DNA of 64,000 bases from an uncultured bacterium. GTDB taxonomy: Bacteria; Babelota; Babeliae; Babelales; Babelaceae. Both the position numbers and the translations under genes were made by a program. Shown piece by piece: positions 1 to 64,000 of this stretch. The stretch is taken from contig CAVRKK010000002.1 in NCBI GenBank assembly GCA_963722385.1, positions 64,001 through 128,000 on the forward strand, in the 5' to 3' direction. The first letter of the stretch is position 1; each line of letters opens with the position of its first letter. The notes below the pieces were generated by a model, which saw only the letters and a list, made by a program, of their open reading frames with translations, searched no databases and was not told the origin of the DNA.

Positions 1-370
1 CGTTTGCCCCAACCTCAAAGAGTGAGACATTATTTGAATTTATATTAGCAGTAGCAAGGTAAGCACCGTTTGGTGAAAATGAGATTGAATAAGGCCCTGA
101 AGAACCATAAAGAAGTCTATTCGTCGATAGAAAGGTGAGGGATCCTGCTGAGTCCACCTGAAACATTGCTACCGAATCCGAGTAGTTATTAGCAGTGGCT
201 AGAAATGAGCCGTTCGGCGAAAAAGCTGCTGATCGAGGGGGGGTGGACTGCTCAGGAGGTAATGTATAATTAATTCCCGATAGGGCAGGGCACGTAGCTT
301 GTACTTCCATAGTAAACACAAAAATAGCAGCTAATACTATATAAGCAGCATTATTGAGCACCAAAAACAT
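1..370 (-). CDS. Secreted beta-propeller repeat protein, 5' part (runs off window); paralog of 426..2627
   Basis: ATG at 370 and hydrophobic N-terminus (MFLVLNNAAYIVLAAIFVF); repeats such as AAFSPNGSFLATANN and ISFSPNGAYLATAN match the neighbour. Confidence 0.8.
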   Translation of the reverse strand, partial: MFLVLNNAAYIVLAAIFVFTMEVQATCPALSGINYTLPPEQSTPPRSAAFSPNGSFLATANNYSDSVAMFQVDSAGSLTFLSTNRLLYGSSGPYSISFSPNGAYLATANINSNNVSLFEVGAN

Positions 371-425
371 AGCGAAATCCTCTTCACCTTATAATACAGG
401 AGCAACGACAACTATTACACGCTTC

Positions 426-2627
426 TTAACCCAAGATGCCCAGCAAGACACGGTCAAAAAGACTATGGCTAAAAACCCTCGAGCCCCCATTTACTGAGGA
501 TAATGACGATGTCGTTGTCGAATTTGATAGCGATGTGATAGTAAAAAGTGTAATATCATGTGAAACAACATTAGCGGTGCCTAGATAAGAACCGTCAATC
601 GAAAAAGCTATTGATTGAGGAGCCTTAGAGCCAGGAGGCAATGAAAAAGAACGCGCCCCACTCAGTATTCCCTGTGCTCCAACAATAAATACGGTTACAT
701 CACTTGAGCTGATATTAGCGATAGCAAGATAAGATCCATCGGGTGAGAACGCAATTGATTTCGGGTTTGTTGAGCCTGATGGCAGTTTATAGGATATTCC
801 ACCAGTCAGTGTACCATCTGTAACCTGAAATACGGTTACATCGTTTGAACCAGTATTAGCAGTAGCAAGATACGCGCCATCAGGTGAAAATGTTAGTGAA
901 CTAGACCCTCTTGAACCAGAAGGCACATGGTACGAAATACCGCCGCTCAGCGCGCCCCCCGCTCCTACACTGTATACCGTTACGTCGTTGCTTACATTAA
1001 CAGTAGCTAGATACAGGTTATCTGGTGAGTAGGCTACACAACAGGGCCCAGTAGATCCAGTAGGCAAGGGATACGATGTACCAGCACTGAGTACTCCTCC
1101 TGCTCCTACGGCAAAGACACTTATATCATTGCTCGTATTGGCGCTCGCAAGATATGAGCTATTAGGCGAAAATGCTACCGCCGTCGGATTTTGCGAACCG
1201 GAGGGTAAGGCATAGAAAATTTCTCCACTTAAGACGCTTGTTCCCGCGTTAAATATACCAACCGCAGGTCCTAAAAGAGCAACAGCAAGGTATAAGCCAT
1301 TTGGTGAATATGCTGCTGAAGAGGTTCCCGCACCACCACCATATGAAGCGGACCCACTTGAGAAGCCTCCCGCCGTCACATTAAATACCGTTTCAGATGA
1401 CTGGACGTTATATAAACCTCCGTTAGCAGTAGCTGCGTATAAGCCATTGGGAGAAAACGCAATTGATTGCGGAGCCGCAGTAGAGTTAAGAATCACAGGA
1501 ATTACTCTTGGGCGGCTCAGAATACCCTTTGTTCCTACATTAAACGCGGTGATATTTGTCGAAGTGTTATTAGCAAGAACAAGCTGTGTGCTATCAGGTG
1601 AAAACGTGAGCGGATACGGCCCGGCCGCCTCGTGAGGTATTGGATATGAAGCGCCTCCTGTCAGAGCACCACCTGTTTCTACTTGAAATATTGTTACCGT
1701 TCCTTGATTTATTGTATTATTACCACTTGCTAAATAGGCTCCATTAGGTGAAAATGCTATTGAAGTTGGCGTAGCAGAATAAGCGGGTAATGGGTACGAA
1801 ACGCCATTGCTCAAGGCTCCACCGTTTGTAACGCTCAACACGCTTATGTCACTTGAATCTTCATTAGCAGTAGCAAGATATGCGCCAGTTGGTGAAAACG
1901 CTACCGCTTGGGGATTGCTAGATCCAGCGGGTAATACATAGGATATACCGGTACTCAGCGTACCTCCGATAACATTAAATATAGTTATGTTATTTGAGGT
2001 GGCATTAGCAGTAGCAACATATGAGCCATTGGGTGAAAATACTATTGAAACGGGGGCTGTTGATCCCGCTGGCAGAGCATATGAAACACCTCCACTTAAA
2101 ACGCCATTCATGCCAACGCTAAATAATGTTACATTATCTGAACCGTTATTAACAGTAGCAAGATATGAGCTATTGGGTGAAAATGCAATTGAGTATGGCG
2201 CTGTTGACCCTGCAGGTAAGGGATATGACTGAGCTCGAGTCAAGACTCCCCCGACTCCAATAGTAAATACAGTTACATCATTTGAAGTTAGATTGGCAGT
2301 AGCAAGGTATGCGCCATTCGATGAAAATGCTAGTGAGTAAGGAGCGCTCGAACCGATGGGTAAAGCATATGAGCAGGGCAAACTAAATACCCCGTCTGAC
2401 TCTACGCTAAATATCGTCACACTGCTTGAAAAATTATTTGCGGTTGCTAGATATAATCCATCTGGTGAAAACGCCACTGCATGGGGCGGCGTGTAGATCG
2501 AGGCTGGCGGCAACTTATAGCTAGTTCCCGATAACGACGGATATGCAGCATACATTGGAGAGGATGCGCAAACAATAACTAATAGCGTTTGAATACGTAG
2601 AAAAACAGTGCTCAGCCTAGAGAACAT
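426..2627 (-). CDS. Secreted beta-propeller (WD40/lactonase-like) repeat protein, ~14 blades
   Basis: ~49-aa repeats LPxGSxxPxSIAFSPNGxYLATANxxSNDVTVF; signal peptide. Confidence 0.85.
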   Translation of the reverse strand: MFSRLSTVFLRIQTLLVIVCASSPMYAAYPSLSGTSYKLPPASIYTPPHAVAFSPDGLYLATANNFSSSVTIFSVESDGVFSLPCSYALPIGSSAPYSLAFSSNGAYLATANLTSNDVTVFTIGVGGVLTRAQSYPLPAGSTAPYSIAFSPNSSYLATVNNGSDNVTLFSVGMNGVLSGGVSYALPAGSTAPVSIVFSPNGSYVATANATSNNITIFNVIGGTLSTGISYVLPAGSSNPQAVAFSPTGAYLATANEDSSDISVLSVTNGGALSNGVSYPLPAYSATPTSIAFSPNGAYLASGNNTINQGTVTIFQVETGGALTGGASYPIPHEAAGPYPLTFSPDSTQLVLANNTSTNITAFNVGTKGILSRPRVIPVILNSTAAPQSIAFSPNGLYAATANGGLYNVQSSETVFNVTAGGFSSGSASYGGGAGTSSAAYSPNGLYLAVALLGPAVGIFNAGTSVLSGEIFYALPSGSQNPTAVAFSPNSSYLASANTSNDISVFAVGAGGVLSAGTSYPLPTGSTGPCCVAYSPDNLYLATVNVSNDVTVYSVGAGGALSGGISYHVPSGSRGSSSLTFSPDGAYLATANTGSNDVTVFQVTDGTLTGGISYKLPSGSTNPKSIAFSPDGSYLAIANISSSDVTVFIVGAQGILSGARSFSLPPGSKAPQSIAFSIDGSYLGTANVVSHDITLFTITSLSNSTTTSSLSSVNGGSRVFSHSLFDRVLLGILG

Positions 2628-2667
2628 AGTACAGTCCTTACCGTAATTTTTTTCAACTGATCAACTT

Positions 2668-2695
2668 ATTATAACGTCCGTTATTCTTTTGTCAA
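2668..2695 (-). promoter_or_regulatory. sigma70 promoter TTGACA-16-TATAAT
   Basis: Consensus hexamers 40 bp upstream of the 2627 start. Confidence 0.55.
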
Positions 2696-2802
2696 CTACT
2701 CGTTACAGTCCAAAAAATAGCGATAATGGAGATTGAGAGAAGCCTTAGGAAATAATAGATAGAGAAAGTCAAATACCCATAGCTGAACGATTGTCTTAAA
2801 AG

Positions 2803-3755
2803 TCAAGCATGACTTGCATCCCATATATTGCCTCCTTTTACCATAACATTAAGTATGATTATAAGTTTACGCATAACAGCTACCACAGCCACTTTAAAAG
2901 TTTTACCTGCTTCTCGCAACCTTTTATAAAAAGATCTAAAAACAGAATTACATCGAATAGCAACAAGAGAGGCCATATATAAGGTTGATCGAGCTCTTTT
3001 TCTACCTCCACTAATAGCTGCTGTACCTTGGCTTTTGCCACTTTGTTTGATAAAGGGGGCCACTCCTAAAATTGCTCCGATTTCTTTGTTGTTTACATTG
3101 CCAAGCTCAGGAACTTCCGCCATTAGCGTATATACAGTAACCTTACCAACGCCCGGTGTACTGATTCGATAATCTTAGCTTTGGTATTAAACGCCTCGGA
3201 TTCGACTATTTGGTTAATTTCTTTCTCAATAGATTCAAGCTGTTTTTTCATAAATGAAATATGCTGCTCAATGAATTCCTTACAGTATCTTTGTTGCGGA
3301 TGTTGCAGTTTGTTATTTTCTTGTGTGATATTAGTAACAAGATCCATTCTACACTTTACTAATGCTCGCAACATTTCTTCATCTTCGGAATGGTTAGTCG
3401 ACTGGTGCTTTGACTGCTTTTGAGATGCAAACAAGGCTATCATCCGAGCATCGATCTTACCAGTCTTTGCCTTGATGCCTTCAGCAACAATAAATGCCCT
3501 AATTCGTTTTGCTTGAACACGCCATACCGCATAGTTGTTTTTGGCAAGTTTCTTGAGCATCAGATATTCATAGCCACCTGAAGACTCACATACGATTTGA
3601 GCAATTTTATGCTTAGATAGAATTTTAATCAGCTTGCTTAGCCCTTGCTCTGTATTGTCTATTCTTAAGTCTTTTTCTAGTGGGTATAGATGGACATCCA
3701 AAAACTCTTTAGATACATCTACACCAACATAAACTTGTGATACAATAGGTTTCAT
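2803..3755 (-). pseudogene. IS110 recombinase/transposase, frameshifted near 3158
   Basis: GVDVSK and VCESSG motifs; KTGKIDA (usually KTDxxDA); (S)VPGVG and QSGKS continue in another frame. Confidence 0.88.
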
Positions 3756-3915
3756 ATAGTGCCTCTACTTTGTATACGGGATCAAAGTCCCACTCGATTG
3801 TTCGAGCTGTACTATATATGCTAGCAGGTCCTACGTTTTAGAACGGTTTTTAACCACAAAAGGGCACAGGCTCCTGTTAGCCTTTCTAAATTTAGCGTCC
3901 CAAACTTAGAAATCA
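3756..3915 (-). ncRNA. Putative IS110 bridge RNA
   Basis: Contains GCCCTTT (same as left target flank), ACAATCG (same as left donor) and ATACAAA (complement of right donor) in the expected order. Confidence 0.7.
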
Positions 3916-4110
3916 AATTCAATATACAAGAAAGGGCCTGCAATGGGCTTTTCGATCAGTTATATGTTACTTTAAAATTATCGAATTTAGCTTGTTTGAA
4001 AATAACCAAATAACACAGTATTCTATTAAAAACAGTGTATCTATGTTCATGAAGATAGCACATATGTTGAAAGTGCTTGATGGAAGTTGAATGATTGTGT
4101 GAGGATTTAC

Positions 4111-6462
4111 ATGAAGATATATTTTCTTTTGGTTTGTATGAGTACCGGCTTAATTTTTTATACTGGGTATGCTATGCAAGAGCCGAGCCGTCAAGCAACT
4201 GAAAAGCTTGCGCAAGCAATAGAAAATTCGGGAACATTGGTAAAAGATCAAGAAAGGGCATTAGCCGAGGCAACACAAGCAATTGCACAAGGTGCTGATG
4301 TTAATGCTTTAATGACGTTTTCTGCCTTTGATGGGACGCATACTATACCAATGATAAATGCTGCGGCAAGGAAAGGCAATTTTTACCTTATAAGGCTTTT
4401 GTATAACCAGGGAGTACCTATTAATTCTCAGGAGCCACTTAAACGAGAAAGGACTCGTTGGCAACCAACAAGTGTTATTTTTGGCTACTTGGCAAGTCAG
4501 CCGGGAAGTTCTACTCTTGATGAGGCAGGTAGATGGCTATTGCTGCATGGTGCTCGTTTAAATACACAACCGGCATCTGAGCTTGCTCCTCTCTTAGGCA
4601 GACGTTACTTTATATGGCAATGGCTTTTTATGCATGGGTTTAGCATAAGGCATGCTTCTAGAGCTCAAGATGATGTTATTGGTACTTTGATACAAGATAC
4701 GTATGAGCACCGGCCTTTACTACAAGCTATTATACTTAATCACGATACGCATTATCTTTTGAAAAACATGGCAAGTCAAAAAAGCCTTAACGAAGGGAAA
4801 AAAAATGAGCTTCGTTATGCTCTTATGCTTGCAGCTGCTCAGTGTAGCTCAGCTTTGCGCTATATTTTAGAACATAAAACTTTAGTATCTCAGCTTTCGT
4901 TACTTGATTTTATGGACGCAATGAGCAAAGCAGTCCTTGTAGGATACCTTGACGGTGTTAAAATGCTTTCTAAGGTACCGGGAAGCTTGCTTACTGTTCT
5001 TGGACAAGGCTTATCAAGAGCAAAAATAATAAGTTGTATTGAAAATTTTATTCGCTATGCCTACGTTCAAGAACATACTGACGTTGTTGAGTATTTCCAT
5101 ACAATAAATGACGAGTTCAAGCTCGATATTAACTTTAATGATGTTCTTGAATCGATACGGCCACAGCCTCATCTTATTCAGGCAGAAAGTGGAGAAACGC
5201 CGGGTGGGGACAAAGAAAAAGAGAAGGAAAAAGAAAATACTCCTTCAGTAGAGAGCCAAGATGATTTTAATGAACAGCTTACAAGAGCGCTTGCAGCACA
5301 TGATGTGAAAGAAATTGAAGCATGGCTTAGACAAGGAGCTAATCCTAATAGCAATGCTGCCCAAAGGGCACTTATACGTGCTTCAACACAGGCGAATCTT
5401 GAGCTTATCCAGCTCCTGTTCAGCTACGGCGCTTCGCTTAATGTGCGCTTTGAGCCGGCCAATGATAGCTACTCTAAGGAGGTAAATCTAGCTGGTTGGA
5501 TGCCGGGAGGTAATCTCGTGTGGGGGCTTGTTCAAGCTGCTACTTGCAATAAATCAAAGCCTTTGACTGATAGGGTTATTGAAGGATTAAAATGGCTTGA
5601 CATGCATGGCGCTGATCTTAATCAACATAATACCGCTGGGTATTCTGTTATTTCATCGGCTTCGCGATCTCAGCCGAAAATTATTAGCTGGTTGCTAGAG
5701 CATGGAGTTACTTTTGCACCACAGGCTTTCTCTAATAAGCAAAAACGGCAGCGGGTCAGAGAACAAATAGAAGCTGCTTATCCAGATCAGCCATTATTAC
5801 AGGAAATCGCATTAGCTCAATCAGGCAACCCGAGCAAAGCTCAAAAGCAACAAAAAGCTCATTCTCTCATTGAAGAATTAAACGAAGAAAAAATGAGAGA
5901 TAGTTTTAACTTAAATGATGCAAAGCTCATTAATCATGCATTTACATTAGCGGTAGCCCAAAATAATAACTTGTACAAAATGATTATGGGTATTGAAGGG
6001 CGTAATCTCTCTAATCCTACTTTACAGCAAGCATTGATTACCGCCGCTAATCGCGGCAACAGTGAAGCAGCTGAAGCAATTATACATTATGCTCACGCAG
6101 ATATTCGAGTAAAAGAATCAGATTGGCATGAAGCAATTTTAAAAGCGCTTAATGGCGCTATCCTTCATAATAACTTAGATATTATTAACCACTTAGTAAT
6201 AACATTACCTGTAGAAGTTATTAATGAGGCTATTGATCGTTTACAATTAGCTGTCTTTTCCACTTCAACCTCTGAAAGAGAGCACCCTCATGAACTTATC
6301 GCACTACTTGCTCGTATACGAGAAAAGGAAACCGAAAACAATACTTTGTATGGCAATTTTAGTAACTTTTTAGTCAATGTAAACTCCCATATTTTCCCTG
6401 AGTTCTTACCAGCTTTGTTTACCATAATGGCCACTTTATGGCAGCGTTCTAGCCATGGTTGA
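4111..6462 (+). CDS. Secreted ankyrin-like repeat protein, paralog of 36409..38769
   Basis: Signal peptide ending YA-MQE; GADVN, GANPN and GADLN ankyrin motifs; GAGG RBS before 4111. Confidence 0.8.
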   Translation: MKIYFLLVCMSTGLIFYTGYAMQEPSRQATEKLAQAIENSGTLVKDQERALAEATQAIAQGADVNALMTFSAFDGTHTIPMINAAARKGNFYLIRLLYNQGVPINSQEPLKRERTRWQPTSVIFGYLASQPGSSTLDEAGRWLLLHGARLNTQPASELAPLLGRRYFIWQWLFMHGFSIRHASRAQDDVIGTLIQDTYEHRPLLQAIILNHDTHYLLKNMASQKSLNEGKKNELRYALMLAAAQCSSALRYILEHKTLVSQLSLLDFMDAMSKAVLVGYLDGVKMLSKVPGSLLTVLGQGLSRAKIISCIENFIRYAYVQEHTDVVEYFHTINDEFKLDINFNDVLESIRPQPHLIQAESGETPGGDKEKEKEKENTPSVESQDDFNEQLTRALAAHDVKEIEAWLRQGANPNSNAAQRALIRASTQANLELIQLLFSYGASLNVRFEPANDSYSKEVNLAGWMPGGNLVWGLVQAATCNKSKPLTDRVIEGLKWLDMHGADLNQHNTAGYSVISSASRSQPKIISWLLEHGVTFAPQAFSNKQKRQRVREQIEAAYPDQPLLQEIALAQSGNPSKAQKQQKAHSLIEELNEEKMRDSFNLNDAKLINHAFTLAVAQNNNLYKMIMGIEGRNLSNPTLQQALITAANRGNSEAAEAIIHYAHADIRVKESDWHEAILKALNGAILHNNLDIINHLVITLPVEVINEAIDRLQLAVFSTSTSEREHPHELIALLARIREKETENNTLYGNFSNFLVNVNSHIFPEFLPALFTIMATLWQRSSHG

Positions 6463-6571
6463 TATGCAAGTATGCCTAAAAATTTTAAATAATTGTTAAG
6501 AAACAGAAAAAAATTGAAAAAAGCATGTTTTAAGGATCGTCCTCCCGCTCGTATACTCTAAAAACATTCGG

Positions 6572-6886
6572 TTATAAAACGTCTCTTACTAGCCCTGCTA
6601 CTAACTGATTATCTGGCTCTTGTTGCTCAACATTCATTGTCCTCTTCAAATAATAAACAATATGCTTTTGAGCAACTTGAGGTGCCTGCTTTTGCATAAT
6701 ACTAGGCTCTTTTAAAACAAGAGCAACAACTAACTGACCGAAAAGAGCATCAAATATCCTAGATAATGTTAACAAAGTTGGCTCACTTCGCCCTTGCTCG
6801 AGCTGAGAAATCGTCGGCTGCGGAACTTGAGCATGTTCTGCAAGAATTTTCTAGGACATTCTTAATTGCCTACGAATAAGCTTCAC
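6572..6886 (-). pseudogene. XRE-HTH regulator (mobile mystery protein A-like) with in-frame TAG at 6851-6853
   Basis: IRRQLRMS*KILAEHAQVPQPTISQLEQGRSEPTLLTLSRIFDAL...RTMNVEQQ. Confidence 0.65.
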
Positions 6887-7193
6887 GGGTCTCACAAATC
6901 AAGGGAATCTGGCGCCGGACTAATTGAAAAGAACTGTAATGAGCTCTTGATGCAGACTGTGCCAAACAATACTATCAATAAGAGCGCTTTGTTGCTACAT
7001 AGTGAACCTCTAATCGAAAAAATTCCCGCTGCAGGTCAGAGATCTTCTGATCGGATTTTGTTTCGGAAGATCATTCCTTTTCATCGGCTGATTATTCGTC
7101 AGTTGAGTGTTCACCCTCTCGCTAACTCAGTTTTCACGACCAGGGTTTTTCCTGGTTCGACACGATTGCTGGAAGTTATTATAATGCTCGTTA

Positions 7194-8087
7194 ATGACAA
7201 GTTCGATAAGGAATCCCGTGAAGAGATTAATCATCGTGGTACTGTGTGTAACATTAACGAGTGCTGCCTTATTGCGCTCGTTTCCTATTGCGACGGATGT
7301 GAAAGTGGGGATTGGACCAGCAGTCAACCAAGTTGTTGGCATAAATCACTTTACACTTGCTGCTAGCAATAAAAAAGCAAAAACCAAGATTCTCAGCCTT
7401 GATAATCCTTGTGCGTTGATTTACGGCTCCTTAACGTTTCATGCGTTTGATTTTCTCTTTTCAAAGCTTATTGTTGTCAATGTACGTGGCCAAAATGGCT
7501 ATTTTACGAGCAACAGTTCCGAGCAAGAATCTCCATTTACTGTTCAAGCTAACCTTGACGGTTTGATAAATACTAATATTTTTGCTATTGCACTGCTTGA
7601 AGGAATTGAATGGGATATCTTAGACAACCTCTCATTACTTGCTGCTCCTGGTTACCTTCATGTCCAAGGTGAGCGTTTTATCGAGTTTTCCGGGACCACA
7701 GCGAGCGCTCACACCAAAAGTACTTTTAATGCAGGAGGCTTTCAAGTAGGGGGGAAAATCAAGCCAAGCGAAGAAACAGCACTGAAAGCATCGTATTATT
7801 TTTTTCTAGGTCCCCTTTCAGCACAGATTTTGAATTCCCCCGGTACGATCATCACGCTTTTTGCAACCCCCCTTTTTATGTTTAATGGAGTTGCTATAGA
7901 GTATGACTATCAAATTCGCGAAGATTGCTCGGTATTTCTTCTTGGTGGTTGGTCAGTATCACAAAATATTAAAAAACTTGATGTCAAGTCTCCTCTTTCG
8001 GTTAACGCTCTGATGAGGCATCAAAGCGTTCCTCTTTTTAGATCGCAATTTTTAAGCCTAATCATTGGCTTACAATGGAAGTTTTAG
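7194..8087 (+). CDS. Hypothetical exported protein, probable outer-membrane beta-barrel
   Basis: Signal-like N-terminus, alternating beta-strand pattern, C-terminal IIGLQWKF. Confidence 0.55.
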   Translation: MTSSIRNPVKRLIIVVLCVTLTSAALLRSFPIATDVKVGIGPAVNQVVGINHFTLAASNKKAKTKILSLDNPCALIYGSLTFHAFDFLFSKLIVVNVRGQNGYFTSNSSEQESPFTVQANLDGLINTNIFAIALLEGIEWDILDNLSLLAAPGYLHVQGERFIEFSGTTASAHTKSTFNAGGFQVGGKIKPSEETALKASYYFFLGPLSAQILNSPGTIITLFATPLFMFNGVAIEYDYQIREDCSVFLLGGWSVSQNIKKLDVKSPLSVNALMRHQSVPLFRSQFLSLIIGLQWKF

Positions 8088-8759
8088 CGATAGCAGGTTA
8101 TTTGAGGGTTGGGTAGCTCACAGCATAAAAGTTGAGATTAATTAGCGGTTTATCGAGTCCACGATAGCGTTTTTTGGCGAGTCCTGCTTGCAGCTCGGCA
8201 ATGTTTTGCCTTACTTTTGTCCAGAGCCTTTTCATCATACCGCTCGCTTGTCTGGGTAACATTACATGCTATTTGAGCGGGCAACTCATATATCTTGCGA
8301 AGCATCTTATAGCAGTTTTTCTGCAAGAACTTCTGATTACTCGTTTTGCTATGTTCATAAGCATATTTGCTCACACAATTTGCTCCATCACAGTACGCCA
8401 AGCTGCATCTGCCGCAAGAGTCTTTTATGTTCCTTCGTCGTATGTAATTTTAATTTGACCGCAACAATTTGCTTCATAGCGCGATTAAACCATACCTTAC
8501 ATAATCTGCATTGTAGGCGGCAATTTGCCGCAAGTTATCCGGAAGGAATTAACGAAACAGCTGTTTCACAAATTCTCTGGGGACATAGTATTATTCTCAT
8601 ACAAAAGACTCCCAGCAGTGAAATGCAGCAATGGCATACGAAAAAGACCATAAAAAATGGCTGGATGGATGTTTCCCTTTTTAAATAGGCTAACAAAACT
8701 TGCGTTCAACTCACCAGCAAAAGTACAATAAAAAGGTATACGTGAATGAGGAGGAATGT

Positions 8760-9335
8760 ATGGCACCTGATCAATCCCATAAGCATGGAGCCTTTGCAAT
8801 CGCCACCCTCGCCGGAGGTTGCTTTTGGTGCATGGTCCAGCCTTTTGAAGCTATCCCTGGAGTTATACGTGTTATTGCGGGATATGCCGGAGGCAGCGGT
8901 AAAAATCCAACCTACCAGGATTATGCTCAAAAAGGTTATGTTGAAGCTGTTCAGGTAACATACGACCCAAGCAAAGTAGATTACTTAACGATTTTAGATG
9001 TCTTTTGGAGGCAGATAGATCCAACAGATAGCGGTGGCCAATTCTTTGATAGAGGAAAACAGTATGGACCTACTGTCTTTTATCAAACGCCCGAGCAAAA
9101 AAAGCACGCTGAAGAATCGAAGCAAGCGTTAGAAAAATCAGGTAGATTTCCAAAAAAAATAGTGACTGAGGTCATACCATTCTCAACATTTTACCCTGCA
9201 GAACAATACCACCAAGAATATTACAAGAAAAACCCAGAACGCTACGAAGCATTTAAAAAAGGCTCTGGACGAGAAGCGTTTTTAAAAAAAGCATGGGGCA
9301 AAATCCAAGTGAAGACGAGATACGCACAAAATTAA
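8760..9335 (+). CDS. msrA: Peptide-methionine (S)-S-oxide reductase
   Basis: [43 protein letters not shown]. Confidence 0.93.
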
Positions 9336-9751
9336 CACCACTCCAATGCGATGTTATCCTATGCGGCGGAACTGAACCTCCCTTCCACAACGAATACTGG
9401 AATAATAAAGAGCCGGGAATTTATGTTGATAGCGTGTCCGGCGAACCACTCTTTAGCTCGCTCAATAAGTACGATTCAGGCACTGGATGGCCAAGCTTTA
9501 CCAAACCGCTTGAGCCAGATAACATCGTAGAACAAGAAGATAATAAGCTCCCTATCCCTCGCATTGAAGTTCGTAGTAAACAAGCCGATTCGCATTTGGG
9601 ACATGTCTTTCCTGATGGGCCCCCACCCATAGGACTACGCTATTGTATCAACTCAGCAGCGCTTCGCTTTATCCCCCTTACAGAACTTGAAAAAGAAGGG
9701 TATGGGAAGTATAAGGAACTCTTTAACACTGCCAACTCTCAAAAGCAGTAA
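9293..9751 (+). CDS. msrB: Peptide-methionine (R)-S-oxide reductase (possibly the C-terminal half of a frameshifted MsrAB fusion)
   Basis: [33 protein letters not shown]. Confidence 0.93.
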
Positions 9752-10058
9752 CAAGGCTTACCTTCGTTCCTCACGAGAAGCTTTTCGATCACAAGATCTC
9801 GCCAACACTAAAACAATCTACTCGGATATTAACACGGATGCTACGAGTATGTTAAAGTATATCCTAGCTTACATCCTAGGCAAAAAATAATCTACCTCAA
9901 GCCTAATTTCTCTATTCCTAAATGCATCGCTTCGGTACCACCTTGAGAGAGAAATTGATTAAAGACGATATCAGATAGTAGAGTCTTCATAGTATATAAC
10001 AAAATAAGAAAACCACTTAGTTTTTCATAGCACGACCTTAGATACAAGAAATGCGCCA

Positions 10059-11423
10059 TTAAAACCTACCATCAGCATCAGATGTATTTTTATAACTTTC
10101 GTTTTGCGTTGTATTAGCTATGAACCGAGCTAAACTAAATCTGTTACCAGGCAAATTATAGACTGTTATAACTAAGTTATCATCTTTTTGCAAAGCGGCT
10201 CCGCTTGCAGTACCTGCTTGTATTACTTTTCCTGGCTGGTTGGAGAAAGGGCTGAATGTTGTATCAACGGTACCATTTGGCCAATAGCGAACAATGCCTA
10301 TCTGGTTATCTAGGCTTGTTGCTAGGGCAATAATTTTTTGAGTACGTTGTACGACAATATCTTTGGGTGTAGCAATTTTTGTATAATCAAACCATGTTTC
10401 CACCACTCCTGGTTTAGGAGAATTGTCAGGATCATACCATGTTGGATCAAAGAGACCAGATGCAAGTAGTCGAGCGATAGCCATGGTTGAAGTGAGTGGA
10501 GAATACATAGCATGGCCACCTATGAATATTTTTTGGTCGGGCTGTAGAGCCATACAAAGGCCAGCACTCTGCGGACCGCCAAAGTCTCCAATAAGCAATT
10601 CTGTGTTCTGTGGGAAAGTCTTTACCGCATCCAAGTGACCGTTAGGTCCATAACGTATTAAGAAAAAATGGTTAACGTGGTAACGGTCACTTGCTGTCCC
10701 GAGTACTACTATTTTGCCATCTTCTTGAAGCGTGACATCAGATACCCCGTTAATAGTGTAATCCGGTATAAAGTTTACAGCACTACCTGAAGCGTTGAAT
10801 TCTTTATCGAGCATGCCATCTTGAGTAAGCCGGGCTATACCAATGCCTATTCTTCCATTGAGTGTCGTTGTACCTGCTACCACAATTTTGTTGTCTGGTT
10901 GGATAAGGAGTCCCTCTAGCGAGGTATTTTCGTTAGGACCTTGAAGTATTATAACCCTATAGCCGTGATGAGTATCTGAGGGAAATTCCTTATCTAATGA
11001 GCCATCTTCATTGAAGCAAACAACAAGAAATTTGCGTCCTGCTTGTATTAGAGTACCTGCCACAATAATTTTATGAGTTGACTGGAATCCCACTCTTGAT
11101 GCTGATGGATTTTTGTAGGCAATTGTTAAGGGAGCAGTTACCCAGCCCTGTTGGTTAAATGACATATCAAGCGTACCATCAGGCAGGTAGCGCGCAACGA
11201 CAAACGATCGTGTCTGGTTTACACAGTTGTAACTTCCTGTTGCTACAAGTTTTTGGTCTGGTTGTACTAAAACATCAAGAGCTTGTGCACATGTTGTAAA
11301 AAAATTACTACTGGCTATGCCATCATTTCCAAAGCTGGGATCAAGTTGTCCATCATATAAAGCGCGGTCCATAAGCGAAAAAAGTAAGCATTGAAGCATA
11401 AGTAAGAAATAAACATTTTTCAT
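10059..11423 (-). CDS. Secreted delta-60 (DUF5122-type) repeat beta-propeller protein
   Basis: Repeats DGxLDxSF..G and QPDxKIVVAG; signal peptide. Confidence 0.85.
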   Translation of the reverse strand: MKNVYFLLMLQCLLFSLMDRALYDGQLDPSFGNDGIASSNFFTTCAQALDVLVQPDQKLVATGSYNCVNQTRSFVVARYLPDGTLDMSFNQQGWVTAPLTIAYKNPSASRVGFQSTHKIIVAGTLIQAGRKFLVVCFNEDGSLDKEFPSDTHHGYRVIILQGPNENTSLEGLLIQPDNKIVVAGTTTLNGRIGIGIARLTQDGMLDKEFNASGSAVNFIPDYTINGVSDVTLQEDGKIVVLGTASDRYHVNHFFLIRYGPNGHLDAVKTFPQNTELLIGDFGGPQSAGLCMALQPDQKIFIGGHAMYSPLTSTMAIARLLASGLFDPTWYDPDNSPKPGVVETWFDYTKIATPKDIVVQRTQKIIALATSLDNQIGIVRYWPNGTVDTTFSPFSNQPGKVIQAGTASGAALQKDDNLVITVYNLPGNRFSLARFIANTTQNESYKNTSDADGRF

Positions 11424-11472
11424 ATGAGATCTCCTTTATAAGAAGCAGCTAAGCAACTTGGATGCGCATAAT

Positions 11473-12771
11473 TTATAAAATTGCTGTACTATTAGCAATG
11501 TAGCGAGCTAAAGCAAATTGAGCTTTGGCTTTAATGTACTCTAGCGCAATCACTAGATTTCCATCTCGCTGTAAAGAAGCTTTTCGAGCAAAGCCATTGT
11601 ACGAGACAGTTCCTGGTTGTGTACCTTGAGGATTAAAAGATGTATCAATGGTTCCGTTTGGCCAATAGCGTACTATTCCCATGGAGCTTGGGGACTCACA
11701 GAGAGCAAGAATTTTACCATCATGCTGAACAAGAAGGTCGATTACTACATACATAGGAAGACCGTTAAATTGTGTTGTAACAACCCCGGGAAAGGGTGAT
11801 TGACCGGGCACATAAAATGATGGATCGAAATTATCACTTCGATTTATACGGCCAACACTTGGTATGTAATTTGATCCCCCGCCAACCAGAATCTTGCCAT
11901 CTTCCTGAACTTCAATGGCATAACCATCGTTAGCGCTCCCTCCAAATTGGCCGAGAAGCATCTCTGGGTTTGAGCTTAACGGAGTTATAGTGTCAAGTTT
12001 GCCATCTTTTGTACACCGTATTACTATAAAAAACTTTCTAGTGGTGATTTCTGCTGAGCCAATAACGTTGATGCTTCCATCAGCCTGAAGGGCAATATCT
12101 TGTATGCTCGTAATCTTAAAATCCGTTGGATATATATCGAGGATCCCACTGTTATTAAACGATGTATCAAACACCCCATCGGGCTCGAGCCTGATAATAC
12201 TTACCCCACTTCTTTCCCTACCTGAAAGGAATCCTGCTACCAGAATTTTACGATCCGGTTGAATGATACAACCAGCTAAGCTTACGGGATCAGCGCGGGG
12301 TATAATGATATAGCCCTCGCCACTATGAAGAGGAAACGTTTTATCAAGTGTACCATCTCTATTTAACCGGATAAACAAGAACTCTCTGAGGCCTGAACGA
12401 TCAACAAAATCTCCTGCTACAATAATTCTGGTATCCTGTAGGCCAATTGCTTTTGCGTTTGATTTGCCATTTATAGGTAGAATAGCGCCTGTAATCCATC
12501 CTTGCTGATTAAATGATGTATCCAATGTACCATTAGCCAAGTACTGGGCTACAACAAAAAGTGATTGAGCACTACAATTAACACATCCTGTAGCTACTAG
12601 AGAGCCATCGGGTTGAGGAATAACCGCTTGGGAACGCTCAACAGGCGTACCAAAAGAGCTCATTACAATACCTTGATTGCCGAAATGAGGATCTAGTTGA
12701 CCATCGGTGATAGATAGAGTTTTTTGAAAGGTAAATAAAAGAAGTGCGATACTTACAAAAAGTGTCTTCAT
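11473..12771 (-). CDS. Secreted delta-60 repeat beta-propeller protein, tandem paralog
   Basis: Same repeats; colinear with 10059..11423. Confidence 0.85.
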   Translation of the reverse strand: MKTLFVSIALLLFTFQKTLSITDGQLDPHFGNQGIVMSSFGTPVERSQAVIPQPDGSLVATGCVNCSAQSLFVVAQYLANGTLDTSFNQQGWITGAILPINGKSNAKAIGLQDTRIIVAGDFVDRSGLREFLFIRLNRDGTLDKTFPLHSGEGYIIIPRADPVSLAGCIIQPDRKILVAGFLSGRERSGVSIIRLEPDGVFDTSFNNSGILDIYPTDFKITSIQDIALQADGSINVIGSAEITTRKFFIVIRCTKDGKLDTITPLSSNPEMLLGQFGGSANDGYAIEVQEDGKILVGGGSNYIPSVGRINRSDNFDPSFYVPGQSPFPGVVTTQFNGLPMYVVIDLLVQHDGKILALCESPSSMGIVRYWPNGTIDTSFNPQGTQPGTVSYNGFARKASLQRDGNLVIALEYIKAKAQFALARYIANSTAIL

Positions 12772-13238
12772 ATTTTCTGTCCAGTTACAGTGTTAAGAGA
12801 AAGCACTATCTCAAGCAGCTTTGCATAAATTAGAGAAGAAATCAATTTGCGCAAACCCTTATAATTTTTCCTTTAGTTAGGGCTGATAACCCCTTCGTGC
12901 TCTATAATCTTGTCTGGGCTGCGGCTGGAATAGGCCTACTGTTTTAAGCATCCCATCTGTGGATCTAATACTATAGCCTCTTTTGTATAAAAATTGGAGC
13001 TTTAGGATAAATAACCGCTGCTGTTTCTTCAGCCTTGTCATAATATTCAACGATGAGGCATAAAAGGCTACCTAGATCAGGCAAAAAGCAATAAGACTGT
13101 GCAAGAATTTGGTCATCCTGAAGTACATGAGTTAGGCAAGACGTCACCGAGAGACGCAGCAGCGATGAATAGCGTTCGCTGGCATCTTTACCATGCATTA
13201 CGCTCTCTCGGCCTAGCTATGACCCTGCAGTTTTAGGC

Positions 13239-13499
13239 TTGACTAAATCTACCTTTACCAAACAGGAGCTTGATAACGCCTATAATGCCAAGAAAGCAAG
13301 AGCAAGAAATCTCTATGACAAGGGTCTACAAAGCCTTGAGCGACAAGCAAAAACAGATAAGATGCCCGTTAAAAAATTTCTGCAAAAAAAGCTCGCCCTC
13401 ATGCGCACTTTTAATAATCAAACAGGTCGTTTACGGCAAACTTATAACGCTATTAGTGCAGATATAGAACTATGGCTTCCTTATAAACCAAAATCTTGA
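13239..13499 (+). CDS. Hypothetical basic protein, probably a 3' fragment
   Basis: 86-aa ORF, weak TTG start. Confidence 0.3.
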   Translation: MTKSTFTKQELDNAYNAKKARARNLYDKGLQSLERQAKTDKMPVKKFLQKKLALMRTFNNQTGRLRQTYNAISADIELWLPYKPKS

Positions 13500-13599
13500 C
13501 ATCGGAGCTCTTATAGTCTCCTTGGTGTAAGAGTCTTGATGGTTGGTATCCTTAGATTGGATTAACTTGATACACTCTGGAGAAAAAGCCACATGCACA

Positions 13600-14574
13600 T
13601 TATCCTAGAAAAGGCATATGTAAGGCAATCTGTCTTCGCAATTCTATAGGTAAATGGATGATTAAGGTTGATTGAGCATCGGTTCGGTTTTGCGTTGTTT
13701 GTTGAGCTTCACGCTCGATATTGGCTCGAGTTATTTTGTATAATTCATAATCATGTAGAATCCGACGAATAGTTTTGTAATTATTTCTTAACGTGTCTGA
13801 TAAAGTTTTATCACGCAAAAGCAATTGTAAATGATTAATAAGTGGCTTGAAATCTAAGTAACTTTGTGCACTACGGATTACATCCTGTTCTGCTTCAATT
13901 GCTTGCATATCAAAAGCTATCATTACTTGGACCATTTCTATATGTCCCTGCCCAGTCGCCATCATGAAAGCTTTATTGAAATCTTCCCTACCTTCTTGTG
14001 TTTTAAGATCAAGCAATGGATGGATCAGCTCAACGCTGTTAATACAATTGTTGAGCATTGCATCAGTATAAGCTAATTGTAAAAAATATGGCTTAATATA
14101 AGATCTAAAATGAGCGATCAGTTTAGCAAGAATAGTAACATCATCATAACCAGCTGCCATAACGAAGGCAACGTTAAATTCATATATCATATCACTGGTT
14201 AATTCTGCCTTCTTTAGCTCATCTGCAAGTACATTTATCCTTTTAGAAATACCTAGAGTAGTTTCTTCAATAGTCTCTAAAGCGGTTTTTTCTGTCTCAG
14301 AATCATGTTGTAGGTTCTTGCCTGTTAATTGAGCAAGTTCGGCCATTTGCGTCCGCATCACAGCTCTATAAAAAAGATACTTTCCTAATGGGAGTAAATA
14401 CCTAAAAGCAAGAGTTTCCATACGAGAAGAATCTAGTTGTTTTGGGACAGCACCTAACATAATTAGGATAAGAATATGTTGAGACAACATGTCTTCAGGA
14501 TTCCAGGAAAAAAGCGCTAAATCTATTGGCGTAAATCCCGAAGGAACCTTGCTATTTAGGCCAGCTCCATGCAT
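13600..14574 (-). pseudogene. Ankyrin-like protein, 5'-truncated
   Basis: Starts mid-repeat (LLMHGAGLN..TPIDLA); AFMMATGQGHIEMVQ; no signal peptide. Confidence 0.6.
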
Positions 14575-14578
14575 TAAT

Positions 14579-14998
14579 AGAATAAGGAAAGAAAAAGTTG
14601 GAGGCTAGTCAGCGCGATGTATAAAACTACTTGGGTGTATAACGAAAGGCGATACTATGGAGGAGCTTCAGAAGAATATGCAAGATGCTCTTGATCTCTA
14701 CATTGAAGAACCTGAGACTTCTAAAGACCTTGCACCATTACCTGATGCATCAATCAAACTGAAAAAGGACATTGTTGAGGTAACTGTACCACCACAGATC
14801 GCCTTTTCCTTTATGGTTAGACGAAACAGAATTTTGAATGGGCTAACTCAGCAAGAAGCTGCGAAAAAAATGGGTTTTGATACTTTGTATAGCTATCAAA
14901 AGCTGGAAGCTAGACGCGCTAATCCGACACTAGCGACTCTGACCCGCGTGAAAAAGGCTTTTCCAGATTTCTCAGTTGATGGCATCATTAGTACTTAA
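14579..14998 (+). pseudogene. hicB: HicB-family antitoxin with C-terminal XRE HTH; 5' end lost, TAG at 14606
   Basis: RIRKEKVGG*SARCIKLLGCITKGDTMEELQKNMQDALDLY...GLTQQEAAKKMG; no adjacent hicA. Confidence 0.75.
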
Positions 14999-15144
14999 AA
15001 GCGCAGGCTCATTGCGTAGTTCCCAAATCCCTAATTATTTTTTTGACCTCGATCCAAAAAATTCTGTCGAGATATTGACATTTTCAATTAGTTAAATATA
15101 CAATTGTAATTAATTATGTCCTATTATAGCCTGGCAGGTAAAAG

Positions 15145-16347
15145 ATGAGAAAGATTATAATAATATTTGTTATGATGCCCTATGTATGTCTTGGAAATGA
15201 GTTATACGACGTATGGAAGGAAGTTAAAGAGAAGCAATGGGAAAAAGGCAATATTGTAACATTAGCTGCACGGGTTTCAGATTTGATAGAGAACATCTTA
15301 ACCAATCTTAATCAACCAAAGAATAACTTGAATGAGCTTGATCACAAAAAAGACGCCTTGTTTGCATATAACTTTCTTAAGGAAATGTTAGGTCAGCAAA
15401 CAATAGAAGATGCCAACAATATCGATACTGTATGGCTTAAGCAAATTGAAGAGATTGTCGACCCATATGACCTTATCGAATCACAGGGCTTGGAAGTTCC
15501 AACGCAAGTTAATCTTTTGAAGCAAGCCCAAAAAATACTAAAATTAGAGGACGAAATACATCTTTGGTCTGGGCCAATACCTCTCTCGACCGAAATTAAG
15601 GGGAAGTATCATATTGCTCTATGCCAGACACCAGATCTTGATTTGCAACTATGTGATTTATATCACGAACTTGGTCATATAGTTCATAAGGATAGCGCTA
15701 ATACAGAAAAAATGCTAAATAAACAAATGCCAGTCGAATCGTTAATAACAATGCCCGATTTTCAAACTGATCTTGAACGTATTAAACGGTATACAAGGAT
15801 TGGGGAAAAAGCATTTGACGCAAGTACACCAACTGGTAAGAGAATAAAAGAAGCGCTTTCTCAAAATGCTACGTTTTGGATTCCTCCTAAAGATAAAGAA
15901 GCATATAACGAGATGGTTTATTTAAGAGGAACCGAGCAAAGAGCGGATCTTTTTGCTTGCGATAAGCTTTTGGAGCAAAACAATACTAACGCTCTTTTAC
16001 AAAGGATAGCCACACTGGCAAGGTCGAGTTATTACGTTGCTCCATCAGAAGGAGAGGCGCATCCCTCTAGTTTGGAAAGGGCTTTATATACCGCAGGTTG
16101 TCTCGTTGATAAGGGCATAGACATTAATAAGGCACTTGAGACATGGCATTCTACAGGCTTATGTATTTATTCGCTTGATCGGCCAGCAGAATCCTTATTT
16201 CAAGAAATAAAAGCAAAGAAATTAATGGAGACGAAAGGTGCTCAAGATTTTCTAAAAACTTATAGCCATTGGCAGGAACAAGAAAAATTGCAAAATTACC
16301 AACATCATATCATTCGTGGTACTACCAACAAAGGAATGGCAGACTGA
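15145..16347 (+). CDS. Secreted HExxH zinc metallopeptidase (M48-like), C-terminus probably frameshifted
   Basis: YHELGH, EQRADLFA, HPSSLER; KEWQTE continues in frame 16316..16504. Confidence 0.75.
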   Translation: MRKIIIIFVMMPYVCLGNELYDVWKEVKEKQWEKGNIVTLAARVSDLIENILTNLNQPKNNLNELDHKKDALFAYNFLKEMLGQQTIEDANNIDTVWLKQIEEIVDPYDLIESQGLEVPTQVNLLKQAQKILKLEDEIHLWSGPIPLSTEIKGKYHIALCQTPDLDLQLCDLYHELGHIVHKDSANTEKMLNKQMPVESLITMPDFQTDLERIKRYTRIGEKAFDASTPTGKRIKEALSQNATFWIPPKDKEAYNEMVYLRGTEQRADLFACDKLLEQNNTNALLQRIATLARSSYYVAPSEGEAHPSSLERALYTAGCLVDKGIDINKALETWHSTGLCIYSLDRPAESLFQEIKAKKLMETKGAQDFLKTYSHWQEQEKLQNYQHHIIRGTTNKGMAD

Positions 16348-16800
16348 ATTAATACAATATTTGAAAGAATACAAAGAAATCAATCCTGAGCAAGCCCAAG
16401 ATTTATGGAACATTAATTACATCAAAAACAGCAGCTTTGTTCTGAAAAGCTCTGAATGCAAGCAACTTCAGTATTTACCTCAGAGCCTGCGTTGCTGCTC
16501 ATAAAAATTGCTTCGCGCCCCACTATAAGGCCTTTATTGCAAACCTTGTTTCAGCCTAATTTCTCTGTTCCTGAATACATCAACCTAGGCACCAGATGAT
16601 TTCCTCAAGATACCTCCAAGGCATAAAAAATGATCTCATATTTTTCACTTAGTTAAATTTGGAGAATATTTTTACGATTAGTGCAATTTGTGATTATTAA
16701 ACCCTTGAAATCTCCAATTGTAATCATTTATAATATAAACTGTAACTGGATTTTCAACTCAATTTCCCTCTAAGAAGACATCATATTCAAAGGAGAATCT

Positions 16801-17145
16801 ATGAAAAAAGCCTTATTTGGTTTAATGCTTGTTACAGCAACAGGCCTTATGGCACCGCAATCATGCTGGTACAATGGTGAAGAATTTATAAACCCTTATT
16901 ATAAGAGCGCACGTGAAAACCGTGAGATTCTTGACGAGGGTATTATGACCTTACATCCAGATAATCCTCGTCATCCATCATATCAAGAAAGGCATCCTGA
17001 ACAAACAGACACTAACCCTCTGCATCATATGCCTTTTTGGTATCCTGGCTTTGAAGAGGATAAGGCTCGTTATGATGAATGTCTTGAAAAGAAGGCAGAC
17101 GAGTTTAAAAACCTAGAAAAGAAACAACCACCTATCGAGATGTAG
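16801..17145 (+). CDS. Small secreted hypothetical protein
   Basis: AAGGAG RBS, signal peptide MKKALFGLMLVTATGLMA. Confidence 0.7.
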   Translation: MKKALFGLMLVTATGLMAPQSCWYNGEEFINPYYKSARENREILDEGIMTLHPDNPRHPSYQERHPEQTDTNPLHHMPFWYPGFEEDKARYDECLEKKADEFKNLEKKQPPIEM

Positions 17146-17154
17146 AGCTATTAT

Positions 17155-17450
17155 TTGTTGAGAGATCAAATAAGGAGAAGAAAAGCTCCTATTTACTTTA
17201 TGCTTACCGTAATAAGTATAATAGGAGTTTTCTTTTATTACTTGTCTGCACGAGAGCCCCTACCAGATCCTCTCATCGTGGTACTTATGGTCAAAGATGA
17301 AGCTCATGCTATTAAAGATTCTTTGTTTTATCTTAGATACCTGCCGAGCCTTTGGTACGTATTGCCGAACAATATCTATTAAACAATAATAAGGCTCGTT
17401 GCTACTTATTTGCAAAACAGGCTTGTTCTCGACAGCGGATTATGCGTTTG
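17155..17450 (+). pseudogene. Glycosyltransferase family 2/TPR relic with internal deletion
   Basis: TM segment then VVLMVKDEAHAIKDSL, directly followed by TPR-like AEPLVRIAEQY..CYLFAKQAC. Confidence 0.45.
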
Positions 17451-17567
17451 TTGAGCAAGACTTGTGTCGCTATGTGTTGCTCAGTAATTGCTCTTCTGAG
17501 AAAATTCTTACGCATCCTGAGAGCAAAAACCTGGAAAACTAGCCCAATAACTCAGCAGAAGAGTAGC

Positions 17568-19361
17568 TTAGTGTTTAAAAAATCCAAGAAGCCCAACCCG
17601 TTCGATGTTTTGCAGTATTTCTGGATCAAACTCAATAAGATTTTGTGGAAGACGATACGCAGCATGCCCCGTGTTTGGATCAATCTGAGCCGGATTATTT
17701 TCTCGATAGTGTGTATTATGTCTCAAAATTATGTCCGAGCTAAGACGATTTTTCATATATGCTCTTAATATATCGAACGTTACTTGTGCATTTTCAGTCA
17801 AACCCCCATTGTTTTTCAAAACATACAGCACTTCTCCTGGTGTTCGTATATCAAGCGTCAGATTATGGAGAACACCAAGATGAAGTATAAACGTGACCAC
17901 CTTCTCATGACCTCGTACTGCAGCAAGATGAAGAGCTCTATTAAGCGCAGAAACCCACCCTTGATCATCTTTTAGCTCGCCGTCTATAGCTTGTTCATAA
18001 ATCCAGTTGAGAATAGCTATATGTCCTTGTGCTGATGCACGTACAAATGCTGATTGATACATCTCTTTTGCTAAAGGTATGCTGCTTTTGTCTTTAATTT
18101 GTTGCATTGTATTAAGCTTATTATGGGATGCTGCTAAATCAAACAATACCTTGCAATGCAGCTCATCTAAAGGCAAATAATCAGGACCACTCTTAGAAAC
18201 CATACTATAAATGCTAATATTATCTGCATCATTAAGCCAATTCAAAAAAATTGCGACAGTCGTCCGATAATGATTTTTCTTGATTTCCAGGTCTACATTA
18301 AATTGACTTCCTACACAATCACTTGGTGTTAGACCATACATACAGAGGCCCAATTCAGTCAAAAGCCAGTTGTTCGCTAAATACGGTAAAGGATTACCCT
18401 GCGATAAACTACGTAAATCACCTGTACTAAAGTTCATGCTATACAACTCAATAATATCAAGAAAAGATCGTACATACTTATACCCTATCTCTCTATCCTT
18501 GCGACGAGGCATGCCTTGATGGTGATTGGTTTTGTCGATAAGGTTAAAAAAAAGATCTACAAAAGTTTGACCCGGTTTGGCGTTTAAACTGAATGGCGCA
18601 CCATGGTAGAGAAGCGCTTTAAGCATATTATGAAAACAATCAACTTCCTTTTCAAGATCAAGCGACTTAAGTGCTCTTTCCATTGCTCCACACAGAGCAA
18701 AATACATATAGTCCGCTCCTTTTTTTGTAACTGCTGAAGCACAGGCCCCCTTGGCTAAAAGAAACGAAAGACATGCAACATTTCCATTAAAAGCTGCACA
18801 GTGAAGAGGTCGCCAACCAGCATTGTCACAAGCTTCAAAATTCGCTCCTCGCTTAATGAGCTTTTTAAGTAAAGCAACATTACCTATGCTTGCCGCTAAA
18901 TGCACTGCTTGCCTTCCATCACCAAGTTGTATAGCAACATTCGGCTCATGATTTTTCAAAAGAGTCCATGCCAGATTAGTATCGTCTTTAGAAAGGGCAT
19001 ATATAAGCGCCCTTCCCATTGCAATTTTCTCATCCATAATCTGCTGAGGCTGCGAATAATTGCAGTCTTCGCAGAAAAATGAATCAGCGTTTATTTTGCG
19101 CTTTTTGCGAGGATCTTTTTCTTTATCTGGATATTTTTCGCGCTCTTCTTTATCTATGCGCCCCTGGCGTTGTCTTTTACGCTGTTCATTATTTTTCTCA
19201 TCTGGACATTCTTCAGACTCTTCTTTATCTATAAATTCTTGCTCTTTCTCGCGTTCTTTTTTGGGTTGTTCACCATCATCGTGCTCCATGCCTCTGAGCG
19301 CACCAGGGAGTACAAACACCATACTGCAGGTAAGAAGCGTAAAAAGTAATTTATTTTTCAT
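17568..19361 (-). CDS. Secreted ankyrin repeat protein with charged N-terminal region and NLS-like motif
   Basis: GRQAVHLAASIGN, GWRPLHCAAFNGN, ALHLAAVRGH; PRKKRK. Confidence 0.88.
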   Translation of the reverse strand: MKNKLLFTLLTCSMVFVLPGALRGMEHDDGEQPKKEREKEQEFIDKEESEECPDEKNNEQRKRQRQGRIDKEEREKYPDKEKDPRKKRKINADSFFCEDCNYSQPQQIMDEKIAMGRALIYALSKDDTNLAWTLLKNHEPNVAIQLGDGRQAVHLAASIGNVALLKKLIKRGANFEACDNAGWRPLHCAAFNGNVACLSFLLAKGACASAVTKKGADYMYFALCGAMERALKSLDLEKEVDCFHNMLKALLYHGAPFSLNAKPGQTFVDLFFNLIDKTNHHQGMPRRKDREIGYKYVRSFLDIIELYSMNFSTGDLRSLSQGNPLPYLANNWLLTELGLCMYGLTPSDCVGSQFNVDLEIKKNHYRTTVAIFLNWLNDADNISIYSMVSKSGPDYLPLDELHCKVLFDLAASHNKLNTMQQIKDKSSIPLAKEMYQSAFVRASAQGHIAILNWIYEQAIDGELKDDQGWVSALNRALHLAAVRGHEKVVTFILHLGVLHNLTLDIRTPGEVLYVLKNNGGLTENAQVTFDILRAYMKNRLSSDIILRHNTHYRENNPAQIDPNTGHAAYRLPQNLIEFDPEILQNIERVGLLGFFKH

Positions 19362-19756
19362 GAAATAGGACCCTCTCGAAGCCACTCTTTACTAAATTAA
19401 CAATTTACAATTGTAACATAATTTAAAAAAAACGCAAAAATTAATAAAAAAACAATTCAAAATTGATAGGTATTCTTGGAAAAGAGGTCAATATATACCT
19501 TCAGGGATCTCAAAAAACAAGTTACCAATGTTTAAGTTTAGTTAAGAGATCAATAATTTCGGTCTGAAATTTCTTGCAAGATGAATGCCATGACTGCCTT
19601 TTTTTAAATTAGATGACCTAGCCAAAGAGCGTTAGACGTAACGCTCTGTTCCCAACTCATAATAAAGGTTTAGCGAAATAGAAGACCCGCCCTGTCATCT
19701 GATAACTTTTTAGCAACAACAGCACCAGCCATTCCTGCCCAACAACATAATCGCAA

Positions 19757-20932
19757 CTAGGCAACTTTTTTTGGTAGTTCCCGAATCTTCACTTTCCTAA
19801 TTCCGAGAAACTGCGCTACTACCAGACCAAGGGGAAGGGCAATCAGGCTTAAAAGAGCTCCCATTTTTGCAGCTCCCTGTGTATAAGGATCAGTAAAAGC
19901 TTCACCAGCAATAAAGAGAGCTACGGTAAAACCAATTCCAGCAATAATACCAACGACCGCCAAATGGCGCCATGTCATGCCCTGCGGCAAGGGAAAGCCA
20001 AGTTTTTTTGCGAGGACTCCCATTAAAAAAATACCGATTCCTTTACCTAAAAGCAGTGCGCTCAGAACAAGGAAAGTCGCTATACCAGCAGAAGAAAAAG
20101 TAATTCCTGCATTCGCCAGGCCAAACATGAAGAGGCCACAATCAACAATAACTTTCCACTCCTGCTCAAAACGCGCTAACGGCGAATCATCTTTTTTATT
20201 TTCCTCAAACATATGTTGAGCTGTGCGACGAGCATGTGGCAAAAAGGGAATAATGAAAACGAGCGCTAGGGCTGGATGAAGGTGTGCTTTATAGAGCCCA
20301 ATCCAGCTTGAGAGGCCGCCGAAAAAAAGGTAAAGCCAGTAATTGTGGACAGATTTTTTTCGTAGTATATAGGCGCTTACCATACCCAAGGCAGTAACCA
20401 GTAGCCATACAGGTGCTACAGGAAGAAGCGGGTTAGGATAAAATAACGTAATAATTGCTAAACCAAGAGCATCATCAACGATAGAAATAAGAAGCAAGAA
20501 GGCAATGACAGGGTGATTGCTGCCAAAAATCATACGCCCTGCAAGCCAGGCAAAAGCAATATCTGTTGCCGTCGGTATGCCCCATCCCTTAGCTAAAGCA
20601 GGTGAGCCAATTAAAGAGTTGAAAAGCAGATACATGATAATTGGTCCAGCTACACCGCCTACTGTTGCTAGCAGAGGGTTGATAGCTTTACGAAGAGGAT
20701 TTAAATCGCCTCCAGGAAGGCAGCTTTGGGTTATCTCAGCAGTAGCAATAGCAAAAAAGAATACCATAAAGATATCATTGGTGATGAAATGAAAGTTAAA
20801 TAGTCCTCCACAATGACCATAGTTAAAGAGATAGTAGCTTTCAGGAGAAATGGTATTCCATATAAGGGCAGTTATAACCCCTGCCAGAAGGGGAATTGAA
20901 AATTCGCGTAAAAGATTTATTTTTTTGATCAT
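19757..20932 (-). CDS. nhaA: Na+/H+ antiporter NhaA
   Basis: NDIFMVFFF, GWGIPTATDIAF, IVDD, AGIGFTVALFI. Confidence 0.92.
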   Translation of the reverse strand: MIKKINLLREFSIPLLAGVITALIWNTISPESYYLFNYGHCGGLFNFHFITNDIFMVFFFAIATAEITQSCLPGGDLNPLRKAINPLLATVGGVAGPIIMYLLFNSLIGSPALAKGWGIPTATDIAFAWLAGRMIFGSNHPVIAFLLLISIVDDALGLAIITLFYPNPLLPVAPVWLLVTALGMVSAYILRKKSVHNYWLYLFFGGLSSWIGLYKAHLHPALALVFIIPFLPHARRTAQHMFEENKKDDSPLARFEQEWKVIVDCGLFMFGLANAGITFSSAGIATFLVLSALLLGKGIGIFLMGVLAKKLGFPLPQGMTWRHLAVVGIIAGIGFTVALFIAGEAFTDPYTQGAAKMGALLSLIALPLGLVVAQFLGIRKVKIRELPKKVA

Positions 20933-21177
20933 AGATTTCTTTGCAGTAGTTTATAGAGCCAAAAAATAGTTTACTAATTAGGGAATCTAATAGCAAAGCT
21001 AAGATTACAGAATCAATACCGGGTGTTATCAAATACATGTTTGAGCTAATTCTTTTCGTGTTATTCATGATTTTTCCCCTTGCATTCTAGTATAAATTAT
21101 TTTTTGTTGTTTGTGGCAATTAATTTATTGTAAGGTCAAATTATCTTATTAAATTACATTCTACACAGGAGGTTCAC

Positions 21178-22365
21178 GTGGAGAAAAATACATTATCTTT
21201 ATTAGCACTTCTCGCTTTATTTATAACAGGCACTAGCCAGCTCTATGGAGCGAAAGAAGAGCAGCATGCAAGAAACCCTCAGCTGACCTTGGAGAGGAGT
21301 CACAGCGATAAAAATTCTCATACCTGCTGCGGAAAGTTAAAGAAAACTAATTGTAAAGTAAAAAAACAATGTATATCTATACCTGCCAGGGGGTCGGTGC
21401 CTGCAGCAGAAATTTATGTCAAAATTCAAGGTAACCGTAATTCGGACAAACCGGTCATTTTATTTTTCCCTGGAACTTGTGAGACAAGTGATACGTGGGC
21501 TTGCCAGCAAGAAGAATTTTGCAAAGAGTTTATCACTATTTCGCTCGATCCGCGAGGCACGGGAAGGTCGACCCATACAAGCCCATCTCGTGTTAAATAT
21601 ACGTACGAACTTTATGCGGATGATTTGCATGCCGTTTTAAAAAAGCTTGGTATTAAAAAATTCATTTATGTTGGTCATTCGATTGGAGCAAATATAGGCA
21701 TCGTTTATTTTAATCGGTTCCCTGGTCAAATTACCAAGCTCGTTTTGGTCGCTGGCGATCCCTTTATTGTTGTACCAGATTGTGCAGTATTATCAACTTG
21801 CAGTGTCCCAACAACTTGTTCAGCGTGCTGGCCATTCCCCTTGGCAACTGTTTCTGGCATAAAGGCGCTAGAAGCTCAGATACCCAAGATTGGCTTTGAC
21901 CAATTTGCGGCAATGTTATCTAAAAATCTTTTTTATAATGAATCTTGTCAGTCAAAGCTCGTTAAGGCACAAGCTTTAGAAACTGAGCAATTGATTAGGT
22001 CAGGACCACAAATCTTTAGGAGCATTGTACGTAATGCATGGAGAGAAGATATAAGGGCTCTTGTTCCCAAAATTACGATACCTACCCTTATTTGCGTAGG
22101 CAGCCTAGACGCGGTTTTGCCACCGGGTGCTAGTTTATTCATGCATGATAACATTCCTTCTTCAATATTGAGAGAATTTGTTGGCAAGGGGCACAATTTA
22201 ATGATTAGCGATTACAAGCAATTCAATAAAGCGCTTGTAGAATTTATTACGTGTAAGTGTTGCCAGCGCAGTGACTCTGTTAAGGTATTTGGTCCTTGCT
22301 GCGTATGCCCACTTGCTAAACCGGTTCATTTTAAGAGCTGCCGTTCTAAGAGCTCGTCAGATTAG
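21178..22365 (+). CDS. Secreted alpha/beta hydrolase with Cys-rich inserts
   Basis: DPRGTGRS, GHSIG nucleophile, GSLD, GH triad; signal peptide. Confidence 0.88.
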   Translation: MEKNTLSLLALLALFITGTSQLYGAKEEQHARNPQLTLERSHSDKNSHTCCGKLKKTNCKVKKQCISIPARGSVPAAEIYVKIQGNRNSDKPVILFFPGTCETSDTWACQQEEFCKEFITISLDPRGTGRSTHTSPSRVKYTYELYADDLHAVLKKLGIKKFIYVGHSIGANIGIVYFNRFPGQITKLVLVAGDPFIVVPDCAVLSTCSVPTTCSACWPFPLATVSGIKALEAQIPKIGFDQFAAMLSKNLFYNESCQSKLVKAQALETEQLIRSGPQIFRSIVRNAWREDIRALVPKITIPTLICVGSLDAVLPPGASLFMHDNIPSSILREFVGKGHNLMISDYKQFNKALVEFITCKCCQRSDSVKVFGPCCVCPLAKPVHFKSCRSKSSSD

Positions 22366-22420
22366 TGTTTGGGAGTGACTTCTGCGTACATCGGCTGCTT
22401 AATAAGGCAAGAACAGCTAA

Positions 22421-22831
22421 CAGAGCGAATTGAATTGAATCAAATCGCCTGCGCGGCTGGCGGCTAAGGGACATCGTCCCTTAGCAATCCCGATGCAACG
22501 GGCGAAGTAACGCATGCCTGTGTGTAGTTATCGTACGCAAAAGCGTACGATAACTTACGCCATTTATCATGTACGCGACGCTCCATGATAAAAACTATCT
22601 TCCGTCAGGAAGATTGCGGTAGCTATAAGCATGCGCCACGCATGGTTATAGCATTCATCAGCAAAAAATAAAGACAATATAGAAAGAAATAGAGATTAGC
22701 AATGGGTGCAGGGCCGCCGCCATGCCGCCCACCGCGTAGGTGTGCTCGCCGCATAGGCGCGCCCCGCTGCGTAAGCGTTCCCGTCGTAGCCTTGGCGAAG
22801 TCGGCCGCGTAGTCGCGCTAGCCGCGCAGGC
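22421..22831 (+). repeat. Structured intergenic repeat, copy 1
   Basis: GAATT/GAATC pentamers, 5 hairpins, closing stem 22447-22464/22724-22741; homologous to three other loci. Confidence 0.92.
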
Positions 22832-22869
22832 TGAGAGTCATTATAAGAACAAATCTTAGGGCGGGTTGC

Positions 22870-23330
22870 TCACGTGTTGCTTTTGTGCTCATGGAGTACC
22901 AAAGCAAGCGCTGCCATGAACATTTTCATGACGTTAAGCTTATCTTTTAAACTTATTCCTGGTATTTTGTCTAATAAGCTCTCGAATAAACTTTGCTGTT
23001 CTTTTTCAATGCCATTGAGATAATCGGCAAGCCTTGCTGCCAGTCTATTTCTTCCCGTTAGTTCGGCAAGCTTGATTGCAGCGCTTAAAAGTGGTAATAA
23101 TTCTGCCATTTCTCTTGTTATTTCCGGTTGAGTTCGAGGCGCTTCCGTTTGAACATGTGATAATAAACGACTAACTTCATCATATCCTAGTTGGCGTGCA
23201 TGTCTCATCGCTACCTCAAGTATTGGCTGCAGACTTTCATGTGCAACTTCTTCTTCATGAAGACCAAGATATATGGTAGCTTCCCTTATAATATGCACAG
23301 CTAATGGATTAAGAGTCTCTTGCATTTCGC
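22870..23330 (-). pseudogene. C-terminal fragment of a helical hypothetical protein (listed ATG 23406 lies inside the IS right end)
   Basis: First codons of the ORF are IS end sequence. Confidence 0.45.
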
Positions 23331-23339
23331 GTAAATAAT

Positions 23340-23500
23340 GCATGCGACGGGTGGGAGTTCTGAATAACGCCGGCTTAAAAGCCGGAGGTTCTAGGGTCGC
23401 GGTCATTCAAACAGCGTAGCCCTTTTAGGGATTTCAGTGAGCCCGTTGAACGCAACTCTGTCTGCGTTCAATTGATCTCTGCCCATGACGCATAGCTATG
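23340..23500 (-). ncRNA. Putative TnpB omega/reRNA (scaffold plus guide AACTCCCACCCGTCGCATGC); 5' limit approximate
   Basis: Overlaps tnpB 3' end and right end; internal hairpin CCCT-AAA-AGGG; position follows the known reRNA layout. Confidence 0.6.
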
Positions 23501-24533
23501 TTGAATGAAGCATTTACGTCAGCATGATCAAAGTGCCTACAATGAGGACACTTAAATAGTTTACCCTGGCGATTACCTCGTAGATGGCATTTACTACAAT
23601 CTTGAGAGGTATAGCTTGGATCTACGAGCAAAACAGGAATCCCAAGCAGCTTGGCCTTATACTCTATCTGCTTTTGCAGACCATAGTACGACCAACTGTG
23701 CAAAAGGTACTTGAAAGATATGCTTGCTCGTGCTCTCTTTCTTATTCCCTGCAAATCTTCTAGTTGTATTCCCAATCCATGTTCTTTAGCATATCGTACA
23801 ATAGTTGTACTTGCCTTATGTGTTAGATCTTTTACAATTCTTTTTTCTCGGTCCTCAAGCTGCTCAACCTTGCCAAATTTGCCTTGTTTTTGGAGGCTTT
23901 TTCTTTGAAAGCTATATTTCTTGTGAATATGAGCAGCTTTCTTGCCAAGCTTGAGCACTTTGCCCGTTTGCGGATTGGCCGCAACAGCACAATGTCCCGT
24001 TGTGTTAAGATCAACCCCTAAATAGCCTGATACTTGTATCTCTTCAGCTTCGGCTATCAATACAGATACGTATGCGTATTCTTCATCTATTTCTATCTGG
24101 TTGATCTTCTCAAAATCGTTTCTGAAATAATACTCGAGCATAAGCTTTAAACAACGTATCGTTATTATCTTTTCTTGGCGATCAACCTTGATAGCCTGCC
24201 CAGGTACCGTTAGCTTCACTCGCCGCACTTTTTTTATCTTCTTATTACTCGAGTACTTCTTCAATATTTGGTTAGAGATCGCTGAAGGTAGCCCCATCTC
24301 CTTAACATCTCGCGATGTGCGGCTTCTTGTTTGTAACCCAAAACTCGCTACCTGCCTCGCTTTTTCTAGCTCTTGCCTAAAATCTCTTTTATGCTTTATC
24401 TTATACGTTAAAAGCACTTCCTACTAATCCTCTTTTCCTCTATTTATTAAACAATCCTCAAATGTTTAACACATTTGTACTTTGTTTGCAACTCTTCATC
24501 CACGTGCTAAAGCACGTGGCTTTCCGTTGCGAA
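23360..24533 (-). mobile_element. IS200/IS605-family TnpB-only (IS1341-like) element
   Basis: Left-end hairpin CCACGTGCT-TT-AGCACGTGG preceded by AAAG, target TTAC outside; right-end hairpin CCGGCTT-TT-AAGCCGG preceded by GAAC, ending TCAG; no tnpA. Confidence 0.88.
23434..24417 (-). CDS. tnpB: RNA-guided endonuclease TnpB, 327 aa
   Basis: RuvC LGVDLN, QLEDL and DHADVNASFNIA; zinc finger CSKC..CPHC. Confidence 0.93.
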   Translation of the reverse strand: MLLTYKIKHKRDFRQELEKARQVASFGLQTRSRTSRDVKEMGLPSAISNQILKKYSSNKKIKKVRRVKLTVPGQAIKVDRQEKIITIRCLKLMLEYYFRNDFEKINQIEIDEEYAYVSVLIAEAEEIQVSGYLGVDLNTTGHCAVAANPQTGKVLKLGKKAAHIHKKYSFQRKSLQKQGKFGKVEQLEDREKRIVKDLTHKASTTIVRYAKEHGLGIQLEDLQGIRKRARASISFKYLLHSWSYYGLQKQIEYKAKLLGIPVLLVDPSYTSQDCSKCHLRGNRQGKLFKCPHCRHFDHADVNASFNIAMRHGQRSIERRQSCVQRAH

Positions 24534-24684
24534 GTAAAGAAATCCTTAGATTTCTTTTAGGCCAAGGCGCAACGGTACAGTGGCGAGATATGCAGCTAGC
24601 CACACATGAGGGTGTTCAATGCATAATCGATTTCATAGAACACGGAGGTATTTTTAATGATTTCGAAGCATTGCTGGTATTTCT

Positions 24685-25035
24685 TTAGAAACCCAAAAGC
24701 ATCCTAACGCGCAATTCAACTTGTTCCATAGTTTCATTTTTGATAGTACCCAAACTAGAATCTGAGAACCGCTCAAGAGAGACGGTGCGTAATTGATTGC
24801 ATATGATATATGAACGTTTTATTATACCTCCCTCAGGAGGTTCAAGAGGCACAAGCCATGATAGCGGCCTATATTGAGAAGTTAACGGTACAATTACAGC
24901 AAGTTCTGCTGGCCCCATATTAAATTGTTGAACAGAAAGCACCAAACATGGCCTTTTTTTAGCTTGTTCATGCCCACGGGTAGGATCAAGATCCACGACC
25001 CATATGCTACCTCGCATGATCGTTGACTTACTCAT
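24685..25035 (-). CDS. mazF: PemK/MazF toxin
   Basis: RGSIWVVDLDPTRGHEQAKKRPCLVLS, VPLTS, NQLRTVSLERF. Confidence 0.9.
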   Translation of the reverse strand: MSKSTIMRGSIWVVDLDPTRGHEQAKKRPCLVLSVQQFNMGPAELAVIVPLTSQYRPLSWLVPLEPPEGGIIKRSYIICNQLRTVSLERFSDSSLGTIKNETMEQVELRVRMLLGF

Positions 25036-25276
25036 AGATCTCAAGCCCATCCTCGAGGGTTGTGTCCCATTCTTCTTGTTCTTGCAGGTACTCTTTCCAT
25101 TTTTTTCTGTCTTTTTTTAAGGCAATATATTCTTCATTAGTTTTTTTAAAAAATTGTTCCCTAATAAAGGCTTCGATAGCTTTTTCAACGATAGACTGCT
25201 TTGATTTACCGAGAGTTTTGGCGAGCACATTTAAATGTTGATCTATGGCAGTACTAATTCTTATAGTCTTGGACAC
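25028..25276 (-). CDS. RHH antitoxin of the MazF module
   Basis: KTIRIS..LAKTLGKSKQSIVEKAI; acidic tail WDTTLEDGL; overlaps the toxin start. Confidence 0.82.
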   Translation of the reverse strand: MSKTIRISTAIDQHLNVLAKTLGKSKQSIVEKAIEAFIREQFFKKTNEEYIALKKDRKKWKEYLQEQEEWDTTLEDGLEIYE

Positions 25277-25530
25277 AAAAGCTTCCTATGGTTAATACTA
25301 GCATGCAAAAAAGTATACTAAATTGTGGTCAAAATCGCAAGCAAAAAGTGTTCTCTGCTCTATATGCATTGAATAATATTCTGGCGAGCACATTAGAAAA
25401 AAGAAATTAGAAGTTAATGATATACTGTCCTTAACTCATTTTTGCAGAAAAGGTCTGCAAATTGGTTATTTGCATAGCGCTATAAACGATATGCTCTGTA
25501 ACCATGAATAGTTGATTTAAGAGGACGCTA

Positions 25531-27012
25531 GTGAACCTATTAAAAATGCTCTGTCTATTTACCATGGTAATAAATACCTTGCTTAAAGCAGACAATTATA
25601 AACCAAAAATTGCGGTTATTGGAGCTGGCTTAGCAGGGTTAACAGCCGCATATCGTTTAAATCAGAAAGGTCTGAATGTTGACGTTTATGAGGCACGAAA
25701 TCGCGTCGGTGGTCGCATATTTACCGCGGTCATTGATAACAAAGTTGTAGAACTAGGGGGCCAAAACCTAAGGGATGGTGGTGATGCTCACCATATGTTG
25801 AACTTGGTCAATGAGCTTAAGCTCGAGCTCGTGGAATCTTCGTACCCTTTTGGTAGGCAATATTATAAGCATGGTGTCTTTGTTCCCGAAAACCGCTATT
25901 TTGAGCAACATAAATTCGATGCCGAGACCCTTGATAATCAGCTTAAAGCACTCGCTTTAAAGTCAAAAAATATGAAGGATGTTCTCCTCGGCCTGTTTAG
26001 TGAAGATGAAGATATTTACCATATTTTGAGTACGCGACTAGCCGGTTATGAAGGAGACTCGCCTGAAAAATTGTCGGTATTTTATATTAATACTCTCTAT
26101 CATATGCTTCTTGGTGGGGCGTGTGCCGCACATCCGGCGAGCGGTATCGCCTATCAAGAGCTCATTATAAAAGGTGGCAATGGACTTTTACCCGAAAAGC
26201 TCCGTCAAAAAATTGGCAACCATGTTCATTTAAATATGGTCCTTGAGTCGGTGTCGAAAAATTCTTGTGGGTCGTTCATACTTACGTTCAAAAATGGGCA
26301 GCGCGTCGTTGCGGATATCCTAGTGTTAGCAGTTCCTGCTACTGTTTTTAAGGATATCGTGTTTGATCAAGATGTGGCCCCTGAAAGCCGACTTTCTACT
26401 ATTCAAAAAATAGAATGCGGTTCCAATGCTAAAATTTTGATACCCGTTACATGTTCGCTTGGCGATAATGGTCGTTACCTCAATGAGCGATTGGGTACGT
26501 TTCCCGATGCTAACGGTACCGTTCTCACGCTTTATTATAGAAGTGAAGATGCTTGCTTCTCATCCGAAAGCATTACCGATAGATACCACCTAGCGAAAGT
26601 TATGTTAGAAGCTGATTTGCCAGCTCAGTGTCTGCCGGACTTATTACCTATAGTTGCTTTTGATGAATCTTTTGCGTGTTATGCAGGACCCATAGGTCAC
26701 AGCTGGCCAAATGATCCGTATGCTCGCGGTTCTTACTCCTATATTGCTCCAGGACAAGAAACCTTACTAACCGAGCTGAGTGAACATGAAGGAGAAACCG
26801 TAAAAGTTCTTTTTACCCCTGTTGATAACAAACTTTACTTTGCAGGCGAGCATACATCGACTTTGATGGAGGTACCAGGAACTATGGAGGCAGCTTGCGA
26901 ATCAGGTGAACGTGTTGCTCGTATGATTCACAAAGCGATTAACAGGACCTTATTTACGATTTACCCGATTTTTCAACTTTTTTGTCTTCATTTTCAGAAA
27001 ACCTCTTTTTAA
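25531..27012 (+). CDS. Flavin monoamine oxidase-family FAD oxidoreductase
   Basis: VIGAGLAGL, EARNRVGGR, DPYARGSYS, FAGEHT, GTMEAACESG. Confidence 0.9.
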   Translation: MNLLKMLCLFTMVINTLLKADNYKPKIAVIGAGLAGLTAAYRLNQKGLNVDVYEARNRVGGRIFTAVIDNKVVELGGQNLRDGGDAHHMLNLVNELKLELVESSYPFGRQYYKHGVFVPENRYFEQHKFDAETLDNQLKALALKSKNMKDVLLGLFSEDEDIYHILSTRLAGYEGDSPEKLSVFYINTLYHMLLGGACAAHPASGIAYQELIIKGGNGLLPEKLRQKIGNHVHLNMVLESVSKNSCGSFILTFKNGQRVVADILVLAVPATVFKDIVFDQDVAPESRLSTIQKIECGSNAKILIPVTCSLGDNGRYLNERLGTFPDANGTVLTLYYRSEDACFSSESITDRYHLAKVMLEADLPAQCLPDLLPIVAFDESFACYAGPIGHSWPNDPYARGSYSYIAPGQETLLTELSEHEGETVKVLFTPVDNKLYFAGEHTSTLMEVPGTMEAACESGERVARMIHKAINRTLFTIYPIFQLFCLHFQKTSF

Positions 27013-27070
27013 CATATTGACTAATATTTAATTCAACTGTTAGAATAAGTTAAAATAGTTAAATCATTCC

Positions 27071-27465
27071 TTAGAGCTTGTTTGATTATTGTGTAGAAAA
27101 AAATTGAAAAAAGATTGAAACAGAGCTAAGAAATCCCCGAAGAAGAAATCGCAAAAAACCTTAGTCGGGGATTAAAAATGAAGCAAAGAATGCTTCAAAT
27201 GCTTATTTCGGTGTACGGAAATTTTAAAAAGCTGAAGCTGTTTATAGAATTCATTAAAAAGTTTATCAGAAAAATAATTGGCGTGCAAAAACATGGAAAA
27301 AGACGACACAATCTTGGCAAAGTTATATTTGGGATATTGTATTATATAAAATCAGGCTGTCAATGGAGATTGCTACCACGGAATTTGGCAACTGGAGAAC
27401 AGTTTATGGGTGGTACAGTCGCATAAACAAGCTTGAAATCTTTAGAAAGGCATGGGAAGTGATAA
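27071..27465 (+). mobile_element. IS5-family remnant (left end plus frameshifted N-terminus of transposase)
   Basis: TTAGAGCTTGTT end; ILYYIKSGCQWRLLP, then FGNWRTVYGWY in a shifted frame. Confidence 0.7.
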
Positions 27466-27467
27466 AT

Positions 27468-27631
27468 AAAAGGGGCCGAAGCAATAGAAATGGCTGAGTT
27501 CCTTGAGTGGGACTTTCTTCATGGGGGAAGTAGAAGCCTACAGTGCAACGGGAAAGCATTTAGGAGCTATAGATCCAATGACTAAGTTTATTTATAAAGC
27601 TGCTGAGTGTGGTCGAAAAATTGATTTGTAA
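27468..27631 (+). pseudogene. Colicin E3-like cytotoxic RNase C-terminal fragment (frameshift in G5 run at 27523)
   Basis: LEWDFLHG/EVEAYSATGKHLGAIDPMT resembles colicin E3 YEWDSQHGELEGY..HLGSFDPKT. Confidence 0.7.
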
Positions 27632-27659
27632 GGCTAGGTTGCCCTCGAATATGTTGAAA

Positions 27660-27974
27660 ATGAATAGAGAAGATATAGCAGAGTCGCACTGCTGTAGAGA
27701 AATGAATGAGTATTTGCAAGACAAACGAATTCCTATTGTATATTCCCCAATGTTTAGGGAATATGCTCTCCCTTTAGGATATGGATCATCTGCTAAACAA
27801 TGTCTTTTTTTCTGCCCTTGGTGTGGAAGTAAGTTACCTTCTGGTCTAAGAGATATTTTTTTTGAAATTTTAGAAAAAGAGCACGGACTTGAGCCGAATC
27901 CTGAAATTTTGCTTGATCCTCGACTACCTGAAGAATTCAAAAGCGACCTGTGGTGGAAGAAGAGAAAATTGTAA
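27660..27974 (+). CDS. Cys-rich DUF6980-like protein, candidate immunity protein
   Basis: HCCREM..RIPIVYSPMFREY..FCPWCGSKLP..LRD. Confidence 0.65.
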   Translation: MNREDIAESHCCREMNEYLQDKRIPIVYSPMFREYALPLGYGSSAKQCLFFCPWCGSKLPSGLRDIFFEILEKEHGLEPNPEILLDPRLPEEFKSDLWWKKRKL

Positions 27975-28000
27975 ATTTGCTAAATTGAAAAGGCTATTTC

Positions 28001-28506
28001 ATGGTTTTTTATTATAAAATTACGATAATCACGCTCTTTGTCATCTTGCTCAGTGATAGCAGTGCTCAAGGTTCATTTTTGGGCAACATCAAAAGCGCTC
28101 TTGATCGGCAAGATTATTATGAGCTAGAAACTGCTTTAGCACAGGTCAAAGAACAGTTGAGTGTTGCCGATCAGCGTAGTATTATCTAACAAGCAACCGT
28201 TCTTAGTTGGCAGAAGAAAATGCATGTTATTCGTCAGATACAAAAAAGGCAATTTCATCGAGCGCCTGTGTTATAGCGGCCTTAATTGCCATAGGATTAG
28301 TTATCGGTCCGGTTCAAAGCTTGTTGCTTGTTATGTTACACTTTGATGCGACTGCTCGTGATAGGCGAGAGTTTTTTCACGCAGCATCTATGTATAAGCT
28401 TCTTTTGTCTGCGCTCTTGCCACTAACCGTAAGTGTTGTGACAGGATACGACAATATGACGGGCTACCGAAAAAGAGCGATATATTCTGAATTTTCTTTA
28501 CAATAA
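28001..28506 (+). pseudogene. Split exported/membrane hypothetical protein
   Basis: Signal-peptide ORF 28001..28189 followed by 2-TM ORF 28207..28506. Confidence 0.45.
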
Positions 28507-28573
28507 CCTGCCATACTATCAAAAACAGCTCAAGCCAAATGAACGGTGGTCGTATTAAAACAACGTACCGAAT

Positions 28574-30592
28574 TTATATTTGATTAATTCGAGGTTCTTG
28601 GGCTCGAGTGAACACATATTTTTGTTGTGGCGTTTCGAGAATTAACTGCGTAATACCGTCATGCTCTTGAGGCAAGACTTCTTCTCCTGCAAAAGGTACT
28701 TGTGTAAGTATAAGTTTGATGGTACCATCTTTTTCTTTTTTTTGCCCAATCGTGCTTTGCCATTCATTGGTATCAAAAACAAGGTCGTTGCCAACTTTAC
28801 GTAGAGTTACCGTGCCCAGGCTATCATGCTTATAAGTACCTATAAATTGACTGAGCCATAAAGCATCTGGCGAAAAATTGACTTCTTGAAGCATCTTATG
28901 TTGCATGCTTTTCATCAGATCTACGTTCTGTTTTGTTATTTCTTGAGCTTGTGGTTTGCCATCAAATAACAATTCCATAAGTCGCCGCTTGACTGCTTGG
29001 GTAAACCCGGAGTCTCCTCTTGCATTGGTGAGCACAATGAACCCAATATTATGTTCCGGTAAGAAGAACATTATCGACGTAAATCCCATCGTTCCGCCAT
29101 CATGGTGAATCACCTGAACACCATGATCATCCTCGATTATTAAAGCGAGGCCATAGCTCGCTTTGTCGGTAATTTTTGTTTGCGGTTGGCGACGCTTCAG
29201 TAAGTTTGTTTCGCTTATAGCTCGTTTCCCATCCGGAGCAACCCCCTTATTAAGCTCAGTGATGATATAACGCGACATATCATGCACATTTGACCATGCT
29301 CCGCCAGCAGGTCGCAGTGAGGCTACCCAACGTTCATCATTGACAGATAAGGGGACATAGTTGAATTTTAAATCTTGCCCATGCGGAGATGCGTGATTGG
29401 CGTGTTGCACCTTGTTAAAGTCAAAAGTAGTTGATTTCATACCAAGAGGATCAAATACTTGCGACTGCATCACGGTATCATACGCATCGCCGAGGGACAT
29501 ATTGGGTTTGGCGACATGCGCTGCAATATACCCACCAGCTGAAACCATGGCATTACTATATTGGAACGTTTCTCCAAAGCCAGTCGTTGGTTGCATTGTT
29601 GCCATTTCGGCCAAACGCGCCTCAGGAGTTGCTTTGTCAAAGTTGAAGAAATATCCTACATCTTGTCTGGGTATTCCCGTGTTTGCTGCAACCATATATT
29701 TCATCAGTAATTGCTGAGTAGTTGCCTCAGTGCCCAATTTAAAGGTTGGCATAACGTGTGTTACGGGTGTATCCCAATTAAACATACCTTCATCAATTAC
29801 TGATGCCATCATAAGTGTTGTCAGTGGTTTAGTTACTGAACCAATCATAAAAAGCGTTTCTGCGGTTATCGGTTCTTGCATGCCCAACCTGCGAACGCCA
29901 AAGCCTTGTTCAAAAATAAGCTTGCCATCCTGTACTAAGCCAACGGCAGCACCAGGAACTCTGCATTCTTCCCGTGTCGCTTCGATAAACGTAACAAGCT
30001 CTTGCAGTCGTTTTGTGTCCATTTTGTTCGCTGTTTTACCTGCAAAAGATTCTTCTTGCATGCCCGGGACCTTAAAACTGGTTAACACGGTCAGTATTTG
30101 AGCCAGACGGCGATCAAATGCTCCCTTGGTGCCATCTACTAACTGCAGGTACCATGTTTGTCCTTTTCGGCTAGCTTTTGAAATCACTAAGCGGCTTTCT
30201 GCTGTTGGGGTATCATGCATAAACTGTAGAGTCTCGTCCCAGCCACCTTGAGCGACATCGGGTATGATATGCGCAATAGGATAGTCAAAGCTCGGCTTAA
30301 TCTTTTTCCATGCTTCCTCGACTGCTTGCGGAGCTGTAAGTTCTGTATTTTCGGTCAAAAAGAGTAATAATTCCCGATCAGGTTCCTCTAAAAAAATCAT
30401 GCCATTACGCTCTATTACATACCAGTCTTTTGATGCGGTGAAGGTACAACCTGATGGCGTCGTAAGCTGCGTATCTTTATTAAGTTTATGTTGTGTTGTC
30501 ATAGTTTTGTTACCTTCTTGAGTTATTTGTCGGTGGTACAAAATGCCAAACCCTGCTACAAGAGTAATTATCATAATTTTTATGTCATACAT
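28574..30592 (-). CDS. Serine hydrolase, beta-lactamase class C family
   Basis: GSVTK (SxxK), FQYSN, HHDGG. Confidence 0.88.
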   Translation of the reverse strand: MYDIKIMIITLVAGFGILYHRQITQEGNKTMTTQHKLNKDTQLTTPSGCTFTASKDWYVIERNGMIFLEEPDRELLLFLTENTELTAPQAVEEAWKKIKPSFDYPIAHIIPDVAQGGWDETLQFMHDTPTAESRLVISKASRKGQTWYLQLVDGTKGAFDRRLAQILTVLTSFKVPGMQEESFAGKTANKMDTKRLQELVTFIEATREECRVPGAAVGLVQDGKLIFEQGFGVRRLGMQEPITAETLFMIGSVTKPLTTLMMASVIDEGMFNWDTPVTHVMPTFKLGTEATTQQLLMKYMVAANTGIPRQDVGYFFNFDKATPEARLAEMATMQPTTGFGETFQYSNAMVSAGGYIAAHVAKPNMSLGDAYDTVMQSQVFDPLGMKSTTFDFNKVQHANHASPHGQDLKFNYVPLSVNDERWVASLRPAGGAWSNVHDMSRYIITELNKGVAPDGKRAISETNLLKRRQPQTKITDKASYGLALIIEDDHGVQVIHHDGGTMGFTSIMFFLPEHNIGFIVLTNARGDSGFTQAVKRRLMELLFDGKPQAQEITKQNVDLMKSMQHKMLQEVNFSPDALWLSQFIGTYKHDSLGTVTLRKVGNDLVFDTNEWQSTIGQKKEKDGTIKLILTQVPFAGEEVLPQEHDGITQLILETPQQKYVFTRAQEPRINQI

Positions 30593-31613
30593 GTTGCGCC
30601 CTTATGTCTGTTACCATTTCGCGAACGGCATCAACGATAATTTCTGGCTGTTCAAAAACGATCATATGTCCGCTCTCTTCGGCAACTATTTGCTTGCCGC
30701 ATATCGATTTTGCTACTAAATCTTTTTGCAAATCATCCCAAGCAATAGTAAATTGATCTACAAGTTCCTGTGAATAACCAGCTTTGGTAAGATCTGAAGA
30801 TTTGCCCGCAGTTATTACCGTCAATGGCTTATTGGTCGATCTATTTTCGCTATTTTTGAGTTGCTTGCAACTATCTTTAAATAATACATGTTCTTCAAAA
30901 GTCGTTTTCATGCGCTTGGCCACACAATTTTCAGTTGACCATACCTTTTTAGCATCTGCTGGAAGTGGAAGCTCCTCTACAGCACTTCGATTTTTGGGTA
31001 AATAGGTCATGAGCCGGATAAATCCAATAGCGTTCAGAAATAGAAGAAGCGGCTGATTGAACGAGATATTCGTCATTTCTTCGGGAAGCTTTTGTAACTG
31101 ATCTTCATGTGATGCATCAACGAGAACAATGCCAGCAACTTCGTCAGGGTACATGTTTGCATACAAACGAACATTAATACCACCCGATGAATGGCCAACG
31201 AGGATATAGGGCGCTGGAATATGAGCATTTTTTAATAGCTTATGTAATTCTTGTGCGATATGCTCACTGGTACGCGGCAATGAACTTGTATCACTCCAGC
31301 CCATACCTGCTCTATCGTAGCTGCATACGCGGGTAAATTTTGTTATTTCTGGTTGCACCAATGACCAGCCTAATGAGCTACATCCCATTCCGGCATCGAG
31401 CACCACCGTTGGGCTGCCTTTACCAGAACAGTTAATATGCAAGCTATATCCATCAATATCAATCATCTTGCCAGCCGCAGGATATGCGCGAGCATCTAAT
31501 TTGGTGGCTATAAACTGATAGGCGGTGCCGCATAGTAACAGGCCTGCGACTAAAACGAGCAATCCAACAATCATTCTTAAAATCACTATTTTCAATAACA
31601 TGTTAATATCCAA
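30585..31613 (-). CDS. Alpha/beta hydrolase, membrane-anchored
   Basis: SYDRAGMGWS, VGHSSGG, SGHM. Confidence 0.88.
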   Translation of the reverse strand: MDINMLLKIVILRMIVGLLVLVAGLLLCGTAYQFIATKLDARAYPAAGKMIDIDGYSLHINCSGKGSPTVVLDAGMGCSSLGWSLVQPEITKFTRVCSYDRAGMGWSDTSSLPRTSEHIAQELHKLLKNAHIPAPYILVGHSSGGINVRLYANMYPDEVAGIVLVDASHEDQLQKLPEEMTNISFNQPLLLFLNAIGFIRLMTYLPKNRSAVEELPLPADAKKVWSTENCVAKRMKTTFEEHVLFKDSCKQLKNSENRSTNKPLTVITAGKSSDLTKAGYSQELVDQFTIAWDDLQKDLVAKSICGKQIVAEESGHMIVFEQPEIIVDAVREMVTDIRAQHV

Positions 31614-31617
31614 CTGA

Positions 31618-32160
31618 TTATGGTAGTTGATTTTGCTTAATCTTCTCGATAGCCTCTTCTATCCAATCAAGCTCGGTCTGATAATGTGCCAATACTAAAC
31701 GGTGGTTTTCGTCGATATGTTTCGGTAGTGTCATATCCTTAAGCGCCATAGGCAAAACGCGCTGGGAAGTTTTAATAACATGGCGCCACGTATCAGCGCG
31801 ATGCTCCAATGCCAAGAGCAATTCATCTTTGGGTAAGTATTGCATAAAAGTGAGCGCTACTTGAAAAGGATCAACCGTTGGTCGCAACTCAAGCCATTGC
31901 TTGCGAAGCATCACCATAAAAGCGCCGCTTCCCGTTTCAGTAATCTGGTAGACTGTTTTGTCTTGTTTAGCCCCTTGATCTTCAAGAACCTTAAGAAGTC
32001 CCTCTTCGGCCATTTTCTTAAGTGCAAAATAAATTGAGCCATACCCTACATTTGCCCATTTCTCTACATTCCAAGACTCCAAGACTTGCTTGATTTCATA
32101 GCCATGTCTCGGCTTTCCGTCATTAAGTATTCCTAAAATTAAAATACGAGCTGCTGACAT
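31618..32160 (-). CDS. PadR-family regulator, first gene of the hydrolase operon
   Basis: HGYEIK, GSIYFALKKM, YQITETG. Confidence 0.9.
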   Translation of the reverse strand: MSAARILILGILNDGKPRHGYEIKQVLESWNVEKWANVGYGSIYFALKKMAEEGLLKVLEDQGAKQDKTVYQITETGSGAFMVMLRKQWLELRPTVDPFQVALTFMQYLPKDELLLALEHRADTWRHVIKTSQRVLPMALKDMTLPKHIDENHRLVLAHYQTELDWIEEAIEKIKQNQLP

Positions 32161-32335
32161 TGTGCCCTCTATTTAGCATTCAAATTTATATAATATTTAT
32201 TATATATGTGCTCGTGCTTTTGTAAAGCATTTTGTTTGGTGATTAACTTTATCGCCGGCTCAACGAAATATAAGCAAGCGTGCATTTTGCTTGATGCCAT
32301 GGTACAGTGATCGTTGCCAAGTAAAGGAGATAGTT

Positions 32336-34033
32336 ATGTTTGGCAGTGATTTGGCTAAAAGGACGCTCAAGACGAAATGGCTTAATGCCTATAGGCTTTT
32401 AGAATTATTTTTCAAGATCATGCTCATCTGTGTTTATTCTTGTTTGTACGCCATGGAGCCTCCCAGCAAGCATGAAGAAATAGAACCGGCAAGCGATTTT
32501 TTAGAAGGCTTTGTTGTAATTCAGCAACCTGAAAGCATGTCTGGGGTCGTGCAATCCGAGATTGTTCTACGTGTTGATGATCAGATAATGAGCGGGTTGA
32601 TAGACACGATTAGGGCTGGGCAATTGCCAACCGTCAAAGAACTTCTTGCTGCTGGGGCTTTGGCAAATTTTGATGGTGGGCACCTACCGCTTATCGAAGC
32701 GGTCAAACAAGACACCGGTGAAAATAACAGAATGCTCATAATATATGAACTCTTAGAGTGGCTAGATTCTGATGACATCAACAAGCCTGATTATCTTGGG
32801 AGAACGGCGCTCTATTACGCTATCCTGAAAGGAAAAGATGAGGTGGCAAACGCCTTGCGGTTACATGGTGCTTTTGGCAACACAAAAGCTATGTGGCAAG
32901 AGGGTCTCAATGACCGGCTATTTCAGGCTGTTCACCGTACTGGACAAAATCTTGTGCAAATCAGCGATCTTCTTAATATGGGAGCTTGTCCAGATTTTGT
33001 AGACCCAGAAACAGGCTATACGACGCTCACCTTAGCAATTATGTACCGACACCCTGCCATTCCGTTATTGCTAAAGCATGGCGCTGATCCTAATCGCCTT
33101 GATAATCAGGGGTATCCACCCTTACAATTGGCTATAATTCTTGCAGCATTTGATAATGACGAATATATGGCAGGTATTGTGCATCTATTGCTTACCAACC
33201 AACTTCCCGCATGCGTCAATGTTCTCTATAATGGTTTGGCACCGCTCCACTATGCAATTTTGGGCAAACAGACGGAGCTTGTTGCTCAACTACTTCAGGC
33301 AGGAGCAGATCCTGCTCTCAAGTCCGCTCAAGGCGTAACACCAAGCGATCTTGCTCTTCATACGCAGCAGCTAGCTATTCTAAAGCTGCTCAAGGAAGTG
33401 AGCCCTCGTGAATGCACGGTTTCGTCAGTTTCGTCAGGCATGATACAGTTTTTGAGCGAGCGAATGAAGCCGGCTATTATTGACAACAATCGAGATGCTT
33501 TAGAGCAATTGCTCGATTTTGGCGCTGTTCCTTATAGTAGTGATCTCGGTATTGCAATAGACCTAAACCGCGTTGATCACTTTAGATTGCTTCTTAAGTA
33601 TGGTGCTGATCCGCTTGTCCCTCTCGCAAATGGATTTACACCATTACTATGGGTAATTCGTTCAAACAGGCCAGAGATGTTCAAGCAGCTTCTAACAGCT
33701 CATCCTGGTCTCGTGAACTATACGGATGAAAACGGTTATACTCTGCTACATTGGGCGGTGATATACGAATGCCCAGCAATAGTAATCGCGCTTTTGGGCC
33801 ACGACGCGAGCTGTTTAGCCCAAACAGCAAAGGGGCTATCAGCTGTTGATCTTGCGCGCAAAAAAAACAATAAAGAGATTTTAGCGTTGATTGAGCCAAT
33901 GGCACGGCTCCAGGCTGCGAGCCTATCTACCGGCGACGCTTTATGGGGGCCGAACTGTACCTCTACGCCTTTTTCGCCATCTATCACACTGGTAATGCCA
34001 GCTGTACCTGAAAGTTCTTCTCAAAGGAGCTAG
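32336..34033 (+). CDS. Ankyrin repeat protein
   Basis: GRTALYYA, GYPPLQLA, GLAPLHYA, GFTPLLW, GYTLLHWA. Confidence 0.9.
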   Translation: MFGSDLAKRTLKTKWLNAYRLLELFFKIMLICVYSCLYAMEPPSKHEEIEPASDFLEGFVVIQQPESMSGVVQSEIVLRVDDQIMSGLIDTIRAGQLPTVKELLAAGALANFDGGHLPLIEAVKQDTGENNRMLIIYELLEWLDSDDINKPDYLGRTALYYAILKGKDEVANALRLHGAFGNTKAMWQEGLNDRLFQAVHRTGQNLVQISDLLNMGACPDFVDPETGYTTLTLAIMYRHPAIPLLLKHGADPNRLDNQGYPPLQLAIILAAFDNDEYMAGIVHLLLTNQLPACVNVLYNGLAPLHYAILGKQTELVAQLLQAGADPALKSAQGVTPSDLALHTQQLAILKLLKEVSPRECTVSSVSSGMIQFLSERMKPAIIDNNRDALEQLLDFGAVPYSSDLGIAIDLNRVDHFRLLLKYGADPLVPLANGFTPLLWVIRSNRPEMFKQLLTAHPGLVNYTDENGYTLLHWAVIYECPAIVIALLGHDASCLAQTAKGLSAVDLARKKNNKEILALIEPMARLQAASLSTGDALWGPNCTSTPFSPSITLVMPAVPESSSQRS

Positions 34034-34137
34034 TGTGTTTGCAAGAGATTAAGTGATTTTTTAGCTATGAGCACAATTTAAATATTGATAGCAATTTGAT
34101 AATATGGTAGCACATATAGAAATTCAGGAGATTTTTC

Positions 34138-35316
34138 GTGCTATTATTCTTATTGCTTTTGTGTGGTTATTGCTTTGAAAGTCTTGCTCACTTTAAAAAA
34201 GTCATGCGTGACGACCCGAGATTTGTTTTAGCTGGACAACTTGCGCCAAGCGCAAAAAGGTATGTCTCGTTAGATAAAAAACAGCAATTTTCCTGCCGTG
34301 CTTTTCCTCTAGAACGGGAAAGCTTGTGTGAAGGGAAACAGCCGCCTCAAATTGAACATGTTTTGCCAGAAACTTTTGTTCTGGAATTGGAAAATGCAAA
34401 AGTATCCGGTAACAATGGTTATATTATTGTTACTCTCCCTGATGGAGAAAAAAAATTTTTACTCGATACGGTTTGGGATTGGGAAGATGTTGATAATTTT
34501 GCTTTTCAGGAAAATTTTAATCGTGAGCAAACGGTAAAAAAAATTCAGGGGCGCGTTGCCGTGATAGCCCAATCGGGTTCATATAACTATTATCACTGGG
34601 TGACAGAAGTTTTGCCACGGATTGAACTTCTTAAAAGAGCAGACGCGGAATATGATTATCTCTATGTGCCAATACTCAACTATGCATTCCAGAAGGATAG
34701 CTTGCTTGCACTTGGTATCGATATTTCCCGGATTATAGAAGGAAATGATAGCACGGTAATTGAAGCTGACTTGTTAGTGATTCCCTCTTCGCCTTCGTAT
34801 TCGACGATTTCGCCATCCTGGGCAATTGATTTTATAAAAAAGTCACTTCTTGGCAAAGAGTGCCAAAAAACTGATTACTCTAGAAGAATCTTTATTTCGC
34901 GAAAAAATGCTCTCTATCGGTTCCTTCCCAATGAGAATGAATTGCTTGATTTTCTAACAGGTGTCTTTAATGTGCGACCCGTTTATCCAGAAGATTGGTC
35001 AATCGAGGAGCAAGCATGTATTTTTTCGCAAGCAGAAGTGATTATTGCTCTTCATGGTGCAGAGCTCACCAACCTTATATTTGCACGTCCGGAAACAGTC
35101 GTTATTGAAATATTCCAATATCATTTGGATGAAACTTTCTGGATACTAAGCCAACAATTAGGGTTAAGGCACTACTGCTTACTCGGTTTACATCAAAAAT
35201 CGATTGAAAAATTAAAAGACTACGTATTCGCCGACACGGAAGGAAGATATGCAAACGAAGCAGTGGATCTAGAAAAAATCAGAACAGAGCTCTCAAGGCT
35301 TCCTATTATCATGTAA
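34138..35316 (+). CDS. Glycosyltransferase family 61 (DUF563)
   Basis: NYYHWVTEVLPR, IFISR, LHGAELTNLIF. Confidence 0.85.
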   Translation: MLLFLLLLCGYCFESLAHFKKVMRDDPRFVLAGQLAPSAKRYVSLDKKQQFSCRAFPLERESLCEGKQPPQIEHVLPETFVLELENAKVSGNNGYIIVTLPDGEKKFLLDTVWDWEDVDNFAFQENFNREQTVKKIQGRVAVIAQSGSYNYYHWVTEVLPRIELLKRADAEYDYLYVPILNYAFQKDSLLALGIDISRIIEGNDSTVIEADLLVIPSSPSYSTISPSWAIDFIKKSLLGKECQKTDYSRRIFISRKNALYRFLPNENELLDFLTGVFNVRPVYPEDWSIEEQACIFSQAEVIIALHGAELTNLIFARPETVVIEIFQYHLDETFWILSQQLGLRHYCLLGLHQKSIEKLKDYVFADTEGRYANEAVDLEKIRTELSRLPIIM

Positions 35317-36050
35317 TGCTTAAGAGTTTATCGTGAATAAAAGCTTTCTGGGTTTCAGTTGCGTAAATATTTAATTATTTCTAGATTAACGCAATAGAGT
35401 TTAATAAGGTGCATAGCTTGCTGGGGCATCGTATTTTTTTCGATAGCCATCATGCTGGTTTCTATCGTTTTTTCCAAAATTCATAGGCACGACTTTCAGA
35501 ATCGCCCCGTAGTTCAAACGCAATAAGAAACATTAAAGTAAATCTTGAAATATTCATAATTCTCGAACATATTGTTTATTTTTAAAATATCATTTTTTGA
35601 AATAAAAATGTCAATTGATTAATTGAAGGGACGAAAATTCTTGTACTTTATTTTATGAAAAGATCTTTAACTGTTCCGGGAGCCTTAAGTGAGAGAATAT
35701 TGCTCATTGTAGACAATTTGGCTCGCTTAGCAGTTAAACCAGTGTGCAAGAAGTGGAAAAACGACCCTTTTCGATAGCAGAATACCCATAAAAACGCTCG
35801 CAAAAATTATGAAAAATCGCTTCTTTTTTGCTTGCTCAATGGATTGCTCAAATGCGGCCCTCAACAAAATAGTGAGTGCGAGATTAATACTTATTATGCA
35901 TAATACGTCAGAAAGGAATGATACAATGGTGGAACAGGTCATGTTTTCCTTTTTTCGCTATTAAGGCTCTTCAGATAAAATCGCATTAAGAGTATAGGCC
36001 AATAATAAGCTATGGTTCAAGAATTTTTTCCTGCAGGCTTTCTATTTATT

Positions 36051-36100
36051 CAAATATCAAAGTCTTGATATTACGTGCGGTTAAAACCTTTTTTTCTAAA
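36051..36100 (-). repeat. Orphan copy of the 3' end of the FtsH-like gene
   Basis: Encodes KKVLTARNIKTLI versus KKVLTARDIKTLI at 39041-39081. Confidence 0.7.
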
Positions 36101-36408
36101 GCTAAAAAATGCAAGACGCCTGCATTTGAACATTTTTAGTCATTAGTATGATAACATGTATGATTTTTTTGGGTTTGTGTGGCATTCGTAAGTTGGGTAA
36201 TTTGACAAGTTCGAGAGAAGTATAATAAGCTGACAATGTTTATAAGGAGAAGCTCGAGTCAGCGATTTAAGCAAAATAACTCCAAAATGACATATTGCGA
36301 TATTTGTCGCCAGCATTACAGGCAACCACAAAAGTAAGTGAATTTGCAAAGCGATGGATGCAAAGGGGCTAAACATCTCTTGCTACGGCTTTCGGACAAA
36401 TCGCGCAA

Positions 36409-38769
36409 TCAACTATGGCTAGAACGTTGCCATAAAGCATTCATTATCGCAAGCATTGCTGGTAAGAGCTCCGGAAAAATATGATAGTTTATATTAACTA
36501 AAAAGTTACTAAAATTGCCATAAAGTCTACTGCTTCCAGGTTCTTCTCGCATACGGTCAAGTAATGCGGTAAGCTCGTGGCTAAAATGCTTCATCTCAGG
36601 AGTTGATGTGGAAGGCACGAATGACGGTAAACGATCAATAGCTCTATTAATAACTTCTACAGGCAATGTTCTTATTAAATGATTGGTGATGACCAAGTCA
36701 TTATGAAGAATAGCACGATTAAGCGCTGTTAAAACTGCTTCATGCCAATCTGATGCTCCCGCTTGAATAGCTGCTTGAGCATAGTGTGTAATTGTTTCAA
36801 CTGCTTCACTGTTACCGCGTGTAGCAGCAGTAATCAATGCCTGCTGCAAAGTAGGATCAAAAAGATTACGTCCCTGAATACCCATAATCATTTTGTACAA
36901 ACTATTATTTTGGGCTACCGCTAGTATAAATGCATGATTAATTAACTTTGCATCATTTAGGCTAAAACTATCCCCTAATTTTTTTTGAATTAACGATTTA
37001 ATGATGAAATGTGCTTTTTGTTGCTCGTCAGCCTCGTGCGGGTTGCCTAATCGAGCTAAAGCAATTGCCCGTAATAATGGTTGATCTGGATAAGCAGCTT
37101 TTATTTGTTCAACGACCCTCTGCCATTTTTGCCTAGCAGAGAAAGCGTCTGGCACAAAAGTAACTCCATGTTCGAGCAACCATCTAATAATTTCCGGCTG
37201 AGAACGAGAAGCCGACGAAATAACAGAATACCCAGCAGTATTACGTTGATTGAGATCAACACCGTATGTATTAAGCCATTCTAACCCCTCAATAATCTTA
37301 TTAGTCTGAGACTTAGATTTATCATGAGCAGCAGCTTGAACAAATCCCCATACTAGATTACCTCCTGGCATCCAACCAGATAGATTTACTTCTTTAGAAT
37401 AGCTATCATTAGTCGGCTCAAAGCGCACATTAAGTGAAGTGCCATAGCTGAATAGAAGCTTAATTAGCTCAAGATCAGCCTGTGTTGAAGCACGTATAAG
37501 CGCCCTTTGGGCAGCATCGCTATTAGGATTAGCTCCTTGCATAAGCAATGCCCGAATCTCTTCTATGTCGCGAGCTGCTAGCGCTTTTGCAAGCTGTTTG
37601 CTAAGCTCATCGGGCCTTTTTTCTGAGGGAGCACTTTCTGTTTCTTTTTCTTTTTCCTTCTCTTTTTCTTTTCTCGCGCCTGATGTTCCTCCAGTTTCTG
37701 TCTGAATGGGTTGAGGCTGAGGCCGTATCGATTCTAGAACATCATTAAAGTTGATATCGAGCTTGAACTCATCATTTACTGCACGGAAATACTCAACAAC
37801 ATCACTCTGTCCTTGAGCGTAGGCATAGCGAAGGAAATTTTTAATATATCCTGTTATTTTTTCTCTTGATAAGCCCTGTGCAAGAAGAGTGCGAAAACTC
37901 CCTGGTGCTTCATAGAGCATTTTAATACCATCAAGATACCCTACAAGGGCTGCTTTGCTCAATGCTTTCATAAAATCATGTAATGAAAGTTGAGCTACCA
38001 AGGTTTCTTGTTCTAAAATATAGCGTAAAGCTGGGCTATGCTGAGCAGCTGCAAGAATAAAAGCATAACGGAGCTCACTTTTTTTCTCTTCGGTAAGACT
38101 CTTTTGACTTGCCATGTTTTTCAAAAGGTAACGTGGATCGTGATTAAGTATAATTGCTTGCACCAAAGGTCGACGGATATACGTATTTTGTATCAAACGA
38201 ATAACATCTCTTTGAGCTATATTAGCATGCCTTATGCTAAAGCCATGTGCAAAAAGCCATTGCCATATGAAGTAATTTCTATCGAAGAGACTAACAAGCT
38301 CCGATAGGGGTTGTGTATTTAAACGAGCACCATGCCGCAACAGCCACCTACCCACCTCATCAAGAGTCGAACTTTCTGGGTGACTTGCCAAGTAGCCAAA
38401 AATAACACTTGTTGGTAGCCAATCTGTCCCCCTCTGCTCACGTGGCTCCTCAGAATTAATATTTGCTCTGTGGTTATACAGAAGCTTTATAAGGTAAAAA
38501 TTGCCTATCCTTGCTGCGGCATTTATCATTGGTATATTATGCGTACCACCAGGTGCAGAAAACTCCATTAAAGCATTAACGTCAGCACCTTGTGCAATTG
38601 CTTGTGTTGCCTCGGCTAACGCCCTTTCTTGATCTTTTACCGATGTTCCTGAATTTTCTATTGCTTGCGCAAGCTTCTTGGTTGCTTGAGAGCTAGGCTC
38701 CTGCATAGCATGCCCACTATAAAAAAATAAGCCCGTACCCATATAGACCAGAAGAATATATATCTTCAT
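36409..38769 (-). CDS. Secreted ankyrin-like repeat protein, paralog of 4111..6462
   Basis: Colinear over the full length with long identical stretches. Confidence 0.82.
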   Translation of the reverse strand: MKIYILLVYMGTGLFFYSGHAMQEPSSQATKKLAQAIENSGTSVKDQERALAEATQAIAQGADVNALMEFSAPGGTHNIPMINAAARIGNFYLIKLLYNHRANINSEEPREQRGTDWLPTSVIFGYLASHPESSTLDEVGRWLLRHGARLNTQPLSELVSLFDRNYFIWQWLFAHGFSIRHANIAQRDVIRLIQNTYIRRPLVQAIILNHDPRYLLKNMASQKSLTEEKKSELRYAFILAAAQHSPALRYILEQETLVAQLSLHDFMKALSKAALVGYLDGIKMLYEAPGSFRTLLAQGLSREKITGYIKNFLRYAYAQGQSDVVEYFRAVNDEFKLDINFNDVLESIRPQPQPIQTETGGTSGARKEKEKEKEKETESAPSEKRPDELSKQLAKALAARDIEEIRALLMQGANPNSDAAQRALIRASTQADLELIKLLFSYGTSLNVRFEPTNDSYSKEVNLSGWMPGGNLVWGFVQAAAHDKSKSQTNKIIEGLEWLNTYGVDLNQRNTAGYSVISSASRSQPEIIRWLLEHGVTFVPDAFSARQKWQRVVEQIKAAYPDQPLLRAIALARLGNPHEADEQQKAHFIIKSLIQKKLGDSFSLNDAKLINHAFILAVAQNNSLYKMIMGIQGRNLFDPTLQQALITAATRGNSEAVETITHYAQAAIQAGASDWHEAVLTALNRAILHNDLVITNHLIRTLPVEVINRAIDRLPSFVPSTSTPEMKHFSHELTALLDRMREEPGSSRLYGNFSNFLVNINYHIFPELLPAMLAIMNALWQRSSHS

Positions 38770-39031
38770 GTAGTTCCTCGCAAGTATATTATTTATATTT
38801 ATTTATATTATATAAAATTATAGTAATAAAGGTCAAGATTGCTTATTATGCGCAATAGATGCTTTTGCAAACTTTTAAGCATGTAATACAGCCTAACAAG
38901 GCATAGGCCTCTTGCCTCTTTTTATGCGAATCTGTTATTTATTATCGCTAGTTTTGCAAGAAAATGATTATAGAGAATTGAATGAATCTTAAGCAGCAAA
39001 TATTCGTTTATTCCAATAAGCACGTCCTTCT

Positions 39032-41266
39032 TCATTTAGGTATCAAAGTCTTGATATCACGTGCTGTTAAAACCTTTTTTTCTTGTAAGGCACTGGCTAA
39101 TAGTGCCAGGGTACTTTTATGATTTAAGAGGAGCTGCTTGGTCTCTGCTTTGAGCATATTGATCATGGTATCAAGTTTTTCTTGAGACTTGCTGAACAAA
39201 GAGCATTGGTCCGAAGTCCTCTGATCGTCATGACTATTGGTACATTTACGTTTGAGCGCGTCAAAATAGATTTTGGCATGCTCGAGTGCTCTTTTTTCAT
39301 CATCGACGTGATATGCTGCAATAGAATCATGCACGAGAATATCTTCAGCAAGAGGACCCGCAAAAAGTACTTGGGCAAGCTTTTTATGACCTTCAATGTT
39401 TATCGACTCCCGTTCCTGGCTAGGTCCAAATTTTACGATTTTCCCACATTTATTATCATCTTTTTCCTTGATCGAAAGCTTGCCAAGGGTAACAAACTCA
39501 AATTCGAAAGGTGACTTTAGCACATGGTGTACTAAGACTTGGCCAGCAAGATAAGCAGCAATAAGTTTCTGATGATCTTGGGGAAGATCACAGTCTCCTA
39601 TAATAGCGTGAGTTAACAAATTGATCTGTTCCTGGATTCGCTCATTCAATGTTTTTCGTTCAATTTTGCGAAGAGCATTTCTAATAATTTCTTCGAGCTG
39701 TGCATAATTAAGGCCCTCGGTTTGTTGTGCAAAGGACTTAACATGGATTTCGTCGAGCGTAAGTTTATATTTATCAGTAATCTCTCGTTTAAAAAAGAGG
39801 TAGCGCTGCTTATAGTTGGGTAACGTAAACGATATTTCTTTGGTAAAAAGATTCCTTAAGTCATCATCAACGCGCAAGGCCTCAACGGTCGACCCGATGA
39901 TAAAGACGTGAATGCTTGGGTAATTTTTGAGCTCATCCTCAATGTGCTGAAAGTTTCTAAAAATTGCTTTCCCTTTTTTGGGTTCATAGAGATGAAGGTC
40001 ATCAATATACAAAATGCTCGGCTCGTAAAACTTTGCTTCTTTATAAGCCTCAAGTAATCCAGTCTCACTAAGGAGGTCAGCTAATTTAACCTCTATAAAG
40101 CGTAAGCGAGTATTGTCATGGGCTATCTTATAATTTTTATTGATCGTGCCAGCGAGTGCGCGTGCGATAAGCGATTTTCCCGTTTTGGGAGGGCCAGAAA
40201 AAAGAATGAGTTTATTGGGCGTTTGATGCCGTAAATCAAACATCTCGGGGTTGGTTAGGTATTCTACAACATCTGAGAGTTGTTTCTTTTGTTCTTCAAA
40301 GCCGATTGTTGCTGGATCATCAAAGGTAACATCCTCGATAACTTTATACTTTTCGGGAGGTGGCACTTTTCTTTGCAGGGACAGCCAAGAAGCGTGGAGC
40401 CACTCAACGAGGTTATCCCAGGGGCGTGCTATTCCGAATTGATTGATAATGGTTTTTGGTACCGTCAAAAGGTTATCAAGTAAAAAGCGCAACATGTCCA
40501 AGGTGAAGTACGTTATACCAGCAAGAGATATAAAGCCTGCAGGCGACCATTCGAGGAGTGGGGTCCTGCCGTGTAGTCGAGCCGCAATACCTTTAATCTG
40601 AGCGGGATTCTCATGATAGAGGCGATATAAAGCGAGAGGCACAACGGCGCTTAAAAGAGGAGGCATATATGTTTTTAATGAGTTAAGAGCAGAATCGAGC
40701 AACCGAAAGAACTTTTGAGAAGCTGTTAAGTGCATGAGTTCACTTATGATATCGTCAAATTGATCCTCGAATTGGTCCATCTTGTCGTTGGTTTCATGGA
40801 GCAAGGCGATGCTGGATTTACAGGAAGGGCTTGTTATAAGCGGTGCTTCTATGAACGAGTGCCGCATCATTTCTGCTACATAGCCAATAAAGAAATTAAG
40901 ATCATAGAGCGTGAAATAAAGCTTATCGCGTTGCTCGGGGAGAGAATCGCGCGTTGTGCGCAATGCCCGCTGCGTCGCTGCGATCCACTCTTGGACCTCT
41001 TGCGAACCGCCAGGGCCTCTTTCCACCGTATACGTCTTATTTTGAATATGGTGTGCTAACATTGCTAATCGTTCAATGAGCCGCTGGATAATATGCTGAA
41101 TTTGATGAACTTCCTCAAGTGAAAATTGCCCCTCAGGATGGGGACACCGCTGCTTCGGCCGTTCGATGGTAAAAAGCGGCTGGGCCTGTTGAGCAAGAGA
41201 TAATTCAGCAATGCCAAATATGGCGCAGCATGCGAGAAAGCGACCAAGGGAAAAAATAATACTCAT
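39032..41266 (-). CDS. Divergent FtsH-like AAA+ protein with degenerate M41 domain
   Basis: VTFDD..G.EEQK..L.DVVEYLTNPE; GPPKTGKS; ILYIDD; AYLAGQ in place of YHEAGH. Confidence 0.8.
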   Translation of the reverse strand: MSIIFSLGRFLACCAIFGIAELSLAQQAQPLFTIERPKQRCPHPEGQFSLEEVHQIQHIIQRLIERLAMLAHHIQNKTYTVERGPGGSQEVQEWIAATQRALRTTRDSLPEQRDKLYFTLYDLNFFIGYVAEMMRHSFIEAPLITSPSCKSSIALLHETNDKMDQFEDQFDDIISELMHLTASQKFFRLLDSALNSLKTYMPPLLSAVVPLALYRLYHENPAQIKGIAARLHGRTPLLEWSPAGFISLAGITYFTLDMLRFLLDNLLTVPKTIINQFGIARPWDNLVEWLHASWLSLQRKVPPPEKYKVIEDVTFDDPATIGFEEQKKQLSDVVEYLTNPEMFDLRHQTPNKLILFSGPPKTGKSLIARALAGTINKNYKIAHDNTRLRFIEVKLADLLSETGLLEAYKEAKFYEPSILYIDDLHLYEPKKGKAIFRNFQHIEDELKNYPSIHVFIIGSTVEALRVDDDLRNLFTKEISFTLPNYKQRYLFFKREITDKYKLTLDEIHVKSFAQQTEGLNYAQLEEIIRNALRKIERKTLNERIQEQINLLTHAIIGDCDLPQDHQKLIAAYLAGQVLVHHVLKSPFEFEFVTLGKLSIKEKDDNKCGKIVKFGPSQERESINIEGHKKLAQVLFAGPLAEDILVHDSIAAYHVDDEKRALEHAKIYFDALKRKCTNSHDDQRTSDQCSLFSKSQEKLDTMINMLKAETKQLLLNHKSTLALLASALQEKKVLTARDIKTLIPK

Positions 41267-41555
41267 ACCGCCATGACCTCGTTTTTATAAATTATATACT
41301 TCTAATATAAATTTATCTGTTTGTTTGTGTCAATGCTAAGAGTGAGTTTTGTTAATTTCATATTGAATTTTTTTCACAGCATGCTAGAATGAAAAGCATG
41401 TGATGTTAGGTTTTTGACAGAGCCCTACTTCTGAGGTAGGTGAAGTGAAAGAATTTATGAGCATTTTTTACCGTGACCCTAGAGCTGACAGGGAATAACT
41501 TATTTCGCATTATAAATAAAAATAGAGCAAAGCTTTATCTAATAAAAAGGAAACT

Positions 41556-43637
41556 ATGAACACTGTATATTTAGTGCTGATCTTAGTGCTTGGTATTTTT
41601 TCCCCGAGGAGTTTTGCTGGCGGTGAAAATTGGGAGCAAGCATTAGCATCGATGAGAATTGCTTTGGAACCTACCGAGGAAGATGAGAAAAAGCAACAAA
41701 TTCCTTTGGATGAAAAAACCCTTCAGGCAATGTTAGTAAGCTTGGGGATTCAGCAACCTCAAAGACAAGAAATTCATGATGCCTATGATCCCGTGTTGTT
41801 ACAGGCACAGCTTGATATTAGTAGGTCATTCATGAGGGATCATATAAATGCGAAGGATGACGAACTGAGCAACATAGAAGCACTGCAAGGAAGAAGTAGT
41901 AGATTTATCGAAAGCAGGACCTCACCGTCTGTTAGAGATTTGAGTGCGGTTAATATTGCTCAAGAGAATACGGTTTTTAATGAGCTTGGTGATGCCATAG
42001 AAAATATCGAGTGTAGGTCAATGGCTCAAGCTTCTGGGGAAGATACGATAACGATAAATGAATTAACAGATGAAGACTTTGTGTATTTGAATGTTCCCTA
42101 TGATGAAGCCCGGCGACTCCTTACATTTGATATAGGCATGACCATTTTCGAACACAGGGATGGCCATATTATGCTGTGCGGGAGCTGTGATGATCATGAG
42201 TCTTTAAGAGAAAATAAAAACACCAATATTTTTGCTCGACTCTTGAAAGATAACCTAGGTGTTGATGCAGATAATGTTTGTTATAAGGTGCTGTCTCATT
42301 GCCGTTTGCCAAGCCTTTCGACCATTTTTACCGCTATTTCCCAAATCGTAGAGTTGCTTGATAAAAGCAATGACATTCTTGAGAAAGAGATTAAAAGACA
42401 ATGTCAGCTAACACGCAGTCAGACGCGGCTGATCGTTCTCAATAAGCTTCTTAATGATATGCAAAATGATAGAAGACGTTGGCGAAATCTTCAGAATGTT
42501 GTGTTACTTCATCCCAATCTAGCGAATGCCTTTGTAGTTCATAGCATATTGTTGCATCTTATGGATGAGGTTGCTTCTCCTTATAGCAGTCCTATGCTTT
42601 TGTCGCTTAAAGACAAGTCATTTTATGAAAAAATGCTTGGACGTTTAGTTAGTGAGAAGATGTTGTCTATAGCAAAAAAGGAAGGTTACTTTCTCAGGTT
42701 CATGATGGTAATACTGAGGCCGTATGCCAATGTACTGCTATCGCTTTATGAAGTTGAAGACCCCCCATCGAGAGAAGAGCGCATTGACGGCGGTATGGAT
42801 GGCATTATAGAGGAAAATAGACGTCATTTTAGAAATATAGCCATCCAAAGGGAGCGTGAATACGCTGAACAGCTTGAGCGCAATGAACGTGCCAAAAATC
42901 GTGAAAAAGAAAAAGAGAAAGAACGCGAGGATTCTGTTGAGCTCGTAGAATCTTCTTCTGTTCTTACTGATGAGGTTATTGAACGGGTACGTCAACGGCA
43001 AGAAGAGCGAGCACCGAGATCTGTTGGTGATGCCGAGACGTTATCATCAAACAATTGGAAAGAGCATACGAAAGAAAAGCGAGAAAAGCGAGAAAAAGGG
43101 AAAGAAAAAGAACGCAAAAAGGTTGTTCAGGAATTTAAAAAAGAAAATACTAAAAAGAAAGAAAAAAAATTGGCCGCGCAGGATCGAGCGAGCCAACCTA
43201 TACAGGCCCTTTGGCCAACGGAACGCGACCAATTTCAGGAATTTGTGAGGGAAGTAGGCCTTGCTGATCATCCGATCTACCGAGTTCTTGTGGACCCGCG
43301 AGATAGGACTGGCGTTGTTACGCATCGTGATTTAAATATTTTTTTCCAAAAGCTCACTGAGCTTTTAAGAAAGTTCCTGTTACAAACCGATACATATGGT
43401 GCATTACAAATAGATATGTTTGTTCACGAAGTGCTCAACGATTTGCTTGCCACCGAGCATGCGGTTCATGGGACGGGTGATGGCGATGATCTTCCAGATA
43501 ACTATATTACCCATCGGCGCGGCGCCTTAATCTATGCAGGCCTTTTTTCAGTTGATGTGATGAAGAAGGTTGGCAAAGATGGTCGTGGTTATCATCAGAA
43601 GTATCTTTTACGGCTTATGAGAAAAGCGCAAGACTAG
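41556..43637 (+). CDS. Secreted hypothetical protein with E/K/R-rich region
   Basis: Signal peptide ending SFA; REKEKEKERE tract. Confidence 0.75.
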   Translation: MNTVYLVLILVLGIFSPRSFAGGENWEQALASMRIALEPTEEDEKKQQIPLDEKTLQAMLVSLGIQQPQRQEIHDAYDPVLLQAQLDISRSFMRDHINAKDDELSNIEALQGRSSRFIESRTSPSVRDLSAVNIAQENTVFNELGDAIENIECRSMAQASGEDTITINELTDEDFVYLNVPYDEARRLLTFDIGMTIFEHRDGHIMLCGSCDDHESLRENKNTNIFARLLKDNLGVDADNVCYKVLSHCRLPSLSTIFTAISQIVELLDKSNDILEKEIKRQCQLTRSQTRLIVLNKLLNDMQNDRRRWRNLQNVVLLHPNLANAFVVHSILLHLMDEVASPYSSPMLLSLKDKSFYEKMLGRLVSEKMLSIAKKEGYFLRFMMVILRPYANVLLSLYEVEDPPSREERIDGGMDGIIEENRRHFRNIAIQREREYAEQLERNERAKNREKEKEKEREDSVELVESSSVLTDEVIERVRQRQEERAPRSVGDAETLSSNNWKEHTKEKREKREKGKEKERKKVVQEFKKENTKKKEKKLAAQDRASQPIQALWPTERDQFQEFVREVGLADHPIYRVLVDPRDRTGVVTHRDLNIFFQKLTELLRKFLLQTDTYGALQIDMFVHEVLNDLLATEHAVHGTGDGDDLPDNYITHRRGALIYAGLFSVDVMKKVGKDGRGYHQKYLLRLMRKAQD

Positions 43638-43854
43638 GCAACGAACTTTTATTCCTCTTTTTTAGTCCCTGAGCAAAAGAAGCTTTTCCTTGGTCGTTTA
43701 AAAGAGTACTGCGATAAATTCGGCCTAAGCATCGAGGCAGCTTAGGCTATCACCGCTCGCTAAAAAGTGAAGGTGCCAGCAATCTACGCCTTGTTTGCGC
43801 CCGGAGGTGCGAGAGAATGGGCGTTACCAGGTCATCTCTCGAGTAAACAGCAAT

Positions 43855-43883
43855 TTGACAATTTTTATAAATAGACTTATAAT
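43855..43883 (+). promoter_or_regulatory. Perfect sigma70 promoter TTGACA-17-TATAAT
   Basis: Exact consensus 55 bp upstream of 43939. Confidence 0.7.
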
Positions 43884-43938
43884 TAATTTATAAATTATAA
43901 TTAACTCCAAATAGAAAATAAAACAACGGTGACTTGCT

Positions 43939-45108
43939 ATGTTTATGGGAACTAACAAATTTTTTGTTGCCTGCTTATTGCTGGGTTACAGTTGGGCTGG
44001 CTTGGCGTCTGTAGAAAGTAATCTTAAGACCATTAAAGATATAAGTTCGGTAATTTTGCATACGTCAAAGGTGTATGGGTCTACTGAAGCTACGCTCAAG
44101 AGATATAACCAGCTGCGGTTACTGCTCAAGAAACCGATTGCTGATACCATTGATGATATAGACTTTAGCTGGATAGAGGAAGTAGAACAGGAGGCCTCCC
44201 TGTTATATGAAGAGGAGAGCGCCAAGTTTATGCAAGAGCTCTGGCGGGAATATATGCCGACAGGTAACACGTATAGCTCGGTAGAGGCAGCTAATAATGC
44301 AACCAGGGCGCTTATTAATGAGGCTCGCGAGGCCTTGGGGATCAAAGAAGATCTTATTATGCTTTCGGGGCGGTCATGGGCTATCGCGTCTACGCATGAT
44401 AACAGCTCACCATCGGTTATCTCTCTTGAAATAACCGATAATATTGATAAAGCGCGATATCATGCTTATCATGAACTTTCGCACATCTTTTTCAAGCATA
44501 TGAGAATGCGCTGGGATGCTGGTGAGCATAACCGCTATTCTGTTTATCTTGAAAGGCCAGAATTTCTTAAAGCAACACAACAGGCTGAGCAATATATTAA
44601 GCTTGCCCGTCAAGCGCTTGATTCCAGTACGACCACGGGTGCAAGGATCAAAAAAAAGATAGCCGACAACCCACCTTTTTGGGTACCATCCCCCGGTCGG
44701 CCAAACTATCAAGAGAATCTTTTAAGAATTAACATCGAACGAGAGGCTGATCTCTATGCTTTTGAAAAGCTTTTTGAGCAAGGGCATATAGGCTCTATCT
44801 TATTCGTTATTGATAAATATAGTAGGTTTAAAGTTACTGATTATGGTGAGTCTGATCACCCATCGGCTCTCGAGATGGCGCTTTATGCAAGCGGGTTTTT
44901 GATACAAAAGGGCCTCGATATTAATAAAGAGCTAAAAAGTTGGGAATCGAAGAGCCAGCAAAGCAAGCCTATCGAAATAATAAAATCTAAAGGGGCAGAA
45001 GATCTGCTAAAGGCCTACCATGAGTGGCACCAACCGTCACCAGAAACAAAAAAAGTCAGCCTTGCACAACCAGTTATTGATTTTGGCCAAAAAACGGTAA
45101 TACTTTAG
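43939..45108 (+). CDS. Secreted HExxH metallopeptidase, paralog of 15145 and 46016
   Basis: YHELSH, EREADLYA, DHPSALE. Confidence 0.78.
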   Translation: MFMGTNKFFVACLLLGYSWAGLASVESNLKTIKDISSVILHTSKVYGSTEATLKRYNQLRLLLKKPIADTIDDIDFSWIEEVEQEASLLYEEESAKFMQELWREYMPTGNTYSSVEAANNATRALINEAREALGIKEDLIMLSGRSWAIASTHDNSSPSVISLEITDNIDKARYHAYHELSHIFFKHMRMRWDAGEHNRYSVYLERPEFLKATQQAEQYIKLARQALDSSTTTGARIKKKIADNPPFWVPSPGRPNYQENLLRINIEREADLYAFEKLFEQGHIGSILFVIDKYSRFKVTDYGESDHPSALEMALYASGFLIQKGLDINKELKSWESKSQQSKPIEIIKSKGAEDLLKAYHEWHQPSPETKKVSLAQPVIDFGQKTVIL

Positions 45109-45184
45109 CGCCAAACCTTGGCTGGCACATCGTGAGATGCAATTGGTTGCTTATTGGCTATTGCTGCTTTGCCAAATTTCGTTA

Positions 45185-45227
45185 AGATAAGAACTGAGTG
45201 GCTGCTAAAGCCACTCAGTTCTTATCT
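45185..45227. terminator. Perfect 19-bp hairpin, possible intrinsic terminator
   Basis: AGATAAGAACTGAGTGGCT-GCTAA-AGCCACTCAGTTCTTATCT followed by ATTTTCT. Confidence 0.55.
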
Positions 45228-45283
45228 ATTTTCTATGACACGAATCACTTATGCCAGAAATTACTTTATGATTGGTTGCAGAC

Positions 45284-45835
45284 ATGAAAATTGCTGATAA
45301 AAAAAATTCGGAATATCTCAAGGCGTCACGGCTCGATACACCGCTTGGTCCCATGGTAGCAGTAGCAGATGAGGAAGCGCTTTATCTTTTGGAATTTAGC
45401 GACGGGCCTGGGCTTAAGAGCGAAATTGAGCGTTTAAGACAAAAAACAACCGCAACAATCATTGCTGGTTATACGCCACCACTTCATTCAATTAAAAGCG
45501 AGCTAAGCCTCTATTTTGACGGCATGTTGACGGAGTTTAAAACACCATTGTTTCTCTCTGGCTCAGGTTTCCAGAAAAACGTTTGGGAAGAGTTAAGAAA
45601 GATCCCTTTTGGACAAACAAGACCTTACGCAGCCATAGCTGCGAGGATTGGCAAGCCTTCGGCTTTTAGGGCTGTCGCTCAGGCAAATGGTGCGAACCAG
45701 CTTGCCATTGTTATACCCTGCCATCGTGTCATAAACTCAAATGGCGGCAAGGGTGGCTATAGAGCTGGCTTGGAGCGGAAAAAATGGCTCATTAATCATG
45801 AAAAATCCACCACTCCTGTCGAGTATGTGATTTAA
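45284..45835 (+). CDS. ogt: Methylated-DNA-protein-cysteine methyltransferase
   Basis: TPLG, FQKNVW, RAVAQANGAN, IPCHRV. Confidence 0.92.
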   Translation: MKIADKKNSEYLKASRLDTPLGPMVAVADEEALYLLEFSDGPGLKSEIERLRQKTTATIIAGYTPPLHSIKSELSLYFDGMLTEFKTPLFLSGSGFQKNVWEELRKIPFGQTRPYAAIAARIGKPSAFRAVAQANGANQLAIVIPCHRVINSNGGKGGYRAGLERKKWLINHEKSTTPVEYVI

Positions 45836-46015
45836 CTTCTGCGTTACACGGCTTATCTTCTCAGCAGGAGCAATTGAATTCTACCAGAATCTTGTTCCGT
45901 CGAGAGCTCAAAATTCCGCATAATGCTTCGAGCATGAATAGCGGCATTGAAACACCTGGCTTAATATTACTAAATATGCTATTTTTAGATGCTCGTTATA
46001 CAAAGGTCTTGACGT

Positions 46016-48298
46016 ATGTACGATTCAAAATGGCTTAGTCTTGTTTTTAGCGTTTGTATAGTTCCCGGTCTATTTCCTTCCTGGACAAGAGAAAAAAATC
46101 AAAATCAGCTACATCTTGAGCAAGAATATTATGCAACCTGGTCCTACGAAAATTGGAAAGAAGCTCTTCAGCAATCATGGACAACGGAAGGCATCATTAC
46201 TTTATCTGCGCAAGTATCTCATTTGGTATATCTTCTAGATTTTAACATAAGCGCTTTAAAAAAAGACGAAAATAATACATTTTATCGGAATTCAGCATGG
46301 TGTGCGTACAATGCACTAAGAGAAATGCTTGATTTTCCTTTTATATCTACCTTAGACCAAATAGACGATGACTGGGTTAATAATCAAGCTTATATATTTT
46401 GGAAAGAAGAAAAAACCAATGCCGGCAAACAACAAAATAGCAATTCCTTATCGCACCAGCGGTATGAAATCGCGTGGTTTACCGAGCACCATCTTAGTAA
46501 ATTACGCCAAGAACCCCTAAGTATATATGATCGTAGGCAAGCTCTGCATGGTTATAATTTCTTAAAAGAGCTCCAAGGCCTTCCTGGTAATGCTCAAGAT
46601 TTAGAAGATATAGATAGCCAATGGCTTGATGAGCAAGCGTATGTTTCTTGGAAAGATCACCTACAAAAAGAATGGTCCAGCAATAAGATTGACGAGTTTA
46701 CAAAACAAATAAACAATATTTTGCTACGGCGAAGTCGAGCTTTAGATGACTTAAAAAGCCCCGACAAGATGTATACTCAAAAAGTGGAATTATATAGTTA
46801 TAACTTTGTAAGAGAATTACTTCATTTGGAAGTAGCTAAAAGCTATGTGGATGTAGATCAGGACTGGCTTAAAGAGGTCCAAAATGAGACGAATCTTTAC
46901 AGCTACATTGAACGATTAAACCGTGAACTACCTACCATAAATCAAAAGGAACTTTTAGCAGAGGCGCGAGAACTATTACATTTAGAGGATGATATTATCT
47001 TATTAAGCTGTAAGGGTAAAGGCAGTTGGGCTCGAGCACCGAATTATCTTACTTTAACAACAGATCCTGATCTTAATCGACAGTATTATTACCTTTACCA
47101 TGAGCTTGGCCATATTATCTACAAAGATATTTTTCACCATGTCGATAGTAATACAAGTGAGGCAGATATCGACTCTTGGATAACTGATCCTCTCTTTACC
47201 AAAAGCTTCCAAGACATCGAGGAATATATAAAAATAGGCAAAAAGGCATTTGATAGTACAACATTCTTAGGTAAAACTATTAATGATATATTAACTCAGC
47301 AGTTGCTTTTATGGGCACCACCTGCTCGTCAAAAAATATATACGAGAACGCTCTACCTTAGAGGGTGCGAGCAGAGAGCTGACCTGTTTGCTTGCCAAAA
47401 GCTTTTAGAACAAGGAAAACTTGATTCCCTCTTAGCAACAATTTCCGAATTCGCGTTATCAAACTATATTACTGCCTATGAAAATAAAGATGATCATCCT
47501 TCACACTTCGAACGTGCGCTCTATATGTCTGGCTTTCTTGTTGTACATGGCATAGATATCAACCAAGCATTCAAAGAGTGGTATGAAAAAAAACAGGATA
47601 CTTACCCTCAGTTAGTTCCACGTAGCGCACCTTCGACCAAAAATGACGGTGCTCATGACTTTTTGAAAGCATATGATATTTGGCGCATCAACGTTGAAAA
47701 ACAAAATTACGAGCAATGGAAGTCAAATATAATGGCAAGATGGCAAACCGAGGGTATATTAGAATTTTATGAAAAAATAAGCACACTTGATGCATTTATT
47801 GTTCAACAATGCCGACTTGCTAAAGTTGAGCACGAAAAAGTTATTGAGAAACCAGGGGGACATGAGAAACAGGCTCTTTATGCTTACAATTTTTTTCGTG
47901 AGCTTCTCGAGCAAGATACGATTAAAAGCTTTGTAGATATTAATTTTGAATGGATAAAAGCGGAACAGTATAAAATTTGGAAAGGCCTTCTATTAGATAC
48001 TTTTAACCAACAAAAAATAATTACCTTATCGGCGCGAATTACGTTCTTAGTCAAAAAGCTTGATTCTCACTTTGACCAGCTTGAATACAATAATATATCA
48101 GCGTATTATCATGAGCAAGAGGCTCTCTTTTGCTATAACTTGCTGAGAGAAATCCTGCAATGTGACCAGATATGGTCAATAGATGGAGTCGATTATGACT
48201 GGCTAAGGCAGCAAAGGATGGCCTATGGTGAAAAAAGAGCTTTTCTTACAAAACTTCTCCAAAAAATCAACATCATATATCGAAAGTGGATGATTTAA
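46016..48298 (+). CDS. Secreted HExxH metallopeptidase with five ~82-aa repeats
   Basis: YHELGH, EQRADLFA, DHPSHFER; repeats YxxWK...YNxxRELL...IDxxW. Confidence 0.8.
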   Translation: MYDSKWLSLVFSVCIVPGLFPSWTREKNQNQLHLEQEYYATWSYENWKEALQQSWTTEGIITLSAQVSHLVYLLDFNISALKKDENNTFYRNSAWCAYNALREMLDFPFISTLDQIDDDWVNNQAYIFWKEEKTNAGKQQNSNSLSHQRYEIAWFTEHHLSKLRQEPLSIYDRRQALHGYNFLKELQGLPGNAQDLEDIDSQWLDEQAYVSWKDHLQKEWSSNKIDEFTKQINNILLRRSRALDDLKSPDKMYTQKVELYSYNFVRELLHLEVAKSYVDVDQDWLKEVQNETNLYSYIERLNRELPTINQKELLAEARELLHLEDDIILLSCKGKGSWARAPNYLTLTTDPDLNRQYYYLYHELGHIIYKDIFHHVDSNTSEADIDSWITDPLFTKSFQDIEEYIKIGKKAFDSTTFLGKTINDILTQQLLLWAPPARQKIYTRTLYLRGCEQRADLFACQKLLEQGKLDSLLATISEFALSNYITAYENKDDHPSHFERALYMSGFLVVHGIDINQAFKEWYEKKQDTYPQLVPRSAPSTKNDGAHDFLKAYDIWRINVEKQNYEQWKSNIMARWQTEGILEFYEKISTLDAFIVQQCRLAKVEHEKVIEKPGGHEKQALYAYNFFRELLEQDTIKSFVDINFEWIKAEQYKIWKGLLLDTFNQQKIITLSARITFLVKKLDSHFDQLEYNNISAYYHEQEALFCYNLLREILQCDQIWSIDGVDYDWLRQQRMAYGEKRAFLTKLLQKINIIYRKWMI

Positions 48299-48347
48299 TA
48301 CTCTCTTGAGTAGGTTTGACCCGTCAAGATAAGCCAGCAAGGAAAAT

Positions 48348-49391
48348 ATGAAAAAGTATATCGACTTACGCAGTGATACGGTTACAAAGCCTACTTCTCC
48401 AATGCTTAATATGATGATGAGCGCTGAGGTGGGTGACGATGTTTTTGCCGATGACCCAACCGTAAATGCATTGGAAGTTATAGCTGCAGAGATACTTGGC
48501 AAAGAAACTGCCGTGCTAGCACCGAGCGGTACACAATCAAACCTTATGGGTTTTATGGCGCATTGTCAGCGTGGCGATGAATATATTGTTGGACAGCAAG
48601 CGCACACCTTCAAATGGGAAGGTGGCGGAGCAGCCGTGTTGGGAAGCATTCAGCCGCAGCCGTTAGATTTTGAGCCAGATGGCACGCTTTCACTTAAAAA
48701 AGTTAAAGAATATATCAAGCCAATCGATTATCATCATGCCAAAACGAGGCTTTTGTGCATAGAAAATACCCAGTCAGGCAAAGCTTTACCAATGAGCTAT
48801 CTGAGGGACGTGCATGACTTTTGCAAGCTTACGGGCTTATCATCACATCTTGATGGAGCGCGCTTGTTTAATGCTGCAATACATCATAACGTGGGCGCCC
48901 AAGAGATTGCTCAGCATTTTGACACGGTTTCTATTTGTCTATCAAAGGGATTAGGAGCCCTATCGGGTCGGTACTCTGCGGTCCGCGCGAGCTTATAGAG
49001 AGCGCACGCCGATGGCGCAAAGTTCTTGGTGGAGGTATGCGCCAAGCCGGCATTCTTGCTGCAGCTGGGATATATGCTCTTAAGCATAATATTCAAAGGT
49101 TGTCTGAAGACCATGCCAATGCAGCTCTCCTTGCTCAAGGGTTGCATGAGATAAGCGAAATTCAACATGTTTCCCATCACACCAATATGGTATTTATTCA
49201 ATTATCAGAATCACGTAAGGCCTTTAAAAGAGTATCTTAAAGAAAAAGGGATTATAATCTTAGCAGGCTTTGACACAAGATTAGTGACTCACTTGGATAT
49301 TGATGAAAAGGATATACGTCGTGTTATCCAAGAGTTTAAAAACTTTTGGATAACACGACGTACTAAAATTTGTGGGCTTTCTCCAAATTAA
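48348..49391 (+). pseudogene. ltaE: Low-specificity L-threonine aldolase, two frameshifts (~48960, ~49224)
   Basis: DLRSDTVT, HLDGARLFNA, CLSKGLGA/PIGS, GGGMRQAG and RLVTHLD spread over three frames. Confidence 0.9.
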
Positions 49392-49405
49392 TTCTGAGAA
49401 TGCGC

Positions 49406-50152
49406 TTATATAGTGTGTAGTGCTGGGCAAACGTTTGGCTGGATTCCAAGAGCATGCTCAATAAAATAAGCGAAATCGTGCTCTCTCCATTTTTCATGAA
49501 AAGCCTCTTCCATTTTTTCGATTTGAGTGATTAACTCTGGAAGCGCTTTTCTTGCTTTGTTAAGCAAATCTAAGAAATCCTTTGCTCTCTTTTCATCGGA
49601 CTCTACTTGCTTGAGGAGATTTTCCGCTCTCATGACATGACCCTCAGCTCTCGCAGCCTGCCATTTTCTATAGACCGCTAGGAAACAGGTCGTTAACCCA
49701 GTCGCCAGACCCAATATTTTGGTATCAAGCCTGTCATTATGTCGATACATTCCAATAACTGTTCCTATAAAACTCGTGAGCGCTGTCGCGCTGAGCAAGT
49801 AATACATATATGAAGACTGCTCGAGTATGTCATAAGATTCCCGTATTATGTCAGAAGACTCCTTACGCCCATGGGAAGCTTCTTCTATTATTTTAAAGGC
49901 CTCTTTGCTTTTTTCTGGGGATTCTTTTTCGACTTTTGCTAAAAGCTCTTGAGCTCTTTCTCGGGTTTCCTGCAAAAGATCTTTGACTTCCTTAATTTTT
50001 TCTTTATTATCTTCTTTCTTACCTTGAATTTGTTGAATTTCTTCTTGAATCATTTCCAGCTTGGTAATTAATTCATCGGATATATCTACTGCTTGCGTTA
50101 TAGCTGCGGGGAACAGTAACAAGCACATTAAATATTGTATTCCTAATTTCAT
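49406..50152 (-). CDS. Exported coiled-coil protein with two TM segments
   Basis: Signal peptide, E/K heptads, two hydrophobic segments. Confidence 0.7.
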   Translation of the reverse strand: MKLGIQYLMCLLLFPAAITQAVDISDELITKLEMIQEEIQQIQGKKEDNKEKIKEVKDLLQETRERAQELLAKVEKESPEKSKEAFKIIEEASHGRKESSDIIRESYDILEQSSYMYYLLSATALTSFIGTVIGMYRHNDRLDTKILGLATGLTTCFLAVYRKWQAARAEGHVMRAENLLKQVESDEKRAKDFLDLLNKARKALPELITQIEKMEEAFHEKWREHDFAYFIEHALGIQPNVCPALHTI

Positions 50153-50413
50153 AGTAGTCCTTTCATTTAGCAATCAATCATAAATTATACTATATAATAA
50201 AAGTATTAAAATGCCAATGCTTTTCCTTGGCGTTTTAATACTAAAATATACCAGTTTCGGTATACCTTAGTATTATATTATTTCTAAAAGCAATTTTTCA
50301 AGGGTTTTGTTTTGAGATTTGGCGCGTCATACTGGCCTATTAAGACGCATAACGTTTATTGACCAGATTGAAAAGAGGGTAAAGTTGTATCTGTTTTGCT
50401 CACGGATCGAGTT

Positions 50414-51064
50414 TTACATGTTCAGAAATTGCCATTCATGAGCAAGATATTGCTGAGTAGAAGGATAAGCTTGATATTCCCGCGATGAATGAGCCGATTG
50501 TCCATTGTTACCAAAAGAGCCCCGTTGATTGATCTCATTGAGAAGAGTATTTAGTTGAGTTGATGCATACGAATAGTAATAGTAGGCAAAAATAGCATCT
50601 AACCAACACTTTAAGCCAAATAAACAGCACCTAGACGTTTCGCAAGGATCAGTAGTACAGCAAGGAGCATTAACGTCGATCTCTCTGACTCCAAAGGCCT
50701 CCCTATATGCCTGCTTGAGACCAATGTTGACGACAGAAATATATTTCGATAGTTTGCCTAACTCAGCTATCTTGTTAACAAGCAAATGGGCTACCTCACT
50801 CTGCTGAGCAGGGGCAGACTCGATGTCCGGCATTTGCGCTCGTATCTTTGTTATGACTTCATCAAGCTGAATACAAGCATCATCATGCCATGGTTTGGCA
50901 TTTGGTAGAAGGTTTAGTAAACTTTCTATGCTATCACTTTCAGCAAGTTGCTCGTTGTTTTCAATCGAAGGTCGAGTTCTTTGTCGGCATTCCATCAAAT
51001 ACAATGTATTGGTGAATGAAGTAACCGTTACTATAAAAAGCACATAACGCGTTAGTTGAATCAT
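50414..51064 (-). CDS. Secreted hypothetical protein with Cys-rich segment
   Basis: Signal-like N-terminus; PCCTTDPCETSRCCLFGLKC. Confidence 0.65.
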   Translation of the reverse strand: MIQLTRYVLFIVTVTSFTNTLYLMECRQRTRPSIENNEQLAESDSIESLLNLLPNAKPWHDDACIQLDEVITKIRAQMPDIESAPAQQSEVAHLLVNKIAELGKLSKYISVVNIGLKQAYREAFGVREIDVNAPCCTTDPCETSRCCLFGLKCWLDAIFAYYYYSYASTQLNTLLNEINQRGSFGNNGQSAHSSREYQAYPSTQQYLAHEWQFLNM

Positions 51065-51211
51065 TTGACAACTACCTCCCAAGTTAATTACTGCTATTGT
51101 AGCAATATCGCTCAATTATGTCACGGGAGGCGTTCTGGTACATTCACTGGACATAATCGACTTCAGGCTTGTTCTAAAATAGCCGTACTTATATCTGAAG
51201 GTAATATCTCT

Positions 51212-51709
51212 CTAAACTTTATGAATGCTGGTTTGTAAAAGATAGGGCTTTATACACAGGGATGTTTGCTCAGTAGATTGAAAAACAACGTGGAAGGGCG
51301 TTGGATTTCTTATGAGAGCACCGTAATGCTGGCCATGTGCCCATGCATCAGCTGTCTTCTGGAGAAGCGTAATAAGGACTTTTTTATCGTGTGGCGCTGC
51401 ATCAAGGACTTTATCAAAATGTTTAATAATAACCACATAGGCGGGAGCAGGAAGCCACTGTAAATCATTGAGACATTCATCAAATGCCTCCCAATTATGA
51501 CCAAAATAAGAGGGAAAGGCCATAACCGCTGCCCATTCATCAAATAAAGCGTCTTTTGTCTTACAATGTAAGCCATTAATAAGCTTTACCAGGGGTTGAA
51601 CGGGATTTTCCTTAAGAAGCCTACGAAGTTGATTGAGCTCGCGAGCACCACCTTTCAAAACATGCAGAAAGGGAGGACATAAGCAGGTAAGACATTTACT
51701 ATATTCCAC
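51212..51709 (-). CDS. Barstar-family inhibitor/immunity protein
   Basis: FPSYFGHNWEAFDECLNDLQWL. Confidence 0.88.
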   Translation of the reverse strand: MEYSKCLTCLCPPFLHVLKGGARELNQLRRLLKENPVQPLVKLINGLHCKTKDALFDEWAAVMAFPSYFGHNWEAFDECLNDLQWLPAPAYVVIIKHFDKVLDAAPHDKKVLITLLQKTADAWAHGQHYGALIRNPTPFHVVFQSTEQTSLCIKPYLLQTSIHKV

Positions 51710-51722
51710 AAGCGACCCCTTG

Positions 51723-51977
51723 CTATTTAAGTTTTATAAACGTTTTGTAATGGTCAAAAGTATACCAGGCGGAGCCGTCATTTGCTCGTATCAAACGTTC
51801 GGCCCCTCGATTTTTGCCAGGTACGAAAGGATGAACGTCATACTCTTGATAGCGGCCAGACGAAGGCAAGACTACATCATAGTTGCCAAAGGTTCGACCA
51901 CCTACATACCCTGGCGGTGGGGTCCCATTATGCAGTTCAATCTGATGCAAGACTGAAAAAACATATTCCGGTACCAT
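51723..51977 (-). CDS. Barnase/RNase Sa-type ribonuclease domain; upstream part (to ~52336) decayed
   Basis: GGRTFGN..LP..YQEYDV..RGAERL..WYTFDHYKTF. Confidence 0.85.
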   Translation of the reverse strand: MVPEYVFSVLHQIELHNGTPPPGYVGGRTFGNYDVVLPSSGRYQEYDVHPFVPGKNRGAERLIRANDGSAWYTFDHYKTFIKLK

Positions 51978-52440
51978 TTTGCTCTGGTCGTCAATCGTTA
52001 GATGATTTGCTTGCGTGCTTGGAAGACGCCACCATGACGGCCGCTTCTTATGGTGTCGCTTCTTTTTCCAAGGCTTGTTTCCAAGATGATAGCATATCTC
52101 AAGGCTACGTCAATCAAGCCGGTCGCGTGAAGGGAACATCTTTTAATTATCAAAGTATTGTGTTTCAGGTAATTTTTACGACCTTGGCGAACACATACTT
52201 AGGAAGATTTAAAATAAACGCTATTGACAACACTCTTAATTCAGCGGGGATATAGCGCACTTCTTGCCCCATAAATAACCGATCCACAGCAAGGGACAAA
52301 TAAGAACGGCGAAAACAATATGTTATACGTCTTCATAGACCTATCCTGTTTAAACTACTTCTATTATGTTATTAAATACTAATTTAGCAAAAAATTAAAT
52401 TTTCAAGCAGAGTCTTGTATTTGATAGTATGTTAAAATAA

Positions 52441-54687
52441 TCAGCTGCTTGTATATCCACAATCTTTGGATGGGCAACTCAGTATAGTATCGCCGAGCTT
52501 GCTCATGCGCTTGAGCAGATAGGGTGATTTACATTGGGGACATGCGGTTTGTTCGATATCGCTCGCTATGGTGAATTTGCAGGCAGGATAGCCTGCGCAG
52601 CCCCAAAAGATCTTCCCCTTCCATCTTCTTTTGACTACCTTTTGGGCGCAGCTAGGGCAGGCAAATGCGGCGGTCTCTGGCTGTATATATTTGCACTCGG
52701 GATACCCTGAGCAAGCTACAAATGGGCCAAACTTACCGGTAATTTGCCGGAGCTGTCGTGCACATGAAGGACATTGTTGCTCAAGTAATTTTGGTTCCTC
52801 AGCTTGTTGCAGGACAATCGCGCCATCGTCAGCACGTATAAACTTGCTCGTAAAATTACAAGCAGGATATTTATTACAACCAATAAATGAACCGCTTTTG
52901 CCAAAACGGATAACAAGGCCCCCTTCAGCACAGCGAGGACAGGCAAGCTCGGTGAGCTCGAGCACTTTTTTGGTTTTCTCGCCTGCAAAAGCCTCAACAT
53001 CTTTACTGAAATTATTATAAAAATTCTTGAGCAGACGATCACGCTCAAGCGAACCTTGGGCAACGGCGTCAAGGTGCTCTTCGAGCGTGGCGGTAAATTT
53101 TACGTTCATGATCTTAGGCAGGTGCTCAACTAAAAGCTTGGTCACGAGCGTACCCAAATCGGTCGGCACGAAGCGCTTTTTAGCATCTAAACTCGTATAT
53201 GAACGAGCTTGAATGGTTTTTAAGATGGTCGCATAGGTACTTGGGCGACCGATGCCTTCTTTTTCAAGCTCTTTAACCAATGACGCCTGGGTATACCGTG
53301 GTGGTGCCTCGGTAAAATGCTGCTTAGGCGCTAAGCGTAGCAGGCTCAGCATCATTTTTTCACGCAGATCAGCTGGTAAGGCTGTCTTCTTTTCTTGCTC
53401 ATCAGCCTCGTCAACCTCGTGATAGACCCTCAAAAAGCCGTCAAAAATAAGCGTTGATCCGGTAACCTTAAACATATAAGGGCCACCCTCGATGGTAACC
53501 TGGCGCTGGGCGTATTGGGCTGGCTTCATCTGAGAAGCAACAAAGCGTTTCCAAATAAGTTCATAGAGGCGCGCGGCATCCCGATCAAGATAAGGAACAA
53601 GCGTTTCAGGCTCAGCAAGCACGTTAATCGGCCTAATTGCTTCGTGCGCATCTTGGGCGCCCGATTTCGCGTAAGAAACACTCTTGCTGGGCAAGTAATC
53701 ATCGCCATACGTTTTATCAATATATGCTCGGACACTTTGTAATGCGCTATCAGCAATACGCAGCGAGTCGGTACGCATATAGGTTATAAGTGCAACAGGC
53801 GTTTTGGGATCATCCAAAGGAATACCTTCATAAAGCTTTTGAGCAAGCAGCATCGTCTTGTCTACCGAAAACCCAAGCTGGTTATAAGCAGCTTGCTGGA
53901 GCGTACTCGTCATAAAGGGCGCTGAGGGATTTTTGAGCCGCTTGGTATCTTTAATAGAGGCTATACTAAATTGCTGCTGGTTAATATCAGCAACAAGAGC
54001 ATCAGCTTCGGCTTGTGACGGAATCGTAAGCTTCTTCTTATTTTTGTGTGTCAAGGCAGCGGTAAGCTGACTTCCTGTATCGGTCCTAAAAGTGCCGTCT
54101 ATGCTCCAGTACTCGGTGGGTTTAAATGCCCTGATCTCCTCTTCGCGATCGCAAATCAAGCGCAAGGCTACCGACTGCACGCGGCCGGCAGAGAGCCCCT
54201 TGCTCACTTTACGCCACAAGATAGGTGATACCTCATAGCCTACCCACCGATCAAGGACCCGCCGTGCTTGCTGGGCAGCTACCTTGTTTAAGTCAATATG
54301 CTCAGGATGGGCAAGCGCAGCGTCGATTGCTTGCTTGGTAATCTCGTTAAAGGCAATACGGTAAATTGTCGGCGTAGATTTTTTAAGGTACTGCTTGATC
54401 TCCTGCTCAACATGCCAGGCAATAATCTCACCCTCACGGTCAGGGTCAGGAGCGAGAAATATCTCGCCCGCTTTGGCAGCCTCTTTACATATGTCTGCTA
54501 TGACTTTCTCTTTCTTATCCAAGGTTACATAGGTGATGTCAATCCCCTCGTTTACCGTCACCCCAAGCTCACGTGAGGGCAGGTCTTTAATGTGTCCCAT
54601 GGTCGAGACGATCTTAAAGTCTTTACCCAAAAACTTGGTAATAGTCTTAATTTTGGCAGGAGACTCCACCACCAATAGTTTTTTCAT
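52441..54687 (-). CDS. topA: DNA topoisomerase I
   Basis: VVESPAK, DPDREGE, SAGRVQS, LITYMRTDS, C-terminal zinc ribbons. Confidence 0.97.
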   Translation of the reverse strand: MKKLLVVESPAKIKTITKFLGKDFKIVSTMGHIKDLPSRELGVTVNEGIDITYVTLDKKEKVIADICKEAAKAGEIFLAPDPDREGEIIAWHVEQEIKQYLKKSTPTIYRIAFNEITKQAIDAALAHPEHIDLNKVAAQQARRVLDRWVGYEVSPILWRKVSKGLSAGRVQSVALRLICDREEEIRAFKPTEYWSIDGTFRTDTGSQLTAALTHKNKKKLTIPSQAEADALVADINQQQFSIASIKDTKRLKNPSAPFMTSTLQQAAYNQLGFSVDKTMLLAQKLYEGIPLDDPKTPVALITYMRTDSLRIADSALQSVRAYIDKTYGDDYLPSKSVSYAKSGAQDAHEAIRPINVLAEPETLVPYLDRDAARLYELIWKRFVASQMKPAQYAQRQVTIEGGPYMFKVTGSTLIFDGFLRVYHEVDEADEQEKKTALPADLREKMMLSLLRLAPKQHFTEAPPRYTQASLVKELEKEGIGRPSTYATILKTIQARSYTSLDAKKRFVPTDLGTLVTKLLVEHLPKIMNVKFTATLEEHLDAVAQGSLERDRLLKNFYNNFSKDVEAFAGEKTKKVLELTELACPRCAEGGLVIRFGKSGSFIGCNKYPACNFTSKFIRADDGAIVLQQAEEPKLLEQQCPSCARQLRQITGKFGPFVACSGYPECKYIQPETAAFACPSCAQKVVKRRWKGKIFWGCAGYPACKFTIASDIEQTACPQCKSPYLLKRMSKLGDTILSCPSKDCGYTSS

Positions 54688-54793
54688 TCCTTTACCTTGA
54701 TTTTTCAATGCTCGTCTATATTCTGTTTATTTTATAGTAAAATAGATATTTTCAAAAAGTCAAATACAACTTGGCTTCCACCAAGCAGTCTGA

Positions 54794-55276
54794 AGCGCTT
54801 ACGCAGCGAGCGCGCCTGTGCGGCGAGCACACCTACGCGGTGGGCGGCATGGCGGCGGCCCTGCACCCATTGATTTTATGCTTCACTCTACTTGCTATAT
54901 CTTTTATCTCTTCTCGTCATAACCATGCGGGGCGCATGATTATGACAACCGCAATTTTCCTGACGGAAAATAGATTTTTATCATGGAGCTGAGCGACATG
55001 ATAATGGCGTTAGTTATCGTACGCTTTGGCGGACGATAACTACTCACCAAGCTTATAAGCATTAAGCATATTGCAACGGGATCCCAAAGGACATAGCGAT
55101 GCGGAGTAGCGCAACGCTTGTCCGTAGCAGCTTTTTGTAAAAAAAGCGATCAGCGGAGGCGGGACCCCCTTTGGCGCTCGCCGCGCAGGCGATTCGATTC
55201 AATTCAATTCAATTCGCTCTGCTACGTCAGCCCCGCCCGACTTCGCCGAGGCTAGGCCGGCCAAGCAGCGATTCAA
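54794..55276 (-). repeat. Structured intergenic repeat, copy 2 (with ~70-bp insert in hairpin 1 loop)
   Basis: Reverse-complement homolog of 22421..22831 with compensatory changes. Confidence 0.92.
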
Positions 55277-55324
55277 AGCTTGTGCTATAATAAGTCTAGG
55301 TATTAACCCAACAGGAGAAACATC

Positions 55325-56041
55325 ATGCTACGATCACTGGCCGAATCATGGAAAGCCTCGATGGCCTCATTTCAGCGGCCGAATGCCCGTTACTTTTTTT
55401 TAGAATCCCTTAACGCAACCTGGGGCATATATAAAGCCTGCATATTCGGCGCCTTGTGGTTGATCGCGCTTATTATTTTGTCGTTTAAGTTTCAGCTCGG
55501 TGCCATAGGCTTGCTCCATACCATGCTCTTTTTCGTAGCCCTTTGCTCAGCACGCTCCTCTATCGGTATAAAGAATTCCACTTATTTTTTTGAAAAAATC
55601 GCTCACTACTTTTTAATCTACTGGCTTATGACGTACTTCGTCATGCAAGGCTTTATTATGGCCACTCCCTGGCTCTTACAAGCTGGAGGAGAAGTGCTCA
55701 AGCAAGCAGTCCTCATTAACTGCTCGATTTTTCTGACTCTCGCTGGCCTCTGCTTGATTGATTCGGGATTCTGGCTTAAGTCGATGCTCGAGTCCCCCCT
55801 GCGCGCACTGCGCCTGCTCGTCTATAACTACCCAGCTTTTATATGCTTGGAATTATTGAGGACAGCTGCAGGATTTTTGGTGCTCCGCGCCACATCTACG
55901 CTCATTGATACCAATGCAATCGGCTTTTTTTGGTCCAGTATGATTGATTTAGCAGCGTGGTTTGTGTATGTTCCTTTTTATATCGCGCTTGTTGCCACTC
56001 TTTATATAAGGCGAATCTATGAGCAAGGAAAATATTATTAA
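55325..56041 (+). CDS. Integral membrane protein
   Basis: ~6 hydrophobic segments; AGGAG RBS. Confidence 0.75.
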   Translation: MLRSLAESWKASMASFQRPNARYFFLESLNATWGIYKACIFGALWLIALIILSFKFQLGAIGLLHTMLFFVALCSARSSIGIKNSTYFFEKIAHYFLIYWLMTYFVMQGFIMATPWLLQAGGEVLKQAVLINCSIFLTLAGLCLIDSGFWLKSMLESPLRALRLLVYNYPAFICLELLRTAAGFLVLRATSTLIDTNAIGFFWSSMIDLAAWFVYVPFYIALVATLYIRRIYEQGKYY

Positions 56042-56807
56042 GCAACTTTTGCTCATTGCGCGCTGCTTACTGGGGTATGTACTCATCGGGATCATTGGGC
56101 TCATTTTTTTTACGCCATGCCTGGTGCTTGTCTGCCTGCCCCCTCGCTATCGTTACGCTAACCGCCTTTTATTTTGGCTACTCAATAAAGCATATAAGGG
56201 AGTTTGCGCTTCTTTGATGATGCCCATTACGGTACAGGGCAGAGAGCACCTACCCATTAAGCCAGCCCTCTTTGTAGCAAATCATCAATCAGCGCTTGAT
56301 ATACCGCTCTTGGGGATGCTGATGAACGGCCACCCCCACCTCTGGTATGTTCTAGCCTATTATAAAGATACCTTCATCCTTGGGTTCTTCGTAAGGCGGC
56401 TGGGGATTTTTATCGACCCCAAAAACCCGCCCGATATCGCTAAATCGCTCTTACGCGGCATGCGCATCGTCAAACAAGCAGGCTCCCACACCATCGTTTT
56501 TCCCGAGGGCGCTCGTTTCATTGATGGATACGTCCATCCCTTCTTGCCTGGCTTTAGCCTGATCGCCCGCAAGTTAGCACAACCGGTAATACCAGTTTTC
56601 CTCCATAACGCGGGCGCTGTCTACCCACCCGGAGCCTTCTTAGCACACCCCCATCCTCTATCTGTTATCATAGGACCGTCATTTCATTTTTTAGAAACTG
56701 ATACGCTTGAGAGCTTTACGGGCCGAGTACACGCTTGGTTTGATGCCCAGCAACAAAAAATGGGGCGGGATGCTTACGCAAGCACACTACATCAATCTCC
56801 GCCGTAG
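56019..56807 (+). CDS. plsC: 1-acyl-sn-glycerol-3-phosphate acyltransferase
   Basis: NHQSALD and FPEGAR motifs. Confidence 0.88.
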   Translation: MSKENIIKQLLLIARCLLGYVLIGIIGLIFFTPCLVLVCLPPRYRYANRLLFWLLNKAYKGVCASLMMPITVQGREHLPIKPALFVANHQSALDIPLLGMLMNGHPHLWYVLAYYKDTFILGFFVRRLGIFIDPKNPPDIAKSLLRGMRIVKQAGSHTIVFPEGARFIDGYVHPFLPGFSLIARKLAQPVIPVFLHNAGAVYPPGAFLAHPHPLSVIIGPSFHFLETDTLESFTGRVHAWFDAQQQKMGRDAYASTLHQSPP

Positions 56808-56985
56808 CGAACGGTTAATTACTTTTAATGTGAAAAATTTGCTGGCCTTGCAGTTGCAAAGCTCTCTTCGCTTCGGAATCGGCGAGTTGCCCACATATTG
56901 GATCGCCCATACGAGTAATGCAATAGCGATATATCAGTTTAATGGCGTCGTTTGATTCCTTTCATGTAGTTAAGATGAGCAACTA

Positions 56986-57408
56986 TTATACTTCTTGATT
57001 TTTAATCAACCTATTAAAAATTTTATGCATCATCATACTGTAAGATGAAATATGTTGCATGATCACCTCGGCAACTTCTTCATGATAGCTATGTGAAGCC
57101 TGATTGCGATCGGCCACACAAGCTATAAGCAAGTCGAATTCATTTTTATTAATTAATCCTTCGTTAAGTGAAGTACGTAAAATTTCACGAGGCGTACCAT
57201 ATTCAACAGTAATATTTGCTATTTTTTTAAGATATGCTTTTAGAAATTTTCAGAAAGCATCGATGCTGTATTCGAAACGTTGAATTGCTGAATCTCTTAA
57301 GGTTTTATATATTTCTTGGTAGCATTGGCTATTTATAAGCTCCAAAGCCTCATTAAGTGTTGCTAAAGCTTGATTAAGAGTTTTTGTTTTTATAGCTAAT
57401 TCTTCCAC
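56986..57408 (-). pseudogene. HEPN (HI0074-type) toxin with TGA at codon 53
   Basis: RDSAIQRFEYSIDAF*KFLKAYL..PREILR..DRNQASHSY (Rx4H); absent from the ORF track. Confidence 0.85.
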
Positions 57409-57710
57409 AACGTTCCTTCCTGCACAATCGACTCCCTCATGGCGTCAGGCGCTTTGCGAAAATCAACAATTTGTACCTTATAAGGTATATTGGTAGCCTC
57501 AAGTACGCTTTTCGCTTCGTCTACAACAACGGTAGGCAACGCTTGGCCTGCATCAAGCGCAAGATCTATATCAGACCACTGTTCATGCGTCCCCCGTGCT
57601 CTTGACCCGAACAAATAAATTTTAGCTTCTGGCACTAAAGCATGAATCAACATAATAATTTTTTGCCTGGTTTCTCGATCTATACCTTCTGTACCATTAA
57701 CACTTTTCAT
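57396..57710 (-). CDS. Minimal nucleotidyltransferase (MNT) antitoxin
   Basis: YLFGSRARG..SDIDLA. Confidence 0.9.
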   Translation of the reverse strand: MKSVNGTEGIDRETRQKIIMLIHALVPEAKIYLFGSRARGTHEQWSDIDLALDAGQALPTVVVDEAKSVLEATNIPYKVQIVDFRKAPDAMRESIVQEGTLWKN

Positions 57711-57847
57711 AAATTACCCTCTTGCAAAACCGCTATTCTATGAGCATCTTAAGACAAGTTCACTCTTTTCCAAGCAATAAGCAGCTTATCTTTAACGCAT
57801 CTATATTACCATAAATACGTCAGCATAAGATCTTAGTAATTTCTAAA

Positions 57848-58075
57848 TTATCGCTTTTTAAAGATTTTTAAACAAAAGAGCAGAAACAGTAACGCGAAAA
57901 CGGGAAAAGGGATACAGAAAGGCGCCAAGAAGAAGGCAACCGCAATTCCCGGTATAAGGCTTAAGGCTGCCAGCACGGCAACTACCAACCAGATGCCGAG
58001 CGCCAGGATCGAGCCCATTATCATACAGAGAAAACAAAAAAAGATTATAAGTAATAGAGGCAAAGAAAAAATCAT
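57848..58075 (-). CDS. Small hydrophobic membrane protein
   Basis: Almost entirely hydrophobic with a basic C-terminus. Confidence 0.5.
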   Translation of the reverse strand: MIFSLPLLLIIFFCFLCMIMGSILALGIWLVVAVLAALSLIPGIAVAFFLAPFCIPFPVFALLFLLFCLKIFKKR

Positions 58076-58212
58076 AGAGAGAGAATTCCTGCTATCGATT
58101 GCGCATTTTAATCATATCACAAATAAATTTTTAGTCCACAAGAAAGATGTACTTATTCTTGAAATTTCATGTATCCTTAAATCCTATAACGATTTGGCAA
58201 ACGGCGTAACCC

Positions 58213-60627
58213 ATGAAATTTATCAAATACTTTTCTGATATTACCCATACGGATACCGGCTTAGTCGGTGGTAAAAATGCTGCGTTAGGCTTTATGATAC
58301 GGCATGGTCTCGGGCACGGCATACGGGTACCTTTTGGTTTTGCAGTTACCACCGAGGCGTATTGGCACTTTATGCACGAAAACAACCTTTTAGCAGAGAT
58401 TGGGAACCTATTAAAAAAACTAAATATCAACGACGTCGCTCACGTGCACGAGATTGGCTCTGCAATACGGGCTTCAATTCTTGCAGCATCTCTACCCCAA
58501 ATTATAAGCACGGAAATATTAACGGCGTACGCTGAACTCAGCACCCAGTACGGCCAACAAGCATGTGATGTTGCCGTACGCTCATCGGCTAATGCGGAAG
58601 ATCTGCCTGAAGCCTCATTTGCAGGACAGCAGTCAACATTCCTTGGCGTTCGCACCCAACAAGGGCTCTTGGACGCATGCAAGCAATGTATAGCATCCCT
58701 TTTTAGCGACCGGGCACTCGTTTACCGCTCAAAGCACCATTTTGATCATCTGAGCAGCGCGCTTGCCATTGGTGTCCAAAAAATGGTGCGGTCAGACCTC
58801 GCAACTTCCGGCGTGGCCTTTTCGTTAGAAACAGAATCGGGCTCGCCGCAACTTATCACTATTTCAGCGGCATATGGTCTTGGCGAGCTCGTGGTGAACG
58901 GCTCCGTAACGCCTGACGAATTTTACGTGCATAAGGATCGACTTTTACAAGGCTTTAAACCAATTGTGCGCAAAATGCTGGGCACCAAACATGAAAAGCT
59001 TATTTACACAGCAATGCGTACTGAGCGCATATCAGTTGCCGAAGAAGATCAGCAAAAATTTTCACTCGTCGACAAGCAGGTTCTTGAAATTGCCCATACC
59101 GTGATGGTGCTCGAAGAGCTCTATGCCGCGATTTACCAACGCTCAACGCCTATCGATGTTGAGTGGGCGTACGACAGTGACGGCATACTTTATATACTGC
59201 AAGTACGTCCTGAAACGGTGCACAGCCAAAAAACAAGAAAGACACAACTCGTCCAGTACAGGCTTGAGCCGAGCGTGACCTGCCCGATTCTTGCACAGGG
59301 GCAGAGCGTTGGCCAAAAGATTACGCAGGGCAGAGCTCGTATTTTGAAAGATTTGCGCGATGCAGCGTCATTTCGCCCCGGCGATATTCTCGTGACTCCG
59401 ATGACTGACCCGGACTGGATGCCCATTCTTAAGCAAGCGGCGGGTATTATTACCGATCGTGGAGGCAGAACGTGTCACGCCGCGATCGTAAGCCGGGAGC
59501 TCGGTATACCGGCGTTAGTGGGTGCCCATACCGCTACGCAGACGATATCTGAGGGTCAAGAAATAACTCTTGATTGTAGCCATACCAGTCATGGTTATGC
59601 CTATCATGGCATGGTGCCCTATCACAAGTCGGTAGCTGATTTGGATGTATCGTGGGCGCTGCCAACGCAGCTTATGATTAACCTTGCCGACCCGGGACAA
59701 GCGTGCGAGTTTTCACGGTTGCCGACAGCCGGCGTTGGGCTTGCTCGCCTTGAGTTTATTATTGCCCACATAATTAAGGTGCATCCTTTAGCTATTGCAA
59801 AGCCATGGCTCGTTCCGGAGAGTGTGCGCGCCGAGATAGCTGTTCTTGCCCGTGGCTACGAAAGCCCCGAGGCTTTTTTTGTTGACAGCCTAGCTCAGGC
59901 AGTAGGGCTTATTGCAGGTGCCTTTTATCCTCGCCCGGTTATTGTCAGGCTCACTGATTTTAAGAGCAATGAATATAGCCAGTTGATCGGCGGTTCTTAT
60001 TTTGAACTGCGTGAAGAAAACCCCATGCTTGGTTTTCGAGGGGCGGCACGGTATGCGAGCTCCACGTATAGTGCTGCCTTTGAGCTTGAGTGTCGCGCGC
60101 TTAAAAAGGCTCGTGAGGAGATGGGCTTTGACACGATTATCGTTATGGTTCCCTTTGTTAGGACCGTTAAAGAAGCAGAAACGGTGCGCAACGTGCTTGC
60201 CAAGCATGGTCTTAAGCAAGGCGAGCAAAATCTGAAGCTTTACATGATGGTAGAGGTGCCTTCTAATGTGCTCTTGATTGAGCAGTTTGCTGAAATTTTT
60301 GATGGGTTTTCAATAGGCTCGAATGATCTAACGCAGCTCACGCTTGGGGTTGACCGTGATTCGGGGGTTTTAGCGAGCTCGTTTAACGAGCGTGATCCTG
60401 CAGTCACAAAGTTGCTATTAATGGCCATCGCTGGTGCTCGCCGGGCGCAGCGGCCCATTGGTATTTGCGGGCAAGCACCTTCAGATTTTCCCGAGCTTGC
60501 AGCGTTGCTCATCGATGCGGGCATTACGTCGCTATCGCTCAGCCCCGATGCTCTGGTACCATTTATACAAAACTACCAGTACGCTGGCGTTAAGTTGGGT
60601 AGCACCGTGGTTGACAATATCGGGTAA
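58213..60627 (+). CDS. ppsA: Phosphoenolpyruvate synthase
   Basis: VGGKNA, AVRSSANAED, GGRTCHAAIVSRE, EENPMLGFRGA, SIGSNDLTQ. Confidence 0.96.
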   Translation: MKFIKYFSDITHTDTGLVGGKNAALGFMIRHGLGHGIRVPFGFAVTTEAYWHFMHENNLLAEIGNLLKKLNINDVAHVHEIGSAIRASILAASLPQIISTEILTAYAELSTQYGQQACDVAVRSSANAEDLPEASFAGQQSTFLGVRTQQGLLDACKQCIASLFSDRALVYRSKHHFDHLSSALAIGVQKMVRSDLATSGVAFSLETESGSPQLITISAAYGLGELVVNGSVTPDEFYVHKDRLLQGFKPIVRKMLGTKHEKLIYTAMRTERISVAEEDQQKFSLVDKQVLEIAHTVMVLEELYAAIYQRSTPIDVEWAYDSDGILYILQVRPETVHSQKTRKTQLVQYRLEPSVTCPILAQGQSVGQKITQGRARILKDLRDAASFRPGDILVTPMTDPDWMPILKQAAGIITDRGGRTCHAAIVSRELGIPALVGAHTATQTISEGQEITLDCSHTSHGYAYHGMVPYHKSVADLDVSWALPTQLMINLADPGQACEFSRLPTAGVGLARLEFIIAHIIKVHPLAIAKPWLVPESVRAEIAVLARGYESPEAFFVDSLAQAVGLIAGAFYPRPVIVRLTDFKSNEYSQLIGGSYFELREENPMLGFRGAARYASSTYSAAFELECRALKKAREEMGFDTIIVMVPFVRTVKEAETVRNVLAKHGLKQGEQNLKLYMMVEVPSNVLLIEQFAEIFDGFSIGSNDLTQLTLGVDRDSGVLASSFNERDPAVTKLLLMAIAGARRAQRPIGICGQAPSDFPELAALLIDAGITSLSLSPDALVPFIQNYQYAGVKLGSTVVDNIG

Positions 60628-60658
60628 ACACGCTACATTATGCCAGGAATTTGAGTGT

Positions 60659-61004
60659 GAATTCAATTGAATCGAATTGAATCGCCTGCGCGGCTGGCGG
60701 TTAAGGGACATCGTCCCTTAACAATCCCGATGCAATATGCTTATAAGCTTGGTGAGTAGTTGTCGTCCGCAAAAGCGTACGACAACTAATGCCATTATCA
60801 TGTGCGCTGCGCTCCATGATAAAAACATATCTTCCGTGAGAAAGATTGCGGTAGCTCTAAGCATGCGCGGCGCATGGTTATAGCATTCACACGAGTTACA
60901 AAATATAGCATACAGTAAGAAATAAAATCAATGGGTGCAGGGCCGCCGCCATGCCGCCCACTGCGTAAGTGTGCTCGCCGCATAGGCGCGCCTGCTGCGC
61001 AAGC
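60659..61004 (+). repeat. Structured intergenic repeat, copy 3
   Basis: Same hairpin series; near-identical to copy 4. Confidence 0.92.
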
Positions 61005-61020
61005 ACCGGAGGAAACAAGA

Positions 61021-61725
61021 ATGCTTAAAAAAACTTTACTTACCCTCGCGATTATTACTCATATACCTGCTTACGGGCAACAGCTTTATACTGAATCTGA
61101 ATGCGAATCCTTAAGCAGCTACGTGCTTGATGCCATCAAAAAAAATCATGCAGCCGTGGTTAAAGACCTTACGTCTCATTTACTAAAATGCTCGAAACTT
61201 GACCGCTTAAAGCGCGGCGTAGATTTCATAGATACTAATGCGGGACTTCTTGCTGCTTACGTTCTTGCAACTATCGGCGCAAACTTAGACAATGCCCTCC
61301 CGGCTGCAATATACTGGCACAATATACCGACCGCAAAATACCTGCTTGAAAATGGCGCCTGTGTTAACGGCTTAATTGACGTAGCTCCTGATATGTCCCC
61401 AGAGGAGCTGATCCCGCTCATGCATTACGCTATTCAGAAGGGCTATAGCGAAGAAGTTGAACTGTTAGTGCGTTACGGGTATGACCTGAATAGCTTTTTT
61501 GGGGATATGACGCCGCTTATGACTGCAGCATGGTATGGCCAAAACGACATCGTGAAAATTCTACTCGAACGCGGGGCTGACGCGCGAATACGCAATAAGG
61601 ACGAGTACACCGCCCTGGATTATGCCTTTAGATGGCCAAGCGCCTTAGGCTGGTCATGCCTTAACCCAGCTACTCTTAGATTACTCGAGCAAGCAACTGC
61701 CAACCAAGAGGGCTGTCGTTTTTAA
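61021..61725 (+). CDS. Secreted ankyrin repeat protein
   Basis: GGAGG RBS, signal peptide, MTPLMTAAWYGQ..ERGAD..YTALDYA. Confidence 0.87.
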   Translation: MLKKTLLTLAIITHIPAYGQQLYTESECESLSSYVLDAIKKNHAAVVKDLTSHLLKCSKLDRLKRGVDFIDTNAGLLAAYVLATIGANLDNALPAAIYWHNIPTAKYLLENGACVNGLIDVAPDMSPEELIPLMHYAIQKGYSEEVELLVRYGYDLNSFFGDMTPLMTAAWYGQNDIVKILLERGADARIRNKDEYTALDYAFRWPSALGWSCLNPATLRLLEQATANQEGCRF

Positions 61726-61934
61726 GAATATTCTGTTGGCTTACGATAATGGCTACAACGCGAGCAGGCGCCAAATTCTGATTGCGGATAAGGCTCACAA
61801 GGGCACGAACAATCAATACTGCGTAAAAGCCCCCAGTAACCCCGCTGCCTCGTATCCATGCAACCAGGACTAGCCTCAGCTTTACTCATTGCCATTAGTA
61901 AGGCTGCCATCCCGATTATTTGTATTATCTTCAT
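61722..61934 (-). CDS. Small secreted Cys-rich protein
   Basis: Signal peptide ending AEA; C..CSCPC..CSRCSH. Confidence 0.65.
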   Translation of the reverse strand: MKIIQIIGMAALLMAMSKAEASPGCMDTRQRGYWGLLRSIDCSCPCEPYPQSEFGACSRCSHYRKPTEYS

Positions 61935-62260
61935 CGCTTTCCCCCTCTGTAAGCTTAAAGACACTCGACCTTAACGGGCACTTCAACAAGAATAAAGGCG
62001 GTTTATAAAAGATGGTAAATCGCTGGGGATACGTCCCCGGCCGCGTCACCAAGGTAGGACAGCCCTGGATACCACCAAAAATAACAAGAATCATAATCAT
62101 AATGCGTTTCATAAAGCCCCTTGTCCCATTATGCCCTGTGATCATCTTAATTGATTGCTGTTCAAATATGCAATAATATTGTTAGACTGAATTAATAATT
62201 AATTACTTATTGCGTTTATTGAACATGTGCTTGAAATGGCCATAAATTTTGCACGTGCTC

Positions 62261-62673
62261 CTACGCAGCCGACTTCGCCAAGACCACGACGGGAACGCTT
62301 ACGCAGCGGGCGGCATGGTCGCGGCGGCCCTGCACCCATTGATTTTATTTCTTGCTGTATATGCTCATTTTTGTAACTTGTGTGAATGCTCTAACCATGC
62401 GCGACGCATGCTTAGAGCTACCGCAATCTTCCTCACGGAAGATATGATTTTATCATGGAGCTTAGCGACATGATAATGGCATTAGTTGTCGTACGCTTTT
62501 GCGGACGACAACTACTCACCAAGCTTATAAGCATATTGCATCGGGATTGTTAAGGGACGATGTCCCTTAACCGCCAGCCGCGCAGGCGATTCGATTCAAT
62601 TCAATTCGCTCTGCTACGTCAGTCCGCGCCCGACTTCGCCGCGGCTACGTCGGCCAAGCAGGCGATTCAATTC
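62261..62673 (-). repeat. Structured intergenic repeat, copy 4 (~30-bp deletion in the 3' arm)
   Basis: Reverse-complement homolog of copies 1 and 3. Confidence 0.92.
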
Positions 62674-62801
62674 GCCAAGTTGCCCAAATCCACACGCGAA
62701 GTTCCTACCACTTGGTTTTAAGCACATTTTGGTGTATAATTATAATTATATAAAACTTCTTAAAAGAGGCTGCTGATCAAGCGGAAAGGGGACTACAGAA
62801 C

Positions 62802-64000
62802 ATGAGTAACAACTACTCGGCAGGATCTATACGTATTCTTGAGGGGCTCGAGGCGGTGCGCAAGCGCCCGGCTATGTATATTGGATCTACGGGCACCCAG
62901 GGCCTCCACCACTTGGTTTATGAGATCGTCGATAACTCGGTTGACGAGGCGCTCGCAGGCTACTGCGACCGAATCCTTGTCACCCTGCACCCTGATGGCT
63001 CGTGCTCGGTAGAAGATAATGGCCGCGGCATCCCTACCGATATCCACCCGACCGAAAAAATCTCGGCAGCCGAGGTCGTCTTTACCAAGCTACATGCCGG
63101 GGGCAAGTTTGATAAAGAAACCTACAAGTTCTCAGGCGGCCTGCACGGCGTCGGCGCATCCGTCGTCAACGCCCTATCTGAATGGCTAACGGTCACTATT
63201 TATAAAAATGGCTCGATCCATACCCAGCGCTACGAGCGAGGCAAACCTACTGATAAGCTGCATACTATCGGCACAACCGCCAAACAGGGAACCACCGTAC
63301 GCTTTAAGCCAGACGCTGAAATTTTCCAAGAAACCACCGACTTCAACTTTGACGTGCTCTCAGCACGACTGCGCGAGCTGGCCTTTCTCAACAAAGCGCT
63401 TCACATCGGCATCGTCGACGAGCGTACTGACAAAAGCCACGACTTCTTCTTCGAAGGCGGCATCGCTTCTTTTATTGAACTCGTTAACAGCAAAAAAACA
63501 CCACTCTTTTCTGAGATTATCTCGTGCCACCGCCAGGACGAAAAAACCATTTTCGAATGCGCCCTCCAATACAATGACAGCTATGGCGAGCAACTGTTTT
63601 CATTTGTCAATAACATCAATACCATCGATGGCGGCACGCACGTGACCGGCTTCAAGGCGGCACTTACTAAGGCCTGCAATAAGCGCGGCCAGGAGCTCGG
63701 CATCTTTAAAGACGGCGACACGGTCTCCAGCGAGGACGTCAGGGAAGGCTTGGTTGCCGTTATCAATATGAAGGTCTCTGAGCCCCAGTTTGAAGGACAA
63801 ACAAAAGCAAAGCTCGGCAACAGCGATATCAAAGGCATTGTAGAATCATGGTTTTTTGCCTGCCTTGATACGTACTTCGAAGAGCACCCGGCCATCGCAC
63901 GCAAGATCCTCCAAAAAGCACAGCTTGCGCTTCACGCTCGCGAAGCAGCGCGCAAAGCGCGTGAACTGACACGACGCAAAACAGTGCTTGAGTCGACCGT
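62802..64000 (+). CDS. gyrB: DNA gyrase subunit B, 5' part (runs off window)
   Basis: LEGLEAVRKRPAMYIGST, EIVDNSVDE, DNGRGIP, SGGLHGVGASVVNALS, EPQFEGQTK. Confidence 0.96.
   Translation, partial: MSNNYSAGSIRILEGLEAVRKRPAMYIGSTGTQGLHHLVYEIVDNSVDEALAGYCDRILVTLHPDGSCSVEDNGRGIPTDIHPTEKISAAEVVFTKLHAGGKFDKETYKFSGGLHGVGASVVNALSEWLTVTIYKNGSIHTQRYERGKPTDKLHTIGTTAKQGTTVRFKPDAEIFQETTDFNFDVLSARLRELAFLNKALHIGIVDERTDKSHDFFFEGGIASFIELVNSKKTPLFSEIISCHRQDEKTIFECALQYNDSYGEQLFSFVNNINTIDGGTHVTGFKAALTKACNKRGQELGIFKDGDTVSSEDVREGLVAVINMKVSEPQFEGQTKAKLGNSDIKGIVESWFFACLDTYFEEHPAIARKILQKAQLALHAREAARKARELTRRKTVLEST

Follow-up and report, generated by a model that had tools for sequence, protein, structure and literature searches.

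A dispersed multi-hairpin repeat of a Babelaceae genome, probably a non-autonomous mobile DNA element with REP-like ends

Introduction

The closest described systems are the REPINs and BIMEs associated with RAYT, which consist of an inverted pair of short palindromes, lie between genes in many copies, occur in tandem arrays and are non-autonomous (PMC3116915, PMC6006769, PMC8266576, PMC3733652). REPINs also show compensatory changes (PMC3116915). Elements of the IS200/IS605 group (IS608, ISDra2) insert on the lagging-strand template (PMC5027513), and integron attC sites work as folded single strands, with an activity set by the template strand on which they lie (PMC5371416). Another system for comparison is the RRS of Escherichia coli, a structured repeat of 200-400 nt with a GGGTGCAG-footed stem-loop and an orientation tied to replication (10.1101/2023.10.01.560376, PMC10287960, PMC13308219). 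The RRS is conserved in position, occurs in two copies, contains a predicted G-quadruplex and keeps the strand of this stem-loop on the lagging-strand template, where the G-rich strand of its hairpin makes gaps (PMC13308219).

The window analysed here is a stretch of 64,000 nt (G000:C2:64001-128000) from a 1.60-Mb genome (G000) that is 93% complete. It holds four copies of a multi-hairpin repeat which is probably a non-autonomous mobile DNA repeat resembling REPINs and MITEs, with hairpins that act as single-stranded DNA at the replication fork. Unlike REPINs, the repeat encloses a multi-hairpin cargo of 200-300 nt instead of a short spacer, and no RAYT was found; unlike attC sites, it comes with neither cassette genes nor an integron integrase. 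Its likeness to the RRS lies in a short motif only, without homology at the level of models. Apart from this RRS motif, the literature searched contains no description of the family or of its end module.

Architecture of the repeat

The four copies, their hairpins H1 to H5 and the compensatory variants that a sequence-only reading of the window had quoted are all present. Beyond these five hairpins, the right end carries a sixth (H6), followed by a tandem array of 13-nt mini-hairpins. In the following, the top strand is the strand that reads into the right end, and the features of the copies are:

22427..22831, + strand: copy 1, full element of type A, with pentamer flank, left end, H1-H5, A-rich linker, H6 and right-end array
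22427..22446, + strand: left flank of copy 1, RAATY pentamers in variable number, seen at 25/29 scored left ends
22444..22462, + strand: left terminal inverted repeat of copy 1, equal to one mini-hairpin unit read on the - strand
22463..22485, + strand: H1 of copy 1, left-end subterminal stem-loop, whose loop bears nested insertions in other copies
22526..22555, + strand: H2 of copy 1, cargo hairpin
22564..22591, + strand: H3 of copy 1, cargo hairpin with invariant stem and variable loop
22597..22614, + strand: H4 of copy 1, hairpin with GNNA loop, common to types A, B and C and to truncated copies
22622..22652, + strand: H5 of copy 1, hairpin with the highest covariation and most of the G.T pairs
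22653..22703, + strand: A-rich linker of copy 1, unstructured
22704..22725, + strand: H6 of copy 1, right-end subterminal stem-loop with GGGTGCAG foot, a module found across phyla
22730..22831, + strand: right-end array of copy 1, 13-nt mini-hairpins with GCRNA loop; the array is broken at 22786-22800, where one unit of a second palindrome family lies
54794..55276, - strand: copy 2, type A, left end 55175-55193, upstream of a topoisomerase gene
55084-55174, - strand: large nested palindromic insertion in H1 of copy 2
60659..61004, + strand: copy 3, type A, left end 60681-60699, downstream of a PEP-utilising enzyme gene
62261..62673, - strand: copy 4, type A, left end 62572-62590, both ends bearing second-family palindromes

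Both ends follow one design, in which a subterminal stem-loop is followed outward by at least one 13-nt mini-hairpin, and the mini-hairpin loop reads GCRNA in 86 of 87 units. It is rather likely that two inverted REP-like ends here enclose an exchangeable hairpin cargo. Unlike in REPINs, GT[AG]G is missing from the foot of the inward-facing stem: the four nucleotides before H6 are GTGG, ATGG, ACGG or ACAG, and GTAG is found only within the mini-hairpin loop. The first reading, which saw no coding ORF, needs one correction: a mechanically called ankyrin ORF (60931-61725, +) begins within the right end of copy 3. The repeat may donate N-terminal codons to this ORF; ankyrin genes are numerous in the window.

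The initial count of four proved too low for the genome, in which iterated nhmmer searches (E<1e-7) recover at least 49 loci, with at least four further family fragments beyond them. By type, the loci comprise 26 of type A (the window type), 10 of type B, 4 of type C and 9 that retain only the right half, one of these right halves being retyped as C elsewhere; the left halves of types B and C differ from that of type A. All 49 are intergenic, 25 on the + and 24 on the - strand. Their ends are ragged, and no clear target duplication accompanies them.

Nested palindromic insertions occupy the loops of end hairpins. One of about 70 nt, itself made of two hairpins, is found at 55084-55174 (-) of the window and at about 12 other places in G000, either in end-hairpin loops or in the linker, and a similar palindromic insertion sits in the same end-hairpin loop in the same-genus genome G001. 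The second palindrome family, which interrupts end arrays, yields short matches in about ten of 60 relatives. Palindromes resembling this second family also precede a frameshifted gene for a small GIY-YIG nuclease (G000:C1:296557-296762, L046).

Modules have been reshuffled between copies. Between H1, the linker and H4, all four combinations of states occur in 3/3, 9/9 and 3/3 tests, as against 0/30 tests for H4 and H5, and in the copy at G000:C1:314007 the loop of H2 is inverted.

Folding, covariation and the RNA alternative

Copy 1 folds far better than shuffled sequences, both as RNA (z -9.6) and as DNA (z -8.7), with none of 100 shuffles as good in either case. The covariation first noticed in the four copies is borne out by an alignment of 17 full copies (from the 26 type-A loci, picked mostly to avoid large insertions), in which pairing is kept in 99.4% of cells and both partners change at 18 of the 62 pairs; the mean after shuffling is 7.3 and 0/500 shuffles reach the observed value, in a control that ignores relatedness. 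When partners are slid, 0-3 pairs show such double-sided changes. The stem of H3 is without variation in this alignment.

Two structural details of the sequence-only reading had to be revised. The H4 loop, described there as GNRA-type, fits GNRA in no more than 4 of the 40 copies; GTCA is found in 20 and GTTA in 12. What was read as an "18-bp closing stem" is in fact the terminal inverted repeat, which contains two mismatches (C.A, T.C) besides its two G.U pairs and for that reason is weak evidence for the strand; in the predicted fold of copy 1, the left end pairs instead with the outermost right-end unit. Among the cells of the top strand, G.T outnumbers A.C by 34 to 7, 30 of the 34 stemming from two H5 positions; the count by position is 5 against 6.

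Strong covariation and folding are what would be expected of a non-coding RNA with a defined structure, or of an element at mRNA 3' ends, that multiplied in this lineage under selection acting on the RNA. Of 25 full copies, 19 fold better as RNA on the top strand, and 30 of the 49 copies are co-oriented with their upstream gene, which makes read-through of copies likely. Set against this, the cargo differs in the sister species, position is not conserved, H4 loops are seldom GNRA, and no sigma-70-type promoter was detected around copy 1; the inverted H2 loop and the replication-linked orientation described below are signs of events at the level of DNA. Selection as RNA is thus improbable, and the earlier suggestion of a new structured RNA is disfavoured by the differing cargo of G001, the loops, the unconserved position and an orientation that follows replication. 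No Rfam family reaches its gathering threshold over the window, and an E-value search likewise gave nothing meaningful. Covariation of this strength most likely marks a DNA-level repeat here, not an RNA gene, which matters for non-coding RNA screens.

Relatives, empty sites and distribution

A covariance model of the repeat finds matches in one of 40 other genomes of the family, that of G001, whose proteins have a median identity of 56.5% to those of G000; a blastn-type search across 60 relatives, G001 among them, did not recover the core from any. G001 holds a family of its own with 20 copies (median core identity 87%, 18 aligned), together with one right half of the G000 kind. The terminal repeat and the right-end stem-loop are common to both families, an A-rich linker also lies before the right end of the G001 repeat, and the inner hairpins are wholly different.

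Orthologues can be assigned on both sides for 22 of the 49 G000 loci, and the five syntenic sites displayed are empty in G001, with gaps of, for example, 479 against 5 nt and 448 against 72 nt. Orthologous genes that flank an element in both genomes number 2, with 3.1 expected, and this, together with the empty sites, identifies the G000 copies as independent insertions. About 50 intergenic insertions therefore postdate the split from G001. Breaks of synteny are not enriched in elements (7/23 syntenic against 48/121). DNA contigs from four sequencing runs contain no joint across a whole copy and are too fragmented for the inference of empty sites. The proposal that the element is mobile, non-autonomous and folded in single-stranded form is upheld by the empty orthologous sites, the ends that resemble REP doublets and the G.T excess on the top strand.

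The right-end pattern has a scattered distribution. Within the class, just 3 of the 251 genomes have it; it also occurs at 99 GTDB loci (80 fetched) that include Clostridiaceae, Binatus/'delta', Planctomycetota and Chloroflexi, and at 25 metagenome loci; two Streptomyces matches resemble chance hits. Its forms are singlets, tandem arrays (291 units in the Clostridiaceae genome G065) and inverted doublets of 111-370 nt, and such ends score E 1e-6 to 1e-11 with the model. The viral contigs and phages searched contained neither the end motifs nor the element, the plasmids searched gave only three 35-nt matches at E 0.03, and the first pattern tried against metagenomes gave no match. By sequence comparison, the end module is cross-phylum and the cargo is not.

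Two Rfam families contain related pieces. The first hairpin of Clostridiales-2 (RF02937) can be aligned to the end stem-loop of a relative in Planctomycetota at 22 bits and E 0.003 (gathering score 58.6), and the consensus of IMPDH (RF02994) holds the mini-hairpin word at 16 bits and E 1 (gathering score 95.4); both scores are far below gathering, and only a short piece is in common. Motif screens of this type cannot separate single-stranded DNA motifs from RNA motifs (PMC5737381).

Candidate enzymes

An enzyme of the RAYT or TnpA type had been proposed as the mover of the element. No RAYT-type gene exceeds the cut-off in G000, G001, G064 or G065 (genomes in the RAYT/Y1 search being 74-93% complete where stated), and the two intact Y1 enzymes of G000 are IS200 transposases with differing end hairpins and no family unit nearby. 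No repeat unit lies within 1.5 kb of the Y1 loci of G000, G066, G067 and G068. Of reverse transcriptases, the other partner considered, there is a single fragment with an open frame of 141 aa (G000:C1:278592-278867, L048), which adjoins no copy.

The main rival to a repeat that is re-oriented at the fork is peel-and-paste transposition by a HUH enzyme, because IS608 and ISDra2 use the lagging-strand template (PMC5027513). A Y1 enzyme acting in trans, be it an IS200 TnpA or the product of a RAYT-like gene that has since disappeared, would excise the bottom strand and insert it on the lagging-strand template, and the strand bias would reflect insertion, not flipping. The ends are indeed subterminal hairpins, many copies keep only the right half, and G000 has its two intact IS200 TnpA genes. 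The left end reads outward as a hairpin followed by tandem TTCAA-like pentamers, an arrangement which we take to resemble the right-end cleavage motif of IS200/IS605 elements. Against this, no Y1 gene was detected in G001, with its 20 copies, or in G065, with its 291 units; the end hairpins of the G000 IS200 and TnpB elements differ from those of the repeat, no ends being shared with resident IS200/IS605 elements; the boundaries in G001 are of IS5 type with TA; and none of 22 loose matches is a convincing core-less arm pair. Taken together, a HUH mechanism is unlikely.

Close to copy 1, an IS200/IS605-type element with TnpB only (1180 bp, about 23360-24540 of the window; tnpB 23434-24417, -) has a 99.3% identical copy at G000:C2:1260354, and its right-end hairpin resembles those of the resident IS200 elements. 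An omega-RNA of TnpB or IscB was rejected as identity of the repeat, which lies outside this separate 1180-bp unit found twice. IscB-like ORFs adjoin none of the copies; two related ORFs of 400-430 aa (G000:C2:1160226-1161509 and C1:291690-292889) have an N-terminus that we presume to be IscB-like.

Other enzyme classes gave no candidate. The sole tyrosine recombinase is a housekeeping Xer-like gene with homologues in 38 of 40 other family genomes. IS110 is missing from G001 and has no repeat unit beside its six loci; the window itself carries an IS110-family transposase in two split ORFs (2803-3755, -). One small GIY-YIG gene in G068 has a right-end unit on a single side, and two GIY-YIG genes in the unit-rich G065 have one nearby. 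DUF559 and GxxExxY were not detected in G000, G001 and G064, nor Rep_trans in five of six genomes; IS91-type Y2 gave no match, as did its positive control. Among 1297 ORFs of 80 loci, no mobile protein is common to the loci, and two long inward-facing pairs of ends enclose ordinary genes.

In G001, the core is flanked by a pair of distinct arms, 32-40 nt long, and their outer 17 nt correspond to the left end of an IS5-family element in G000. Of 40 arm ends, 21 are preceded by TA (7% expected at random), and in 6 of 20 copies both ends are. Two TA-bounded IS5-family elements are resident in G000 (C2:1252025-1252833 and C2:837468-838320), the first with a left end equal to that of arm X of the G001 repeat. 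Because of the arm match and the TA at the boundaries, the G001 family was probably spread by an IS5 transposase in trans, as judged from these ends; such a transposase was not found in G001 itself.

These arms raise the question of whether the window copies, too, derive as MITEs from an insertion sequence of DDE type (IS5 or other) and have outer arms that decayed. The IS5-type arms of the sister family, with TA at the boundary, and the two IS5-family elements in G000 speak for it. However, the best IS5 end match in 98 flanks of G000 elements is at most 11/16, the window copies are without arms or IS5-type inverted repeats with TA, and other insertion-sequence ends are absent from these flanks except for an ISAs1 end adjoining one copy. 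Unlike an ordinary IS5-family MITE, moreover, the G001 element holds an invertible hairpin core. A decayed MITE is accordingly the most improbable of the alternatives weighed here.

Orientation to replication

The G-rich strand, as judged by GC skew, was taken as the leading strand, which is the standard assumption. In G001, just 2 of the 20 copies have the top strand of the core as lagging-strand template (p=0.0004, with both global and local skew); the arms show no bias (7/20, p=0.26), and neither do the genes (544/1037). The core occurs in both orientations inside IS5-type arms (13 against 7), and its orientation tracks the direction of replication. The rarer orientation is found in 6 of the 7 copies whose arms would place the top strand on the lagging-strand template and in 1 of the 13 others, a contrast (Fisher p=0.0012) that restates the same G001 bias. 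A tree built from 18 cores (20 in all) is weakly resolved, with one strongly supported branch, and orientation requires five changes on it. A single origin of the six flipped cores that it includes is rejected (p-AU 0.0012); gene conversion could scatter orientation labels on so poorly resolved a tree. Of the 18 copies in the 'safe' orientation, 13 also run in the direction of their upstream gene.

Replication-linked flipping of the core rests mainly on G001 and is weakly echoed in G000, where the top strand is the lagging-strand template in 17 of 49 copies (p=0.044), or 18 of 49 (p=0.085) by local skew over 20 kb, and in 9-11 of 26 for type A alone; only two G000 copies bear the signature of a flip. 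For the remaining genomes, counts were made in noisy 5-kb windows over several genome sets, with p-values uncorrected for multiple tests: G068 gives 3/16 lagging (p=0.021, for 16 fetched of its 23 listed matches) and 14 other Binatia-type loci 2/14 (p=0.013), no bias is seen in the Clostridiaceae genome G065 (13/26), in G064 (3/5) or at metagenome loci (3/8), and Planctomycetota show the opposite trend (11/16, p=0.21). A bias to one replication template, as would be looked for in an IS200/IS605-type element, is seen, but it does not say which strand acts.

For the preferred reading, a mobile repeat whose hairpins act as single-stranded DNA, these observations suggest the following course. The top strand would fold once it is exposed as lagging-strand template, and the paired ends and hairpins could then drive template switching between the arms. 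Copying of one arm onto the other would leave compensatory changes, and the same switching may also invert loops and flip the core. Copies would thereby build up in the stable orientation, in which the leading-strand template carries the top strand. Spread would depend on enzymes acting in trans, in the G001 family on an IS5 transposase.

A different proposal is that the repeat is a replication element useful to the host, akin to the RRS of E. coli, which would program gaps in the lagging strand. The same GGGTGCAG-footed stem-loop is present in both, and in the RRS that strand makes gaps as lagging-strand template (PMC13308219); RRS-like sequence also occurs at up to 13 places in one Klebsiella record, where it behaves like a dispersed repeat. 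Yet model R1 has no RRS match at E<=1, local alignment is marginal, with shuffles as good in 8/300 trials for copy 1 and 180/300 for a G001 copy, the orientation is the opposite of that of the RRS, positions are unconserved, and within the class the end pattern is confined to 3 of 251 genomes. A host function of this kind is very unlikely.

A broader and tentative extension of the mobile-repeat reading, which we regard as doubtful, would make the end module an undescribed cross-phylum class of single-stranded-DNA repeats that distantly includes the E. coli RRS and Rfam Clostridiales-2. One strand of such a module would obstruct lagging-strand synthesis, and the element would re-orient by fork-driven inversion between its own terminal repeats, requiring no dedicated recombinase for the flip and being able to ride on other transposons; the RRS would then represent a domesticated form, retained in the risky orientation. 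If flipping is true, the family offers a natural, countable readout of replication-strand-specific inversion and a testable lead on the origin of the unexplained RRS hairpin.

With respect to neighbouring genes, two copies (G000:C2:23572-23735 and C2:26225-26562) adjoin the 3' ends of tRNA-Arg genes. The window also contains a MazF/PemK-like gene (24685-25050, -) and a barstar-like gene (51212-51709, -).
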